From: Chitinophaga pinensis
GTDB lineage: Bacteria > Bacteroidota > Bacteroidia > SXHM01
Assembly (NCBI GenBank): GCA_945870105.1
Contig: CAMBRL010000003.1
Span: 36-64,035, forward strand
Length of the DNA: 64,000 bases
Reading direction: 5' to 3'
Under the pieces are notes generated by a model, which was not told the origin of the DNA, made no database searches, and worked only from the letters and a program-made list of their open reading frames with translations. Shown here in pieces: positions 1 to 64,000 of this stretch (positions are counted from its first letter, which is position 1; the number at the start of each line of letters is the position of its first letter). Both the position numbers and the translations under genes were made by a program.

Positions 1-370
1 GATATAAACCAATAAAGAAGGTTGTTTGAGCTGTATCAAAGTTTACAAGCAGGTAGGTGTAGTAGTTTTTGTAAAGGTTTTCATAATACTCGGGCTGGTC
101 AAGAACGGATTGTATAAATGCTTCGCGGCTAGTTTGTGACAATGCACCGGACTCAAGTACTGTTGTCCCTTCTGCTTTTTCGGTGTCGCTGGGTTTGCGA
201 CCGAGCACGCTGATATAGGCTTTGTTTACATAGGTTTCAATGACTATGCTTGACAGCGTACTGTCGAGGGGGGGAACGTTGTTGGGAATTAACACTTCCT
301 CGTGTTTGGTGCAGGAAGAAAAAATTGCCAGCATTAAAACAAGCGGCAACCAAAGTGTTTTATTGAGCAT
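1..370 (-). CDS. Lipoprotein of unknown function, runs off the left edge (partial)
   Basis: Manual translation from ATG at 370: MLNKTLWLPLVLMLAIFSSC-TKHEEVLIPNNVPP..., lipobox-like FSSC, open to position 1. Confidence 0.75.
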   Translation of the reverse strand, partial: MLNKTLWLPLVLMLAIFSSCTKHEEVLIPNNVPPLDSTLSSIVIETYVNKAYISVLGRKPSDTEKAEGTTVLESGALSQTSREAFIQSVLDQPEYYENLYKNYYTYLLVNFDTAQTTFFIGLY

Positions 371-459
371 GTCATATTATTTTATTGCGTGAAAATAATA
401 GAATATTTTTAACAGAAGTTTTTGGACAGAAGGATTTAAAGAAGGTTTAATAAAGGGGG

Positions 460-534
460 TTTACCACTAAGGACACAAGGGCACAAAGAAAATGCTTAGC
501 AAAAACCTTGTGTTCTTCTGCCCTTAGTGGTAAA
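460..534. repeat. Palindromic interspersed repeat (TTTACCACTAAGG...CCTTAGTGGTAAA); half copy at 7464-7494
   Basis: Inverted arms visible; CTTAGTG-type sub-repeats recur upstream of lipB. Confidence 0.7.
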
Positions 535-537
535 AAT

Positions 538-1905
538 CTATTTACTCATCTCCGCAAAATTCTTGAAAAAGTGCGGAATGGTTTCAATGCCTTTGAGGTA
601 GTTGAACACTCCGTAATGCTCGTTAGGCGAGTGGATGGCGTCTGAATCTAAACCAAAACCAAACAACACTGTTTTCAAGCCCAACTCTTTTTCAAACAGG
701 GCAACAATAGGAATGCTGCCGCCTGAACGCTGCGGAATTGGTTTTTTCCCGAAAGTGGTTTGCATGGCTTTATCTGCTGCTTTATAAGCAATAGAGTCCG
801 TTGGCGTAACAGCTGCATCACCGCCATGGTGCGCAGTAACTTTTACCTTCACCGACTTAGGTGCAATGGAAATAAAATGCTTAGTGAACAACGCTGTTAT
901 TTCATCTGGTGTTTGGTTGGGAACTAAGCGCATGGAGATTTTTGCAGATGCTTTTGAAGCAATAACTGTTTTTGCGCCTTCGCCTTGATAGCCGCCCCAG
1001 ATGCCGTTTACATCCAGTGTAGGACGGATGGAAACGCGCTCGTTGGTGCTGTAATCCGTTTCACCATGTATATCCGAAAGGTCAAGATGCTTTTTGTATT
1101 CGTCAAGGTTGAAGGGGGCTTTCGCCATTTCGGCACGCTCTTCGGTACTTAGTATTTCTACGTTATCGTAAAATCCGGGGATGGTTATTTTATTGTCTTT
1201 ATCGTGCAGAGAAGCAATCATTTCGCACAATATATTGATGGGGTTTGCAACCGCACCGCCATAGATTCCTGAGTGTAAATCGCGGTTAGGGCCGGTAACT
1301 TCTACTTCCATATAGCTTAATCCGCGCAGGCCAACGGTGATGGAAGGAATATCATTGGCAATCATTCCCGTGTCGGAAATCAATACCACATCGGCTTTCA
1401 GACGCTCTTTGTTGGCTTTTACAAATGTGCCAAGGTTGTCGCTGCCTACTTCTTCCTCGCCTTCAATCATGAACTTAATGTTACAAGGCAGGCTATCGGT
1501 TTTCATCATCAGTTCAAAGGCTTTGATGTGCATATACATTTGTCCTTTATCATCGCAGGCACCACGGGCATAAATTTTTTCGTCCTTAATAACGGGCTCA
1601 AACGGTGGTGAAGTCCACAAATCCAAGGGATCGGGTGGCTGCACATCGTAGTGGCCGTAAACCAACACGGTAGGGGAGGAGGGAGAGATTATTTTTTCGC
1701 CATACACCACCGGGTAGCCCTTGGTCTGGCAGATTTCTACGTTATCGGCACCTGCTTCAACAAGGCGTTTTTTTACCTCATCGGCAGTTTTGAATACGCT
1801 TTCTTTATAGTTAGGGTCGGCACTGATGGAGGGGATTCTTAAGAGGTCTATCAGCTCGTTGATGAAACGGGTTTTGTTTTCGGTGATGTAGTTTTGGATG
1901 GTCAT
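538..1905 (-). CDS. M20/M25/M40 family metallo-dipeptidase
   Basis: YGHYDVQP, ARGACDDKGQ, EGEEE, DLHSG, HSPNE motifs. Confidence 0.93.
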   Translation of the reverse strand: MTIQNYITENKTRFINELIDLLRIPSISADPNYKESVFKTADEVKKRLVEAGADNVEICQTKGYPVVYGEKIISPSSPTVLVYGHYDVQPPDPLDLWTSPPFEPVIKDEKIYARGACDDKGQMYMHIKAFELMMKTDSLPCNIKFMIEGEEEVGSDNLGTFVKANKERLKADVVLISDTGMIANDIPSITVGLRGLSYMEVEVTGPNRDLHSGIYGGAVANPINILCEMIASLHDKDNKITIPGFYDNVEILSTEERAEMAKAPFNLDEYKKHLDLSDIHGETDYSTNERVSIRPTLDVNGIWGGYQGEGAKTVIASKASAKISMRLVPNQTPDEITALFTKHFISIAPKSVKVKVTAHHGGDAAVTPTDSIAYKAADKAMQTTFGKKPIPQRSGGSIPIVALFEKELGLKTVLFGFGLDSDAIHSPNEHYGVFNYLKGIETIPHFFKNFAEMSK

Positions 1906-2067
1906 GTTTTTGGATTGTTGAGAGAGCGAAAGTAGGGGAATTTACAACTAAAAACAGCATAGTGCAGTCTTGTTTTATCCTCAAAACAAATTTCTATCAT
2001 CTAATCCTTAATCTTTTTAGGAAATATAGCGGATTTTACTACTTTCGCAGACTGTTTTTTACAACCC

Positions 2068-2649
2068 ATGGCAAACGTAATTACCAAAAGCTACAAGAAG
2101 GATATTTTTTGCATTGAAGGGCATTGGGAAAAAGACATGCGCAAAACCGACAGCATTCAGCCCGCACTGAAATTGCTGAACTTGAACATGGACGTAAAAT
2201 TTTATTACCAACGCAGCGCAACGCTCGAAGAAATTGCACACGTAAGTTTAGAATACAGCAAAAAAAAATACAACAAATACATTATTTACTACTACGCTTT
2301 TCACGGATTGCCCAACAGCATTCAGGTAGGAAATAAACACATCAACCTGGAAGAGCTTGCCGAAAGATTAGAAGGAAAATTAGCAGGAAAAATAATTCAC
2401 TTCGGTTGCTGCCAAACGTTGGGAATTAACAAACGCAGACTCAACAATTTTTTAAATAAAACTGGAGCGCTTGCTATTTCGGGCTACACCAAAGACATCG
2501 ATTTTCTAAGAAGCACGACGTTGGATATTTTGTATTTCCACACGTGTCAGTTCTGGCAAGACATCCGCAAAATAGAAAGCGAGATGAATAAACTCTATCG
2601 ACAGATGTCGAAAGATTTAGGCTTTAGAATTGTTTACCGCACACAATAA
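2068..2649 (+). CDS. DUF6642-like protein, possible caspase-like fold
   Basis: FCIEGHW, YYAFHG, IHFGCC, ISGYTKDID motifs recalled from this family. Confidence 0.65.
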   Translation: MANVITKSYKKDIFCIEGHWEKDMRKTDSIQPALKLLNLNMDVKFYYQRSATLEEIAHVSLEYSKKKYNKYIIYYYAFHGLPNSIQVGNKHINLEELAERLEGKLAGKIIHFGCCQTLGINKRRLNNFLNKTGALAISGYTKDIDFLRSTTLDILYFHTCQFWQDIRKIESEMNKLYRQMSKDLGFRIVYRTQ

Positions 2650-2657
2650 TTTTTGTT

Positions 2658-2735
2658 GCCACAGATTACACAGATTAACACTAATTGTGTGACGAAAAAT
2701 TTTAAACTACTTTTTTAATCTGTGTAATCTGTGGT
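2658..2735. repeat. GCCACAGATTACACAGATT-type palindromic repeat; other copies at 29371-29400 (half) and 43956-44018
   Basis: ACAGATT sub-repeats with inverted partner AATCTGTGTAATCTGTGG. Confidence 0.8.
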
Positions 2736-2738
2736 GAA

Positions 2739-3287
2739 CTATTTAGAATAATATTTCTCCAGTATTTTCCCCACATCATCACCCTCCACATCCACCGCAA
2801 TTATTTTCCCTGTGTGGTCAACCAGATAGTTTGATGGTATTGCATGCACGCTGAAAGGCTTTAGTTGTGCCGACTCCCAGCCCTTCGCATCGGTGATATG
2901 ATTTTTCCAGTTCAGATTTTGTTGTACAATTCTGCGCTTCCAAAGTCCCGTATCCTGATCTAACGAAATGCTCACCATTTCAAAATCATGTCCACCAAAT
3001 TTTTTGCCGCTATATTTTAAATTCGTGTGAACCAATTCAGGATTATGTTTCAAACAATCACCACACCATGCCGCCCAAAAATTTACTAACAAAACTTTTT
3101 CTTCTTTAGTAAAAGTTGAAAGCGTAAGCGTATCGCTTGTTGGTGCAAATCCGGTGTAATCAGGAAGCATCGTTCCTTCTTCCAACAAACCTTTTGGGTT
3201 ACCGCACGAAGCAAAAAACAATAAGCAGCAGACAACAACAAAACTTTGCGCCTTTGCGCCTTTGCGAGAAAAATTTTTAGCCTTCAC
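2739..3287 (-). CDS. TlpA/ResA-like thiol-disulfide oxidoreductase lipoprotein
   Basis: NFWAAWCGDC active site, ISLD, IPSNYLVD; lipobox FASC. Confidence 0.88.
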   Translation of the reverse strand: MKAKNFSRKGAKAQSFVVVCCLLFFASCGNPKGLLEEGTMLPDYTGFAPTSDTLTLSTFTKEEKVLLVNFWAAWCGDCLKHNPELVHTNLKYSGKKFGGHDFEMVSISLDQDTGLWKRRIVQQNLNWKNHITDAKGWESAQLKPFSVHAIPSNYLVDHTGKIIAVDVEGDDVGKILEKYYSK

Positions 3288-3357
3288 AATAATAATTTAA
3301 AAACACCGTTTAGAGGGCAGCGAATATACTTAAACTAAAATCCTAAATTTGCCGCTC

Positions 3358-5697
3358 ATGCACTACAACAAACTCACACTCACATTGTTTTTTTCGCTTA
3401 TCAATTCACTTGTGTTTGCACAAGGAGTTGGCATTGGACAATGGCGCGACCACTTACCTTACACCAACGCAAAAACCTTAACCGAAGCAGGCGACCGCAT
3501 TTACTGCGCATCAGAAGAAGGTTTGTTTTACTACAGCAAATCAGAAACAACTGTTGATAAGCTCAGTAAAATCACCGGCCTCAGCGACATCGGTTTCAGC
3601 ACCATTAATTACGACAGCCTTACCAACACGCTGGTAATTGCCTACACCAATGCCAACATAGATTTAATTCAGGACAACCGCATCATCAACATTCCCGACA
3701 TCAAGCGTAAAATTATTCCGGGAAATAAAATCATCAACAAAATATTTTTCAAAGACAGCTACGCATATTTAGCCTGCGGTTTTGGAATTGTAGTGGTGGA
3801 TTTAATCAAGAAAGAAATTAAAGACACCTACTACATCGGTCCTAATGGCGACAATATAAATGTAACCGATATCACCAGCAATGGAAACGAATTTTATGCA
3901 TCAACAACGGGTGGAATTTATCATGCCGATGTAAATGCATCCAACCTTGCGAATTATAATTTCTGGTCAAAATATAACAACCTGCCACCAACAGCTCAGG
4001 ATGTATCTCTTTACAGTGCAATAGAATTTCATGCCGGTAAAATTTACACCAATATTCAGGTAACCGGAAACGATAACGACACCCTGTATGTTTACGATGG
4101 CATCAACTGGAACTACTTTGATACCGTTGGCCATCCCGATATAAAAAGCATAACCTCGCGTTATAACAACATGACCGTTTGCCGCAATTATAACCTCACC
4201 GTGTATGATGCCAGCGGCACCAATGTGCTTGTTATTTATCAATACTTCGGTCTGGCCGATCAAGGCCCTCGTCCATCCGAAGCATTTGCCAGAAGCATAA
4301 ACGATGTATGGATTGCAGATGGTAATCAAGGCCTGGTTCACAACACCGATATCTGGAATTTTTCAAACACGCACCCCAACGGTCCTCGCTTTGCAACAGC
4401 CTTTGATATGTCGGTTGAAAACAGCAATCTCTGGGTGGCTTCGGGTGGGGTAAATATCTCCTGGGGTCCGCTGTTTAAATCAGAAGGCGTTGCTTCTTAC
4501 ATCAACAACAACTGGAACACCATTTACCCGAAAGACGATAACGGAAACAATGTGGTTGACATTATCCGCGTTGCAGTTGACCCGATAAACCCTTCACGTG
4601 TATTTGCAGGTTCCTGGATTAATGGTGTTGTGGAAATAAACAACAACGCACAAACCGCTATGCACGATACCACTGGAAACTCTTCTTTGCTTCCGCTTAC
4701 CGGAATTGACTGGATAAGAATTGGCGGACTTGATTTTGATTTAGACGGAAATCTTTGGGTAGGAAATTCAAATGTTACCAAACCAATTTCAGTTTTTAAA
4801 ACAGACGGAAACTGGCAAAACTATAATCCCGGAAACGCTTTTAATCAAAACCTTGTGGGCGACCTCATCATCGACTCATACAACCAGAAATGGCTTATGC
4901 TGCCGTATGGAAACGGATTGTTAGTTTTTAACGACAACTATACCATCGGCACCACCTCAGACGATAACTACAAACGCATGAACACCGCAGCCAACAATGG
5001 CGGACTACCCAGCAATTACATCTACAGCATTGCCGAAGATTTAGATGGAGAAGTGTGGGTGGGAACCGATAAAGGAATTGCAGTTTTTTATTCGCCAGGT
5101 GAAATTTTTTCCGGCAACGGAAACTTTGATGCACAGCAGATTTTAATTGAACAGGACGGCTACGCACAATACCTTTTTGAAACCGAAATTGTTAGTGCCA
5201 TAGCAGTAGATGGCGGCAACCGCAAATGGATTGGAACTCAAAATGCCGGAGTGTTTCTCATGTCGCCTGACGGCACACAGGAACTACTTCACTTCACAGA
5301 AGAAAATAGTCCGCTTTTTTCAAATAACATCATTAGTCTTGCTATTGATGATGTAACAGGCGAAGTATTTATCGGTACACAAAAAGGAATTGTTTCTTAC
5401 AAAGGAACAGCCACCGAAGGCGGTGAAATTTTTAACGATGTATATGCGTATCCAAATCCTGTGCATCACGATTACGATGGACCAATTGCCATAAAAGGTT
5501 TGGTAAAAGATGCAGATGTAAAAATCACCGACATCAGCGGAAAGCTCATTTATGCCACCAAAGCCCAAGGCGGACAAGCCGTATGGAACGGAAAAAGTTT
5601 TGATGGTGAAAAAGCAGCAACCGGTGTTTACTTGGTGTTTGCCTCCAACGAAGATGGTTCGCAAACACACGTAACCAAAATACTTATCGTAAACTGA
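3358..5697 (+). CDS. porZ: T9SS component PorZ (beta-propellers plus C-terminal sorting domain)
   Basis: IGQWRDHLPY N-terminus, VDGGNRKWIGT, YAYPNPV CTD; typical position upstream of recO; TAAATTTG promoter at 3344 favours ATG 3358. Confidence 0.88.
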   Translation: MHYNKLTLTLFFSLINSLVFAQGVGIGQWRDHLPYTNAKTLTEAGDRIYCASEEGLFYYSKSETTVDKLSKITGLSDIGFSTINYDSLTNTLVIAYTNANIDLIQDNRIINIPDIKRKIIPGNKIINKIFFKDSYAYLACGFGIVVVDLIKKEIKDTYYIGPNGDNINVTDITSNGNEFYASTTGGIYHADVNASNLANYNFWSKYNNLPPTAQDVSLYSAIEFHAGKIYTNIQVTGNDNDTLYVYDGINWNYFDTVGHPDIKSITSRYNNMTVCRNYNLTVYDASGTNVLVIYQYFGLADQGPRPSEAFARSINDVWIADGNQGLVHNTDIWNFSNTHPNGPRFATAFDMSVENSNLWVASGGVNISWGPLFKSEGVASYINNNWNTIYPKDDNGNNVVDIIRVAVDPINPSRVFAGSWINGVVEINNNAQTAMHDTTGNSSLLPLTGIDWIRIGGLDFDLDGNLWVGNSNVTKPISVFKTDGNWQNYNPGNAFNQNLVGDLIIDSYNQKWLMLPYGNGLLVFNDNYTIGTTSDDNYKRMNTAANNGGLPSNYIYSIAEDLDGEVWVGTDKGIAVFYSPGEIFSGNGNFDAQQILIEQDGYAQYLFETEIVSAIAVDGGNRKWIGTQNAGVFLMSPDGTQELLHFTEENSPLFSNNIISLAIDDVTGEVFIGTQKGIVSYKGTATEGGEIFNDVYAYPNPVHHDYDGPIAIKGLVKDADVKITDISGKLIYATKAQGGQAVWNGKSFDGEKAATGVYLVFASNEDGSQTHVTKILIVN

Positions 5698-6410
5698 TGT
5701 TGCACACAACACGGGGCATCGTGTTACGCACCATCCGCTACAACGACAAAGCGGTAATCGCCAACATTTACACTGAGCTGTTTGGTTTACAGGGTTATCT
5801 CATCCACACCGGAAAAAACAAAAAGAGCGCTTTGCTGCAACCACTTACCTGTCTGGCAATAACAATTGAACACAAAGCCAACAAAAGCCTGCAGCGCATA
5901 AAAGAAGCGCAGTGCTCTCCACCTTTTTCTGACATTCCTTATAACACATCCAAATGTTCGCTCGCAATGTTTATGGCAGAGGTGCTTTACCGCTCAGTAA
6001 AAGAAGAAGAAAGCAATCCTCCACTGTTTGAATTTCTACACTCAAGCATTTTAGTGTTAGACGAAGAACAAAATAATTGTTCTAATTTTCATCTTGCTTT
6101 TTTGGTGCAACTATCCCGGTATCTCGGTATTTTTCCGGGAAACTATTATTCAGAAACCGAAAATTTTTTTGACCTGGAAGAAGGAATTTTTTTCAGTGGA
6201 AAACCTATCCATGCTAATTTTATTGCAGGGGAAACAGCCCGCTGCCTATCACTTTTGATGAACAATGATGTTCACGAACAGGCAACACTTAACATCAACA
6301 AAACGCAGCGCAAAGAACTGCTTTCTGCGCTGATGAACTATTACCGTATGCATCTGCAAGGCATGAGCGAAGTGCGCTCGCATAAGGTGTTGGAAGAAGT
6401 AATGGGTTAA
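5697..6410 (+). CDS. recO: DNA repair protein RecO
   Basis: TTRGIVLRTIRY, YTELFG, LQPL, C-terminal SHKVLEEV. Confidence 0.93.
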   Translation: MLHTTRGIVLRTIRYNDKAVIANIYTELFGLQGYLIHTGKNKKSALLQPLTCLAITIEHKANKSLQRIKEAQCSPPFSDIPYNTSKCSLAMFMAEVLYRSVKEEESNPPLFEFLHSSILVLDEEQNNCSNFHLAFLVQLSRYLGIFPGNYYSETENFFDLEEGIFFSGKPIHANFIAGETARCLSLLMNNDVHEQATLNINKTQRKELLSALMNYYRMHLQGMSEVRSHKVLEEVMG

Positions 6411-6455
6411 ATCCCGCATTATTTTCTATTTTTGTTTCCCTTTTAAAAAAACCGC

Positions 6456-7439
6456 ATGGAACAACTGATAGCTAATTTTCCTAAACAACTTGAAGAAGCC
6501 ATTAAAATTGGCAGAACAACTAAACTAAATTTCAACGGAAAAGTTTTCGGCAACGTTGTTGTTTCCGGTTTGGGTGGTTCTGGCATTGGCGGAACTATTG
6601 TTTCAGAAATTGTAAGCGAAGAAGCCACCACGCCAATCCTTGTAAACAAAGATTATTTTCTTCCGGCATTTGTAAATGAAAACACGCTGGTAGTTATTTC
6701 TTCTTACTCAGGAAACACCGAAGAAACTTTGAATGCTATGCGCCAAGCATTAGAGAAAAATGCAACCGTTGCCTGTATTTCTTCAGGTGGAAAAGTGATT
6801 GAACTTGCAAAAGAAAAAAATCTGCAGCACATAATTGTTCCGAGTGGAATGCCTCCGCGTTCTTGTCTGGGTTATTCACTCACACAACTTTTGTTTGTCC
6901 TGAATTACGCAGGAATTATCTCCAATCGCTTTGAAAAAGAGTTAGAAAAATCTGTTGTGCTACTGAAAAAAGAAGAAGTAAGAATTCAAAAACTTGCGCT
7001 CAGGGTTGCTAAAAAACTTTACAAAAAAACTCCGGTTATCTACAGCGCAAACGGTTTTGAAGGTGTTTCAATTCGTTTCCGTCAACAAGTAAATGAAAAT
7101 GCAAAAATGCTTTGTTGGCACAATGTAATTCCTGAAATGAATCACAACGAGTTGGTTGGCTGGGTTGATAAAAACAAAAAGCTGGGTGTGGTTATTTTCC
7201 GCAACGAAAGCGATTACTCACGCACACAAAGCCGCATTGAAAACAACAAAGCGGTAATTGCCGGCTGTACTTCAACCATCATTGAATTGGTTTCAAAAGG
7301 GAAATCAAAATTGGAGAATTCTATTTATCTCATTCATCTTGGAGATTGGATTTCGCTTTACATGGCGCAATTACGCAAAGTAGATGCAACCGAAGTAAAT
7401 GTGATTGACAGACTAAAGGGGGCGTTGTCTAAGATTTAA
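6456..7439 (+). CDS. Bifunctional phosphoglucose/phosphomannose isomerase (SIS domain)
   Basis: GLGGSGIGG, SYSGNTEET, NENAK, PEMNHNE. Confidence 0.92.
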   Translation: MEQLIANFPKQLEEAIKIGRTTKLNFNGKVFGNVVVSGLGGSGIGGTIVSEIVSEEATTPILVNKDYFLPAFVNENTLVVISSYSGNTEETLNAMRQALEKNATVACISSGGKVIELAKEKNLQHIIVPSGMPPRSCLGYSLTQLLFVLNYAGIISNRFEKELEKSVVLLKKEEVRIQKLALRVAKKLYKKTPVIYSANGFEGVSIRFRQQVNENAKMLCWHNVIPEMNHNELVGWVDKNKKLGVVIFRNESDYSRTQSRIENNKAVIAGCTSTIIELVSKGKSKLENSIYLIHLGDWISLYMAQLRKVDATEVNVIDRLKGALSKI

Positions 7440-7497
7440 TAAATATATATTTCTTTAATTTTTCTTAGTGCTTCTTAGTGCCCTTAGTGGTAAAAAA

Positions 7498-8226
7498 ATG
7501 CAAAACAAAAAAGTTTTCTTCCACGATCTTGGCTTGATTGATTACCAGGAATGCTGGGATATTCAGAAAGCTCTTTTTAACGATACCATTGCGCGCAAAC
7601 TTAAGAACCGTGATTTGCCACCCGAAGAACAAGTTCCTACCGTTAATCATTTAATCTTCTGCGAGCATCCGCATGTTTACACACTCGGCAAAAGCGGTGA
7701 CGAAACAAACCTTCTTTTAAATGATGAGGAACTGGAAGAAAAACAAGCTGAGTTTTATCACGTAAATCGCGGTGGTGATATTACTTACCATGGTCCGGGA
7801 CAATTGGTTGGTTACCCCATTTTTGATTTAGACAACTTTACTTCCGACATTCATCTTTTTCTGCGCCTGATTGAAAAAGCTGCCATAAAAACTTTGCACG
7901 AATACGGCATTGATAATGCCGCTCCGGGTGATGAAGGACAAACCGGTGTATGGCTTGATTATTACAAAAAAGGCAAGGCACGAAAAATTCTTGCTATTGG
8001 TGTTCACACCAGTCGCTGGGTTACTATGCATGGCTTTGCATTAAATGTAAATACTGATTTAAGTTATTTCAACAACATTGTTCCCTGTGCCATACCCGAT
8101 AAAAGCGTTACTTCTTTACAAAAAGAAATGGGCAGAAAAATAGATATAGAAGAAGCTAAAGAAAGGATGAAGAAAAATCTGGCTGAGGTTTTTCGTTTTG
8201 AGTTTATGAAGAACGGAAATGCTTAA
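7498..8226 (+). CDS. lipB: Lipoyl(octanoyl) transferase
   Basis: CEHPHVYTLG, RGGDITYHGPGQLVGYPI, HGFALNVN, IVPC. Confidence 0.95.
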   Translation: MQNKKVFFHDLGLIDYQECWDIQKALFNDTIARKLKNRDLPPEEQVPTVNHLIFCEHPHVYTLGKSGDETNLLLNDEELEEKQAEFYHVNRGGDITYHGPGQLVGYPIFDLDNFTSDIHLFLRLIEKAAIKTLHEYGIDNAAPGDEGQTGVWLDYYKKGKARKILAIGVHTSRWVTMHGFALNVNTDLSYFNNIVPCAIPDKSVTSLQKEMGRKIDIEEAKERMKKNLAEVFRFEFMKNGNA

Positions 8227-8645
8227 ATTTTCTCCACTCTCTTCTGATGCCTTCCACCTTCAAACGCAGTTTCTAAAAAAACATCAACCGCTTTCAGTGC
8301 TTCTGCTTCTTCAATAAATCTTCCGGGCAGGGTAAGTATATTGGCATCGTTATGTTGTCGGGCAAGTTTTGCTATTTCAGCATTCCAGCTTAAAGCAGCT
8401 CTTATGCCTTTGTGTTTATTGGCCGCCATGTTTATTCCATTACCGCTGCCACACATAATAATTCCAAAATCAACTTCTTTTTTTTCAACCGCATTAGCTA
8501 TAGGATGCGCAAAGTCAGGGTAATCAACGCTTTCTTCGTTGTAAGTCCCAAAGTCTTTTACTTCAATACCTTTTTCTAAAAGATATTTTCTTACTACTTC
8601 TTTCAATTTAAATCCTGCGTGATCGCTTCCTGTTGCTATTTTCAT
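8223..8645 (-). CDS. rpiB: Ribose-5-phosphate isomerase B
   Basis: GSDHAG, DYPDFA, CGSGNG, ARQHNDAN, FEGGRH. Confidence 0.96.
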   Translation of the reverse strand: MKIATGSDHAGFKLKEVVRKYLLEKGIEVKDFGTYNEESVDYPDFAHPIANAVEKKEVDFGIIMCGSGNGINMAANKHKGIRAALSWNAEIAKLARQHNDANILTLPGRFIEEAEALKAVDVFLETAFEGGRHQKRVEKI

Positions 8646-8659
8646 TTTGTTTGGTGTAA

Positions 8660-9085
8660 ATCAGTGTTTTAAATTTTATTCACAAGTTAGTAGTTCTTAT
8701 CCTTTTTTGATGTTGAAAACTTTCTGCTAATTTATTTTGGTAGTTACTTTAAAAAAGTGCCTTATAAATCCATCTCAATTTTCAATGAATTATTTTTCAA
8801 AATAACTAAAATTATTTACACAAAGTAATTAACCTATAAAACATTTTTTTGGTGACCTATTTATCAATACCTATCTTTATCAACAGTATGTTCATTACTT
8901 CATAATTTTCTGATTTTAAAATAACTGTATTGTTTATAACTGTTAATAGAATGTTTATTGTTTTTTAATAACTAAATTAACAAGAAAAACTCAAATTATT
9001 TATTGACAGTATTAACATGCTAATAATAACAGTAAGATTCTTTTTTATAAAAGTATTTATTATTAATTGATTTGTGAATTGTGGT
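8660..9085. other. Candidate replication origin (oriC)
   Basis: Very AT-rich gene-free region with clustered DnaA-box-like 9-mers on both strands; tandem boxes at 9000-9017 followed by CTAATAATAACAGTA trio-like run and an AT tract. Confidence 0.55.
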
Positions 9086-9107
9086 TTTGGTGCTGTTTGT
9101 GTTTGCC

Positions 9108-9115
9108 TAACTTTG
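9108..9115 (+). promoter_or_regulatory. Bacteroidota -7 promoter element TAACTTTG
   Basis: Matches TAnnTTTG with TTTG upstream; 15 nt before ATG 9131. Confidence 0.6.
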
Positions 9116-9130
9116 TCAAAAATTATTGAA

Positions 9131-10678
9131 ATGAGGTTTCTGTTGGTTCTTGGTTCTTGCTTCTTGCTCTTTGCTTCTGCGTTTGCTCAGTCCGCAGATG
9201 GCGATGGCTATAAAAAATTCTATTATCCCGATGGAACCATTCAGAGCGAAGGAACAATTAAAAATGGAAAACCTGACGCATACTGGAAAACTTATTACAA
9301 AAATGGAAAACTCAAATCAGAAGGTAACAGGCTGGATTATAAATTAGACAGCCTCTGGAAATTTTATAACGAAGCAGGAAAAACAACACTTGAAATAAAT
9401 TATAAAAAAGAAAATAAACAAGGGGAAAGAAAAACCTATGCACTTTTAGGTTGGCTGGAGAAAAAAGAATTATTCAGTAATGATACGCTGCAAGGTAATG
9501 CAGAATATTATTTTGAAAATGGAAAACTATGGAAAACAATTCCGTTTGTAAAAGGAAAAACTGTTGGGTTTGGATATGAATATGCAACAGATGATGGAAG
9601 AATAATAGTTATTACAGAGTTTAAAAATGGGTATCAGACCAAACTGGAAAAGATAAATGAGAAAGATAAATTCAATCAGAAACAGGGCATTTGGAAAGAT
9701 TTTTATCCCGATACATTTTCGGTTGATAAAGGAAAACGCCTGTATATTGAAGGTAAATACCTGAACGACAAGAAAAACGGCTATTTTAAAGAATATGATC
9801 CCGAAGGCAACCTAATTACAACATCAAAGTATAAAGATGGCATTTTAGAGCCCGAACCTGCCGAATTAGCCAAATTAGACATTAAAAGGGATTTTTATCC
9901 CGATGCAACAGAGAAATTCAGAGGCAGCTACAATAAAGGAGTTCCTGAAGGAGTGCATCGTTTCTATAGTAAAAAGGGCGAGGTAGATAACTCTAAAATT
10001 TTCAGGAGGGGAATTCTTATTGGTGAAGGAGTTTATGACGAAGAAGGAGTAAAACAGGGATTATGGAAAGAATATTACGATAGTGGTGAACTGAGGTCAG
10101 AAGGAAAATATGAAGAAGGGGTTAGAGTAGGAGAGTGGAAGTTTTATTACAAAAATGGGAAGTTAGATCAGAAAGGTAAATATATAAAAGGAAAACCGGA
10201 AGGAGATTGGCGCTGGTTTTATGAAAATGGGAATCCCTGGAGAGAAGAAATTTATTCAAAAGGAAAAGAAGACGGGCCGGCTACCGAATTCAATGATATA
10301 GGTCTTGTAGTTGCAAAAGGTGAGTTTATAGAAGGAGAAAAAGAAGGATTGTGGAATTATCAGTATGGTGATTTCAGAGAAGAGGGAAGTTACAAAGATG
10401 GACAGCAGGATGGAGAATGGAAAAGTTGGTATAAAAAAGGTCAGTTGAGTTTTGAAGGTAAATATTCAAACGGTTTAGAAGATGGTAAACATGTTTGGTA
10501 TTACGACAACGGAAAAGTAAGAGAAGAAGGAAAATATATTCTGGGAAGTAGGGAAGGGGTTTGGAAAAAGTATGATCAGGAAGGACTGGAAGCAATTGAA
10601 ATAACCTACGAGAATAATAAAGAAATAAAGGTTGACGGCATAAAAGTAAAACCGTCTGATGAAGAACAGGAACAATAA
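9131..10678 (+). CDS. Secreted MORN-variant repeat protein (YwqK-like)
   Basis: Signal peptide; many W(K/R)xYYxNG...EGxY repeats. Confidence 0.85.
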   Translation: MRFLLVLGSCFLLFASAFAQSADGDGYKKFYYPDGTIQSEGTIKNGKPDAYWKTYYKNGKLKSEGNRLDYKLDSLWKFYNEAGKTTLEINYKKENKQGERKTYALLGWLEKKELFSNDTLQGNAEYYFENGKLWKTIPFVKGKTVGFGYEYATDDGRIIVITEFKNGYQTKLEKINEKDKFNQKQGIWKDFYPDTFSVDKGKRLYIEGKYLNDKKNGYFKEYDPEGNLITTSKYKDGILEPEPAELAKLDIKRDFYPDATEKFRGSYNKGVPEGVHRFYSKKGEVDNSKIFRRGILIGEGVYDEEGVKQGLWKEYYDSGELRSEGKYEEGVRVGEWKFYYKNGKLDQKGKYIKGKPEGDWRWFYENGNPWREEIYSKGKEDGPATEFNDIGLVVAKGEFIEGEKEGLWNYQYGDFREEGSYKDGQQDGEWKSWYKKGQLSFEGKYSNGLEDGKHVWYYDNGKVREEGKYILGSREGVWKKYDQEGLEAIEITYENNKEIKVDGIKVKPSDEEQEQ

Positions 10679-10681
10679 AAA

Positions 10682-13600
10682 ATGATTAAGAGTTCAGAAA
10701 CTAATTTTTTTAAAAAAGTTCAAAATAATCTCTTAATAAAAAATAGTGCGGATTTAAACCGCATTTATCTTTTTGTAATTTTTATTCATTCCCCGCTGTT
10801 TTCTTTTTTGCTTTATGACGGCAATCTCAAGTTGCTCTTTGTCAATATCATTGTAAGCCTTATTTCGGGTTTAATAATTCTGGCAAGCTATTATTCTGAA
10901 AAGGTAAAGAACAATATTGCCGATATTGTTTACGTCTTCTTTTATGCCGTAATCGTTTATATATCTACGCTTGCTTGTAAAAAAGACTATACACTGGAAT
11001 TCAGTTTCGGTCTTTTAGCTATCCTTTTATTTTTTGAAATGCTAATTGAAACCAAACAAAAACTGGCTTGGTTTACCATTCCGGTTGTTTTATATAACTG
11101 TGTTTTAATTGGTATTTCAGAAAAACCACATATAGGTAAAGCATTCATAATTATAGGTTTAGTTGTATTTTCTTTCTTTGTTTATTTTAATTTACTTAGA
11201 AAACTGCAACTCCTGAAAGAGTTGGAAGAAAGCGAGAAAAAATTCAGAACCGTAATTGATATAAGCCCGGTAATAATCTGGGGAATTGATAGAAACGGAA
11301 TAATTACACTTTCAGAAGGCAGAGGGTTAAAGGCATTAAATATTAAACCCGGTCAAACAGTTGGTATGTCTGTTCTTGAGTTGTATAAAGACTTGCCGGA
11401 GGTAGTTGCATATATTAAACGTGCGCTAGCCGGTGAATCATTTACTGCTACTGCATGGATGAATGGTGTTTGCATTGAAACCTGGCATAGTCCGATAATT
11501 GACGAAAATGGGAACGCAGCAGGTGTTTGGGGAGTATCAAGCGATATCACAGAAAGGAAGCTAAACGAAGAAAGAGTTCTTCAGAACGAAGAGAAGTTCC
11601 GTCTGCTTTTTTCAAAAGCCAACGATGCAATTTTCATTATGGATAATGAAATATTTATTGATTGTAATGAAAAAACCAAGATAATGTATGGCTGCGAAGA
11701 AAAAGAGATTCTTGGAAAAACACCATTTTATTTTTCGCCCGAAAAACAACCTGACGGACGTGATTCTGTAGAAAAAAGCAAAGAAAAAATTAGTGCAGCA
11801 ATAGAAGGAAAATCACAGTTTTTTTATTGGAAACACAAAACCAAAAACGGCACTTTATTTGATGCTGAAGTAAGTCTTAACCCGTTTAAAATAGATAGAA
11901 AAACATTTATTCAGGCTATTGTACGAGATATCAGTGAGCGCAAAGAATCAGAGCGATTAATAAAAGAAAGCGAAGAGCGCTTCCGTCTGCTTTCTGAGGC
12001 TACAATGGAAGGAATTGTGATGAGTGAAAACGGAGAAATAATTGATGCAAATGATCAGTATGCGCGCCTTCATGGCTTTATAAACAAAGAAGAAATTATA
12101 GGCAAAAAAACCGAAGAGTTTATTGCGCCCGACTTTATTGACATTGCCCAACATAATTTAGAAAGCGGATATCACCGACCTTTTATCATTAAGGCGCTTA
12201 AGCGCGATGGTTCCACATTTACGGTTGAGGTGCGCGGACAAAGCATTCCATGGTATGGAAAGAGAATAAAAATTGCAACATTTACAGATATTACTGAGCG
12301 CATATCCTATGAAAATGAGTTGCGCGAAAGCCAGGAGCGTTACCGTAATCACATCGAATCGTTGCCCGATGGAATATTGATTATTGAAAATAAAAAAGTG
12401 GTATTTGCCAATGCCAGTGCATTAAAAATTCTGGGAACAACAAGCGCAAAAATTAAAAGTTCGCCTCTTAACGAATTTGTTTTGCCGGAATATAAAAATG
12501 AATACGAGAAACTTTTTTCAAGCGTGCGCGATGATAAAGCAACCGACTTTATTGAAATAAAAATCAAACGTCATCTCGACAATAAAATAGCCGATATACA
12601 AGCCAACGGACGTCTTGTTAAATTCAAAGGAGAAGAGTCTATACAACTGGTTATAAGCGATATTTCAACGCGCAAAGCGTTGGCGCGCGAACAAATGCGC
12701 GCGCAGATTGCAGAAGAAACAAACTTGCAATTACATCGCGAAATTGTTGAGCGCAAGAAAACACAAACAAAACTTGCAATCACACAAAAATTTAATAAGA
12801 GTATTATTGAGAGTTCGCTGGATATGATTGTGGCAACAGATATTGACAGTCGCATCAACGAGTTTAACCTTGCCGCACAAAAAACGTTTGGCTACAATCG
12901 TGATGAGGTAATAGGAAAACCTGTTTCTATAATTTATGCTGATGAAGAAGAATACAAACAAGTGCAGGATGTTTTAAATAAAGAAGGTGTTTGTGCTCAT
13001 GAGATAGTTAACAAGCGCAAAGATGGCTCGTTGTTCATTTCACTCTTGTCTGCTTCAACACTTAAAGACGAAGAAGGAAAAGTGTTTGGAGCCATGGGTG
13101 TTTCGCGCGATATTACTGCAGCCAAAAAAGCAGAAGAAGAATTAAGATTGAGCGAAGAGCGTCACCGCGCAGTTTATGATCAGGCATATATTGGTATTGC
13201 ACGTATTGGTAGAGTTGGACGATTCCTTTTGGTAAACCAGCGCTTGTGTGATATGTTTGGGTATGCTTCAGAGGAGCTTTACAAAAAAGCGTTCTTTGAA
13301 TTAACGCACCCATCAGAAGTAGGAGAGAGCTTGAAAAAATGGGATGCTTTGTTAAGCGGTGAAATAAAAAATTTCACATCAGAACAAATTTACTTGCACA
13401 AAAATGGTTCGCAGATTTATGCAAACCTCACGGTTTCATTAGTGCGCGACACAACCGGTTCACCTAACTATTATGTAGCCGTATTTGAAGATATAACCGT
13501 GCGCAAACAACAGGAAAAAGAACTGCAAGAATCGTTAAAGGAAAAAGAAGTTCTGTTGAAAGAAGTGCACCACCGCGTTAAAAATAATATGCAGGTTATA

Positions 13601-14143
13601 TCCAGTATTTTAAATCTGCAATCTTCATACATTAAAGACGAAGCAGCTATTGAGATGCTGAAAGAAAGCCAGGACAGGATCAAGTCAATGGCGTTTATTC
13701 ACGAGAGTTTGTATCAGGGCAAAAACCTTTCTCATGTTAAATTCTCGGAGTATGTGCGCAACCTTGTCGGCAACCTGTTTCATACCTATGGAATAAATAA
13801 AAAAGGGTTAAAGCTAAAGTTCGATTTAGATGAAGTATTCCTGAATTTGGACACTTCCATCCCTTGCGGCTTAATACTCAACGAGCTTATTTCAAATGCG
13901 CTTAAGTATGCATTTAAAGACAGAGAGACGGGAACACTTTCGGTAACGCTGAAAAAATTAGAAGGCGGAAAACTGAAGCTTGAAATAGCAGATGACGGAA
14001 AAGGTTTCCCGAAAGAAATAAATTGGAAAGACACCGAATCGCTGGGCTTGCAATTGGTGGTAACGCTGGCCGGACAAATACGCGGAGACATTCAAATGGA
14101 AACAAAAAAAGGAACTACATTTACCATCGTTTTTAAAGAATAA
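10682..14143 (+). CDS. Membrane-bound multi-PAS sensor histidine kinase (HisKA_2 type)
   Basis: N-terminal TM helices, about six PAS/PAC units ending DIT/DIS, LLKEVHHRVKNNMQ H-box, NELISNA, DDGKG. Confidence 0.92.
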   Translation: MIKSSETNFFKKVQNNLLIKNSADLNRIYLFVIFIHSPLFSFLLYDGNLKLLFVNIIVSLISGLIILASYYSEKVKNNIADIVYVFFYAVIVYISTLACKKDYTLEFSFGLLAILLFFEMLIETKQKLAWFTIPVVLYNCVLIGISEKPHIGKAFIIIGLVVFSFFVYFNLLRKLQLLKELEESEKKFRTVIDISPVIIWGIDRNGIITLSEGRGLKALNIKPGQTVGMSVLELYKDLPEVVAYIKRALAGESFTATAWMNGVCIETWHSPIIDENGNAAGVWGVSSDITERKLNEERVLQNEEKFRLLFSKANDAIFIMDNEIFIDCNEKTKIMYGCEEKEILGKTPFYFSPEKQPDGRDSVEKSKEKISAAIEGKSQFFYWKHKTKNGTLFDAEVSLNPFKIDRKTFIQAIVRDISERKESERLIKESEERFRLLSEATMEGIVMSENGEIIDANDQYARLHGFINKEEIIGKKTEEFIAPDFIDIAQHNLESGYHRPFIIKALKRDGSTFTVEVRGQSIPWYGKRIKIATFTDITERISYENELRESQERYRNHIESLPDGILIIENKKVVFANASALKILGTTSAKIKSSPLNEFVLPEYKNEYEKLFSSVRDDKATDFIEIKIKRHLDNKIADIQANGRLVKFKGEESIQLVISDISTRKALAREQMRAQIAEETNLQLHREIVERKKTQTKLAITQKFNKSIIESSLDMIVATDIDSRINEFNLAAQKTFGYNRDEVIGKPVSIIYADEEEYKQVQDVLNKEGVCAHEIVNKRKDGSLFISLLSASTLKDEEGKVFGAMGVSRDITAAKKAEEELRLSEERHRAVYDQAYIGIARIGRVGRFLLVNQRLCDMFGYASEELYKKAFFELTHPSEVGESLKKWDALLSGEIKNFTSEQIYLHKNGSQIYANLTVSLVRDTTGSPNYYVAVFEDITVRKQQEKELQESLKEKEVLLKEVHHRVKNNMQVISSILNLQSSYIKDEAAIEMLKESQDRIKSMAFIHESLYQGKNLSHVKFSEYVRNLVGNLFHTYGINKKGLKLKFDLDEVFLNLDTSIPCGLILNELISNALKYAFKDRETGTLSVTLKKLEGGKLKLEIADDGKGFPKEINWKDTESLGLQLVVTLAGQIRGDIQMETKKGTTFTIVFKE

Positions 14144-14155
14144 CAAAAACCCTAT

Positions 14156-14908
14156 ATGTCGAAAATAAATATTCTTGTTGTAGAAGACGAAAGCATTGTT
14201 GCTAAAGACATTCAGAACAGTCTCCGCAAACTTGGTTATAATGTACCGCTTACAATTTCTTCGGGCGAAGAGGCCATTGTTGCTGCAGAAGAACACAGAC
14301 CTGATTTAGTGTTGATGGATATTATGCTGAAAGGTGAACTCAGCGGTATTGAGGCAGCCGACCAGATACGCCAGCGTTTTGAAATTCCTGTTATTTATCT
14401 CACAGCTTATGCAGATGAAAGCACGTTGGCAAAAGCAAAAATTACAGAACCATACGGCTACATTATTAAGCCTTTCAAAGAAATTGATTTGCACACCACC
14501 ATTGAAATGGCGCTATACAAACATGGCAAAGAAGCGTTGGTGCGCAAAGAGCGCGATTTGTATTCATCTATTGTGCGAGACACAAACTCAAACGATTCTA
14601 TTTTTGTAAAATCAAATTCTCGTCTGGTAAAGGTTAAATTAGCCGATATCATGTATGTTGAAGCGCTGAAAGATTATGTAATTATTCACTGTGTTGGCGC
14701 AAAATATACCATACACTCTACCATGAAAGATATTCAGGAAAACCTGCAGGACAAAGAGTTTATTCGCGTACACCGCTCTTTTATTGTGCGCATTGATAAA
14801 ATTGCAGCTATTGATTATCCCAACCTGGTAATGGAAGATGATAAAAAACACATACCTATTGGAGGATCGTATAAAGACGACTTGGTAAACCGGTTAAAGT
14901 TTGTGTAG
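14156..14908 (+). CDS. Response regulator, receiver plus LytTR domain
   Basis: VVEDE, LMDI, YLTA, IIKPF; EALKDYV, FIRVHRSFIV. Confidence 0.92.
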   Translation: MSKINILVVEDESIVAKDIQNSLRKLGYNVPLTISSGEEAIVAAEEHRPDLVLMDIMLKGELSGIEAADQIRQRFEIPVIYLTAYADESTLAKAKITEPYGYIIKPFKEIDLHTTIEMALYKHGKEALVRKERDLYSSIVRDTNSNDSIFVKSNSRLVKVKLADIMYVEALKDYVIIHCVGAKYTIHSTMKDIQENLQDKEFIRVHRSFIVRIDKIAAIDYPNLVMEDDKKHIPIGGSYKDDLVNRLKFV

Positions 14909-14927
14909 TTTTTCCCAAGCATTTAGT

Positions 14928-14964
14928 ACAACGCCTGCGGAATTTTCTGCGGGCGTTGTTGTTT
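14928..14964 (+). terminator. Intrinsic terminator-like hairpin
   Basis: ACAACGCCTGCGG / CTGCGGGCGTTGT followed by TGTTT. Confidence 0.55.
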
Positions 14965-14982
14965 ATATCTTTGCCGCAAATA

Positions 14983-15054
14983 GGTTCTGTAGTACAAAGG
15001 ATAGTATGGGGGTTTCCGAAACCCTTGATCCAGGTTCGATTCCTGGCGGGACCA
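14983..15054 (+). tRNA. tRNA-Arg (CCG)
   Basis: Acceptor GGTTCTG/CGGGACC-A, anticodon loop TT-CCG-AA, T-arm CCAGG-TTCGATT-CCTGG; TATCTTTG promoter at 14966. Confidence 0.92.
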
Positions 15055-15095
15055 CAAAATAAAAACCATACTTTCGTTTAACAAAACAAAAAACA

Positions 15096-16904
15096 ATGAA
15101 TACAGAACTATTAAAAGGCGGAGAATTCATTATCAAAGAAACCGATTACAACAACATTTTTGTTGCCGAAGAATGGAATGAAGAACAACTCATGATTCGC
15201 GATATGGTGAAGGATTTCTGCATGAAAGAAATTCACGGAATGGGAATAGAAAAAGCTGCTTCGCTGGATGCTTCCAAAGATATGGATGTGATTGTAGGCT
15301 TGCTTGAAAAATCAGCAGAACTCGGGCTTTGCGGACTTTCCATTGATGCCGAATATGGAGGAATGGATTTGGATTTCAACACCGGACTTTTATTTGGCGA
15401 AGCCATTGCGTTGGGCTTTTCCTTTGCCACAACTATTGGAGCACAAACCTCTATCGGTTCGTTGCCTATTGTGTTTTACGGAACAAAAGAGCAGAAACAA
15501 AAATACCTGCCGGGCATTGCCACCGCAAAACTGAAAGCATCGTATTGTCTTACCGAACCCACTTCGGGTTCTGATGCAAACTCGGCAAAAACAAAAGCAA
15601 CACTTTCTGCTGATGGGAAACACTATTTGCTTAACGGACAAAAGATGTGGATTACCAACGGAGGGTTTGCAGATATTTTTATTGTGTTCGCTAAAATTGA
15701 AGAGGATGAAAATCTTTCTGCTTTTATAGTGGAGAAAAATTTTGGCGGCATACAATTAGGCAAAGAAGAAAAGAAACTGGGTATCAAAGGCTCGTCAACT
15801 GTTCAGGTATTTTTTAATGATTGCAAAGTGCCTGTTGAAAATCTATTGTCAGAGCGTGGAGCGGGATTTAAAATTGCGCTGAACATTTTAAATACCGGCA
15901 GAATAAAACTGTGTGCAGGTTCAGTAGGCGGCAGCAAATTTGCAATCGGGCGCGCGGTGGTGTATGCTAATGAGCGCTTCCAGTTCAAAAAGCCAATCAG
16001 CGATTTTGGCGCCATGAAATATAAAATTGGCGAAATGATTATGCGTGCGTTTGCCACCGAATCTGCCGTTTACCGAACAGGAAATAATATAGACCGCAAA
16101 CAAAAAGAATTTGAAGTGCAGGGAATTGAAAAGAGCGAAGCAAAATTGAAAGCGGTGCGTGAATACGCTGTTGAGTGCGCTATTCTTAAAGTGTATGGAT
16201 CTGAAGTATTGGATTACACCGTTGATGAAGCTTTACAAATTCATGGTGGTATGGGATATGCTGTTGAAACAGGAGTAGAGATGGGTTACCGCGATGCGCG
16301 TATCACCCGCATTTACGAAGGAACAAATGAAATCAATCGCATGTTAGCCATTGCAGAATTGATGAAGCGTTCGTTCCAAAGCAAAGAAATTAATCTTCTG
16401 GATGGCGGAAAAAAATTACCCGGATTTTTGTTCATGCAAACACTTCCGCTGAAAAGTAAAGCAGGTTTTGACGAAGAAAGAAGAATAGTACAAGGCTTAA
16501 AAAATGCGTTCTTACTTATTTCCGGCTCAGCAGGAAACAAACTGAAACTAAAGTTGGTTGATGAGCAGGAGATAATCATGAACATGGCCGATATATTGGC
16601 CGAAGCATACATTGCAGAGTCATTATTATTGCGCGTTCAAAAACTTTCTGCGAAGAAGGATTTTGATAAAGAACAGTTAGAGGTGATGAAAAAACTGTTG
16701 CGCCTTTTCCTATACGAGGCGTTAGCAAAAGTGCGCAGAACAGGACAAGAGGCTATTGCCAGCTATGCAACCGGTGCTGAAAAAAGTCTGATGACGCGCT
16801 TATTGAAAATGCTTACTCCAAAATTTGATGTAAATCCAAAAGATTTAAGAAGAGCGGTTGCGGATTACGCAATTAAGAAAAACGGATACCCGTTTATCGG
16901 GTAA
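15096..16904 (+). CDS. Acyl-CoA dehydrogenase family protein
   Basis: YCLTEPTSGSD, GQKMWITNG, KLGIKGSST, QIHGGMGY, RIYEGTNEI. Confidence 0.95.
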   Translation: MNTELLKGGEFIIKETDYNNIFVAEEWNEEQLMIRDMVKDFCMKEIHGMGIEKAASLDASKDMDVIVGLLEKSAELGLCGLSIDAEYGGMDLDFNTGLLFGEAIALGFSFATTIGAQTSIGSLPIVFYGTKEQKQKYLPGIATAKLKASYCLTEPTSGSDANSAKTKATLSADGKHYLLNGQKMWITNGGFADIFIVFAKIEEDENLSAFIVEKNFGGIQLGKEEKKLGIKGSSTVQVFFNDCKVPVENLLSERGAGFKIALNILNTGRIKLCAGSVGGSKFAIGRAVVYANERFQFKKPISDFGAMKYKIGEMIMRAFATESAVYRTGNNIDRKQKEFEVQGIEKSEAKLKAVREYAVECAILKVYGSEVLDYTVDEALQIHGGMGYAVETGVEMGYRDARITRIYEGTNEINRMLAIAELMKRSFQSKEINLLDGGKKLPGFLFMQTLPLKSKAGFDEERRIVQGLKNAFLLISGSAGNKLKLKLVDEQEIIMNMADILAEAYIAESLLLRVQKLSAKKDFDKEQLEVMKKLLRLFLYEALAKVRRTGQEAIASYATGAEKSLMTRLLKMLTPKFDVNPKDLRRAVADYAIKKNGYPFIG

Positions 16905-16917
16905 ATAACTTCGGGTC

Positions 16918-17328
16918 TTATTTTATTTTAAAATAGAGAGAACTCACCATTCTCGGAATACCATCATCCCCTCGCGCCATAATATCTTCAGCTACAAAAA
17001 TAGCTCCGGGCTTAAGTTTTCTTAATGCAGCTATCATCTGATTTGTAAGCGTATTACCTATTGCTGTATAACTCATCAAATCACCTTGTCCTTTTATTGT
17101 AAGTGTATAGGATGATACGCTCAGGTCGCTGCGATTAATAATAAGGCAACACGATGTTATTGCTTCGCTCACAGTTATATCACCACCTGTTTTCCCTCCC
17201 AATGTTACAAAGGCAGATTCAAATTTCTTTACAGCTTGCTGCCCTTGTTTCACTACCCTGAAGGTATCTGTCTGTTGTGCTTGTGAAGAGCATGCAAACA
17301 AAACAAAAAAAAGCAACAGCTTATTCAT
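16918..17328 (-). CDS. Secreted protein resembling a stand-alone GldM C-terminal domain
   Basis: Signal peptide; GNTLTNQM..LRKLKPG..EDIMARGDDG..R..YFKIK resembles the GldM terminal domain. Confidence 0.55.
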   Translation of the reverse strand: MNKLLLFFVLFACSSQAQQTDTFRVVKQGQQAVKKFESAFVTLGGKTGGDITVSEAITSCCLIINRSDLSVSSYTLTIKGQGDLMSYTAIGNTLTNQMIAALRKLKPGAIFVAEDIMARGDDGIPRMVSSLYFKIK

Positions 17329-17713
17329 TTTGCAAAATTGCTGTTACTTCCATTTCAATCACCAGATCTATGTGAATAAGTGCTTTTACTTCAACCATAG
17401 TTGAGGCAGGTTTTATTGCCCTGAAAAACTCTCCGTGAGCTTTTCCAGCTTCTTCCCACTTTGAAATGTCTGTAACAAACATCCGTGTGCGAACTACATC
17501 ATTTAAAGTTGCCCCTGCTTCATTTAAAGCGCGTTCAATTTTCTGAATGATATATTTTGTTTGCTCATAAGCATTGCCCGGAGAAACTGTTTCTTCTCCT
17601 TCAGTTGCCGTTGTTCCGGCTACTTCAATAATATTTCCGATTCTCACGGCACGACTATAACCAACAATATTTTCCCACTTTGTGCCTGAAGAAATATTTT
17701 TTCTTTTTACCAT
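17321..17713 (-). CDS. RidA/YjgF family protein
   Basis: WENIVGYSRAV, VAGTT, DVVRTRMFVTDI, PASTMVEV. Confidence 0.92.
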   Translation of the reverse strand: MVKRKNISSGTKWENIVGYSRAVRIGNIIEVAGTTATEGEETVSPGNAYEQTKYIIQKIERALNEAGATLNDVVRTRMFVTDISKWEEAGKAHGEFFRAIKPASTMVEVKALIHIDLVIEMEVTAILQNE

Positions 17714-17722
17714 TTTGGCTGT

Positions 17723-18589
17723 TTACTCCCTCTCTTTTGGAGAGGGCTGGGGTGAGGCTTCTTTTATTTCTCTCGCAATGGTCGAAAAATATTCTACTTC
17801 TCCCTTTTCATTTTTGTGTGCAATAATTACCTGCGAAACCGGAATTTCTTTTCCGTCCAACGTAAGCAAAGCTGTTTCTCCACGCCATATTCCATGTTTT
17901 ACAGAATAAGGAATAGCCTCATCAGCAATGTAACGAACAGCCCAGCCTGGCTGCAAATCCTTAATCTTTAATTTGTCTGCATCTAATTTATCTGAAATGC
18001 CAAGCATTTTTTCCCCTGCAGAATTAATATACTGACTTACATAATCGATACCCGAAATACCCACAAAATCTGATGTAGATTCTAAAATGGTATTAAGCAG
18101 CTGGCTGCGTTTGAGTAAAAAATCCAATTGTTGTGCACGATGTTTCAGCTCAATTTCACTTTTTCTCAACTCTTCCAGCGCTGCATCTTTCTCCTGCTGT
18201 ATTTCTCTCTTTTTCAATACAGCATCTATTGAGTGAGGCAGACGTTTCAGATTATTTTTCATTACGTAATCATCAATACCTTGCTTCAGAAATTCAATAA
18301 CAATATCTTCCGACAATTCGCCCGATATCAGAATGAAAGGAATATCAAGATTTTCTATTTCAAGCAACTTAAATGCATGAAGGGCATTAAACCCCGGAAG
18401 ACTGTAATCTGCAATAATTATGTGTGGACGAAATGCCTGAACTTGCGGAATAAAATCATGTCGCGAAGAATGAATATGAGCCTCAAATGATATGCCCGAT
18501 TGAGCTAATTCTTCCAACATAATATCTGCATCTGCCGGAATATCTTCTAATATAAATATCTTGAGTTTCTTGGTGCTCATTACAGCCAT
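17723..18589 (-). CDS. Response regulator receiver plus PAS protein with no output domain
   Basis: ILEDIPAD, IADYSLP, DDYVMK; one PAS/PAC; repeat-derived C-terminal tail. Confidence 0.8.
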   Translation of the reverse strand: MAVMSTKKLKIFILEDIPADADIMLEELAQSGISFEAHIHSSRHDFIPQVQAFRPHIIIADYSLPGFNALHAFKLLEIENLDIPFILISGELSEDIVIEFLKQGIDDYVMKNNLKRLPHSIDAVLKKREIQQEKDAALEELRKSEIELKHRAQQLDFLLKRSQLLNTILESTSDFVGISGIDYVSQYINSAGEKMLGISDKLDADKLKIKDLQPGWAVRYIADEAIPYSVKHGIWRGETALLTLDGKEIPVSQVIIAHKNEKGEVEYFSTIAREIKEASPQPSPKERE

Positions 18590-18655
18590 AAAGATAAAAA
18601 AAGCCCGCGAATTTATGCAGGCTTTCTTATTTAATAACGTTAAGGAAAATAATTT

Positions 18656-19246
18656 CTATGCGGAAGCGCTTACCGGTATGTTAACTTTAAGTGTGAAATA
18701 AGTTTTCTTATCACCCAGTTTGCGAAAATCATATTCAAATTTGTTGGCTGATATGCGCGCTATGTCAAGTAAGCCCAAACCCGCCCCGCCTTTATCGCTA
18801 AACTCCATATTGGACATCAACTCTTTGTATTTATCTCTTATTTCGTCAGGCTTCAGATTATTAATATGTTCAAGTTTTTCTTTCAAATATTCTGTTTTGT
18901 CATTATTCATCATGTTTCCGGTGATGATGAAAAAGCTATTCTCATTTCTGCCGATAAGCAGAATAGACGATTCGTGATCTTTGCCTTTTTCGGGCTCTGC
19001 GTGGCGGCTTACATTTTGTAAGCACTCTACCAAAACATTAAAAACCTTTTTCTTTATTTTTTTCTCCTCGTCAAAGCCTATCATTTTAGAGTCGACCATA
19101 GCAATAAGCTGGTCAGAGGTTTCCTCGTTAATATTGTCTTTATAGGCAAGCAGCAGCTGGTTTTCAACCATCATGCGCTCAATACCATATATCTGGTCAA
19201 CAAGCTTAAAATACTTGTTGTTTTCAGGGTTATTCTGTGTGGGCAT
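18656..19246 (-). CDS. SiaB family (DUF6272) protein kinase
   Basis: VLVECLQNVSRH, TGN, KGGAGLGLLDIARIS. Confidence 0.85.
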   Translation of the reverse strand: MPTQNNPENNKYFKLVDQIYGIERMMVENQLLLAYKDNINEETSDQLIAMVDSKMIGFDEEKKIKKKVFNVLVECLQNVSRHAEPEKGKDHESSILLIGRNENSFFIITGNMMNNDKTEYLKEKLEHINNLKPDEIRDKYKELMSNMEFSDKGGAGLGLLDIARISANKFEYDFRKLGDKKTYFTLKVNIPVSASA

Positions 19247-19346
19247 ACAGAAAACGATTAAGTTAACTCGAGACTAAACTACTAATAAAAAGACACTTTA
19301 ACTGTCTTAGCTTAAAGAATGTTTCAACATTTAATTCTGCGTATCC

Positions 19347-19997
19347 TCAAAAACCCGGAACGGCATAAAAGAAAACTGCAAAATAATGAAGGATGCTTCC
19401 TGCCAGAACAAACAAATGCCAGATGCTGTGGCTAAAAGGCAAAGTCTTCCATTTATAGAAAATAAGTCCTGACATATAAAATAAGCCGCCAAGCGAAATT
19501 AAAATCAATCCGCCTGTTTGTATGTGTTCAACAGCCGGACCATAAAAAAAGATAAACAGCCAGGCCATAAACACATACAGCGAAGTTGAAAACGTTTCAA
19601 ATCTTCCGGTAAAAAACAGTTTGAAAATAATTCCGCCCGCTGCCATAGCGCCCATTATTAAGGCAAACATTAATCCTCCGCTGTGTTTTAGGTTTACGAA
19701 AAGAAATGGCATATAAGACCCCGCTATTAAAACATAAATAGCAGCATGGTCAAATACACGCAGTTTTAGTTTTACATGTGGCTTGTGAAAGCTGTGATAA
19801 AGTGTAGAGGCTGTGTAAAGAACAATCAGCGAACCACCAAAAATGCTTACAGCAACCAAATGCGAAAACTCATCAAAACCAATGGATTTATAAAGTAATG
19901 CAATAAGCCCGATAATACTAAGAAACAAGCCCGCGCCATGGGTAAGGCTGTTTACCAGTTCTTCATTTTTTGTTTGCGGATGGTCGTTTAATCTCAT
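19347..19997 (-). CDS. Hemolysin III / PAQR (TrhA-like) membrane protein
   Basis: EELVNSLTHG, ASTLYH, DHAAIYVLIAGSY, HSIWHLFV. Confidence 0.92.
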   Translation of the reverse strand: MRLNDHPQTKNEELVNSLTHGAGLFLSIIGLIALLYKSIGFDEFSHLVAVSIFGGSLIVLYTASTLYHSFHKPHVKLKLRVFDHAAIYVLIAGSYMPFLFVNLKHSGGLMFALIMGAMAAGGIIFKLFFTGRFETFSTSLYVFMAWLFIFFYGPAVEHIQTGGLILISLGGLFYMSGLIFYKWKTLPFSHSIWHLFVLAGSILHYFAVFFYAVPGF

Positions 19998-20006
19998 GAT
20001 GTGAGT

Positions 20007-21626
20007 TTATGCGGGTACTGCTTTTTCAACCTGTTTTCTTACTTCATTCACTAATCCCGGATTTTTTAAAACCGCTGACGCGGTTATTAGTCCTGCAAAT
20101 AAGGCGCCTCCGATACCAACGGTAACAACATCCTGTCCTGTTAGGAAAAGATTTTTCACAGGAGTGTGTGCTCTCAGGAATTTATGTCTGAAACGGTCAG
20201 TAGTATGGTCAATTCCGTAAATCTCACCGCTTGCATACGAAGTAAAATGTTTAGTAGAAAGAGGAGAAGACAATTCGTAAAAATCAATCTTCCCTTTCAG
20301 TTGAGGAACAGTTTTATAAAGTTGTTCCAGCAAACGATTCGAAAAATTCTCCTTCAGTTTTTCATATTCATCACCACGTTTTTTCCAACGCGCATCTTCC
20401 CAGTCTTTAAACCATTCGTAAGGAGCAAGGGTAATAATTTCAACCGTTGATTTTCCGGGATAACGATTCTCCCAATCAGGGTCTTTGGCAGATGGGAAGG
20501 AGATATAAACCACCGGAAATTCTTTACTCGGGTCGGCAATAAAATCTTTAACAGCTTTGTCGTGGTCGTAATGCGGATAAATCCAGTAGTTGGCATTTCC
20601 AAGACCAAGATCTTTCCAGTTCTCTTTTATTCCGATGTAAAGACAAACGTGCGCAACCGATGGCTGCACCAATTTCAGCTTTTCGCGCATCCCGTGTTTG
20701 TCTGCAACCTCATTGTTTACCAGATGTCCGAAAGTGTTTTCAATTCCTGCGTTGCTGATAATAATGGGAGCAAACAGTTCACTGCCGTCTTCCATTTTCA
20801 CACCAACTGCTTTGTTGTCTTTAATGATTATTTCCTGAACGCCAGCGTTCACATAAACCTCACCACCGGCATTTTTTATGATCGGATAAATAGTTTCTGC
20901 TATGCGTTGCGAACCGCCAATCGGATAGGCGCCACCATTGATATAATGCTTCGCCACCATAGCGTGAATAGCAAAACTGCTCGATGCAGGTGGCAAGCCG
21001 TAATCACCGTATTGTCCTGCAAGTACACCAATCAACTCTTTGTTTTTGGTAAGGCTTTGCAGAACTTCTAATGTTGTCCGGTCGCTTTGTTTTAAAAATG
21101 GTGGCTTGAAAAATAATCCGGCAATACTCCCCAAAAACGGGGGCAGAGCCCGCTCGCTGAAAAAATTCGCTGCGCTGTGCGCTGTTTTATAAATCAGGTA
21201 AACATACTCGTCAATCGCATCTTCCTCACCCGGAAAATATTCCTTCATCTTACTCAGGAAATTTTCTTTGCCCGCCACATAATCGTATTGTTTACCGCCA
21301 ATAACCATTTTGTCATAAACGGCATCCATTTCAGCCCACTTCAATTCGCCATCGGTAACGTAATTGAAGAGTTGATACAAAAAAGTTTTTTCGCGGTTTA
21401 CCTCGCCCACATAGTGCAAGCCCACATCCCATTCATAATCCCTGCGTTTAAAGACGTGGGTAAAACCACCTGCCACATAATGCTTCTCCAGCACCAATAC
21501 TTTTTTCTTCGCTTTTTTTGCAAGAATGGCTGCAGTTCCTAAGCCACCAAGCCCCGAGCCGATTACAATGGCATCGTAGTTTTCGCTTGAATGTTGTTTT
21601 TTGTATGAAGGCCAGGTTTTTGACAT
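20007..21626 (-). CDS. FAD-dependent oxidoreductase, phytoene desaturase / retinol saturase-like
   Basis: IGSGLGG, EKHYVAGG, DVGLHYVG, YPIGGS, LTGQD. Confidence 0.85.
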   Translation of the reverse strand: MSKTWPSYKKQHSSENYDAIVIGSGLGGLGTAAILAKKAKKKVLVLEKHYVAGGFTHVFKRRDYEWDVGLHYVGEVNREKTFLYQLFNYVTDGELKWAEMDAVYDKMVIGGKQYDYVAGKENFLSKMKEYFPGEEDAIDEYVYLIYKTAHSAANFFSERALPPFLGSIAGLFFKPPFLKQSDRTTLEVLQSLTKNKELIGVLAGQYGDYGLPPASSSFAIHAMVAKHYINGGAYPIGGSQRIAETIYPIIKNAGGEVYVNAGVQEIIIKDNKAVGVKMEDGSELFAPIIISNAGIENTFGHLVNNEVADKHGMREKLKLVQPSVAHVCLYIGIKENWKDLGLGNANYWIYPHYDHDKAVKDFIADPSKEFPVVYISFPSAKDPDWENRYPGKSTVEIITLAPYEWFKDWEDARWKKRGDEYEKLKENFSNRLLEQLYKTVPQLKGKIDFYELSSPLSTKHFTSYASGEIYGIDHTTDRFRHKFLRAHTPVKNLFLTGQDVVTVGIGGALFAGLITASAVLKNPGLVNEVRKQVEKAVPA

Positions 21627-21647
21627 AACTGCAAACGTGGGAGTTTT

Positions 21648-22499
21648 TTAATATCCGTAATCTTTGTAACCCTTTGTAAACTCTTCGGGAGCTATCACAG
21701 GATTTACTACTAAGTTATGGTACTCATAAGTAGCCATCAAACCTTTGGTGTCATAAAGCTCCTGATAAATGGGCAAATAGGTTAGTTTATCAATGTAAAC
21801 CACAATTCTTTTAGCATACGTGATGGGCACTTTAATCACCTGTCCGGCTTTTACAGAAGTAAAACTCTTCATCCCGTTTATCTCCATCAGGTTATATTCA
21901 CCCACTTTTTTCTTGCGTGCAATTTTTATTAGATCTTCTCCTGCCAGCACCGTGTAATCAACATATTTGTACTCTTTGTTATCCAGCACAATTTTATAAA
22001 CATCTCTGCCGTCCCATTTTATAATTCCTTCGTTTTTCATAAACTCATCAATCTTTGCTTTGTAGCGGTCGTGCGCATCTTTCAATAGTTCACCCGTGTA
22101 AACAAAACCAAGTTCGTGAATGGTATGGTGCTGGTCCGTCCTTAAAATATCTCCGTAGGGGTCAAGGTTAAGGTTGATGTAAGGAAACGCATTTGGATTT
22201 ACCAATGCATTGTTATTATTTGTACCGCTGATATATAAAACCTCAGCGCCTTCATTCGGCTTTGCAATTTTCAGGTAACATTTAAAGGGGGTTGTACTCA
22301 TCTTCACCTGTTGGTCACCGGCAGCCATTTTTCCATTTGCCATCCGCTCGTTTTTTACTAATCGGAATTTCAATGTTTTCACATTGGCAATGGAAGCCAT
22401 CATTTTATCAAACAGTTCGGTGTGTGCAGGCATGGGTTGCGCCCAAACACTTGAAAGTGCTACAAAAAATGCAATAAAGAGGAAAATCAGTTTTCTCAT
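21648..22499 (-). CDS. DUF1571-like secreted protein with LysM domain
   Basis: Signal peptide; GAEVLY, HHTIHELG; YTVLAGEDL...GQVIKVP LysM. Confidence 0.7.
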   Translation of the reverse strand: MRKLIFLFIAFFVALSSVWAQPMPAHTELFDKMMASIANVKTLKFRLVKNERMANGKMAAGDQQVKMSTTPFKCYLKIAKPNEGAEVLYISGTNNNNALVNPNAFPYINLNLDPYGDILRTDQHHTIHELGFVYTGELLKDAHDRYKAKIDEFMKNEGIIKWDGRDVYKIVLDNKEYKYVDYTVLAGEDLIKIARKKKVGEYNLMEINGMKSFTSVKAGQVIKVPITYAKRIVVYIDKLTYLPIYQELYDTKGLMATYEYHNLVVNPVIAPEEFTKGYKDYGY

Positions 22500-22520
22500 T
22501 TCGGTATTTAAATTTAATAA

Positions 22521-23432
22521 TTAGTAGCGTATTACAGCGGCCACGGCATAGTGGTCACTCAGATCTTTTCTGGTTCTGGTTTTATCCCAGGCCTGTTGAA
22601 TAACTTCAATCGTGCGGTCAATCCATGCCGAGCATTTCCCGTTTTCTTTTATAAGAATATAATCCAGCAACTGCGGAGTACGGTTAGCATCTGCCTCAAA
22701 CAAATCGTTCTCTCTTCCGCCCCAGGTTCCAAGGTCTTTCAGCCACGATTTTGTTTTACGAGGAGCACAATCTTCAGCATTTAAAAGTGTAAGCATATCG
22801 CAGTATCCGGCTTCCTCAGGCATTGTATTCAAATCGCCAACAATAAACTGTGGCACATTTTCTTTTTCATAAGGCTTCAGCAATTTTTCAGCAATATCCT
22901 GAAATTGGTCTTTGCGCACTTCCGGATAATTCTCCGCCTGTAAATGGGTTCCTATCACCTGAAAGATTTTTCCGTTTTTTGTCAGCTCAACAAGTATCGC
23001 GCCTTTTTTAGATATGCAGTCAGCAATCTTGCAGGTGTTAAATTCAATAGTGGCAACCGAAGTAAATTCCAGCTTGCTCAAAATCCAGACACCGCTGTTC
23101 AATTTAAGAAAACCTCCATCGCCCGGCCCTGTCGAAAAAGGAAACTTCTCTTTCAAACCTTCCCACAAAATTTCTCTTGCCTTTTTTTCAAACGCTTCCT
23201 GAAAAACAATCACATCATACGCCTCATTTTTCAGTTGTTCTGCAATCGCCTCAGCCCGTTCCAGTTGTCCTATTTTAGGAAAAAACACGTTGGGTAACAT
23301 ATAGATATTCCAGGAGAGAATGCGAAGCTCGTCAGCTCCCGTTGTAACAACGGAAGGGCTTTGTGCCTGCGCAAAAACAGAACACAATACAAAGCAGCAG
23401 ATGCTTATGTATTTTAGAAACAGATTTTTCAT
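22521..23432 (-). CDS. Sphingomyelin phosphodiesterase-like EEP hydrolase
   Basis: LSWNI, FQEAF, KGA, THLQA, GDLN, LDYI, SDHY. Confidence 0.85.
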   Translation of the reverse strand: MKNLFLKYISICCFVLCSVFAQAQSPSVVTTGADELRILSWNIYMLPNVFFPKIGQLERAEAIAEQLKNEAYDVIVFQEAFEKKAREILWEGLKEKFPFSTGPGDGGFLKLNSGVWILSKLEFTSVATIEFNTCKIADCISKKGAILVELTKNGKIFQVIGTHLQAENYPEVRKDQFQDIAEKLLKPYEKENVPQFIVGDLNTMPEEAGYCDMLTLLNAEDCAPRKTKSWLKDLGTWGGRENDLFEADANRTPQLLDYILIKENGKCSAWIDRTIEVIQQAWDKTRTRKDLSDHYAVAAVIRY

Positions 23433-23476
23433 GGAGATATACTACCGTGCAAAAATACTAAGAAAAAAGGGCAAAT

Positions 23477-23518
23477 AAAAAAATCCCTCTTGCAGCAACC
23501 CGACTGCAAGAGGGATTT
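23477..23518 (-). terminator. Intrinsic terminator downstream of the 328-aa gene
   Basis: 15-bp stem AAATCCCTCTTGCAG/CTGCAAGAGGGATTT with U-tract on minus strand. Confidence 0.75.
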
Positions 23519-23555
23519 ATGCAATGCCAACAAGAAAGGCACTGCGTTTTTTGCC

Positions 23556-24542
23556 TTAAATCACCTTCACCTCATAGCTGATAACCACACCGTTCGGGTT
23601 ATAGCAGTTTACAAAAGGTTTTTCGCCTCCCAATTGAGCCCATGTAAATGTATCCGCATTGGCGTTGGTAACATAAACACCCGAACCGCTGAAACCTTCC
23701 AGCTCGCTGTTTGCCGAAAACAACCAGAAGCCCGGACCATCTGTACAGTCTGCTTTAAACGCGCTGTCAGTTTCTAAATCCTCTTCTTTAAACAAATTCA
23801 ATGTGTTTCCGCTGTTAAGCGTTCCTGTTTTTAATAGTCCGCTTTCGCCCGGTGTACCAACCAACTCAAGCAAATTCACCAATACAAATTGCTTTTTCAC
23901 CGCAGCATTATTTTTAAAATACGCTACACCATCATCCATCATCAGGCGCATCTTTTCATAAATCAGATCATTCGCATCGCTTTTGGTTTGTGTGCCTGTT
24001 TGCGCGCCTTCTTCTGCTTGTAAAAAAGCTAAGTGTGCAGTATCAAAATCATTCTTGATACCCAGAAACTCAGCAGCAAAACCTGCAGGCATATTATCCG
24101 GTGTTCCGGTTTCTAAGTTTATGGCAAGCACAGCACTGTTATCCAATATAAACTGATAAGCATTGCTCATCATCAGTGCAATCATATCCCAGTCACTCTC
24201 TCCGCCAAGGTCATACTGGTCTTTCCCGGCTGCTTCCGTTTTGGGTTTGCGCTCTGCTTTCACATAAGCCGATACAATATACCGCTCCAGATAATTCCAG
24301 TATTCGCGGCATATTCCCGCTTTCACCTTCAGTTGTATGCGCAGCGTTTCGTGCGCATCATCCCGCGCCTGTTCGTCAGGCAGGTTTTCGGCAGCATCTA
24401 TTTCTGCCATGCGTGCAGCTATATAAGCAGCGTTGTAAAATCCTTTGCGTGCAGCAAACACAGCAACATTGTTTAGGCAGTTCTGCCATGCTAAGCGGCA
24501 CACTGTATAAAGCACCGCCATTGAAAAATTATAGTTACTCAT
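23556..24542 (-). CDS. Uncharacterised protein (helical N-domain plus beta-rich C-domain), homolog of 40602-41330
   Basis: 328-aa ORF with its own terminator; manual alignment to the 242-aa ORF. Confidence 0.8.
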   Translation of the reverse strand: MSNYNFSMAVLYTVCRLAWQNCLNNVAVFAARKGFYNAAYIAARMAEIDAAENLPDEQARDDAHETLRIQLKVKAGICREYWNYLERYIVSAYVKAERKPKTEAAGKDQYDLGGESDWDMIALMMSNAYQFILDNSAVLAINLETGTPDNMPAGFAAEFLGIKNDFDTAHLAFLQAEEGAQTGTQTKSDANDLIYEKMRLMMDDGVAYFKNNAAVKKQFVLVNLLELVGTPGESGLLKTGTLNSGNTLNLFKEEDLETDSAFKADCTDGPGFWLFSANSELEGFSGSGVYVTNANADTFTWAQLGGEKPFVNCYNPNGVVISYEVKVI

Positions 24543-24650
24543 GATTTCTACTTTTTGTGTCAGTCAGCCCCTGACTATGCAGGGCTTTTTGCCTCCCAAC
24601 TTGTTAATACTAATTCTCAATTATGTGCGTAGAAATCATTTCATTTTTTC

Positions 24651-24765
24651 ATTCATTATTCGTTATTCGACATTCTATTGTTCGACATTCGTTATTCAAC
24701 ATTCAGTATTCAACATTTTCTTTTTTCTATCTTCTATTTGCTATTTTCCATCCTCCAACTTCCAC
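24651..24765. repeat. Degenerate heptamer tandem repeats (ATTCnnn, then TTTCTAT/CTTCCAn)
   Basis: attcatt attcgtt attcgac attctat ... attcaac attcagt attcaac; then cttctat ttgctat tttccat cctccaa cttccac. Confidence 0.8.
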
Positions 24766-24854
24766 CCCAAAGTTCCCCCAAAAACCACCACCCTCCATCA
24801 CATCTTTTCCATTACAACTTTTCCATTAGTAGAAAACCACTAATCAAAAACCCG

Positions 24855-25112
24855 TCACAAAATCCTCCTCCTTTTAAACCTTCCCTTAGTATCAAAGCCA
24901 TTTTCCACCGCTACTGCTGCCAGCCTTGCAGCATTATTAACTTGCAAACTCTTAAACAAAATCCCCATCTCCGTATTAAGCGTACTCTCAGCAATACCAA
25001 GCTTTTCAGCTATTTCCTTGCGTTCAAAACCCAATATCACCAACGCTATTATCTTAGCGTTATGCAGGGTTATGCTTGTTTTTCCGAATTTCAGATACTC
25101 AATTGTTTTCAT
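24855..25112 (-). CDS. Stand-alone LuxR/GerE-type HTH protein
   Basis: LGFERKEIAEKLGIAESTL...FKSLQVNNAARL. Confidence 0.75.
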   Translation of the reverse strand: MKTIEYLKFGKTSITLHNAKIIALVILGFERKEIAEKLGIAESTLNTEMGILFKSLQVNNAARLAAVAVENGFDTKGRFKRRRIL

Positions 25113-25237
25113 GATGTTTTAAATTTAAAAAGGTTCGTTATTCTGTTTTCTGCACAAAACGGTAAAACCCGTTCTTAATCCGATAACGAAAAACAACACA
25201 GATTTATTGTGTTAACAAATGTTAAAAAATCATTGTC

Positions 25238-25275
25238 GTAGGGGCGGGGCTCGCCCCCGCCCATCCTGTCCCTAC
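25238..25275. repeat. GTAG-type REP-like palindrome
   Basis: GTAGGGGCGGGGCTCGCCCCCGCCC...CCCTAC. Confidence 0.6.
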
Positions 25276-25315
25276 CCTTTCCATTACCAAACATCATACA
25301 TAGTATCTTTGCCCT

Positions 25316-25504
25316 ATGGACATCCACTCCAGCCAAACCCGCAGCTACAACATGTCCCGCATCAAAGGCAAAGACACTAAGCCCGAAATGCTCGTGCGCA
25401 GGTTTTTATTTGCAAAAGCCTCCCGCTACAAACTGCACGATAAAACTCTGCCCGGTAAACCGGTTATTGTTTTGCCGAAATAGAAAACTGTTATGTTTGT
25501 TCAC
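25316..25504 (+). pseudogene. vsr: Very-short-patch repair endonuclease pseudogene
   Basis: MDIHSSQTRSYNMSRIKGKDTKPEMLVRR...LPGKPVIVLPK*KTVMFVH; in-frame TAG at 25481, PD changed to PV, truncated before GCFWHGH. Confidence 0.85.
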
Positions 25505-25520
25505 AGTTTAAATTTCAAAT

Positions 25521-25925
25521 ATGATTGATGTTACTTGCGCAATTATCCTAAAAGAGAATAAAATCTTAGTAACTCAACGAAGCGAGAAGATGAAATTACC
25601 ATTGAAGTGGGAATTTCCTGGCGGTAAAGTTGAAGAAAATGAAACAGAAGAAAATTGTTTGTTAAGAGAAATAAAAGAGGAGCTTAATCTAGAAATTGGA
25701 CTATTAGAGAAATTAGAATCTAAATGTTTTGATTACGAAACATTTTCAATCCGACTTATTCCTTTTGTTGCAATATATGTATCGGGTGAAATTATTTTAG
25801 CTGAACACAAAGATTATAAATGGTTAGAAAAGGAAGAATTAAAATCTTTGGATTGGGCTTTAGCTGATATTCCTGTATTGGAAGAGTTCTTAAAATTAAA
25901 TTATGACACAACAAGGACTCTATGA
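25521..25925 (+). CDS. MutT-like NUDIX (d)NTP pyrophosphohydrolase
   Basis: WEFPGGKVEENETEENCLLREIKEEL Nudix box. Confidence 0.92.
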   Translation: MIDVTCAIILKENKILVTQRSEKMKLPLKWEFPGGKVEENETEENCLLREIKEELNLEIGLLEKLESKCFDYETFSIRLIPFVAIYVSGEIILAEHKDYKWLEKEELKSLDWALADIPVLEEFLKLNYDTTRTL

Positions 25926-28900
25926 GCAACTAATTAATAAATTGATTTCTTCCAAACTGAATGATTTGGATAGAAACACTTTTTATATAAAGGAAAGTGT
26001 AATTGATAAAAATGAAGCTTCAAGAGTTTTATCACAATATCTAGTTGAAGTAATTCGATTTGCACTTAATCTTGTTTCTGGAGATGACAGTATCGAGAAA
26101 CAAATAGAGATTTCAAACAAAATAATTCTTCTTTTAAGAACTGAATTAAAGGAAGAAGATTTTGATGAAGATTTGATTTCAACAGAAGCAAAGATTCTTT
26201 CAGCAATTTTTTCAAAAATTGATGCGAGGTTTTCTGACTTTGAAAAACATCTCAAAGAAATAACTCCCTACACTAGATTATCTCAAAGCGAATTATTTAC
26301 AGGCAATAATGCAGGTATTTCACTTGAAAGTGAAATTAGAAAAGAGATTCTTTCTTCAGATAAAATCAACTTCCTTGTTTCATTTATCAAATTTTCAGGG
26401 ATAAGAATTTTTGAGAAGGAGTTATTTGAGTTTACTGAAAGAGGTGGGCAATTACAAGTAATTACTACTTCCTACATGGGGGCTACTGATTTGAAAGCAG
26501 TTGAATATTTATCAGGTTTGAAGAATACTGAAATCAAAGTTTCTTACAATACTGACAATGAAAGACTACATGCAAAAGCATATTTATTTTTCAGGAACAC
26601 GGGTTTTCATACTGGCTATATAGGCTCGTCAAACATTTCTCGTTCTGCATTGACAAATGGATTGGAATGGAATATTAAAGTAACCACAAAAGAGGTAGGA
26701 CACATTATTGATAAATTTCAAAAAACATTTGAAACTTATTGGGAGGATAAAGAATTTGAGTCGTTTGATAAAATTCTTCATACAGAAAAGCTGAGAGTAG
26801 CTCTGAAGAAAGAGAGAACGCATGAAAGAAATAATCCTGCTGCTTACTTTGATATTAAACCATTCCCGTTTCAGTCAGAAATTTTAGAAAAATTGGAAAC
26901 GGAAAGAATAGTCCACAACCGTTTTAGAAATTTAATTGTCGCTGCAACAGGAACTGGCAAGACAGTAATTTCAGCGTTTGACTTCAAAAAAATAAAAAAT
27001 AAAAACTCATCTGCCAAACTTTTGTTTGTTGCACACCGAAAAGAAATATTGCAACAGGCACAAGCAACATTTCAGGGAATATTGAAAGACAATAACTTTG
27101 GAGAGTTATGGGTTGATGGGATTGAACCCGAAAAATATGATTGTGTATTTGCATCAGTTCAAACATTAAATAACAGAATTGATTCGCTGACACTTTCAGA
27201 ATCATTTTATGATTTCATCATTGTTGATGAAGTTCATCACATTACTGCTTCAAGTTATCGTCCGATTTTAAATCGGTTCAAACCAAAAATTCTTTTGGGC
27301 TTGACAGCAACACCTGAAAGATTGGATGGAGAAAATATTCTTAAAGATTTCTGTAATACGATTGCTGCTGAAATTAGATTACCAGAAGCATTAAACAGAA
27401 AATTGCTTTGTCCTTTTCAGTATTTCGGAATAACAGATAGTATAGATTTATCAAATGTAACTTGGCAAAACGGAAAATATTTACCAAGTGAACTGACAAG
27501 AATTTATACTCAAAATGATAAACGAATTGGCGAAATTATTTCTAACCTGAACAAATATCTGAACGATATAAACAATGTAAGAGCTCTTTGTTTTTGTGTA
27601 ACCCAAGAGCATGCTCAATACATGGCAGAAAAATTTTCACTTGCTGGATTGAAAGCAGATTATTTAGTCAGCTCAAGAAATGAGTTGAGAGATGAATTAA
27701 GACGAAAGTTTTTAAACAAGGAAATTAATTACCTTTTTGTGGTTGACATTTTTAATGAGGGAATTGATATACCGGATATCGATACAGTTTTATTTCTTAG
27801 GCCTACTGAAAGTTTGACTGTTTTTCTACAACAACTTGGTAGAGGCTTAAGGTTAGCTGAAGGCAAAGAGTGTTTAACTGTTTTAGATTTCGTTGGGAAC
27901 TCAAGACCAGAATATGATTTCGAAGGGAAATTCAGAGCATTAGTAGGCAAAACAAACACTTCAATTGAAAAAGAGATTGAAGATAATTTTCCTCACCTGC
28001 CATTAGGCTGCTCAATTATTTTAGAGAAAAAAGCAAAAGAATATATTCTTCAAAATATTCATAATGCAACTTCATTTAATATAAATCAATTAATTGTTAA
28101 AATTCGTAATTATAAATATCAAACATCCTTACCCCTTACTCTTAAAAACTTTTCTAATTTTTACAATATTCCTCTACAATTAATTTACAAAAAAGGTAAT
28201 TGGAAAAGAATATGTGTGATGGCTGAGCAAATGGAAAATTATCCTGAAACAAATGAGAAAGAAATTTATAGAGCCATCAGGAAGAAGTGGTTTTCGTGTA
28301 ATTCAAATTCATATTTCCTGTTTATTTTATCTATAGCAAAGAATAATTTCAATATTATTTTCAACCAGTTTACTGAAGAAGAACAGTCGATGTGTTTAAT
28401 GCTTCATTATGACGTTTGGCAAAATGCTGGAGGATTTAATTCTCTGGAAGAAAGCATAAAAAAGATTGGAGTTAATAAAGTATTAGTAGATGAAATAATT
28501 GAAGTTTTAGAAATTTTGATAGACCGTATAGATTTTAAAGAAGTAAATATTCAATTGCCCTATAAGCAACCATTAAGGCTTCATGCTCGATATACAAGGG
28601 ATCAGATATTAGTAGCCTTTAAAATGTCAACTTTTGAAACAGCATCTTCAAATAGAATAGGAGGAGGTGTTGCAGAGAATAAAAAAATAAATACCGAAAT
28701 TCTTTTTGTTGATTTAATCAAATCTGAAGAGGATTTTTCTCCAACAACCATGTATAACGATTTTGCTATTAGTGAAACGTTGTTTCATTGGCAGTCACAA
28801 AATCAAACTAGAAATGATAAGGGGAAAGGTCTTACTTATATAAACCATAAAAGTTTAGGGAAACGCATTTTACTCTTTGTCCGTGAAAGAACAAAAGATG

Positions 28901-29049
28901 AATATGGCAACACTATGGGATATATTTTTATTGGTGATGGTAATTTAAAAGAATATTATGGTTCAAAGCCAATGAGTATCAAATGGGAATTGAGTGAGCC
29001 AATGCCTCACTATTTTTGGAAAGATATTGCTAAGATGTCAGTCGGTTAA
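25903..29049 (+). CDS. PLD-nuclease / SF2 helicase / DUF3427 protein, candidate anti-phage restriction factor
   Basis: RLHAKAY...GSSN; ATGTGKT, DEVHH, LTATPER, QQLGRGLR; C-terminal YNDFAIS..FHWQSQ; AT-rich. Confidence 0.88.
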   Translation: MTQQGLYEQLINKLISSKLNDLDRNTFYIKESVIDKNEASRVLSQYLVEVIRFALNLVSGDDSIEKQIEISNKIILLLRTELKEEDFDEDLISTEAKILSAIFSKIDARFSDFEKHLKEITPYTRLSQSELFTGNNAGISLESEIRKEILSSDKINFLVSFIKFSGIRIFEKELFEFTERGGQLQVITTSYMGATDLKAVEYLSGLKNTEIKVSYNTDNERLHAKAYLFFRNTGFHTGYIGSSNISRSALTNGLEWNIKVTTKEVGHIIDKFQKTFETYWEDKEFESFDKILHTEKLRVALKKERTHERNNPAAYFDIKPFPFQSEILEKLETERIVHNRFRNLIVAATGTGKTVISAFDFKKIKNKNSSAKLLFVAHRKEILQQAQATFQGILKDNNFGELWVDGIEPEKYDCVFASVQTLNNRIDSLTLSESFYDFIIVDEVHHITASSYRPILNRFKPKILLGLTATPERLDGENILKDFCNTIAAEIRLPEALNRKLLCPFQYFGITDSIDLSNVTWQNGKYLPSELTRIYTQNDKRIGEIISNLNKYLNDINNVRALCFCVTQEHAQYMAEKFSLAGLKADYLVSSRNELRDELRRKFLNKEINYLFVVDIFNEGIDIPDIDTVLFLRPTESLTVFLQQLGRGLRLAEGKECLTVLDFVGNSRPEYDFEGKFRALVGKTNTSIEKEIEDNFPHLPLGCSIILEKKAKEYILQNIHNATSFNINQLIVKIRNYKYQTSLPLTLKNFSNFYNIPLQLIYKKGNWKRICVMAEQMENYPETNEKEIYRAIRKKWFSCNSNSYFLFILSIAKNNFNIIFNQFTEEEQSMCLMLHYDVWQNAGGFNSLEESIKKIGVNKVLVDEIIEVLEILIDRIDFKEVNIQLPYKQPLRLHARYTRDQILVAFKMSTFETASSNRIGGGVAENKKINTEILFVDLIKSEEDFSPTTMYNDFAISETLFHWQSQNQTRNDKGKGLTYINHKSLGKRILLFVRERTKDEYGNTMGYIFIGDGNLKEYYGSKPMSIKWELSEPMPHYFWKDIAKMSVG

Positions 29050-29053
29050 TACC

Positions 29054-29288
29054 CCTGTTGAGCTTAGAGTCCCGCTACGCTCTGTTTAACAGGCGTCCCG
29101 CCTTTAATTATTTTTAGCCGTCAACCCATCTACGCGTGCATCGCCTGTGGGCGGCTGTCCACGCTGAGTGCGAACCACAAGTTTTGCGGCTGCTAAGCGC
29201 AGGCATGTGCGACAAGCAAAAGCTTATGGTTGGTCAGCGTGGTGCCTTTTCTTTTGTTACTTTTCTTTGGGCAAGCAAAGAAAAGTAA
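29054..29288. other. Highly structured non-coding element (nested hairpins)
   Basis: Stems 29054-63/29084-93, 29159-67/29234-42 with inner stem, 29257-69/29276-88. Confidence 0.6.
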
Positions 29289-29409
29289 AGATAATTCAGC
29301 CGCGTTCCATCCAACCTTCTCCTGAGCTCCTCCCTGCTCCCTCCTTCTTCCTCTGTGTAACAACTCCACGTTCTGTGTTAATCTGTGTAATCTGTGGCAA
29401 AACTCACCT

Positions 29410-29724
29410 TCCCCTAACCCTTCCCCATCAATCCCTAAACCCCTAACACCAATCCCTAAACCCATAGTGACAATTCCTCTACCCATAATGATAACCCCTC
29501 AACCCATAGTGACAATTCCGTAAACCATAGTATCAATTCCTAAATCGTTTGCAATCCTTCCTCAAAAGTCCGCAACATATCCTCAAAAGTCAGTGCAGTT
29601 TCCTAAACCCTTCCCAACTATTCCTAAACAGTCCAAGCCTATTCCTAAATTCTCCAAACCCATTCCTAAACTGTTTTAAACAGTTCCTAAAATGCCAAAA
29701 ACTGTCCCTAAGTTCTCCCCACAC
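29410..29724. repeat. 21-bp-period array 1 (15 units, core ATTCCTAAA)
   Basis: CC(T/G) core at 29413 plus 21n through 29707 with no register slip. Confidence 0.9.
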
Positions 29725-29834
29725 ATAAACCTTTCCATCCTGCCCGTTTCGGTCTGACCAGTCCCGCTAAAAACCAAAAATTTGTTTTCAATTAATTAAA
29801 TCATAATATTGCAGTAACTAATTCATAATACGCA

Positions 29835-32800
29835 ATGAAAAAAATCTTACTCACACTGCTTACTCTTTGCAGCATTTTGCCCACTGTTTCAGCCCAGCAA
29901 CCTTGGGAAAACAACGGTAAGCTTGACGATTTCAGCGAACTCTCCAGCACCATCACCCTCCCGATGGAAATGCCCGATGGCGTTAAATTAATGACAGATA
30001 TCTATTTACCCATCACCCAGGATTGTCTTATGGTAGTCATCAGCGACCAACCCATTTTTGGTATGGAAGTGCTCCCGATTGAATTCATCCGCAAAGGCAC
30101 ACAACTTATTCTGTATGATTCAACCTACACCATCAGCGGTGGCGATACCATTGGTACAGCAAATGCTAATCCCTACAAACTGCCCATGATTCTGCAGCGC
30201 ACCCCTTACGACAAAGGAGATGGTAATGATCCCGTTGGTTCATTGGTTTCTATTTTGGGCTATGCCTTTTCTGTTCAGGATATGCGCGGACGTTATGCCT
30301 CTGAAGGTGTTTACTTTCCGCTGCAAAGCGATGGTTGGGAAAAAAATACCTACCACGCAAACTGGCAGCACGTCTTGGACGAAACAGATCCAAGCGACCC
30401 TAAAAACGGTAACCGTCACGAAGATGGATACAACACCATCAAATACATTGTAAACGATTTCAAACGCGATTACGATTACGATTTGGATGGCATTGCAGAT
30501 ACCAACGACTTTGTAGTAAACGGTTGGATTGCCATGTTTGGTGGCTCCGCACTTGGCTACAATCAATACCAGGCAGCAGCAGCTCATAAAATTGACCCTT
30601 CTGCTCCCGGATTAAAAGCACTTCTTCCTATTGTTGCCCCTAACGAATTCTTCAAAAGCACCGGTTTTCAGAACGGGGTGTTGCGCGACCGTTTGGTTAC
30701 AGGTTGGTTGAAAGGACAAATCTTTACCGGCACCGATGATGACCTCATGGATATTGACAACGAGATGCAGAATAACATTCATACTTCTAAAGATTACGAT
30801 CTTCCGAAATCAATGTATGTAAACAACATCTTGCAGAGCTATCAGGAAAATAAATTTGATGCAGCAGCACTTGCCATTGACCACTTTGTTTCTATGCGTT
30901 ACGAAGATCAGAACGGAAACATTGGCCCATGCGGATACTATCCAAACTCGGTAGGCAGAAAAGATATGGATGCCAGCCGCGGAATGATTGATTCGGCAGG
31001 TAATTGCAAAATGGAACAACCCGGTGATGTACTTGGTCAGGACATCTTCAGCCGATACAGTAACATGGACGTGCCTGCTTACCACTTAACCGGATGGTGG
31101 GATATTTTCATTGACGGACAAATTGAAACATGGGCATTCATGCGCAAGTTCATTGACCCTGCACATGGTAACAACAAAAAACAAAAACTGGTAATCGGTC
31201 CTTGGGCTCACCAAACCATAGGTTCAAAAACAACAGGTGACAGAACCTATCCTGATAACATCAGTGACCTGCTTGGTTTTGACTTTGATGAAGTTTCTGC
31301 TACCAACACTCCTATCAGCAAAATCTTAACATCAGAAGTTATCGCATGGTTCCGTTACAACCTCAACTACCAGAACGATAATTACCTGGGCGAACCTAAA
31401 TGTGTTATTCCTGAAAATACAACCTGGCAAAATGTTGTTGCCAACGGTTTAATTAAAGTGCGTGTTCCTTCTGAGGATTATGTGATGAGCTTTAATGAGC
31501 TGCTCGGCTTATTGAATGGAACCTCTGGTCTCACTAATATTAAAGCCGAGATAAATATTGGGGGAAATGTTCAGGATACCGTGTTCGATTTCCCTGCATT
31601 TGGAGACCCTGTTATTCCGGGCTTAGACTCGGGAGCTATCGTAACTATCCCTTACCGCGATTTTTCGGATGAAACAGATGTTGCCAACGTGCGTTTTTAT
31701 GTAATAGGCCCAAATGATGATGGCATGCCTGAAAATGAAGGCAAAGGATGCTACTGGTTTAAATCAGACACTTTTCCTCTTCCCGAATCAGCAATTGAAA
31801 GACACGACTGGTTCCTGCATGCTGACGGAACATTGAACGAAACAGCACCGGTAGAAGATGAAGGCGTGAACATTTTTGTACACGACCCCGATGATCCTAT
31901 TTATGGTATCGGAGGTTCTAACATGATTGTTCGCACACCTGATGGAGAACGTACTTCACAAGGTCAGTTCAATATCAAAGACGAGCGTTATGCCTCTTAT
32001 ACTATAGACCGTCAGGGCGTATTGCAATACAGCTCTGAACCGGTAGTGGATTCAATGTGCGTGATTGGTTTCCCGCACGTAAGATTGTATGCTAAAACCA
32101 ATCCCGGTGGTGCTGCAGAAGGCGACCCAACCGACACCGATTTCATGGTTCGTGTAATTGACGTTTATCCTGACGGACACGAGTATTTTGTAATTGAAGG
32201 TTGTGTAAACGCACGCGCAAGAGATTATGTGCGCAATCTGGTTGATCATCCTGAAATGGATTTGAACTTCCCTTATCCTAATGACCAGACTCCTTTCACT
32301 AACATTGAAGCAGGAAAAATTTACGAATACGTTTTCCCGATGCCTCCTATTGCTTACACATTCGGACACGGTCACAAAATGAAAATTCTGATTTCAAGTA
32401 GTATTTATACACGTTTTCAGGTTAATCCTAATATTCCTATTGAACCGGGTGATTTCTTCCGCAGAAAGCCAGGGGACGGTCGCAGCTATCGTTTTCAGGG
32501 AGTGGATATGTTTCCTCGTGTAGCTGTTCAGCGTGTGGCTTTTGCACCGGAATACCCAACACATATCAACCTGCCTATTTACACACAGAACTACACCAAT
32601 GTTGATAAGCCAACTGTTGTAAAAGACGAATTGAAGGCTCTTGTATTTCCTAACCCTACTGATGATCTTGTAAACATTTACATGTCAAAAGCAGGCGAGT
32701 ACCAGGTTGATATTATCAGCATTTCAGGAAACATTATTGCAAGCTCTTCTTCCTTCAGCGATAAACTTGCTGTTGATGTAAGCAGCCTGAGTGCAGGTAT

Positions 32801-32867
32801 TTATTTTGTAACTATCAATGATTTGAAAAACAATAACAAAATCACCAAAAAACTAAGCGTGAAGTAA
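29835..32867 (+). CDS. CocE/NonD-family serine hydrolase with T9SS sorting domain
   Basis: MPDGVKLMTDIYLP, RTPY, QDMRGRYASEG, GGSALG, GWWD, GPWAH; VFPNP CTD. Confidence 0.88.
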   Translation: MKKILLTLLTLCSILPTVSAQQPWENNGKLDDFSELSSTITLPMEMPDGVKLMTDIYLPITQDCLMVVISDQPIFGMEVLPIEFIRKGTQLILYDSTYTISGGDTIGTANANPYKLPMILQRTPYDKGDGNDPVGSLVSILGYAFSVQDMRGRYASEGVYFPLQSDGWEKNTYHANWQHVLDETDPSDPKNGNRHEDGYNTIKYIVNDFKRDYDYDLDGIADTNDFVVNGWIAMFGGSALGYNQYQAAAAHKIDPSAPGLKALLPIVAPNEFFKSTGFQNGVLRDRLVTGWLKGQIFTGTDDDLMDIDNEMQNNIHTSKDYDLPKSMYVNNILQSYQENKFDAAALAIDHFVSMRYEDQNGNIGPCGYYPNSVGRKDMDASRGMIDSAGNCKMEQPGDVLGQDIFSRYSNMDVPAYHLTGWWDIFIDGQIETWAFMRKFIDPAHGNNKKQKLVIGPWAHQTIGSKTTGDRTYPDNISDLLGFDFDEVSATNTPISKILTSEVIAWFRYNLNYQNDNYLGEPKCVIPENTTWQNVVANGLIKVRVPSEDYVMSFNELLGLLNGTSGLTNIKAEINIGGNVQDTVFDFPAFGDPVIPGLDSGAIVTIPYRDFSDETDVANVRFYVIGPNDDGMPENEGKGCYWFKSDTFPLPESAIERHDWFLHADGTLNETAPVEDEGVNIFVHDPDDPIYGIGGSNMIVRTPDGERTSQGQFNIKDERYASYTIDRQGVLQYSSEPVVDSMCVIGFPHVRLYAKTNPGGAAEGDPTDTDFMVRVIDVYPDGHEYFVIEGCVNARARDYVRNLVDHPEMDLNFPYPNDQTPFTNIEAGKIYEYVFPMPPIAYTFGHGHKMKILISSSIYTRFQVNPNIPIEPGDFFRRKPGDGRSYRFQGVDMFPRVAVQRVAFAPEYPTHINLPIYTQNYTNVDKPTVVKDELKALVFPNPTDDLVNIYMSKAGEYQVDIISISGNIIASSSSFSDKLAVDVSSLSAGIYFVTINDLKNNNKITKKLSVK

Positions 32868-32871
32868 TATT

Positions 32872-32932
32872 CGTCATGCTGAACTTGTTTCAGCATCTCA
32901 TAACAAGACCCTGAAACAAGTTCAGGGTGACG
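32872..32932. repeat. CGTC-type REP doublet
   Basis: CGTCATGCTGAACTTGTTTCAGCATCT...AGACCCTGAAACAAGTTCAGGGTGACG. Confidence 0.88.
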
Positions 32933-33000
32933 TTCTAAAAAGTCTAATTTTGCGCAGAGCGTTTCGGTTATCGGAACGCTCTGCTTTTTTAAACCACACC

Positions 33001-33705
33001 ATGCCGCGAATATTATACATAGAAACCGCTACCGAAGTTTGCTCCGTTGCTTTAAGCTACAACAATGCAAAATTCGCAGGTCTGGAAGAAGATAATGCCG
33101 GCTTTGCCCATGCCGAAAAGCTAACAGTGCTGATTGATGCCTTAATGAAAAAAACTAACACAGAATACAGTCAGTTAGATGCTGTTGCTGTTAGTTATGG
33201 TCCGGGTTCTTATACAGGCTTACGAATAGGCATGTCGGCAGCCAAGGGCTTTTGTTATGCGCTGAATATTCCCTTGATTGCCATCAGCACTTTAAAAGCC
33301 ATGGCAGCAGGCGCTCTTCATTTACGCGATGTGGAAAATTTATTCCTCCAACCCGATGTATTGCTTTGTCCTATGATAGATGCCCGCAGAATGGAAGTAT
33401 ATACTGCCTTCTTTGACAAAGACCTGAACGAAGTGCGACCGCCCTCTGCCGATATAATTGATGCCACTTCATACAGCGATTGGCTGAAGAAGAATAAACT
33501 GCTGTTTTTCGGTAATGGAGCCGCTAAATGCAAACCGGTATTATCACCTAAAGCCAATACCTATTTCTTTGATGAGTTTTTGCCTTCTGCCCAAAACATG
33601 ATTACGTTGGCACATGCTGCTTATAAAGAAAAGCAATTTGCCAACCTTGCTTATTCTGAGCCTTTTTATCTGAAAGAATTTCAGGCAGGGGTTGCAAAAG
33701 GGTAG
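33001..33705 (+). CDS. tsaB: t6A biosynthesis protein TsaB
   Basis: ILYIETAT, HAEKL, GPGSYTGLRIG, PMIDARRMEVY. Confidence 0.94.
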   Translation: MPRILYIETATEVCSVALSYNNAKFAGLEEDNAGFAHAEKLTVLIDALMKKTNTEYSQLDAVAVSYGPGSYTGLRIGMSAAKGFCYALNIPLIAISTLKAMAAGALHLRDVENLFLQPDVLLCPMIDARRMEVYTAFFDKDLNEVRPPSADIIDATSYSDWLKKNKLLFFGNGAAKCKPVLSPKANTYFFDEFLPSAQNMITLAHAAYKEKQFANLAYSEPFYLKEFQAGVAKG

Positions 33706-33730
33706 GTATTTATATTCCCGTTGTCACAAT

Positions 33731-33766
33731 AAAAAAGTCCTGCCTCAACAGAGACAGGACTTTTTT
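33731..33766. terminator. Bidirectional terminator between tsaB and rpmA
   Basis: AAAAAAGTCCTG...CAGGACTTTTTT between convergent genes. Confidence 0.8.
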
Positions 33767-33787
33767 AATTTAAACCCAACAAATCGT

Positions 33788-34054
33788 TTACGCTACTGCT
33801 GCTACAGGAGCAACCGATACGTAAGAAACGTCATCCGCTTTTTTCTTGAAAACTACTACGCCATCAACCAAAGCGAATAAAGTATGGTCTTTACCAATAC
33901 CTACATTCAATCCCGGGTGGTGTTTAGTCCCACGCTGACGAACAATAATGTTACCTGCGTTAACCGCCTGGCCGCCAAATATTTTTACGCCAAGACGTTT
34001 GCTATGTGATTCCCTGCCGTTTTTGGTACTACCGGCTCCTTTCTTGTGTGCCAT
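33788..34054 (-). CDS. rpmA: 50S ribosomal protein L27
   Basis: [24 protein letters not shown]. Confidence 0.98.
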
Positions 34055-34075
34055 GTTATTTTAGTTTTTTAAAAA

Positions 34076-34444
34076 TTATTCTTCAGTTTTTTCTACTTTC
34101 TCTTTCTTAGGAGCTGCTTTTTTAGCTGCTTTTTCGCCACCAATGCTCTCAATCTGAATTTGAGTAAGGTATTGACGGTGACCATTTGATTTTTGGTATC
34201 CTTTTCTGCGTTTTTTCTTGAAAATGATTACTTTATCATCTTTCAGGTGGCTCAGGATCTTAGCAGAAATTTTAACGCCTTCTACTTTTGGTGTTCCTAC
34301 GGTTACTTTACCGTCATTCTCAACCAATAATACGTTATCAAACTCAACGTTTGCGCCTTCTTTGCCTTCCAAGCGGTGTACATACACTTTCATGTCTTTT
34401 TCCACTTTAAACTGTTGTCCGGCTATATCAACTATTGCGTACAT
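34076..34444 (-). CDS. rplU: 50S ribosomal protein L21
   Basis: MYAIVDIAGQQFKV, FKKKRRKGY, GHRQ. Confidence 0.98.
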   Translation of the reverse strand: MYAIVDIAGQQFKVEKDMKVYVHRLEGKEGANVEFDNVLLVENDGKVTVGTPKVEGVKISAKILSHLKDDKVIIFKKKRRKGYQKSNGHRQYLTQIQIESIGGEKAAKKAAPKKEKVEKTEE

Positions 34445-34609
34445 TTTACTTTTTTTAATGTTAATAACTTGTTCTCAATTTTTTTTGAGGGGCAGCAAAG
34501 GTAGAAAAAGATTCATTCGCACCAAATGAAAAATTAATGTCTTTAAGGGTTTTACACCTAAAAGGTGCGCGAAGGTAATAATTTACAAGGATTTCATGCG
34601 GACAAACAC

Positions 34610-35509
34610 CTAATAAACCAATGTAGATTTAGCTTTACCTACTTCCAGTTTTGCGTTTTTTCCTATATAAATAGCGCAATTATCATCAATATGCCCTGCC
34701 GGAAAATGGAAGCAAACCGGGAAATCATATTCTTTTACGGCATCTACTATAATTTCTTCCGCATTTTTCCCGAAAGGAATGGTGTTATCTTTCATATCAC
34801 TCATTCCTCCTACAGCTAAACCTTTCAGTTTATCCAATTTGCCTGCCCGTTTCATGGCCATCATCATGCGGTCGATATGGTAGAGGTATTCGTCAATATC
34901 TTCCAGGAAAAGAATTTTTCCTGCGGTATCAATATCCGAAACCGAACCCAACAGCGAATAAAGGATGGAAAGGTTGCCACCAACTATAATTGCTTCTGCA
35001 TTTCCTTCTCTGTTTAAAGTATGTGCCGGGAATTGATAATCCAACGTATCGCCTTTTAAAGATTTAACCAGCGTTTTAGCAGCATCACTCTCGCCTCCTA
35101 ATTTCTTCAGCTGCACCGGCATAATAGAATGAATGGTTTCTATTTCAAAATTCTGCCAGATGTGCGAATGTAAAACGGTAACATCACTAAAGCCACAAAT
35201 CCATTTCTGGGTTTTCTTGAACGTGCTGAAATCAAGTTTATCAATTATCCGCACTGTTCCGTAACCGCCACGAGCACAAAGAATAGCTTTGATTTCAGGA
35301 TTGTCCATCATCAACTGAAAATCTTCCGCACGTTCCTCATCTGTTCCTGAGAATTGGTTCAGTTCTTTGAAAAGATTTTTTCCGAAAACGATTTCAAAAC
35401 CTTCTTTTTCAAAACACTCAACAGCAGGCTGTAATTCCTCTCGGGTTATTTTTCGTGCGGTTGAAACAATCCCGATTTTGTCTCCGGGTTTTAAATAAGG
35501 TGGTGTCAT
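34610..35509 (-). CDS. LD-carboxypeptidase (S66)
   Basis: ARGGYG, GFSDVT, GGNLS, FLEDIDE, AGH. Confidence 0.92.
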   Translation of the reverse strand: MTPPYLKPGDKIGIVSTARKITREELQPAVECFEKEGFEIVFGKNLFKELNQFSGTDEERAEDFQLMMDNPEIKAILCARGGYGTVRIIDKLDFSTFKKTQKWICGFSDVTVLHSHIWQNFEIETIHSIMPVQLKKLGGESDAAKTLVKSLKGDTLDYQFPAHTLNREGNAEAIIVGGNLSILYSLLGSVSDIDTAGKILFLEDIDEYLYHIDRMMMAMKRAGKLDKLKGLAVGGMSDMKDNTIPFGKNAEEIIVDAVKEYDFPVCFHFPAGHIDDNCAIYIGKNAKLEVGKAKSTLVY

Positions 35510-35539
35510 TTTATATCTTTGCCTGCCGCAACAAAGAAA

Positions 35540-37609
35540 ATGAAAAACTTCAAACGCTACACCGTTACTGCCGCTTTGCCTTATGCCAACGGACCTTTAC
35601 ATATAGGGCATATTGCAGGCGCATATTTACCTGCCGATATTTATGTGCGCTTCTTGCGCCTGCGCGAAAACGATGTTATTTTTATCTGCGGTTCGGATGA
35701 ACACGGTGCAGCTATTACACTAAAAGCAAAAAAAGAAAACATCACTCCTCAGCAATTGGTAGATAAATACCATGAGCTGATGAAGAATGCCTTTGCGGAT
35801 TTTGGAATTGAGTTCAGTATTTATCACCGTACCTCAACTCCTTTGCATCATAAAACAGCAGCTGATTTTTTTACCGTTTTATACAACAAAGGAAAGTTCA
35901 CGGAAGAAACTTCGGAACAATATTATGACGAGGAGAACAAGCTTTTTCTTGCGGACCGTTATATCACCGGAACCTGCCCAAAATGCGGAAATGAAAGTGC
36001 CTATGGCGACCAATGCGAGAAATGCGGAAGTACGCTTAGTCCTACAGATTTAATAAATCCAAAATCAGTATTGAGCGGAAAAACACCGGTGATGAAAACA
36101 ACTTCACATTGGTATTTGCCACTTGGTGAACACGAAGCATGGCTGAAAGAATGGATAAATAAAGGAACGTTGGATGGAGTGGAACAACATAATCCTGCCG
36201 AGTGGAAAAATCAGGTAATCGGTCAATGCAATTCATGGCTGGATGCAGGTTTACAAAGCCGTGCGATGACCAGAGATTTAGATTGGGGCGTGAAAGTTCC
36301 GTTGCCAAATGCAGATGGAAAAGTATTGTATGTTTGGTTGGATGCGCCTATCGGCTACATCTCTGCTACCAAGCAATGGGCAGAAGACAATAAGACTGAT
36401 TGGGAGCAATGGTGGAAATCAGAAGATACCAAGTTGCTGCACTTTGTAGGAAAAGACAATATTGTTTTTCATGCGTTGATATTCCCTGTGATGCTGCGCT
36501 CGCACGGAGAATTTATTCTGGAGAATAATGTTCCCGCCAATGAGTTCTTAAATCTTGAAGGCGATAAAATTTCCACCTCACGCAATCATGCGATTTGGCT
36601 GCATGAGTATCTTCAGGATTTTCCAAACAGGCAGGACGAATTGCGTTATGTATTATGCTCCATCGCGCCTGAGAGCAAGGACAGCGAGTTCACCTGGAAA
36701 GATTTTCAGGCGAGAAACAACAATGAGTTGGTTGCCATACTTGGCAACTTTGTAAACCGCTCGGTAGTTCTTACTCACAAATATTTTGAAGGTAAAATTC
36801 CCGATGTAAAACCCGACACAAAATTTCTGCTCGGCATAAAAGATGCCTACGATAAAGTGGAACAGAATATTGAAAAATACAGGTTCCGTGAGGCGTTGGC
36901 AGAAGCAATGAATGTGGCGCGCTCGGGCAATAAATATTTAGCCGACAATGAGCCGTGGAAACTCATCAACACGGATAAAGAAAAAACGGCAGAGGTTATT
37001 TATACATCATTATTAGTTGCAGCACATCTTAGTATTTTGCTCGAACCTTTTCTTCCTTTTACTACTAAAAAGTTGCGTACGTTATTAGGGATTACAAAAC
37101 CTGTTTCATGGTTTTTTGAAGAAACTGCATTGTTGAAATCGGGACAAGAGATCGGTCAGCCGCTGCACCTGTTCGCCAACATTGATGACGAAACCATTCA
37201 AAAGCAATTGGAGAAATTACATGCGATGAAACCCATTTTGACTGTGGCCGATGCTGAACCGGCTGCCATAAAACCATCTAAGCCTGAAATCACTTTTGAA
37301 GATTTTGCAAAATCTGATATCAGAATAGGAACAATTTTAGAAGCAGAAAAAGTTCCTAAAGCAGATAAATTATTGAAGCTGCTTGTAGATACAGGCATTG
37401 ATAAACGCACCGTTGTTTCGGGCATTGCAGAGTTTTACAAACCTGAAGATATCATTGGACAAAAGGTTTCTATTCTTGTCAATCTTGCTCCGCGTAAACT
37501 GCGGGGGATTGAATCACAAGGGATGATATTGATGGCAGAAGATGTGAACGGAAAACTTTGTTTTGTTCAGCCTTCGGAGAGTATTACAAATGGGGGAGAG
37601 GTAAAGTAA
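35540..37609 (+). CDS. metG: Methionine--tRNA ligase
   Basis: ALPYANG, HIGH, Zn knuckle, KISTS, C-terminal tRNA-binding OB fold. Confidence 0.97.
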   Translation: MKNFKRYTVTAALPYANGPLHIGHIAGAYLPADIYVRFLRLRENDVIFICGSDEHGAAITLKAKKENITPQQLVDKYHELMKNAFADFGIEFSIYHRTSTPLHHKTAADFFTVLYNKGKFTEETSEQYYDEENKLFLADRYITGTCPKCGNESAYGDQCEKCGSTLSPTDLINPKSVLSGKTPVMKTTSHWYLPLGEHEAWLKEWINKGTLDGVEQHNPAEWKNQVIGQCNSWLDAGLQSRAMTRDLDWGVKVPLPNADGKVLYVWLDAPIGYISATKQWAEDNKTDWEQWWKSEDTKLLHFVGKDNIVFHALIFPVMLRSHGEFILENNVPANEFLNLEGDKISTSRNHAIWLHEYLQDFPNRQDELRYVLCSIAPESKDSEFTWKDFQARNNNELVAILGNFVNRSVVLTHKYFEGKIPDVKPDTKFLLGIKDAYDKVEQNIEKYRFREALAEAMNVARSGNKYLADNEPWKLINTDKEKTAEVIYTSLLVAAHLSILLEPFLPFTTKKLRTLLGITKPVSWFFEETALLKSGQEIGQPLHLFANIDDETIQKQLEKLHAMKPILTVADAEPAAIKPSKPEITFEDFAKSDIRIGTILEAEKVPKADKLLKLLVDTGIDKRTVVSGIAEFYKPEDIIGQKVSILVNLAPRKLRGIESQGMILMAEDVNGKLCFVQPSESITNGGEVK

Positions 37610-37673
37610 CGTCATGCTGAACTTGTTTCAGCATCTCAATTAAGAAAGACCCTGAAACAAGTTCAGGGTGACG
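37610..37673. repeat. CGTC-type REP doublet
   Basis: Arms identical to 32872-32932, different central loop. Confidence 0.88.
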
Positions 37674-37677
37674 AAAG

Positions 37678-39483
37678 CTACACCTTCAACGCTTTCTTCG
37701 CCTCAATGCTTGCCTGAATATCTTCCAGTCTTCCTTTCGGAATTGCACTGATTAGTTTCTGCGTGTACTCCGTTTGCGGGTTATCACAGATTGCATCCGC
37801 ATCGCCCATCTCTTCTACTTTTCCTTTGTTCATTACCACCATGCGGTCGCTCATGAATTTTACTACCGATAAATCGTGTGAGATGAAAATATAAGTGAAA
37901 TGAAAATCGCGTTTCAACTCATTGAGCAGGTTCAGAACCTGTGCCTGAATAGATACATCCAGTGCAGAAACCGACTCATCGCAGATGATGAACTGCGGGC
38001 TTAATGCCAGTGCACGTGCAATGCAAATACGCTGACGTTGCCCACCCGAAAACTCATGTGGATAGCGGTAAAAATGTTTTTCTTCCATGTTCACACGCTT
38101 CAGCAATTCAAGCACTTTGCCTTTGCGCTCTTTATCGTTTGCTAAAATTTTATGAACCTGCATAGGTTCCATAATAGCCTCACCAATAGTAATGCGTGGG
38201 TTGAGTGATGAATACGGATCCTGAAAAATAATCTGCAAGTCTTTACGCTCAGCTCGCATATCTTCATTGTTCAGCTGCACTAAGTTTTTTCCTTTGAAAA
38301 TAATATCGCCTGCTGTAGGTTCAATCAAACGCAGAATGGTGCGGCCTAATGTTGTTTTACCGCAGCCGCTTTCTCCAACAAGACCAAGCGTTTCGCCCGG
38401 GTATACATCAAAGCTTACATCATCTACTGCTTTCACATGATCTTTTGTTTTCCCGAAAAAACCCGATTTAATAGGGAAGTATGTTTTCAGATTTTTGATG
38501 CTGAGAATGGGTTCTTTCGCGTAAAGTATTTTATGTGCTTCTGTGCGCTCTTCGCCTGTTACCACTGCTTTATTCAATACTTCGCTGATGGTATGTGCTT
38601 TTTCAACAATGTTCCCGTTTTCATCAGTTCCCATAAAATCGGCAACGGTGGGCAGCCATTTCAAACGTCTGTCCAACGGAGGGCGGCAGGCTAACAAGCC
38701 TTTGGTATAAGGGTGTTGCGGGTTGGCAAAAATTTCCATCACAGGGCCCTGCTCCACAATTTTTCCTTTGTACATCACCACCACTTTATCGGCAAGCTCG
38801 GCTATAACACCAAGGTCGTGGGTGATAAACATAATGCCCATATCGTGTTCGGTCTGCAGCTTCAGCATCAGGTCGAGAATGGTTTTTTGAACCGTAACAT
38901 CCAGCGCGGTGGTTGGCTCATCGGCAATCAATATGCTGGGGTTGCAGCTCATGGCCATGGCAATCATCACCCGCTGCTTTTGTCCGCCAGATATCTGGTG
39001 AGGGTAGGCATCAAAAATAGATTCAGGGCGGGGCAACTGCACTTCTTTAAACAGTGCAATGGTTTTTTCTTTTGCTTCAGTCTTGTTTACTTTCTGGTGC
39101 AGCATAATGGCTTCCATCACCTGGCTGCCGCAGGTAAACACGGGGTTCAGCGAGGTCATGGGCTCCTGGAAGATCATAGCAATCTCATTGCCGCGTATCT
39201 CGCGCATCTCTTTTTCCGAGAGCTTTAATAAATCGATTGCTCCCTTTTCTTTCGAGTGAAAAATAATTTCACCGCCCGAAATTTTTCCGGGAGGATTGGG
39301 AATTAACCGCATCACCGAAAGCGAGGTAACTGATTTGCCCGAGCCGCTCTCGCCCACAATACCAATGGTTTCGCCACGGGCAAGGGTAAAGCTGATGTCG
39401 TTAACGGCTTTCACCAGTTCGTCATCGGTCTTAAACTCGGTGACAAGGTTTTTTATTTCTAAGAGGGTTTCTTTCTGCGCCAT
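37678..39483 (-). CDS. Peptide/nickel ABC transporter ATP-binding protein (duplicated ATPase)
   Basis: GESGSGKS and [26 protein letters not shown]. Confidence 0.93.
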
Positions 39484-39616
39484 GATTATTTTTAAAGAGG
39501 GGCTAAGGTAAAAAGAAATAGAAAAGCATATTCAGAATGTAATTCATGGTTAGAGGTGTATAATAATCCTTAAAAATGATATTTCTGAATTGCCAATTTA
39601 GAGATATTTGTTTCTT

Positions 39617-40615
39617 ATGAAAATAACAACTACGGCTCGGTCTATTATAGTTTTAAATTTTTTCTTAGTAGCTCTTTCTTTAAGTGCGCAAGTTAATCTG
39701 GTGCCGAATCCGAGTTTTGAGGAATATACAAATTGTCCAGTTGGACCAAGTGAAATTTATAGAACAACTTTTTGGGAGCAACCAACAGAAGGTACTTGTG
39801 ATTATTTTAATGAATGTTGTGTTTCTTCTTTTCCGTTGATTGAACCCCCCTCTGTTGGAATTCCATATAATCAGTTGGGTATTCAAGCAGCAAGAACAGG
39901 GAGTGCTTATGCTGGCATTATTGTTCATGAAGACTATGACACGACTCATTTATACAGAGAGTATCTACAAGTTCGATTGATTAACCCAATGATAACAGGG
40001 AATCAATACTTAATTAAATTCTTTGTTTCATTGTCAGATTTTTCTTCAAAATTTTCAAATGGAATTGGAGCATATTTTTCAACAACACAAATTCAACAAT
40101 CAAATCATTTTCCATTTCCTTATACTCCGCAAATAAATGCTTCAGGAATGATTAATAATTATGAGGATTGGACTGAAATAACAGAAACTTTTACCCCGGA
40201 CTCGGCATTTGAATATCTTACAATTGGAAATTTTTATCAGCCATTTACCTATCTTCTTGATACTTTCACAGCACAAATAGATTCCTTTACTCTCCCATTG
40301 CCAATGATCTATTATTATATTGATGATGTTTCAGTAATATCATTAGACACAACATCTGGACTATCCGAAACAGAAAAACCAAAACTTAAGATCTTCCCCA
40401 ACCCTGCGAGCAACCAAGTTACTATTGAGCAGTTATCGGTAAGCGGTAATCAGTTGTCGGTTGAGGTTTATGATGCGCTTGGGCGGCTTGTCACCCTGAG
40501 CATAGTCGAAGGGCAAACATCAACCATTCCTTTAAACCTTTCAAAAGGTGTTTACCTGCTCAGGGTAAAAGAAAAAGAGGAAGTGGTGTTTTGGGAGAAG
40601 CTTATGGTGGAGTAA
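39617..40615 (+). CDS. T9SS cargo protein (NLVPNPSFE N-terminal domain)
   Basis: Signal peptide, NLVPNPSFE, REYLQ, IGNF, YYYIDDV, IFPNPA CTD; AT-rich. Confidence 0.82.
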   Translation: MKITTTARSIIVLNFFLVALSLSAQVNLVPNPSFEEYTNCPVGPSEIYRTTFWEQPTEGTCDYFNECCVSSFPLIEPPSVGIPYNQLGIQAARTGSAYAGIIVHEDYDTTHLYREYLQVRLINPMITGNQYLIKFFVSLSDFSSKFSNGIGAYFSTTQIQQSNHFPFPYTPQINASGMINNYEDWTEITETFTPDSAFEYLTIGNFYQPFTYLLDTFTAQIDSFTLPLPMIYYYIDDVSVISLDTTSGLSETEKPKLKIFPNPASNQVTIEQLSVSGNQLSVEVYDALGRLVTLSIVEGQTSTIPLNLSKGVYLLRVKEKEEVVFWEKLMVE

Positions 40616-41330
40616 CCTGGTTCTTTGTTTTTTCCGCTTTTGATTTTTCAGAGTTTTTACGGTATTGCCGTTGTTTTGCCTTGTTTTCTTCAAACGTTAT
40701 TTTTGAAGCTATATCAAGGTTTTTAATAATGGCCCAGATGTCGTTGAGTTTTTTAGTGCGGCCAGCTGTCATTTCCAGGCGGCTTATTTTTTTTGTTTCC
40801 TGTTCCAGGTTTAAATCGTTTAGCGTTTGGGCTGTGGTTTTTATATCCGTGATTTGCAGCGCTGAAAATCCGGCAGCTATCAGGGCAGTTCTGTAGGGTT
40901 CGGCATTGGCTTTTTCGTAGGTAACTTCCATGCTCTGCTGCATGCCTGTTTGGCTATAGCGGTTAGCGAGGTAAAGCGCATAGCCCATCAGTTCGCGCGC
41001 TTTTTTATTTTCGGGAAAAGCCAGCTGCGCATAACGGAAAAGCCGCAACATTTGCAGGCGGGCCGTGTGCATTTGCTTGTTTACAGCCTGAGTAGCCAAA
41101 CGCTGGTCGGTTTTTACTTCCTCATCTGAGGGGGCATCATCGGCATCGTTTATCTTTGCCAGAAAACCGGCAAGCCAGATGGCATCCATGGTAGGGAAAT
41201 CAAGGGTGAAAAGGGCAAGGTCGCCATCGATGCCGTTGGTGCCATAAAGAAGCGAATGTACTATTCGGGCCTGCTGTATCAGCAGTTCAGCAGGCTTGCG
41301 AAAGACCCTTTTACTTTGTTTTTTACCCAT
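40602..41330 (-). CDS. Uncharacterised helical protein, homolog of 23556-24542
   Basis: 242-aa ORF preceded by TATATTTG promoter; manual alignment to the 328-aa ORF. Confidence 0.8.
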   Translation of the reverse strand: MGKKQSKRVFRKPAELLIQQARIVHSLLYGTNGIDGDLALFTLDFPTMDAIWLAGFLAKINDADDAPSDEEVKTDQRLATQAVNKQMHTARLQMLRLFRYAQLAFPENKKARELMGYALYLANRYSQTGMQQSMEVTYEKANAEPYRTALIAAGFSALQITDIKTTAQTLNDLNLEQETKKISRLEMTAGRTKKLNDIWAIIKNLDIASKITFEENKAKQRQYRKNSEKSKAEKTKNQVTPP

Positions 41331-41353
41331 AAATGTATATTTTAAAGTAGGAA

Positions 41354-41361
41354 CAAATATA
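41354..41361 (-). promoter_or_regulatory. Bacteroidota -7 element TATATTTG for the 242-aa gene
   Basis: CAAATATA on plus strand, 23 nt upstream of the ATG. Confidence 0.6.
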
Positions 41362-41400
41362 ATTCATTCAGATTTATTAACAGCATAGTCAGATTTATTT

Positions 41401-41590
41401 TATTCTTATTCTATAATTAATAATTCATTATTTGATTATATATATTCGTATTATAATTTAAAATATTCCTAATTATATTTATACTTATTCTTATTATAAT
41501 ATATAGTATTCGTAAAATGATTTACTATATTCCTGATATGATATTATAAATACTCAAAACATTTTACTTCATTCCTATACTAATTATACA
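41401..41590. repeat. 21-bp-period array 2 (9 units, core TATTCNTA)
   Basis: ATTC at 41402, 41423, 41444, 41465, 41487, 41508, 41529, (ATAC 41550), 41571. Confidence 0.8.
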
Positions 41591-41763
41591 GTGATGGGTA
41601 ATGAAAAACTATTGACCACTAACTATTGACTGTTGCCTATGTTTCAACCTTTAATGGTTAATAAAATGGTTATCAGCCCTATTGGACTTAAAACAAAAGT
41701 TTATAGCTTTGTTTTATAAACCGCTCCCCCGCCTTAGGCGAGGGACTCTAAAACCCCAAAACA

Positions 41764-42183
41764 ATGAATACAAAAGTTTTACTTGGCGCATTAGCCTCAA
41801 CCGTAGTAGTCTTTTTAGGAGGCTGGCTTATTTTCGGAATGTTATTAATGGATATGATGGCAGGCGAGATGTCGCACGCCTATGATGGTTTAATGAAAAA
41901 CCCGCCCGATCTGCCTATGCTGGCCGGATGGCAGCTTTGTTGGAGCCTTATGCTTGCTTTTGTTCTTGACAAAATGGGCAAGAAATCATTTATGGATGCT
42001 TTGATGACGGGCGCTATGCTTAGCTTTTTGTTGGTGTTGGGCTACGATTTGTCGTTTGTGGCATTTTTTGTTGACATGTACACCACCAAATTGTTGGTTA
42101 TCGACATAGTGGTAAACACCATTTTGTGGGGACTTGCCTGCGGTGTTATTGGCTTAGTGTTGGGCACCGGAAATAAAGATTAA
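41764..42183 (+). CDS. Four-TM membrane protein (DUF1761-like)
   Basis: Four hydrophobic segments, FLGGWLIFG; TAGCTTTG promoter at 41704. Confidence 0.7.
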   Translation: MNTKVLLGALASTVVVFLGGWLIFGMLLMDMMAGEMSHAYDGLMKNPPDLPMLAGWQLCWSLMLAFVLDKMGKKSFMDALMTGAMLSFLLVLGYDLSFVAFFVDMYTTKLLVIDIVVNTILWGLACGVIGLVLGTGNKD

Positions 42184-42443
42184 CCCTTTTTCCAACGTTC
42201 AAGTTTTGGGATTCCCCTGGTAAAAAAGCCTGCCAGAAACCCGGGGAATCCCATTTCTTTTAGCTTTTCTTTTACGCGTTCCTGCATTTTGGGTATGGTC
42301 ATATCGGGTATGGTAAATTTTCCGTTTTCGTAGCAATGGCTGCAATACATCCCGCTTTTAGTTCCGTCAGCATTTGTTCCTCCGCCTTTTTCGTCTTTGT
42401 TAAGCGGCATTCCACAGCTCTGGTAATTTTTGTAGGTTTTCAT
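42180..42443 (-). CDS. Zinc-ribbon domain protein
   Basis: QSCGMPL, GTNADG, YCSHCYENGKF, LERW. Confidence 0.85.
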   Translation of the reverse strand: MKTYKNYQSCGMPLNKDEKGGGTNADGTKSGMYCSHCYENGKFTIPDMTIPKMQERVKEKLKEMGFPGFLAGFFTRGIPKLERWKKG

Positions 42444-42449
42444 GATTGT

Positions 42450-42791
42450 TTATACTAAAGTTTCAGCTACTTTTTTAGACAAGCCTGCGCGCACCAATTC
42501 ATAACTCTGTCTTATATAATGTTCCCACTCGCGCTCCGAAAAGCGGCTGTCGTTTTCAACTAAAATCCATTTGTAGCGTGCAAGATAAGGAGCGGGAATA
42601 ATGCCCTGTGAGGTTGAAAGTTCGGCAAACTCTTCGTCATTCACCTTTAAGCAAACTTTAAAATTTCCCGACAAGCCGGTAACGCAAAACATCTTTTTAC
42701 CTACGCAGAAACACAAATCATTTCCCCACTTTACCTCTTCGGTTGCATGAGAAAAAGACAGGCACAGCTTGCGTAGTTTTTCAATGTTCAT
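42450..42791 (-). CDS. MmcQ/YjbR family DNA-binding protein
   Basis: KWGNDLCFCVGKKMF, PAPYLARYKW, SYELV. Confidence 0.9.
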   Translation of the reverse strand: MNIEKLRKLCLSFSHATEEVKWGNDLCFCVGKKMFCVTGLSGNFKVCLKVNDEEFAELSTSQGIIPAPYLARYKWILVENDSRFSEREWEHYIRQSYELVRAGLSKKVAETLV

Positions 42792-42794
42792 AGA

Positions 42795-43520
42795 CTACAA
42801 TACTAAAACAATTTCTTTATCCTTCAATAATTCATCACCGCGGTAAGAGAGATAAAGCTGTGCAACGGTAAGCGTGTCTTTGCAACAATAGGTGGCTATG
42901 CGCGGCAAATCTTTTTCCTGCCAGTAAACGCGGTGCACATCACTGCCCTGCATATCATCTTTAGGCGTGGGAATATTGAACAGCGCAGCAAGCAGCGTTA
43001 ACGAAGTATAGTGTTTGTAATCGCCAAAGCGCCAAAGCTGCATGGTATCAAGTAAGGTATTTTCCCAGGGCTTTTTGCCGCCCACATCTAACACAAACGG
43101 AATTTTAATTTTGTTTACCAGCATTCTGCGCGCCAAAAAAGGAAAGTCAAATTCTTTTCCGTTGTGAGCACACAACAAGTGCTCGGTGCCGTTAAAATGT
43201 TTGTTCAGTAGCGCGGCAAAATCCTGGAGCAATTGTTTCTCATCATCGCCATAAAAAGCGGTAAGACGAAATTCCCTTTTCTTCTTCGCGTTGGGATTAA
43301 AAAAGCCAACTCCTATGCAAATTATTTTTCCGAACTCGGCATAAATACCTGCACGGTTGTATAGCAACTCTGGCGTATCCTCTTCTGATTTTTTCAGAAA
43401 GCCTGCTTTATGATTCCACAACTCTTTCATTTGCGGTGAAAGCTTGTTATAGCCATTAACACCCGGAACAGTTTCAATGTCCAGAAACAATACATCGTGT
43501 ATGTTAATGTTTTCTAACAC
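42795..43520 (-). CDS. PolB-like 3'-5' exonuclease
   Basis: FLDIETVP, AHNGKEFDFPF, DTMQLW, YCCKD. Confidence 0.9.
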   Translation of the reverse strand: MLENINIHDVLFLDIETVPGVNGYNKLSPQMKELWNHKAGFLKKSEEDTPELLYNRAGIYAEFGKIICIGVGFFNPNAKKKREFRLTAFYGDDEKQLLQDFAALLNKHFNGTEHLLCAHNGKEFDFPFLARRMLVNKIKIPFVLDVGGKKPWENTLLDTMQLWRFGDYKHYTSLTLLAALFNIPTPKDDMQGSDVHRVYWQEKDLPRIATYCCKDTLTVAQLYLSYRGDELLKDKEIVLVL

Positions 43521-43524
43521 TTGC

Positions 43525-43929
43525 TTACTTAATCATTACGCCCGCGGTTTCTAGAACGGGAATGTGGGTGAAATTGTCTTCAATAATGCTTTCAGGAAGA
43601 AATATATATTTCTTATCGTAAATGGTTTTGCCGATGTAAAAACTCACCCAGTACTCGTTACTCAAACCAAAAACATTATCCATAAGCAGTTCAATCTTCA
43701 TGGCGCTCATGGGCGGAACATCTTCCAGAAAGTGGCGCAGGGTTGAGGTTTTTATTTCTTCATTATCCAGCATTCCATAGCCGCGCGAAGTAACGAGCAC
43801 ATGATGTACCATTACATTTTTCAGGTTCAGAAAATAGGCATACCAGTCTTCTTCGCCCAACTCATTTGTTTGTTTCACCACTGCTACCGCAATGTCTTCC
43901 ACCTCGGGATGTTCAATATCTTTTTTCAT
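43525..43929 (-). CDS. Conserved Bacteroidota hypothetical protein
   Basis: MKKDI..P.V, SRGYG, TSTLRH, NEYWVSF, DKKYIF. Confidence 0.8.
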   Translation of the reverse strand: MKKDIEHPEVEDIAVAVVKQTNELGEEDWYAYFLNLKNVMVHHVLVTSRGYGMLDNEEIKTSTLRHFLEDVPPMSAMKIELLMDNVFGLSNEYWVSFYIGKTIYDKKYIFLPESIIEDNFTHIPVLETAGVMIK

Positions 43930-44010
43930 AATCGTAAATCAAAAATAAGGATATAGCCACAGATTACACAGATTAACACAGATTTTTTTCTTCTGTGCAA
44001 ATTAGTGTAA

Positions 44011-46140
44011 TCAGTGGCTCATCTCTTTTACAGCCTCAAAAACTTCTTCGTGCGGCAGCCTGCAAGTTTTATTTACACAAACGTAAATCATTGTTTTGCC
44101 TGCAACATATTTGCCTTCGGTTAGCGGAAGCGTGCTATTAGCATCGTGTTTTATTAAACCGCAGATTAATTTATTCGGAATAAAATGTTGTTCCATCTGC
44201 TCCAGTTTGTTCATTGCATTTTCACCACACACCACCACTTCATAAAACGGAAAAACATGATTCAGTTCCAGCATCGCCCAGTTGGAATAAGCCGGTCCGT
44301 AAGGCGCAATGGAAGGAATAATATTCTTCAGCATCTGCTCAGAAGTTTGCAGGTAATGCTCGTCATCAAACAATTTACCTAATACAAATAAGCTGCGCGC
44401 AAGCGATGAATTAGAAGCAGGAATAACATTGTCGTTGATTTCGCACTTCCGCGTGATCAACACATCATCTTCATCCGAGGTGAAGAAAAATAACTTGCTG
44501 TTTTTATCCTGAAAGTGAGTGAAACAATAATCCGTTAATTGCTTTGCTTCTGTTAACCATTTACTGTCAAGTGTTACTTCATATAAAGCAATGAATGCCT
44601 CAATCGTAAAACAATAATCTTCCAGAAAGCCATTGATAGTTGATTTCCCATTTTTGTAATTATGCCACAAACCGCCATCAGTTTTCTTTTGTTTTTTCAA
44701 AATAAAATTAGCGTTGGCAACAGCAGTGTTCAGAAATTTCTCTTCACCAAAAACACGGTAAGCATCTACATAACCCTTTAACATCAACGCATTCCACGAT
44801 GTCAGTTGCTTATCATCCAATCCCGGACGAATGCGTTTAGCTCGCTCTGCAAGTAAAATATTTTTTACTGACTGCGCTTTTTCTTTCAACTCAGTTAGTG
44901 AAAAGCCATGCGAATTTGCAAATGCTTCATCAGGTATAGTTCGCAACAAAATATAATTCCCGTGTTCCCATAAACCGGTTTCGTTGATGTTGTAATAATC
45001 AGCAATCCAATCATAATCCTTTTTCAAATGTTGTTGCAATTCTTCTTTTGTCCACACATAAAATTTTCCTTCCTCGCCTTCGCTATCGGCATCCAGCGCT
45101 GAATAAAAAGCATTTTCAGACGAAGCCATTTCACGTTCAATAAACTCCAGCGTTTGAAAAACCACCTCTTTGTAAAGTGTATTTTTTGTGAGTTGGTATG
45201 CTTCGGAATAAAGCGAAACTAATTGCGCATTGTCGTATAACATCTTTTCAAAGTGCGGAACTTTCCAGTAGCGGTCGGTGCTGTAGCGTGCAAAGCCTCC
45301 GCCTATCTGGTCGTAAATTCCACCGAAAGCCATTTTCTCTAGCGTAAGATTTACATGCTTCAGTAGTTCCTCGTCTTTCTTCAAATGAGCATAGTGCAAT
45401 AAAAACTGATAATTATTCGGTATCGGAAATTTTGGTGCTTTGTCAGGACCGCCATCAACATTATCAAAACGCTTCTGCCAGTTTTCCATCATTTTTTCCA
45501 AATCCGAAACATGAAAAGCGGAAGGAGAAGTATTCATTTCCATCCAATCACTCTGCCGAATACCTGCGCTCAGTTTCTCGGCATACTCAATTACTTTTTC
45601 GGGTTGTGTGCGGTAAAGGTTATCTATATTCTGCAAAATCTGCATCCAGTTTTGCTTCGGAAAATAAGTGCCTCCATAAACCGGTCTTCCGTCAGGCAGA
45701 GCAAAACAGTTGAGCGGCCAACCGCCTTGTCCGTTCATCAGTTGCACCGCAGTCATGTAAACAGCATCTATATTGGGACGCTCCTCACGGTCAACTTTTA
45801 TGCAAACGAAATGTGCGTTCATCAATGCAGCCACTTCTTCATTTTCAAAGCTCTCATGCTCCATAACATGACACCAGTGGCAAGCCGAATAACCGATGCT
45901 GATGAGCAAAGGTTTATTTTCATCTTTGGCTTTCTTCAATGCCTCATCGCCCCAGGGAAACCAGTTCACAGGGTTATGTGCATGTTGCAGCAGGTAAGGA
46001 CTGCTTTCGTTTATAAGTGCGTTGGTGTGTTTATGGTTTGTGTCGGTCATTTCAGTTCTTTGGGAGCAAGATAACAAAAGAGAAATTGTTGCAAGGCACG
46101 AAAGTATTTCAACTAATTTTGTTCGACCAATTTTCATCAA
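44011..46140 (-). CDS. YyaL/SSP411 thioredoxin-domain protein (DUF255)
   Basis: [38 protein letters not shown]. Confidence 0.94.
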
Positions 46141-46144
46141 AAAA

Positions 46145-47071
46145 GTGTTTCAACAGCAACAAATCATTCCGCAAGATAGCACCGCAAAGCAAACAGTGCA
46201 GAAAGATTTATTATTGGATAGTTTGAAAAAAGTCCCGACAACTATGGGGGTTGTAAAAACTGATGTGCCTAAACCAAAGCCAGCACAAGCAGAAGAAACA
46301 CTAGTAGTAGTTGATACTCTTCCCAAACAGGATACCATCATTGCAGAAGTTCCTGCGGTTTCATTATTCACAGGGCATCAACTGAAACCAGCTCATCAAA
46401 CTCCGCTAGAAAAAACCGATTTTTTTCCCGGCTGGATAACTGTTTTATTGTTGGCTTGTGTTTTAATTATTGCATATCTCAGAGCATCGTACCCAAAACG
46501 GTTCACAGAATTTTTTCGCGCAGTTTTAGACATGCGTTTTGCTTCACAATTAGTGCGTGAAGAAAAGGTGCTTTCGCAACGGGTTTCTGTTTTTCTTACG
46601 ATTGTTTTTCTGTTCTCGTCTTCGTCTTTTCTTTTTCTTGTCAGCAACTATTTTAATATACAATTATTTTCCGGAGAAGGGTTTCTGGTGTTCGGCAAAA
46701 TTGCACTCACCATTTTTTTGTTATTCGCTTTCAGAATTCTTGTTTCGGAGCTAACGGGCTTTGTCTTTAATGCGCAAAATGAATTTTCGTTCTACAACTT
46801 TCATGTGTTTCTTTTTAATAAGGCTCTTGGCCTTGCACTTCTTCCAATAATTATTTGCCTGATATATGCTACGGCTTTTCCGCAGGCAGTTTTTATTTAT
46901 ACAGGAATTATTCTTTTTGCAACGAGTTATGTCGCCAGATTGATTCGGGGTTTAAATATCGGCTTGGCCAAACAAGGCTTTAATAAGTTCTATTTATTTT
47001 TCTATTTTTGCACCCTCGAAATTTTGCCGGCTGCTGTGTTAGCGAAAATTATTTTAAGGTACACAGCCTAA
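46145..47071 (+). CDS. DUF4271 family membrane protein
   Basis: Multi-[16 protein letters not shown]; upstream of hemD-like gene; start uncertain (GTG 46145 avoids overlap with YyaL). Confidence 0.75.
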
Positions 47072-47099
47072 AAATGCAAAATTTTGTTGGTTAAGGTGC

Positions 47100-47888
47100 A
47101 TGGGTAAACAACTACAAAAGGCCGTAAAAGTAAAGGTTAAGGAGAAGGTTAAGTCAATTCTTGTTTCGCAGCCCAAACCAGAAACAGATAAGTCGCCTTA
47201 CTTTGATCTGGCAAAAAAGCACAACGTAAAAATCGATTTCCGCCCGTTCATTCATGTTGAAGCAATTTCGGCTGCCGAGTTTCGTAAAGACAGAATTCAT
47301 TTTCCCGATTACACAGCAGTTATTATGACTAGCCGTAATGCGGTTGATCATTTTTTCCGCATGTGCAAAGAATTGCGCGTTTCTGTTCCCGAAACGCTGA
47401 AATATTTTTGCATCTCTGAAAGCACTGCTTTCTATCTGCAGAAATATGTGCTTTACCGCAAACGTAAAATTTTTTATGGCAAGCAAACATTCAACGACCT
47501 TATTGACATAATCAAGAAACACAAGGTCGAAAAATTTTTGTTGCCTTCTTCCGATATTCAAAAAGAAGAAATACCTGTGTTGTTGGAAAAAAACCACATT
47601 AAATTTACCCGTGCAGTTATTTACCGCACCGTTTGCAGCGACCTGAGTGACCTTGCAAACGTCAACTATGATGTATTGGTTTTCTTCAGTCCTGCAGGAA
47701 TAAAATCGTTGTTTCAGAACTTCCCGAAGTTCAAACAAAATAAAACACGCATTGCCGCTTTTGGCCCAACTACTTCACAGGCAGTAAAAGAAGCAGGTTT
47801 GTATCTTGACATCAGCGCTCCTGTTCCTGCTGCACCTTCCATGACAATGGCATTGGAGCAGTATATTAAGGAAGCGAATAAAAAATAA
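47100..47888 (+). CDS. hemD: Uroporphyrinogen-III synthase-like protein
   Basis: ILVSQPKP, DFRPFIHVE, TSRNAVDHFF, FFSPAGI. Confidence 0.8.
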   Translation: MGKQLQKAVKVKVKEKVKSILVSQPKPETDKSPYFDLAKKHNVKIDFRPFIHVEAISAAEFRKDRIHFPDYTAVIMTSRNAVDHFFRMCKELRVSVPETLKYFCISESTAFYLQKYVLYRKRKIFYGKQTFNDLIDIIKKHKVEKFLLPSSDIQKEEIPVLLEKNHIKFTRAVIYRTVCSDLSDLANVNYDVLVFFSPAGIKSLFQNFPKFKQNKTRIAAFGPTTSQAVKEAGLYLDISAPVPAAPSMTMALEQYIKEANKK

Positions 47889-47959
47889 TTCGAAAAAATT
47901 GTAAAAGACCCATCGTTTAAAACGCTGGGGCTTTTTTATTACTCAAAAATTTAAGTAAT

Positions 47960-47997
47960 AAAAAAGCCCCGCTGTGAACCTAAAACACAGCGGGGCT
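47960..47997 (-). terminator. Intrinsic terminator
   Basis: GCCCCGCTGTG/CACAGCGGGGC stem with U-tract on minus strand. Confidence 0.7.
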
Positions 47998-48018
47998 AAC
48001 ACATCAAACCTAAACCAA

Positions 48019-48396
48019 CTAAGAATTCAATGTTGCTTTTAATGCTTTTTTGTAAACTCTTCCGATAGGAACAGTAAACTGAATATTGTTGTCGCTGATG
48101 ATAAGGCTTGAACCTTTAATCAGGTGAATTTTTTCCATGTTCACGATAAATGAACGGTGTGTGCGCACAAAGTTATCACTTGGCAAACTATCGCACATAT
48201 CTTTCATAGTGCTAAGTGTTATATACTTTCCGGTAGTGGTTTTTATGATAACATAATCCGCTAGCGCTTTAATAAAAAGAATGTCGTCAGTTTTTAACTG
48301 GATAAGCTGGTAATTAGCTTTAATCATCAGGTTATCCGTTTGCTGTCTGCGCTCAGGCATTTGCTGGGGCATGTAGTTTGTTAGTGCTTGTCTCAT
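48019..48396 (-). CDS. Stand-alone LytTR DNA-binding protein
   Basis: KALADYV, FVRTHRSFIVN, PIGRVYK. Confidence 0.85.
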   Translation of the reverse strand: MRQALTNYMPQQMPERRQQTDNLMIKANYQLIQLKTDDILFIKALADYVIIKTTTGKYITLSTMKDMCDSLPSDNFVRTHRSFIVNMEKIHLIKGSSLIISDNNIQFTVPIGRVYKKALKATLNS

Positions 48397-48663
48397 CTTC
48401 TTATTTTATTAAATCGTTAATACTTATTTTATGTTGAAGAAGCTTTGCGTGTGTTTAAAACCAAATCACTTCAATTGCCTCTTATTACACATCGGGTTGT
48501 GGATAAGTTTTAGAAATTAGACTAATCAGGTTAATAACAAGACAAAAAACACCATTCTTTCCGTCCGAGTTTTAGATACCTTCCGATGAATGCCTCTTTT
48601 TTGTATTTTTGCCCGTTCCAAGCGGAAAACAAGACGAAAACCTGCTATATATTACGACCAATA

Positions 48664-50349
48664 ATGAATTGCTTTAGCCTAAACTTCTTTTTAGTAGCCA
48701 TATGGGTGGTTTCTGCGTTTTCGGGTTTTGCTCAGGAAGGCGGCTCATTGATGGTTGACGGCATTGTAACCAGTGCCGGAAAGCCCGTGGATGGCGCAGA
48801 AGTGAAGATTTTCAGGGATAAAGGCAAACTATTATATCGCACTACCAATTCAGCCGGCAAGTTCAAAGCCAAACTGGAGTTGGGCGCTGAATACGTTATT
48901 AGTGCAGGACTTCCCGGTTCCACTACCAAAACGTTTAATTTTATTACGGAGGTTCCCAAGAACAAGCAAAATGAAACATTCACCAAACAAATAGAAATAG
49001 ACCTAAATCCTCTGACAGCCGATGCTAAAGGCAAGAAAAAATGGGAACAAAGCGCAGGTGGTGTGCTTTATAAAGAAAACGAGGGAGGCTTTGTAACGGT
49101 TAATTACGACCTTGATGAATGGAAGAAGCAAATGGCTGATGCCGCTGAACGCGAACGTTTAAGAAAAATTGAAGAGGATAAATTGCGTGCCGCTGCTGAG
49201 AAACGCAGATTGGAAGCCGAAGAACTGGCAAAACAGGAACAGGCTAAACACGATGCCGAAAATGCAGTATTGCTTGCTGCACAGGCAAAAGAACAGGCAA
49301 AATTAGATTCATTGGCTGCTGTGCAAGCACACTTAGCCAAAATGATGGAAAAGCGCAAACAGGAAGAAAACTTTAAGAAAACAGAAGAAGATAAGCTAAA
49401 TGAATTGGTGAAAGCTGAACAAGCACGCAAGCGTGCGGAAGCTGAGAAACTCGTCCGTCAGCAGTTTATTACTGATTCAATTGCCAATGCTAAATACGAA
49501 GCAATAAAACTTGCAGCAGAAGAAAAATCAAGAAAAGAAGCCGAGGCCGAAGCATTAAAGAAAGCAGGAAAAATGCGTGAAAAAGCCGTTGCCGACTCAA
49601 TTGCCAATGCACGCACACAGGAAAAATTGCAATTAGAGAAACAAAAGATCCGCGAAAAAGCCGTAGCCGATTCTCTTGTCAATTTGGAAAAGTTGAGAAT
49701 AAAAGAAGAAGAAGCCCAAAAACTGAAAGCTTTGGAAGAGAAGAAAGCAAAAGAAAAGGCTGTTGCTGATTCTATTGCCACAGCGAAATTGCAACAAAAA
49801 CAACTGGAAGATGAAGCAAAAGTCCGTTTCAAAGCCGAAGAAGCAGCTAAGCTTGAAGCAGAGCGTAAAAAGCGTGAAGCCGAAGAACAAGCCCGTATAA
49901 AGGCCGAACAGGAGAAATTGGCAAAAGAAGAAGCAGACCGCTTGGCAAAAATTGAAGCAGACAGAAAAGCAAAAGAAGAAGCGGAAAAGGCATCAGCCGA
50001 AGAAAAAGCTCGCATACTTGCCGAAAAACAGGAACGCGAACGTCTGGAAGCTGAACAGGAGGCTGCAGCTATAAAAGCCAAAGAAGAAGAGGCTGTCCGC
50101 AAGAAGGAAGAAGCAGCCAAAGCCTTATATGAGTTGCGGAAAAACAATTCTTACAAAGAAGAAACAGTTACAGAAACCGGAAAGACTTTTATTGTTACAA
50201 CCGTAAAAGTAGATGGTGTTCAAACCATTTATAAAAAGCTAACCCACGACTGGGGCGGGATATTTTATTTTAAAAACGGAGCCGATATCTCAGATGCCCT
50301 CTACCTTCAGGAATTAAAAAACGCTAAAGAGCAGGTGAATCCCGAGTAA
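48664..50349 (+). CDS. Secreted protein with carboxypeptidase-regulatory-like N-domain and TolA-like charged helical stalk
   Basis: Signal peptide, beta-sandwich-like start, long E/K/A-rich region, C-terminal HDWGGIFYFKNG. Confidence 0.75.
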   Translation: MNCFSLNFFLVAIWVVSAFSGFAQEGGSLMVDGIVTSAGKPVDGAEVKIFRDKGKLLYRTTNSAGKFKAKLELGAEYVISAGLPGSTTKTFNFITEVPKNKQNETFTKQIEIDLNPLTADAKGKKKWEQSAGGVLYKENEGGFVTVNYDLDEWKKQMADAAERERLRKIEEDKLRAAAEKRRLEAEELAKQEQAKHDAENAVLLAAQAKEQAKLDSLAAVQAHLAKMMEKRKQEENFKKTEEDKLNELVKAEQARKRAEAEKLVRQQFITDSIANAKYEAIKLAAEEKSRKEAEAEALKKAGKMREKAVADSIANARTQEKLQLEKQKIREKAVADSLVNLEKLRIKEEEAQKLKALEEKKAKEKAVADSIATAKLQQKQLEDEAKVRFKAEEAAKLEAERKKREAEEQARIKAEQEKLAKEEADRLAKIEADRKAKEEAEKASAEEKARILAEKQERERLEAEQEAAAIKAKEEEAVRKKEEAAKALYELRKNNSYKEETVTETGKTFIVTTVKVDGVQTIYKKLTHDWGGIFYFKNGADISDALYLQELKNAKEQVNPE

Positions 50350-50382
50350 ATTTCATTTACTTTTGCCACCCGACAAAAAACG

Positions 50383-51324
50383 ATGAGAAAAATACTTGTA
50401 ACAGGCGGAGCAGGTTTTGTAGGCAGTTCATTAGCCGGAAAATTAGCTGAAGACCCCGATAATTATGTGGTTATAGTTGATAACCTGCGCACAGGCTCGC
50501 TTAAAAAACTTCCTGATTCGCCTTACCGCAATGTAAAGTTTATCAAATGCGATGTAAATCACTTTGAAGATATCTCCAGCGTTTTTTATGCCTACACCTT
50601 TGATTATGTGTTTCATTATGCTGCATTGGTTGGTGTAAAACGTACGCTTTCTAATCCTGTAATGGTACTGGAAGATATTACGGGAATAAAAAACATACTT
50701 AACCTTTCTAAAAATACAGGTGTAAGACGTGTTTACTTTTCTTCTTCATCAGAAGTATATGGCGAACCGGTTGAGTTTCCCCAGAATGAAGACACAACAC
50801 CATTAAACTCACGTTTGCCTTATGCCATTGTTAAGAATGTGGGCGAAGCGTACCTGCGTTCTTACCAACGCGAATTTGGCCTGGAGTTTACCGTGTTCAG
50901 GTTTTTTAATACTTATGGACCAAAGCAAAGCAAAGACTTTGTGATTTCTAAGTTTATTTATGCGGCCTTGCAAAATGCCGACATCACTATTTATGGTGAA
51001 GGAAAACAAACCCGCACTTTTTGTTTTATTGAAGATAATATTGAAGCCTGTACCAACGCTTTTTACAACAACATGTATATTAATGATGTGGTAAACATTG
51101 GCGGAACAAAAGAAGTTACCATTCTGGAACTGGCCAACATCATTATTAAAGTTACCGGTTCTTCTTCTAAAATTGTTCACCTTCCTGAATTAACAGAAGG
51201 CGATATGACACGCAGACAACCTGATACATCAAAGATGCAGCAATTGCTGAAACGCGACACCATCTCATTTGAAGAAGGTTTAAAAAGAGTGATTGAGCAG
51301 GGACAGTTTATTTCTCTTATCTAA
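50383..51324 (+). CDS. NAD-dependent epimerase/dehydratase
   Basis: VTGGAGFVG, SSSEVYG, YAIVK, FNTYGP. Confidence 0.92.
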   Translation: MRKILVTGGAGFVGSSLAGKLAEDPDNYVVIVDNLRTGSLKKLPDSPYRNVKFIKCDVNHFEDISSVFYAYTFDYVFHYAALVGVKRTLSNPVMVLEDITGIKNILNLSKNTGVRRVYFSSSSEVYGEPVEFPQNEDTTPLNSRLPYAIVKNVGEAYLRSYQREFGLEFTVFRFFNTYGPKQSKDFVISKFIYAALQNADITIYGEGKQTRTFCFIEDNIEACTNAFYNNMYINDVVNIGGTKEVTILELANIIIKVTGSSSKIVHLPELTEGDMTRRQPDTSKMQQLLKRDTISFEEGLKRVIEQGQFISLI

Positions 51325-51332
51325 ACGGTTTT

Positions 51333-52295
51333 GTGATGCAAAACCTGTTAGAGAAAATCAATCAGAAAATATGTTCAATAAATATACCAGAGCAACCGGC
51401 TGAATTATACGAGCCCGTTACCTATACCTTTTCATTAGGCGGCAAACGCATGCGTCCTGTACTTGCGTTGTTGGGTTATTCATTGTACAAAGATGATTAT
51501 GAAAAAGCATTGGATGCAGCAGTTGCATTAGAGGTGTTTCATAACTTTACCTTATTGCACGATGATATAATGGACAACGCTCCTCTAAGACGAGGAAAGC
51601 CAACTGTCTGGCATAAGTGGGGAAACAGCACAGCCATACTTTCGGGCGATGCGATGTTTATTAAATCGTATGAACTATTGTCGGCCTATGAAGGTGAACT
51701 GTTGAAAAAATTGCTTCCTGTTTTTAATAAAACTGCATTGGAGATTTGCGAAGGGCAGCAGTTAGACATGAATTTTGAAACAGCAAAAAATGTTTCCATT
51801 GCCGACTACCTTCATATGATAGAATTGAAAACAGCGGTGCTGTTAGGTGCTGCTTTGCAGATGGGCTCTTTGGTTTCTGGCGCAACGGATGAAGATGCAC
51901 AGAATTTATACGAATTTGGGAAGAATACCGGCATTGCATTTCAGTTGCAGGACGATATTCTGGATGTGTTTGGCGAGACAGAAAAAGTAGGTAAGCAAAC
52001 AGGTGGTGATATTATTTCCAACAAAAAAACATTTCTACTACTGAAGGCTTTTGAGTTGGCTGATGAATCAACAACAGAAAAGCTTAATGATTTGCTGAAC
52101 GAAAAAAATGAACAGAAAAAAGTAGAAGGCGTAAAAGCAATTTACCATTTGCTGGAGGTAAAAAAACTGGCAGAAGCAGAAATGCAAAAATTCTACAGCA
52201 AAGGACTTTCGGCTCTTGAAAAAGTAAACGCTTCTGCTGAAAAGAAAAAAGTGCTCACTGATTTTACCGAACAATTAATGCAACGCCAAAGTTGA
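51333..52295 (+). CDS. Polyprenyl diphosphate synthase
   Basis: GGKRMRP, LLHDDIMD, RRGKPT, FQLQDDILD. Confidence 0.94.
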   Translation: MMQNLLEKINQKICSINIPEQPAELYEPVTYTFSLGGKRMRPVLALLGYSLYKDDYEKALDAAVALEVFHNFTLLHDDIMDNAPLRRGKPTVWHKWGNSTAILSGDAMFIKSYELLSAYEGELLKKLLPVFNKTALEICEGQQLDMNFETAKNVSIADYLHMIELKTAVLLGAALQMGSLVSGATDEDAQNLYEFGKNTGIAFQLQDDILDVFGETEKVGKQTGGDIISNKKTFLLLKAFELADESTTEKLNDLLNEKNEQKKVEGVKAIYHLLEVKKLAEAEMQKFYSKGLSALEKVNASAEKKKVLTDFTEQLMQRQS

Positions 52296-52600
52296 AATTC
52301 AAGAAACACATATTCATTTGCACCAACGAGCGCGCAGCCGGTGAACGTCAAAGTTGCGGAGAGGCACATGGGTTGGCATTGGTTGCTGCCTTTAAAAAAT
52401 CGTTACTCGACAAAGGTTTGAAAACCGAAGTGCGCGCACAACGAGCCGGTTGTCTGGATGCCTGTGAAAGCGGCCCAACGCTGGTGGTTTACCCCGAAGG
52501 AGTTTATTACCGCAATGTACAACTCAGTGATGTAGAAGAAATAATTCAGAAACACATTGTTGAAAATACGCATGTAGAGCGCCTAGTTCTGCAAGCATAA
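52292..52600 (+). CDS. Thioredoxin-like [2Fe-2S] ferredoxin
   Basis: HIFICTN, SCG, GCLDACESGP, VYPEGVYY. Confidence 0.9.
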   Translation: MKFKKHIFICTNERAAGERQSCGEAHGLALVAAFKKSLLDKGLKTEVRAQRAGCLDACESGPTLVVYPEGVYYRNVQLSDVEEIIQKHIVENTHVERLVLQA

Positions 52601-52656
52601 TTTTTTCTTTGCGAACTTTGCGGCATCCCTTTGCGCTCTTTGCGGTAAAATAAAAA

Positions 52657-53004
52657 ATGCAAACCAATCTTTCCCTTTACAAAAACAACGAAGAAATTAT
52701 CCGCCTCACTGCCGCACAGGTAGAAAAAGATTTTGCCTCCAACGGAATAGAAATTTCGTTTTCAGGAAATATTGCTACTGCTTACGATGAATTATTTGTG
52801 CAGGTGAAACCTCTTGTAAAAAACATGTTGGAGAACAACCGTAACAAGTTTTCGCAGTTGCTTTACACCATAGACCTCAGCGAAAAGAAAGCAAACGAGA
52901 TTTTTGCAGATAATTCTTTTGCCGATGCAGTAGAGAAAATCACACAGTTCATTCTGGAACGCGAACTGTTGAAGGTGATCACGCGCAAACATTTCTCCAA
53001 GTAA
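52657..53004 (+). CDS. Conserved hypothetical protein
   Basis: QVEKDF, LLYTIDLSE, ILERELLKVITR. Confidence 0.75.
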   Translation: MQTNLSLYKNNEEIIRLTAAQVEKDFASNGIEISFSGNIATAYDELFVQVKPLVKNMLENNRNKFSQLLYTIDLSEKKANEIFADNSFADAVEKITQFILERELLKVITRKHFSK

Positions 53005-53023
53005 TTTGTTTACTTTTGTGTCA

Positions 53024-53416
53024 ATGAACTTTTTACGCAAATACTTTTCTGTTGCAATGGCCTTGCTGATGCTCGTAATGAGTATTGGTATTACGGCACA
53101 TAAAATGGTTTGCTTAGTTAGCGGAGCGGTAACGATCTCGTTCATTGAAAGCGAAGATTGCTGCGCAAAAGAAAGCAAAGTAGCTAATACTGTTGAAGCT
53201 AAGTGCTGCGATTATTATACCGACTACTTTAAGTTGGATATTCAAACCATAGTCAGCAGTTTCAATGTTAAGCTTGACTTTCCTGCTGATTATTTCATAC
53301 TTCCTGTTTTTGTTTTTACTGAAGTAGCAACAGCGCAACTTGTAGAGGTAGCTCATGCTCCTCCTCTTATTTCAGGGAAAGACATTCTTATTCTCGTTTC
53401 CGTTTTTCGTATCTGA
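53024..53416 (+). CDS. HYC_CC_PP-like metal-associated protein
   Basis: HKMVC, DCC, KCC, HAPP, VFRI C-terminus; upstream of a TonB receptor. Confidence 0.75.
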   Translation: MNFLRKYFSVAMALLMLVMSIGITAHKMVCLVSGAVTISFIESEDCCAKESKVANTVEAKCCDYYTDYFKLDIQTIVSSFNVKLDFPADYFILPVFVFTEVATAQLVEVAHAPPLISGKDILILVSVFRI

Positions 53417-53479
53417 TTTTAGCGTTTCCCTAACCTCTCCGAAAGAGAGGTAACAGAGTATTTACGCTAAAACAAGAAC

Positions 53480-55729
53480 ATGAAAAACAGAATTATAAAA
53501 CTATTAATCGTCTTCCTCTCTTTACCGGGTTTGGCATTTGCACAAACCCTTGAAGGAATTGTTTACGGAATTGATGAACAACAAAAAGCCATGCCTGGCG
53601 GCAGGCAGGAAGCTCCGCTTCCCTTTGCCAATGTGCATTGGCTGGGAACAAACGAAGGAGCCGTTACGGATCTTGACGGAAAATTTACGCTGAACAGAAA
53701 CGTAAAAACGCAGACAAAACTGGTAGTAAGTTTTACCGGTTATCTAAGCGACACGCTTAGTATTTCCAACGAAACATTTCTCACCGTTAAGTTGAAAAGC
53801 AGCGTTGAGTTAGATCAGATAACTATTCAGGGAAAGCAACAAAGCACCTTCCTTTCGCGGATAGACCCGATACTGACGGAAAAAATAACCAGCAAGGAAT
53901 TACAGAAAGCAGCCTGCTGCAATCTGAGTGAAAGCTTTACAACTAATGCTTCGGTGGATGTGGTTTACACCGATGCAGTTTCGGGTGCCAAGAAAATTCA
54001 GTTGCTGGGATTAGATGGAATCTATACGCAGATTCAAGGTGAAATGATACCGATGATACGCGGTTTGTCTTCTGCTTACGGATTGGGCTTTGTTCCGGGG
54101 ACATGGATAGAATCCATTCAGGTATCGAAAGGAACGGGCTCGGTGGTGAATGGTTATGAGCAGATGGCAGGACAAATTAATCTTGAATTTCTGAAACCGG
54201 ATGCTGAGAAAGCCGATAAGCTTTTTGTGAATGTTTACGGAAGTTCGGGAGGAAGGGGAGAGGTGAATATTCATACCGGAACAAAATTCAAACAAAAACT
54301 GAGTACGATGTTATTTCTGCATGGCAATACTGTTTTCAGGCAGAACGACAGCAACCACGATGGTTTTATGGATACGCCTTTGCAGCAGCAATACACGTTT
54401 TACAACCGCTGGAAATATCACAGCGGAAAACGGATTGAATCGCAACTGAATTTGAAAGGTGTGTATGAAAACAAAACCGGAGGACAAACGGATGAGGCTT
54501 TTGAAGAACATTCGGGGCATGGCGCAATGGAAAAATACCTGATAAAAGTGCTGACCAAACAATTGGAGGTAAGCAACAAAACAGGATTGATGTTTCCGGG
54601 AAACCTCGACCGCAGCTTAGGATTAATCACTTCGGTGCGTTACCACGATATGAATTCTACATTCGGGTTGAAGAAGTATTCGGGGACGGAGAAAACATTG
54701 TATGCCAATCTGATTTATCAGGATAAGGTTGTGAATGGTGATAATAAGATACGCGCAGGGGTTAGTTTTTTGCTAGATGATTTTGTGGAAACTTACAATG
54801 ATTCACTTTTCACGCGCAGGGAGATTGTGCCAGGTGCGTTTGCAGAGTATAGTTATAACAACATGTCAACTTTTTCGTTTGTTGCGGGTGTGCGGGGTGA
54901 TTATCACAACCTGTATGGTTTTATGTTTAACCCTCGGGTGAACATTAAAATAAATCTTGCCGAAGAAACTATTTTTCGTGTGGCGGCAGGAAGAGGTTTT
55001 CGTGTAGCCAACCCTTTTGCTGAAAATGCTTCGGTGCTGGCAAGCGCTCGCACGGTGATTGTTAAAGAAAAACTGTCGCCCGAAATTGCGTGGAACTATG
55101 GGGTTTCGTTGAGTCAGAGTTTTCGTTTATTCGGAAGAGATGCCAGCATCAGCGCGGATTATTTCTACACTAATTTTTTGAATCAGGTGGTGGTTGATCT
55201 GGATTACAATGCCCGCGAAGTGAGCTTTTATAACTTAGACGGCAAATCGTATTCCAACAGTTTTCAGGTAGAGGCTGCGATAGAGCCGCTGAAACAATTT
55301 TCGGTGAAGGCCGCTTATAAATACTACGATGTGCGGAGTACCTATGCAGGAACACTGATGCGCAAACCGATGACGGCAGCGGGAAGAATGTTGCTGAACT
55401 TTGGATACTTCACCCGCTTTGAGAAATGGAAGTTTGATTTAACGTTGCAACGTTTCGGACGTAGCCGCCTTCCGGGAACAACGGAGAACCCTGCGGAATA
55501 TCAACGTGCAAATTATTCAGCGCCATACTTTACCATCAATGCGCAGGTAACTAAAAAGTTCAAACGCTTTGAGGTTTACCTCGGGGGCGAGAACCTGACC
55601 AACTTTATGCAGCGTGGTGCTATTGTAGCGGCTGCGGACCCTTTCGGGCCGTACTTTGATGCCTCTATGGTCTGGGGACCGGGGATGGGAGCGGTGGTGT
55701 ATGGGGGGTTGAGGTTTGCAATCAAGTAA
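53480..55729 (+). CDS. TonB-dependent receptor (probable metal uptake)
   Basis: ELQKAACCNLSESF plug, IESIQVSKG, GGENLTN, YGGLRF end. Confidence 0.9.
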   Translation: MKNRIIKLLIVFLSLPGLAFAQTLEGIVYGIDEQQKAMPGGRQEAPLPFANVHWLGTNEGAVTDLDGKFTLNRNVKTQTKLVVSFTGYLSDTLSISNETFLTVKLKSSVELDQITIQGKQQSTFLSRIDPILTEKITSKELQKAACCNLSESFTTNASVDVVYTDAVSGAKKIQLLGLDGIYTQIQGEMIPMIRGLSSAYGLGFVPGTWIESIQVSKGTGSVVNGYEQMAGQINLEFLKPDAEKADKLFVNVYGSSGGRGEVNIHTGTKFKQKLSTMLFLHGNTVFRQNDSNHDGFMDTPLQQQYTFYNRWKYHSGKRIESQLNLKGVYENKTGGQTDEAFEEHSGHGAMEKYLIKVLTKQLEVSNKTGLMFPGNLDRSLGLITSVRYHDMNSTFGLKKYSGTEKTLYANLIYQDKVVNGDNKIRAGVSFLLDDFVETYNDSLFTRREIVPGAFAEYSYNNMSTFSFVAGVRGDYHNLYGFMFNPRVNIKINLAEETIFRVAAGRGFRVANPFAENASVLASARTVIVKEKLSPEIAWNYGVSLSQSFRLFGRDASISADYFYTNFLNQVVVDLDYNAREVSFYNLDGKSYSNSFQVEAAIEPLKQFSVKAAYKYYDVRSTYAGTLMRKPMTAAGRMLLNFGYFTRFEKWKFDLTLQRFGRSRLPGTTENPAEYQRANYSAPYFTINAQVTKKFKRFEVYLGGENLTNFMQRGAIVAAADPFGPYFDASMVWGPGMGAVVYGGLRFAIK

Positions 55730-55740
55730 ACAAAGAGGAC

Positions 55741-56643
55741 TTAATTAAAGAGCAAAGGCAATGCTTCATCTGAACCAAAGATGTTGATGCTGTTGCGCTT
55801 TTTCAATTTGCGGGGACAGGTTATAACAACAAGTTTGTTTTCGGTGGTGATGCCCATGCCTGCAGCATAGCGGAAACTGCTGCCCTTAGTGCATTGAAAA
55901 TAACGGGAGCTGAGGAGCGTGAGTTGGTAATTTATAACACTGAACAGGTCGGCACGGTTGTTTTTTCCTTCAAGGCAAAAACCAATAAGAAAAATGTTGC
56001 CTGCGGTATCGGCAAGGAGGTTGATGGATTGGTAGGAGCCCCACTTTCCGGAAACGGTGTAGCTTGCAATAGAATCAAGGCCTTTGGTGCCGGAACGGTA
56101 GAAATCAATGTGGCGCGAATCCCAGTCGGCAACGGCTACTAAATAATTCCCGTTGAGGTAAAGAGCGCCCACGGCACCGGCAGTGGAGCGTTTAAAAATT
56201 CCGCTGCGCTTTATAAGGGTTTCAACAGGCTTTATTCCGGGAGCAAACATGACCACATCGGATTTATCTTTCTGCGCATTGTCTTCAATTCCTGTAAATA
56301 CTTTGCCGTTTGCGAGCTGGCATCCTCCGGCATGGCGCAGGGGCTCGTTTGCCAGTTTGTGAAGGGTGGCTTCTCCGTTTTCGGGTGCGGTTATATAATA
56401 GGAAAAGGAGGAGGCGCTGCCGGTGATGATAAAAGAGGTGCGGATATCGTGTGTGTAGCCTTGTATGCCTTGGAGGTGGCCTCCTTCGGGTGTTTTTATG
56501 TGGCTTTTAAAATGGCAGATACGGGGCTGTTGGTTGGGGATGGCTTCAAATGCTTCGGGGACATTGGGTATGACCTGTTGAGCGCATAACCCGGTGTGGA
56601 GGAAGAGGAAAATTATAAGGATAAGGGGCTGCGTATGTTTCAT
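55741..56643 (-). CDS. Secreted hypothetical protein
   Basis: Signal peptide, GHLQGIQ and HAGG motifs, beta-rich. Confidence 0.65.
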   Translation of the reverse strand: MKHTQPLILIIFLFLHTGLCAQQVIPNVPEAFEAIPNQQPRICHFKSHIKTPEGGHLQGIQGYTHDIRTSFIITGSASSFSYYITAPENGEATLHKLANEPLRHAGGCQLANGKVFTGIEDNAQKDKSDVVMFAPGIKPVETLIKRSGIFKRSTAGAVGALYLNGNYLVAVADWDSRHIDFYRSGTKGLDSIASYTVSGKWGSYQSINLLADTAGNIFLIGFCLEGKNNRADLFSVINYQLTLLSSRYFQCTKGSSFRYAAGMGITTENKLVVITCPRKLKKRNSINIFGSDEALPLLFN

Positions 56644-56884
56644 GCCGGTGCGAAAATACGGGTTAGTGTTAAGGGTTGGGTGTATGATCTCATTCGTGCT
56701 GCGGGTATCTGCCTGAGGCGGAAGAAGAGGGGAGAGTTGGTTTTGGCAAAGTGATTTGGGCTTGCGCTACCTAAGAAAAACGGAGTGTAAGCAACGAAAA
56801 ATGGCTTGTAAGCAATTGGGAAGCTTTATTTAGTTCAAAAAATCCTCCACCGCAAGCAGGGGACTTTTTACTTACCTTTGCCCA

Positions 56885-57505
56885 ATGAACACCACCGAAA
56901 CAAAGAAACTCCCCGTTACCATATACGCTGAAAGCACGCCCAACCCCAATGCAATGAAATTTGTTGCCAATATCGGGCTGCTGAAAGATGTAAGTGTAGA
57001 ATATACTTCCAAAGCACAGGCGAAGGGTTCGCCACTTGCTCAAAAGCTGTTTGAGTTTCCGTTTGTGGCGGGGGTGTTTATTGCTGCCAACTTTGTGTCG
57101 GTTACCAAAACCAATGCGGTGGAATGGGAAAGCATAACACTGGAGCTGCGCAGTTTTATCCGTGAGTTTTTGGCAAATGGCGGAGAAGCGGTTAGTGAAC
57201 TTCCGGAGAAGAAGGAAGAAATTGCTGTAGCAAAAACGGAAGCGGTATCTGCTTCCACTTCAAAAGCCAATCCTGTTATTGACGGTAAAATTATTGCCAT
57301 ACTGGAACAATATGTTCGTCCGGCAGTGGAGGGTGATGGCGGAAATATACAGTTCAAATCGTTTGAAGATGGTAAAGTAAATGTGGTGTTGCAGGGTGCC
57401 TGCAGCGGTTGCCCCTCCTCTACTATTACGTTGAAAGCGGGTATTGAAGCGCTGCTGAAAAAGATGGTTCCTGAAGTGCAGGAAGTAGTAGCGGTAGCGG
57501 AATAA
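56885..57505 (+). CDS. NifU/Nfu family Fe-S carrier
   Basis: [11 protein letters not shown] Nfu_N; [19 protein letters not shown]. Confidence 0.93.
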
Positions 57506-58272
57506 TGTATCCCGTTCGCGCCAAAAAACACTTAGGTCAACATTTTCTAAAAGACGAAAACATTGCCCGTAAAATTGCTGAAAGTCTTAGCGGGCATGGC
57601 ACTTATAAACAGGTGTTGGAGATAGGTCCCGGAACAGGGATGCTGACTAAATATCTTTTAGAGAATAAAGAGATTGATGTAAGCGTAGTGGAAGTAGACC
57701 GCGAATCGGTTGAGTTTCTGAAACTGAATTTTCCGCAACTGAAAGGCAAAATAATTGAAGGTGATTTTCTGAGACTGAATATTGACCTGGAGCGTTATGC
57801 TATCATTGGTAATTTTCCTTACAACATTTCGTCACAGATATTTTTCAATGTGCTGGAACACCGTAACAAGATACCGGAAGTGGTATGCATGATACAGCGG
57901 GAAGTAGCGCTGCGCATAGCATCACCACCGGGAAGTAAGGAGTATGGAATACTGAGCGTTCTGCTTTCTGCTTTCTATGATATTGAATACCTGTTCACGG
58001 TAAATGAAACGGTTTTTGTTCCGCCCCCAAAAGTAAAATCGGGTGTTATCCGCCTTACGCGCAATAACACCATAGCACTCGACTGCGATGAAAAAGAATT
58101 TTTCATGGTAGTGAAAACAGCTTTTAACCAACGCAGAAAAACATTGAGGAATGCACTCAAAAGTCTTACTTTCGCACCCGTTGCAGAAAGCAAACTGTTT
58201 GACAAACGTGCAGAACAACTGAGTGTTGGAGAGTTTGTTGAGCTGACGAAGTTGCTGTCTGTTGCAAAATAA
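57505..58272 (+). CDS. rsmA: 16S rRNA dimethyladenosine transferase
   Basis: [41 protein letters not shown]. Confidence 0.96.
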
Positions 58273-58275
58273 TTC

Positions 58276-58336
58276 CGTCATTCCAAACTTGTTTCGGAAT
58301 CTTTTATTGAGATGCTGAAACAAGTTCAGCATGACG
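58276..58336. repeat. CGTC-type REP doublet (variant)
   Basis: CGTCATTCCAAACTTGTTTCGGAATCT...AGATGCTGAAACAAGTTCAGCATGACG. Confidence 0.85.
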
Positions 58337-58361
58337 TTCTGACGAATTGAAGAATGGCATC

Positions 58362-59717
58362 ATGAAATTTGAAGTAACCCCCTCATTTGTTTTTGAAGTG
58401 CACGATGCCATCAAGCATAAGCGGCACGATGATGTGGTTAAAATGCTGGAACCACTTCACCCTGCGGATATTGCTGAGCTTATCAAAGAATCGTGGACAC
58501 ACGATGCGCAATATGTTTACAATCTTTTAGACGAAGAAAAAGCTGCCGATGTATTGGTGGAAATGGATGATGATGTAAAGGATGGATTCCTTGCTTCACT
58601 TTCTTCCGAACAAATTGCCAAGCACATTGATAATCTTGATTCAGATGATGCTGCCGATTTGATTGCCGACCTTCCTGATGAAAAAATAAAGGAGGTTCTG
58701 GAGCAGATGGATGATGCCGAACAGGCAAGCGACATCGTTGACCTCTTGCGTTACGATGAGGACACCGCAGGCGGACTGATGGCAACCGAGTTAGTTACCG
58801 CCAACCTGAAATGGACGGTTCAGCAATCTATTGTTGAAATGAAAAGACAGGCAGAAGAAGTGGGAAGTATTTATACTGTGTATGTAATTGATGATGATGA
58901 AAAACTACACGGAATACTTTCATTAAAACGCCTGCTGATTTCGCCACCCGAAGAAAAAATAGAAAAGATTTATTTCAAAGATGTGATATCCATTAATGCT
59001 GCTGCAAAGTCTGAAGATGTAGCTACGTTATTTGAAAAATATGACTTGGTTGTAATTCCTGTGGTTGATATTACCGGCAAGTTGTTAGGCAGAATTACCG
59101 TGGATGACGTAATGGATGTAGTGCGTGAAGAAGCCAGCGAGGATTACCAGTTAATGAGTGGTATCTCTGAAAACATTGAGGCCGATGATAACCTGTGGGT
59201 AAGCACACGTGCGCGCCTTCCCTGGCTGATGGTTGCCCTTGCAGGTGGTGTGGTAGGTTCGCGTGTACTTACTTCTTATGAGCCACAAATTCAGATACAT
59301 CCTGAAATGGCTTTTTTTATGCCGCTGATTGCTGCTATGGGCGGTAATGTGGGTGTACAAAGTTCTGCACTTGTGGTACAAGGGCTTGCCAATAACACAA
59401 TAGGTAAAGGAGATATTATACCTAAATTATTTCGCGAATTAATTGTTGGTTTATTCAACGGATTAATCTGCGCTGTTTTGTTGCTGGCATACAATCTTAT
59501 CTTTAATGATTACATGGCATTGAGCGTAACTGTGAGCGTTGCATTGCTTTCGGTGATTGTGTTTGCGGCTATCTTCGGAGCATTTGTTCCACTGGTGCTC
59601 AATAAATTTAAAATTGACCCTGCGCTTGCTACCGGTCCTTTTATTACTACTTCTAACGACATCATTGGTCTTTTCATTTATTTTATGATAGGCAGACTGA
59701 TGTACGGGTTATTCTAA
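58362..59717 (+). CDS. mgtE: Magnesium transporter MgtE
   Basis: LHPADIA, TAGGLM, CBS pair, RARLPWL, GGNVGVQ, DPALATGPFITT. Confidence 0.95.
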   Translation: MKFEVTPSFVFEVHDAIKHKRHDDVVKMLEPLHPADIAELIKESWTHDAQYVYNLLDEEKAADVLVEMDDDVKDGFLASLSSEQIAKHIDNLDSDDAADLIADLPDEKIKEVLEQMDDAEQASDIVDLLRYDEDTAGGLMATELVTANLKWTVQQSIVEMKRQAEEVGSIYTVYVIDDDEKLHGILSLKRLLISPPEEKIEKIYFKDVISINAAAKSEDVATLFEKYDLVVIPVVDITGKLLGRITVDDVMDVVREEASEDYQLMSGISENIEADDNLWVSTRARLPWLMVALAGGVVGSRVLTSYEPQIQIHPEMAFFMPLIAAMGGNVGVQSSALVVQGLANNTIGKGDIIPKLFRELIVGLFNGLICAVLLLAYNLIFNDYMALSVTVSVALLSVIVFAAIFGAFVPLVLNKFKIDPALATGPFITTSNDIIGLFIYFMIGRLMYGLF

Positions 59718-59743
59718 TTTCCAACCTCTAACTTCCAACTACT

Positions 59744-61231
59744 ATGAACTTTGAAGAATACCGCAAACACGATGCAGTAGCATTAGCAGAACTGATAAAG
59801 AAAAAAGAAGTTACAGCCTCTGAACTTCTTGATATTGCTATCAAACGCACGGAGGAAGTGAACCCGAAAATTAATGCGGTGGTAACACCTTGTTATGATG
59901 TTGCAAAAGAACAGCAGAAAAGTGTTGATGCTACTTCTGTTTTTGCGGGAGTTCCTTACCTGATGAAGGATTTAGGGCCTGAATTGAAAGGTGTTCGCCA
60001 CACGATGGGAACGCGTTTTATGAAAGATTATATTCCGAAAGAAGACTCGGTTGTAACACAACGGGTGAAAAAAGCAGGGCTTGTAATCTTTGGAAAAACC
60101 AACACGCCTGAGTTTGGTTTAACACCTTTTACTGAAAGTGAATTACTGAAACCGGCACACAATCCTTGGAACACCGAACACACCACAGGCGGAAGCAGTG
60201 GCGGCAGCGGAGCTGCAGTGGCTGCGGGAATTGTTCCGATTGCCAGTGCAAATGATGGTGGTGGTTCTATTCGTATTCCCGCAAGTTGTAATGGTTTATT
60301 TGGAATGAAACCTTCGCGCGGAAGGGTTACGCTTGGTTTACAAAGCGGAGAACTTTGGGGTGGTGCTGTTTGTGAAGGATCTGTTTCACGCAGCGTGCGC
60401 GACAGCGCTTATTATTTAGATGCTATTCAAGGTTCAGCACCGGGAGAGCCTTACTCCATTCAAACACCTGAAAAACCGTATTCAGAAGAAATAAAAACGC
60501 AACCGGGCAAACTGAAGATTGCTTTTTCGCTGGAGCATCCGATGGGAATAAAGCAGGACGAAGAAAATGTTGCAGCCATTAATAACACCGTAAAGCTTTT
60601 AAAAAGTCTTGGTCACGAAGTAGAAGAAATACCACTACCCTACAAAAAAGAATTACTTACACAGATTCTTTACATGACGGTATTGGGAGAAACTTCTGCA
60701 ACCATTGACTATCTGGGTGAGCGAAACAACAAGAAGCCAACAATAAAAGATTTTGAACCCAACACCTGGCTGCTTTATAAATTAGGAAAATCATTTTCGG
60801 CAGGCGATTTTGCGTTGGCAAAACTGAAGTGGAACGAAACCACCCGTGCCATGGGACAATTCGGTTTAAAATACGATGCCCTGCTTACGCCAACCCTTGG
60901 GATGAAACCGTTTAAAATCGGTGCCTTGCAAAACAGCAAAGCCGAAGACATTGCATTAAGAACATTAAATGCACTTGGCAATACTTCGGTTATAAAAAAC
61001 GCGGGCATCATTGAAAAAACAGCTACTAAAATTTTCTCGTGGATACCGTATGCACCGCTTGCCAATATTACAGGACAACCTTCCATGACTGTTCCACTGC
61101 ATTGGTCAAAGGATAATTTACCTGTTGGCACTATGTTCACCGGCAGACTGAATGATGAAGCTACCTTATTTCAACTTGCAGCACAATTAGAAAAAGCGCA
61201 GCCGTGGTTTGAGAAAGTGCCAACAATCTGA
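59744..61231 (+). CDS. Amidase signature family enzyme
   Basis: GVPYLMKD, GKTNTPEFG, GGSSGGS, NDGGGSIRIPAS. Confidence 0.94.
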   Translation: MNFEEYRKHDAVALAELIKKKEVTASELLDIAIKRTEEVNPKINAVVTPCYDVAKEQQKSVDATSVFAGVPYLMKDLGPELKGVRHTMGTRFMKDYIPKEDSVVTQRVKKAGLVIFGKTNTPEFGLTPFTESELLKPAHNPWNTEHTTGGSSGGSGAAVAAGIVPIASANDGGGSIRIPASCNGLFGMKPSRGRVTLGLQSGELWGGAVCEGSVSRSVRDSAYYLDAIQGSAPGEPYSIQTPEKPYSEEIKTQPGKLKIAFSLEHPMGIKQDEENVAAINNTVKLLKSLGHEVEEIPLPYKKELLTQILYMTVLGETSATIDYLGERNNKKPTIKDFEPNTWLLYKLGKSFSAGDFALAKLKWNETTRAMGQFGLKYDALLTPTLGMKPFKIGALQNSKAEDIALRTLNALGNTSVIKNAGIIEKTATKIFSWIPYAPLANITGQPSMTVPLHWSKDNLPVGTMFTGRLNDEATLFQLAAQLEKAQPWFEKVPTI

Positions 61232-61336
61232 TTTTATCCATCAGTTACGGAAACTTAAATTTCCATGAATTTAGATTCATACCAACCTGATAAATCTTTA
61301 TTTTTGCCGCTCTTAAAAAACTCTAAACCCATTTAT

Positions 61337-62203
61337 ATGCTTAAAAAGTTTACGCTTGCCTTAGTTTTTATTTCCTCCTTAGTTATTGTTTACGATGCTA
61401 ATTACAACAATGCACATACTAATGGTACGGGTGCTCCTTCGGGACGCACAGGCTCGCCCGGGGACGGTGTAACCTGTAACAACGGAAGTTGCCATTCAGG
61501 TGCTGCACCTACTGATCAGGTGGCAACAATTACTTCAGATGTTCCTGTTGGCGGCTATGTTCCCGGAACAACGTATAACATTACGGCTACTGCAACTAAA
61601 TCGGGAGTAACAGAATTTGGTTTTCAACTATCACCACAAAATGCAAGCGGAACAAAACTGGGTGCGTTTGTAACACCACTGCCTGCAGGAACACAATTTG
61701 CAAACCCCAACACCGGTATGGCCAATAAATATGTTACGCACACTGGTTCTGGAACTGCCGGCAGCGGAGTTAAAACATGGACCATTCAATGGACTGCACC
61801 CACAGAGGGAACAGGGACAGTTACTTTTTACGGGGCTTTTAACTTTACCAACAGCAGCAATAGCAGTTCAGGCGATGTAATTAAAAATGCAACGCTTGCT
61901 ATTACTGAAAATACTACCATTGGTATAAACGAATCAGATGGCGGCAACGAAGGTTTTGTTGTGTTTCCAAACCCTGCAAGCGATATACTTAATGTTTCGT
62001 TTTTTCTGTATGAACTAACTAACGTAAGCGCAGAAATCTTTGACATTAACGGACGTTTGGTAAAACAAACTATTAGCGAAAACCTGCACCCCGGAAGACA
62101 TGAACTTAAATTCAATGCTCATAATGATATGGAAGCAGGAATTTATTTTATCCGTTTAAACGATGGTAAAAATGTTTACAGTAAAAAAGTAGTGGTGAAA
62201 TAA
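61337..62203 (+). CDS. Choice-of-anchor V / Reeler-like T9SS cargo
   Basis: TGSPGDGVTCNNGSCH, YVPGTTY, FGFQ, WTAP, VFPNPA CTD. Confidence 0.75.
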   Translation: MLKKFTLALVFISSLVIVYDANYNNAHTNGTGAPSGRTGSPGDGVTCNNGSCHSGAAPTDQVATITSDVPVGGYVPGTTYNITATATKSGVTEFGFQLSPQNASGTKLGAFVTPLPAGTQFANPNTGMANKYVTHTGSGTAGSGVKTWTIQWTAPTEGTGTVTFYGAFNFTNSSNSSSGDVIKNATLAITENTTIGINESDGGNEGFVVFPNPASDILNVSFFLYELTNVSAEIFDINGRLVKQTISENLHPGRHELKFNAHNDMEAGIYFIRLNDGKNVYSKKVVVK

Positions 62204-62208
62204 AAACA

Positions 62209-62257
62209 CTTCGGCAAGCTCAGTGTGACAACAATTGTCAGGCTGAGCCTGTCGAAG
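62209..62257. repeat. TTCGxCAAGCTCAG-type REP doublet
   Basis: CTTCGGCAAGCTCAGTGTGACA...TGTCAGGCTGAGCCTGTCGAAG; related single copy at 40489-40513. Confidence 0.7.
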
Positions 62258-62311
62258 CCTAATCAGATGGCAAGGTTATTGCCTTTTCAGAAACACAAAA
62301 AATTTATCAGC

Positions 62312-62689
62312 TTGAAAAAAAATATTCTTCTTCTTAGTGTTACCCTTGCAGCAACAGTGTTTGTGTTGCAGGGCTGTTTGAATGATAAGGGCAGCGTTCC
62401 TCTCCCGCCCGAAACTTTTTGCGACAGTCTGGATGTTAGCTACAATCTGCATGTGAAACCACTTGCAGAAACAAAATGTGCCAACAGCATCGGTTGCCAT
62501 GTATCAGGCGGAAGTGGCCCGGGTGATTTTTCTACCTATACAGCCTTAAGCGGTGTTTCGCAAACAGTTAAAATACGACTGGGACTACCCGCTACCGATG
62601 GATTACACATGCCACAGGGAGGAACGCTTACGCAGGAAGAACTGGATATTTTTCTTTGCTGGATAGAAGATGGTGCACTAAATAACTAA
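62312..62689 (+). CDS. Small cytochrome c-like lipoprotein
   Basis: Lipobox LQGC; CANSIGCH, distal MP, WIEDGA; TTG start inferred. Confidence 0.7.
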   Translation: MKKNILLLSVTLAATVFVLQGCLNDKGSVPLPPETFCDSLDVSYNLHVKPLAETKCANSIGCHVSGGSGPGDFSTYTALSGVSQTVKIRLGLPATDGLHMPQGGTLTQEELDIFLCWIEDGALNN

Positions 62690-62737
62690 ACAAAAAGCCA
62701 CACCCTAACCCCCGAAGGGGGAATAAAAGACATAGCC

Positions 62738-63304
62738 ATGAAAAACAACATTTTTCTATTTTCTATCTTCTATTTTCTATTTTCTATTGCTGTCTCAAAA
62801 GCGCAAACCGTTTACATCAGCGAAAGCACTGAAATTTCATTTTTCTCAAAAGCACCTATTGAAGATATTGATGCGGTGAATAAAATGTCCACTTCCATTA
62901 TTACACTGCATAACGATAGCATTGCGTTTAAAGTGCCCATTACCGGTTTTGTTTTTAAAGACGGACTGATGCAGCGCCACTTCAACAGCAATTACATGGA
63001 AAGCGATAAAAAAGGTTTTGAAAACGCTACGCTGAAAGGAAAAATAAATGAAGACATCGATTTTAAAACAGATGGTGAATTTAAAGTAACCTGCACCGGA
63101 ACATTGAAAATGCACGGAGTGGAACAACCACGAAATTTTGAAGGTGTGTTTATTGTAAAAGAAGGAAAGGTAAACCTGACCTCAAAATTTAAAGTATTGG
63201 TTGCAGACCACAAAATAAAAATCCCGGGGGACAAGGTGATGAACATCGGAAAAGAAATAGAAGTAAGTGTTTCGGCTAATTATAAACTGTATGTTAAACC
63301 ATAA
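62738..63304 (+). CDS. YceI family protein
   Basis: FFSKAPIEDI.A.N, LMQRHFN.NYMES, GTLKMHGV. Confidence 0.88.
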   Translation: MKNNIFLFSIFYFLFSIAVSKAQTVYISESTEISFFSKAPIEDIDAVNKMSTSIITLHNDSIAFKVPITGFVFKDGLMQRHFNSNYMESDKKGFENATLKGKINEDIDFKTDGEFKVTCTGTLKMHGVEQPRNFEGVFIVKEGKVNLTSKFKVLVADHKIKIPGDKVMNIGKEIEVSVSANYKLYVKP

Positions 63305-63307
63305 AGT

Positions 63308-64000
63308 ATGAGAATTTTTTTACTGTTTAGTTTTGTATTGCTTTCATCTTTTTCTGTTTTGGCGCAAGATGATATTATGAATCTGCTTGACGAGAATACC
63401 GAAAAAACAAAGAACGAACCTGTTCTTGAAACATTTAAAACCACTCGTGTTATTAATGCACAATCAACCGAAACGGTTCCAAAGAATGCGATGGACTTTC
63501 GTATTACGCACCGCTTCGGAAACATAGGTGCAGCAAGTGGTGGCGGTTTCAGTTCGTTCTATGGAATGGATAATGTTGCCAACATACGCATAGCATTTGA
63601 ATACGGAATTCTGGAGAACTGGATGGTAGGAGTTGGAAGAAGTAAAACATTGGGAAATATTGATGCTTTTACCAAATGGCGTTTCCTTACACAAAGCACT
63701 AACAATATAATTCCGTTGTCACTGGCGGTGTATTTCAACGCAGCTATTTCACCCATTAAACGCGAACTATTTTATGCCGATGTTCCGGTGCATAAAAACA
63801 ATATTCTGCACCGTCTTTCTTATACCGCACAATTAATCATTGCACGTAAATTCGGAAGCATTGGATCGTTGGAATTATTGCCAACCTATGTTCATCGAAA
63901 TTATGTAAAGGTGGGAACAGATATTAATAGTGACTTTGTAAATCCAACTAATGGAGCAACAGATAAAAACGGACTGTTTGCATTAGGCGCAGCAGCGCGG
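63308..64000 (+). CDS. DUF5777-like beta-barrel protein (partial)
   Basis: Manual translation MRIFLL...AQDDIMNLL...TFKTTRVINAQSTE...FRITHRFG; open to window end. Confidence 0.8.
   Translation, partial: MRIFLLFSFVLLSSFSVLAQDDIMNLLDENTEKTKNEPVLETFKTTRVINAQSTETVPKNAMDFRITHRFGNIGAASGGGFSSFYGMDNVANIRIAFEYGILENWMVGVGRSKTLGNIDAFTKWRFLTQSTNNIIPLSLAVYFNAAISPIKRELFYADVPVHKNNILHRLSYTAQLIIARKFGSIGSLELLPTYVHRNYVKVGTDINSDFVNPTNGATDKNGLFALGAAAR

Follow-up and report, generated by a model that had tools for sequence, protein, structure and literature searches.

A Non-Coding Array of 21-bp Repeats Upstream of a Peptidase Gene Belongs to a Genome-Wide Class of 21/42-bp Arrays in a Bacteroidota Genome

A tandem array of fifteen 21-bp units occupies positions 29410-29724 of the plus strand in the 64,000-nucleotide stretch of DNA analyzed here (the window). 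We find that this array is non-coding, that it has been gained and lost whole, as a module, among congeners of the source organism, and that it belongs to a genome-wide class of arrays limited to 21- and 42-bp periods. Comparison of orthologous copies indicates that its register and the core of its units are maintained by selection, with the remainder of each unit diverging at a near-neutral pace. The array class has only partial precedent, and the reading that we regard as best supported, although we give it slightly less than an even chance, is that the array would offer docking sites for a protein on double-stranded DNA.

Results

An exact 21-bp register with a conserved core

The initial annotation, made from the sequence alone, had described 15 units in exact 21-bp register, and this description was borne out. 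Each unit is composed of a core in columns 1-9, (A/G)TTCCTAAA, and a variable 12-bp remainder. The trinucleotide CC(T/G) is found at all 15 of the claimed starts, from 29413 to 29707 in steps of 21 (14 CCT and one CCG), and these in-phase instances account for 15 of the 21 occurrences of CC[TG] within the array region. Autocorrelation of the array yielded self-matches of 0.633, 0.586 and 0.571 at lags 21, 42 and 63, and in 500 dinucleotide-preserving shuffles the best self-match over lags 5-59 never exceeded 0.417. Tandem Repeats Finder returned period 21 in two segments, 29429-29544 and 29600-29671; the array is detected in these two pieces only because its units are just ~63% alike.

The example units and sub-families quoted in the annotation (CCCATAGTGACA, CTCAAAAGTC) are present in the array, and the proposal that they arose by local duplication followed by divergence is supported by the common remainders of adjacent units and by the identical order of unit sub-types in paralogous arrays. 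The remainders are not free, being passed on position by position between copies. Across 124 units from eight related arrays, information is concentrated in columns 1-9, with little in columns 10-21, and the core positions are close to invariant (C4 in 120, C5 in 123, T6 in 118 and A8 in 118 of the 124 units). No dyad symmetry or inverted repeat was found within the array, nor were terminal inverted repeats found around it.

A spacer between a restriction enzyme gene and a peptidase gene

The array lies wholly within a 785-bp spacer between two plus-strand genes. The upstream gene (25903-29049) encodes a type IV methyl-directed restriction enzyme with PLD nuclease, helicase and DUF3427 domains in Pfam (PADLOC mREase_IV, 5.3e-228), and G+C content is 0.22-0.39 at this gene versus 0.39-0.485 downstream. 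The downstream gene (29835-32867) encodes an S15 X-Pro dipeptidyl-peptidase (Peptidase_S15, 1.6e-21; PepX_C, 1.2e-19) with a type IX secretion sorting domain at its C-terminus (Por_Secre_tail, 2.8e-13), a domain that assigns the source organism to the Bacteroidota.

Two further plus-strand elements precede the array within the spacer. The first is a GC-rich, strongly folding, multi-copy element (29052-29296) that contains a perfect 13-bp hairpin at 29257-29288 (predicted fold of 29085-29300: -77.9 kcal/mol, z -3.4). The second, 8 bp ahead of the array, is a short dispersed repeat, TCTGTGTTAATCTGTGTAATCTGTGG (29372-29402), of the CACAGATTA type, which is very common, with dozens of matches in the source genus and in other genera. 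On the other side of the array, the tail or junction segment (29725-29780, plus strand) was compared by eye in the printed sequences of four loci (L057, L058, L012 and L021): its first ~20 bp are common only to array-bearing orthologues, and from about GTTTCG (29746) the sequence is recognizable also in array-less congeners. An Rfam search with the array and the GC-rich element revealed no family at the gathering score or at E<=1, the sole match being a chance miRNA (E 0.92).

Bacteroidota promoters carry a -33 TTTG element, with an optimal spacer of 19 bp. A putative promoter of this type for the peptidase gene (29781-29811, plus strand) begins 56 bp downstream of the array and consists of TTTG at 29781-29784, which we take to be the -33 element, a 19-bp spacer and TAATATTG at 29804-29811. 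The latter departs by a single mismatch from TAnnTTTG, given as the -7 box of Bacteroidota sigma-A at -12 to -5 (PMC9723704). The putative promoter ends 23 bp before the ATG and is kept in one array-bearing congener (G003) and in three array-less ones.

Matching DNA occurs in lake and freshwater metagenome runs, and one DNA contig, from another population, aligns to 29356-30301 with 28 differences in 946 bases and no gap. Among the assembled RNA contigs of two metatranscriptome runs, none lies over the array and one starts at 29839, the uncovered parts carrying no weight.

Gain and loss of the array as a module

We compared the genome of the window (G000) with those of congeners (G002-G006). 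A segment of ~6.3 kb (23440-29745) has no counterpart at the orthologous loci of three congeners (L057, L058 and L012). This insert contains two ORFs without Pfam or PADLOC match, a NUDIX gene, the restriction enzyme gene, the GC-rich element and the array, so that the ~6.3 kb form a defence island with the array at the end nearest the promoter. An array is present at the S15 site in G000, G006 and G003, whereas the site is empty in G004, G002 and G005; in these three, the peptidase gene and an Exo_endo_phos gene (22521-23432 in the window) lie in divergent orientation, and the ~110 bp between them contain the same putative peptidase promoter. The array-less G004 is closer to G000 than is the array-bearing G003 (92% and 89% peptidase identity to G000, respectively), and at least two events are therefore needed to account for the presence pattern.

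Arrays homologous to that of the window, 15-17 units long and with their sub-types in the same order, were found in the congeners upstream of unrelated genes. At the OmpA/aminotransferase site, G003 and G002 carry an array, accompanied in G003 by a 150-bp tail, and G000 has none, its spacer measuring 95 bp. An array is likewise present in G003, and missing from G000, at the MG2-domain protein site. Two further arrays are present in G003, one at an FG-GAP protein gene and the other with no co-oriented gene downstream. The family thus numbers at least five copies in G003 and one clear plus one degenerate copy in G000, and metagenome contigs L431 and L389 carry true further members. All nine family copies are intergenic, and the GC-rich element resembles a leader, lying 113-351 bp upstream of five of the nine in the same orientation. 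No tail common to independent family sites was found.

A similar picture emerged for the arrays of G003 with both flanks on one G000 contig (n=9): three are shared, four are clean presence/absence differences and two could not be assigned as shared or absent in G000. Three of the four clean differences measure ~400-470 bp, and the remaining one is larger and AT-rich. No seed unit was present at the two empty sites that were read.

Such filled and empty sites, at the S15, OmpA/aminotransferase and MG2 genes, the four clean differences and the lack of a seed unit are what would be expected of a selfish or nearly neutral minisatellite of the BrickBuilt kind (see below), spreading and expanding by a duplicative process that favors 21-bp units, tolerated in spacers and devoid of host function, and so are the unrelated neighboring genes. 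Conservation of the core would then serve only the propagation of the element itself. Against this explanation, the family shows neither terminal inverted repeats nor a common tail, and no link to a transposase or reverse transcriptase was found; the divergence data presented in the following section also argue against it.

The position of the array at the edge of an island is likewise compatible with an end or recombination platform of mobile defence islands, in which the units would be arm-type recombinase sites moving with, or attracting, cargo. A mobile or defence gene lies upstream of four of eight arrays: the type IV restriction enzyme gene in the window, a tyrosine integrase gene 24 bp off (L024), an AbiC-like gene (L025) and an OLD/PtuA-like ATPase gene (L026). 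Furthermore, island and array are jointly absent from the empty S15 and MG2 sites. The copy at the aminotransferase site, however, arrived without gene cargo, an integrase is found in only one of the eight stretches examined, no repeat matching the array was found at the left border of the ~6.3-kb island, and most arrays of the class described below flank ordinary genes. The arm-type site sets known to us hold far fewer sites than the 15-17 seen here. We consider this explanation improbable.

Divergence between orthologous arrays

At the S15 site, G000, G006 and G003 carry orthologous arrays that have common junctions and 15 units each. In accordance with the equal unit numbers of G000 and G003, their arrays align unit by unit without gaps, with zero indels in 315 bp. 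Between these two genomes, core columns 1-9 differ at 0.148 of sites, with no change in any of the 15 units at each of columns 4-6 (0 of 45 sites), and non-core columns 10-21 differ at 0.361. As a neutral proxy we used the four-fold sites of the adjacent peptidase gene, which differ at 0.446 between G000 and G003 (n=379). Relative to this proxy, core and register have been held, and the remainder has diverged at about four fifths of the neutral rate. Homogenization between units would not explain the pattern, since it would have erased the unit-specific remainders as well. In the closer pair, G000 and G006, the order is reversed, with 0.074 in the core versus 0.039 in the remainder, on the basis of few changes, located in units 4-5.

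These results support the earlier claim that length is conserved as the ~12 non-core bases drift, with selection acting on spacing, and they depart from the divergence of a neutral minisatellite, which had been named as the contrary outcome. Based on the aligned orthologues, the register and core of the array are thus maintained by selection, with a near-neutral remainder. The same comparison weighs against the selfish minisatellite introduced above: at a vertically kept site, the invariant core columns and the absence of indels stand against 0.446 at neutral sites, and the variable remainders that homogenization would erase persist. Together with the points already listed on either side and those given for the array class below, this leads us to regard a selfish origin without host function as unlikely.

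Constraint on nucleotides rather than amino acids

The array is non-coding. As claimed initially, both heptad-like frames contain stops within it, two in the plus-strand IPK frame and four in the minus-strand LGI frame. An intact heptad-repeat ORF in relatives had been set out as a finding that would speak for a decayed gene, and such a frame does exist formally: across eight family arrays the LGI frame contains 4, 3, 0, 1, 2, 0, 3 and 3 stops, and it is open over two whole arrays of G003, at the S15 and FG-GAP sites, the former as a 109-aa ORF with an ATG. A heptad-repeat protein gene, live or remnant, with the pattern xxLGIxx (minus strand) or IPKxxxx (plus strand), would be consistent with these open frames. 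The G003 ORF nonetheless fails as a gene. Fifteen units drawn at random from the pooled set leave the LGI frame open with P=0.128, so that two open arrays in eight are what chance provides, with no excess of open frames. A Pfam search of the 109-aa ORF revealed no family. In the IPK frame, the TAA of the CCGTAA unit interrupts translation in all S15-site and aminotransferase-site arrays, as well as in L431.

Substitution patterns are in agreement with these observations. The arrays of G000 and G003 differ at 0.343 of first, 0.200 of second and 0.267 of third codon positions, and since the IPK and LGI frames have common third positions, neither shows a third-position excess. Moreover, the near-invariance of the core columns is independent of codon position, and the core is kept equally well in arrays with and without stops. 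The constraint therefore acts on nucleotides and not on amino acids, and a heptad-repeat gene is left with next to no probability.

A genome-wide class of arrays with 21- and 42-bp periods

A self-match scan of the source genome (3.6 Mb in 214 contigs; scan width 126, threshold 0.6) identified 42 regions at lag 21 (11.3 kb), 58 at lag 42 (18.6 kb) and 11 at lag 41 (3.6 kb), with each of the other lags from 9 to 45 yielding 0-9 regions of at most 2.7 kb. Merging of the lag-21 and lag-42 regions resulted in 58 arrays, of which, on crude ORF calls, 25 lie between co-directional genes, 13 between divergent and 12 between convergent genes, 4 inside long ORFs and 4 at contig ends. In 400 kb of the congener G003, the same periods predominate, lags 21 and 42 yielding 14 and 17 regions, compared with 0-3 at ten other lags. 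The surroundings of peptidase homologues in 77 Bacteroidia loci (536 kb) contain four regions at lag 21 and five at lag 42, and at the other lags from 15 to 45 none except one each at 28 and 35; the loci concerned are L089, L096 and L098, from the records with the closest orthologues, and L153, which is a 7-bp repeat. No 21/42-bp arrays were found in two genomes of other families (140 kb of G019 and 26 kb of G017). The window array hence belongs to a genome-wide class limited to these two periods.

Members of this class have little else in common. Profiles of 33 intergenic 21-bp arrays show unrelated cores, with only one array (C91) resembling that of the window (0.74), and no motif common to all compared arrays was found. 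As judged by eye, several other arrays have dyad cores with 0-3 bp centers, as would fit operators bound by proteins; such centers leave too little room for an RNA hairpin. The genes beside 20 arrays are of every kind, and near-perfect, young arrays (such as C44, with a self-match of 0.98) coexist with old, degenerate ones; both the variety of spacers and this mixture of ages would also fit the selfish spread discussed above.

The 41-bp arrays have a genuine 41-bp unit and dyad cores, and hence cannot be coding. They look like REP/BIME-type clusters, and the sole Y1 transposase gene (Y1_Tnp) of the genome lies 134 bp from one of them, on another contig.

Six ORFs of ~225-250 aa that flank arrays and lack a Pfam match were used as tblastn queries (E<=1e-4) and identified 11 loci in the source genome, the six being grouped through BLASTP matches to one another for four and through a C-terminal motif recognized by eye for two. 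At 10 of these 11 loci a 21/42-bp array, each with a different core, lies immediately upstream. The model of the ~225-aa protein (pLDDT 87.7) combines a helical N-terminal portion with an fn3 domain at the C-terminus, with nothing indicating a known DNA-binding fold, and all 51 database relatives are unnamed. The window array is not beside a gene of this family.

Strand composition and the RNA level

The plus strand of the array is strongly G-poor, as stated in the initial annotation, with 22 G versus 110 C in 315 bases, ranking it fifth in C over G among 127 regions genome-wide, and 21-bp arrays make up five of the top seven. The corresponding RNA has almost no predicted structure (-15.6 kcal/mol over 315 nt, z -0.65). 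Regions in which Rho is loaded (rut) are C-rich, G-poor and unstructured in RNA; the array shares these properties, and Rho is encoded in the genome. An element acting at the RNA level might hence load Rho, or another RNA-binding factor, onto a C-rich tract and terminate or insulate transcription from the island ahead of the peptidase promoter. Several placements agree with such a role. The G003 copy at the OmpA site begins 2 bp after the OmpA stop codon, a co-oriented gene lies 110-300 bp downstream of seven of the nine family copies, and the arrays in co-directional spacers show a sense GC skew below -0.3 in 7 of 25 cases and above +0.3 in none, with only 3.7% of 219 array-free spacers below -0.3.

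A 21-nt period and a fixed CCT-A core are, however, not required by Rho, and the 21/42 periods fit duplex geometry. The upstream gene points away in five of the nine copies (L020, L023, L024, L025 and L026), so that there is nothing to terminate at those sites, and in L431 the C-rich strand is antisense to both neighbors. Many arrays of the class, moreover, are free of skew and have dyad cores. We therefore judge an RNA-level function to be quite unlikely.

Core word, phage and curvature analyses

Searches with the core itself identified no special word. Among 400 genomes of the taxonomic class, 15 match a pattern of three TTCCTAAA cores and about as many match the reversed pattern. A metagenome scan with the core pattern returned at least 119 loci, of which 80 were examined, many being 21-bp arrays with this core, for which the pattern itself selects; two of them are the family members L431 and L389. 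A phage origin of core or remainders was likewise rejected: in viral contigs, a two-core search gave at least 119 loci, with a single match each among the matches listed, and a three-core search gave 66 loci, each of which is either a 7-bp repeat or a uniform tandem repeat, the latter judged by eye to be mostly coding-like, with a fixed core and varied remainders in none of the 66.

Intrinsic curvature is not supported as a property of the array. A first-order wedge model with Bolshoy-type parameters, the outcome of which depends strongly on the assumed twist, predicts a net bend of 74 degrees, ordinary relative to shuffled sequences (z -0.1) and ranking 658th of 1274 windows.

A possible docking platform on duplex DNA

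We propose, with confidence that stops a little short of the midpoint, that the array is a DNA-level platform on which a protein that binds direct repeats would dock along a single face of the helix. On this proposal, the array would act as double-stranded DNA, in the form of a non-coding, minisatellite-like module of 15 short asymmetric sites (the invariant CCT-A within ATTCCTAAA) spaced by exactly two helical turns. Since 21 bp correspond to two turns of duplex, every core would be on the same side of the helix, and the docked protein would bind head-to-tail and probably cooperatively, with LytTR, winged-helix response-regulator and BldC-like proteins as candidate readers. The module would have been copied whole into the spacer just upstream of the S15 peptidase promoter, which it would separate from the inserted restriction enzyme island, and its likely effect would be to organize or insulate the region upstream of that promoter. 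That a protein binds, what kind it is and how it acts on the promoter are inferred.

The proposal draws on the periods of 21 and 41-43 bp, the tight dyad cores and the indel-free register, all of which point to duplex DNA as the level of action. It also draws on the LytTR and BldC direct-repeat precedents considered below, and on the placement of the array before the conserved -33/-7 promoter of the peptidase gene.

Several observations run counter to the docking proposal. No reader protein was identified, and the genome contains eight LytTR genes, none of which adjoins the window array, with two small ones adjoining other arrays. The pair TTCCTAAA-N13-TTCCTAAA was found nowhere else in the source genome, so there is no regulon of single sites, and the unrelated cores of the 33 arrays compared imply that sequence-specific reading would require many readers. 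A duplex model gives no evident reason for the extreme strand asymmetry, and no unusual intrinsic bend is predicted. Finally, the 25:13:12 ratio of tandem, divergent and convergent placements is close to random, indicating that a role at promoters is not general.

Discussion

The closest described relative of the array is BrickBuilt, a minisatellite-containing MITE of Porphyromonas gingivalis (Klein et al. 2015, PMC4596501). BrickBuilt consists of tandem imperfect 23-nt units, each with conserved positions and, in its latter half, variable ones, and is present in 19 copies that are always intergenic and beside unrelated genes. It carries leader and tail segments that end in small inverted repeats, and it shows promoter activity (PMC4596501). 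Like BrickBuilt, the window array comes from the Bacteroidota and is made of spacerless, head-to-tail, imperfect units of ~20 nt with conserved and variable positions, and its family is intergenic and dispersed, with unrelated neighbors and, in part, a leader-like flank. The precedent is nevertheless partial, and the kinship is judged from the description of BrickBuilt. The window unit measures 21 nt instead of 23, its family has neither terminal inverted repeats nor a common tail, with the leader-like element preceding only five of nine copies, and the source genome holds just one clear and one degenerate copy. Furthermore, the number of 15 units is kept between species. BrickBuilt, as described, is a single family, in contrast with the dozens of arrays of unrelated units found here, which have only the 21/42-bp period in common.

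Direct-repeat operators provide a second line of comparison. LytTR sites are described as 9-11 nt repeats, 11-13 nt apart and without a common consensus (PMC4847170), and BldC is reported to form head-to-tail multimers on direct repeats (PMC5859096). The 9-bp core and 12-bp spacer of the window array fall within the repeat and spacing ranges of LytTR sites. The array comprises 15 repeats and not a pair, and no LytTR gene adjoins it. More generally, the array resembles LytTR, BldC and PhoB/OmpR operators in its short asymmetric repeats, placed at whole helical turns upstream of a promoter. Direct-repeat operators of these kinds are bound directionally, cooperatively and on one face, and the known ones contain from two to a few repeats. 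The arrays studied here differ in their 15-17 repeats, in the lack of an adjacent cognate regulator and in the absence of isolated sites from the genome.

Partition centromeres and iterons (sopC of F, with 12 x 43 bp; parC of R1; plasmid iterons) direct the assembly of nucleoprotein complexes, and, like the window array, they comprise ten or more tandem, helically phased units. Unlike them, the present arrays are chromosomal and occur by the dozen, with different sequences, in a single genome. No par or rep gene was found near the window array, the neighbors of which encode the restriction enzyme and the peptidase. REP/BIME clusters are built from dyad-symmetric units and associated with RAYT transposases; as species-restricted, intergenic repeat clusters they resemble the arrays, and the 41-bp arrays of the source genome fit them, but the window array has neither dyad symmetry nor a RAYT link. 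A CRISPR array was rejected, given a core of 9 bp and mutually related 12-bp remainders, as opposed to repeats of at least 23 nt and unrelated spacers.

In our searches of the literature on intergenic tandem repeats in bacteria, including the Bacteroidetes, no account of a 21/42-bp rule was found. The work identified on intergenic repeats with helical periods concerns 10-11-bp periodicity and includes the SPADE tool paper, which reports heptamers and in the main text of which neither '21 bp' nor '21-bp' appears. It is conceivable, if doubtful, that an undescribed lineage-wide rule operates in the source genus, by which unrelated non-coding arrays would arise or persist only with periods of two or four helical turns and a total length of ~250-520 bp. 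Were such a rule true, it would point either to a dedicated reader, a DNA-organizing protein on phased sites, or to a writer, a ruler-like process of array genesis, and hence to an undescribed form of bacterial chromatin patterning or of array genesis.

There are also practical consequences, as arrays of this kind are mis-called as heptad-repeat ORFs and break lake-metagenome assemblies. The spacers of bacterial genomes are usually read as promoters, terminators or leftovers. In this genome, ~0.5% or more of the sequence consists of arrays that have only a geometric rule in common, that of two or four helical turns, and at least the array described here has kept its register and a fixed core between genomes whose neutral sites differ by 45%. 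If these arrays are read by a protein, they would represent a new layer of promoter-upstream or chromosome organization in the Bacteroidota; if instead a mechanism writes them, that mechanism would be a new source of non-coding DNA.

Tandem arrays with a 21/42-bp period and their adjoining genes

The genome to which the window belongs (G000) harbors 58 tandem arrays with a period of 21 or 42 bp and unrelated cores (for example, C1:13585-13984, C4:53027-53498, C6:41199-41592, C44:16044-16492, C94:6496-6996 and C121:5099-5619). These arrays are nearly all intergenic, mostly span 250-520 bp and make up five of the seven top C-over-G regions of the genome, in which tandem arrays with other periods are almost absent. 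A second array in the window (41365-41588), AT-rich and with a period of 21/43 bp and units like ATATTCGTATTATAATTTAAA, lies directly upstream of a 242-aa gene (40602-41330, minus strand) without a Pfam match.

A 21/42-bp array, with a different core each time, also lies directly upstream of 10 of the 11 loci that encode a loosely defined set of proteins of ~225-250 aa, none with a Pfam match (C2:8450-9145, C27:28534-29235, C4:52246-52929, C20:18345-19019, C15:31205-31960, C23:21753-22433, C36:20378-21124, C57:646-1362, C1:87736-88404, C8:34832-35410 and C7:17090-17755). The single structural model made for this set predicts a helical N-terminal part and a C-terminal fn3 domain, and two of its loci are divergent from Eco57I/MmeI-like restriction-modification genes. 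Two of the eight LytTR-domain genes of the genome likewise have such an array within 100 bp (C185:3191-3532 with C185:3626-4025; C1:88782-89342, minus strand, with C1:88436-88683); both genes are short and, judging by their length, devoid of a receiver domain.

Surroundings of the main array

The first three units of the 15-unit main array (29410-29465) resemble plant-type telomere repeats (CCCTAAA). The minus strand of this segment presents GGG/GGGG runs separated by short loops, a sequence arrangement that could allow G-quadruplex formation. One DNA contig end at 29410-29465 continued as pure CCCTAAA repeats, probably originating from another organism.

Upstream, a two-part, GC-rich multi-copy element (29052-29296) combines a long compensated hairpin with a 13-bp perfect stem (29257-29288); its fold is far more stable than those of shuffled sequences (z -3.4), and it matches no Rfam family. 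Copies are numerous in the genus and often lie upstream of C-rich arrays, also in G000 at C91:6250-6403, C15:5338-5593 and C1:13376-13427. The preceding defence island (23440-29050), missing from three congeners, carries two ORFs with no matches as well as genes for a type IV restriction enzyme and for a NUDIX protein that matches PADLOC PDC-S07 (8.2e-49). It also contains a short candidate ORF (about 25316-25483) and, at 24640-24830, 7/14-bp repeats (ATTCATTATTCAAC) that give way to a C/T-rich tract; this region (C3:24627-25101) is among those with the highest C-over-G values in the genome.

Other repeat classes

Short CACAGATTA / TAATCTGTG repeats (window 2660-2677, 2716-2733, 29372-29402 and 43958-43984) recur across dozens of spacers, both in this genus and in others. 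Two facing pairs at 2660-2733 lie between convergent genes and look like a terminator.

True 41-bp arrays number 11 in the genome (including C10:46105-46509, C83:15904-16318, C80:16432-16844, C86:6453-6750 and C9:1614-1891) and have dyad cores, such as CCGTAACGGTTACGG and TTGGGGTTTCCCCAA. One of them lies 134 bp from the sole Y1 (RAYT-like) transposase gene of the genome (C10:45774-45971), and the 41-bp arrays look like REP/BIME-type clusters.
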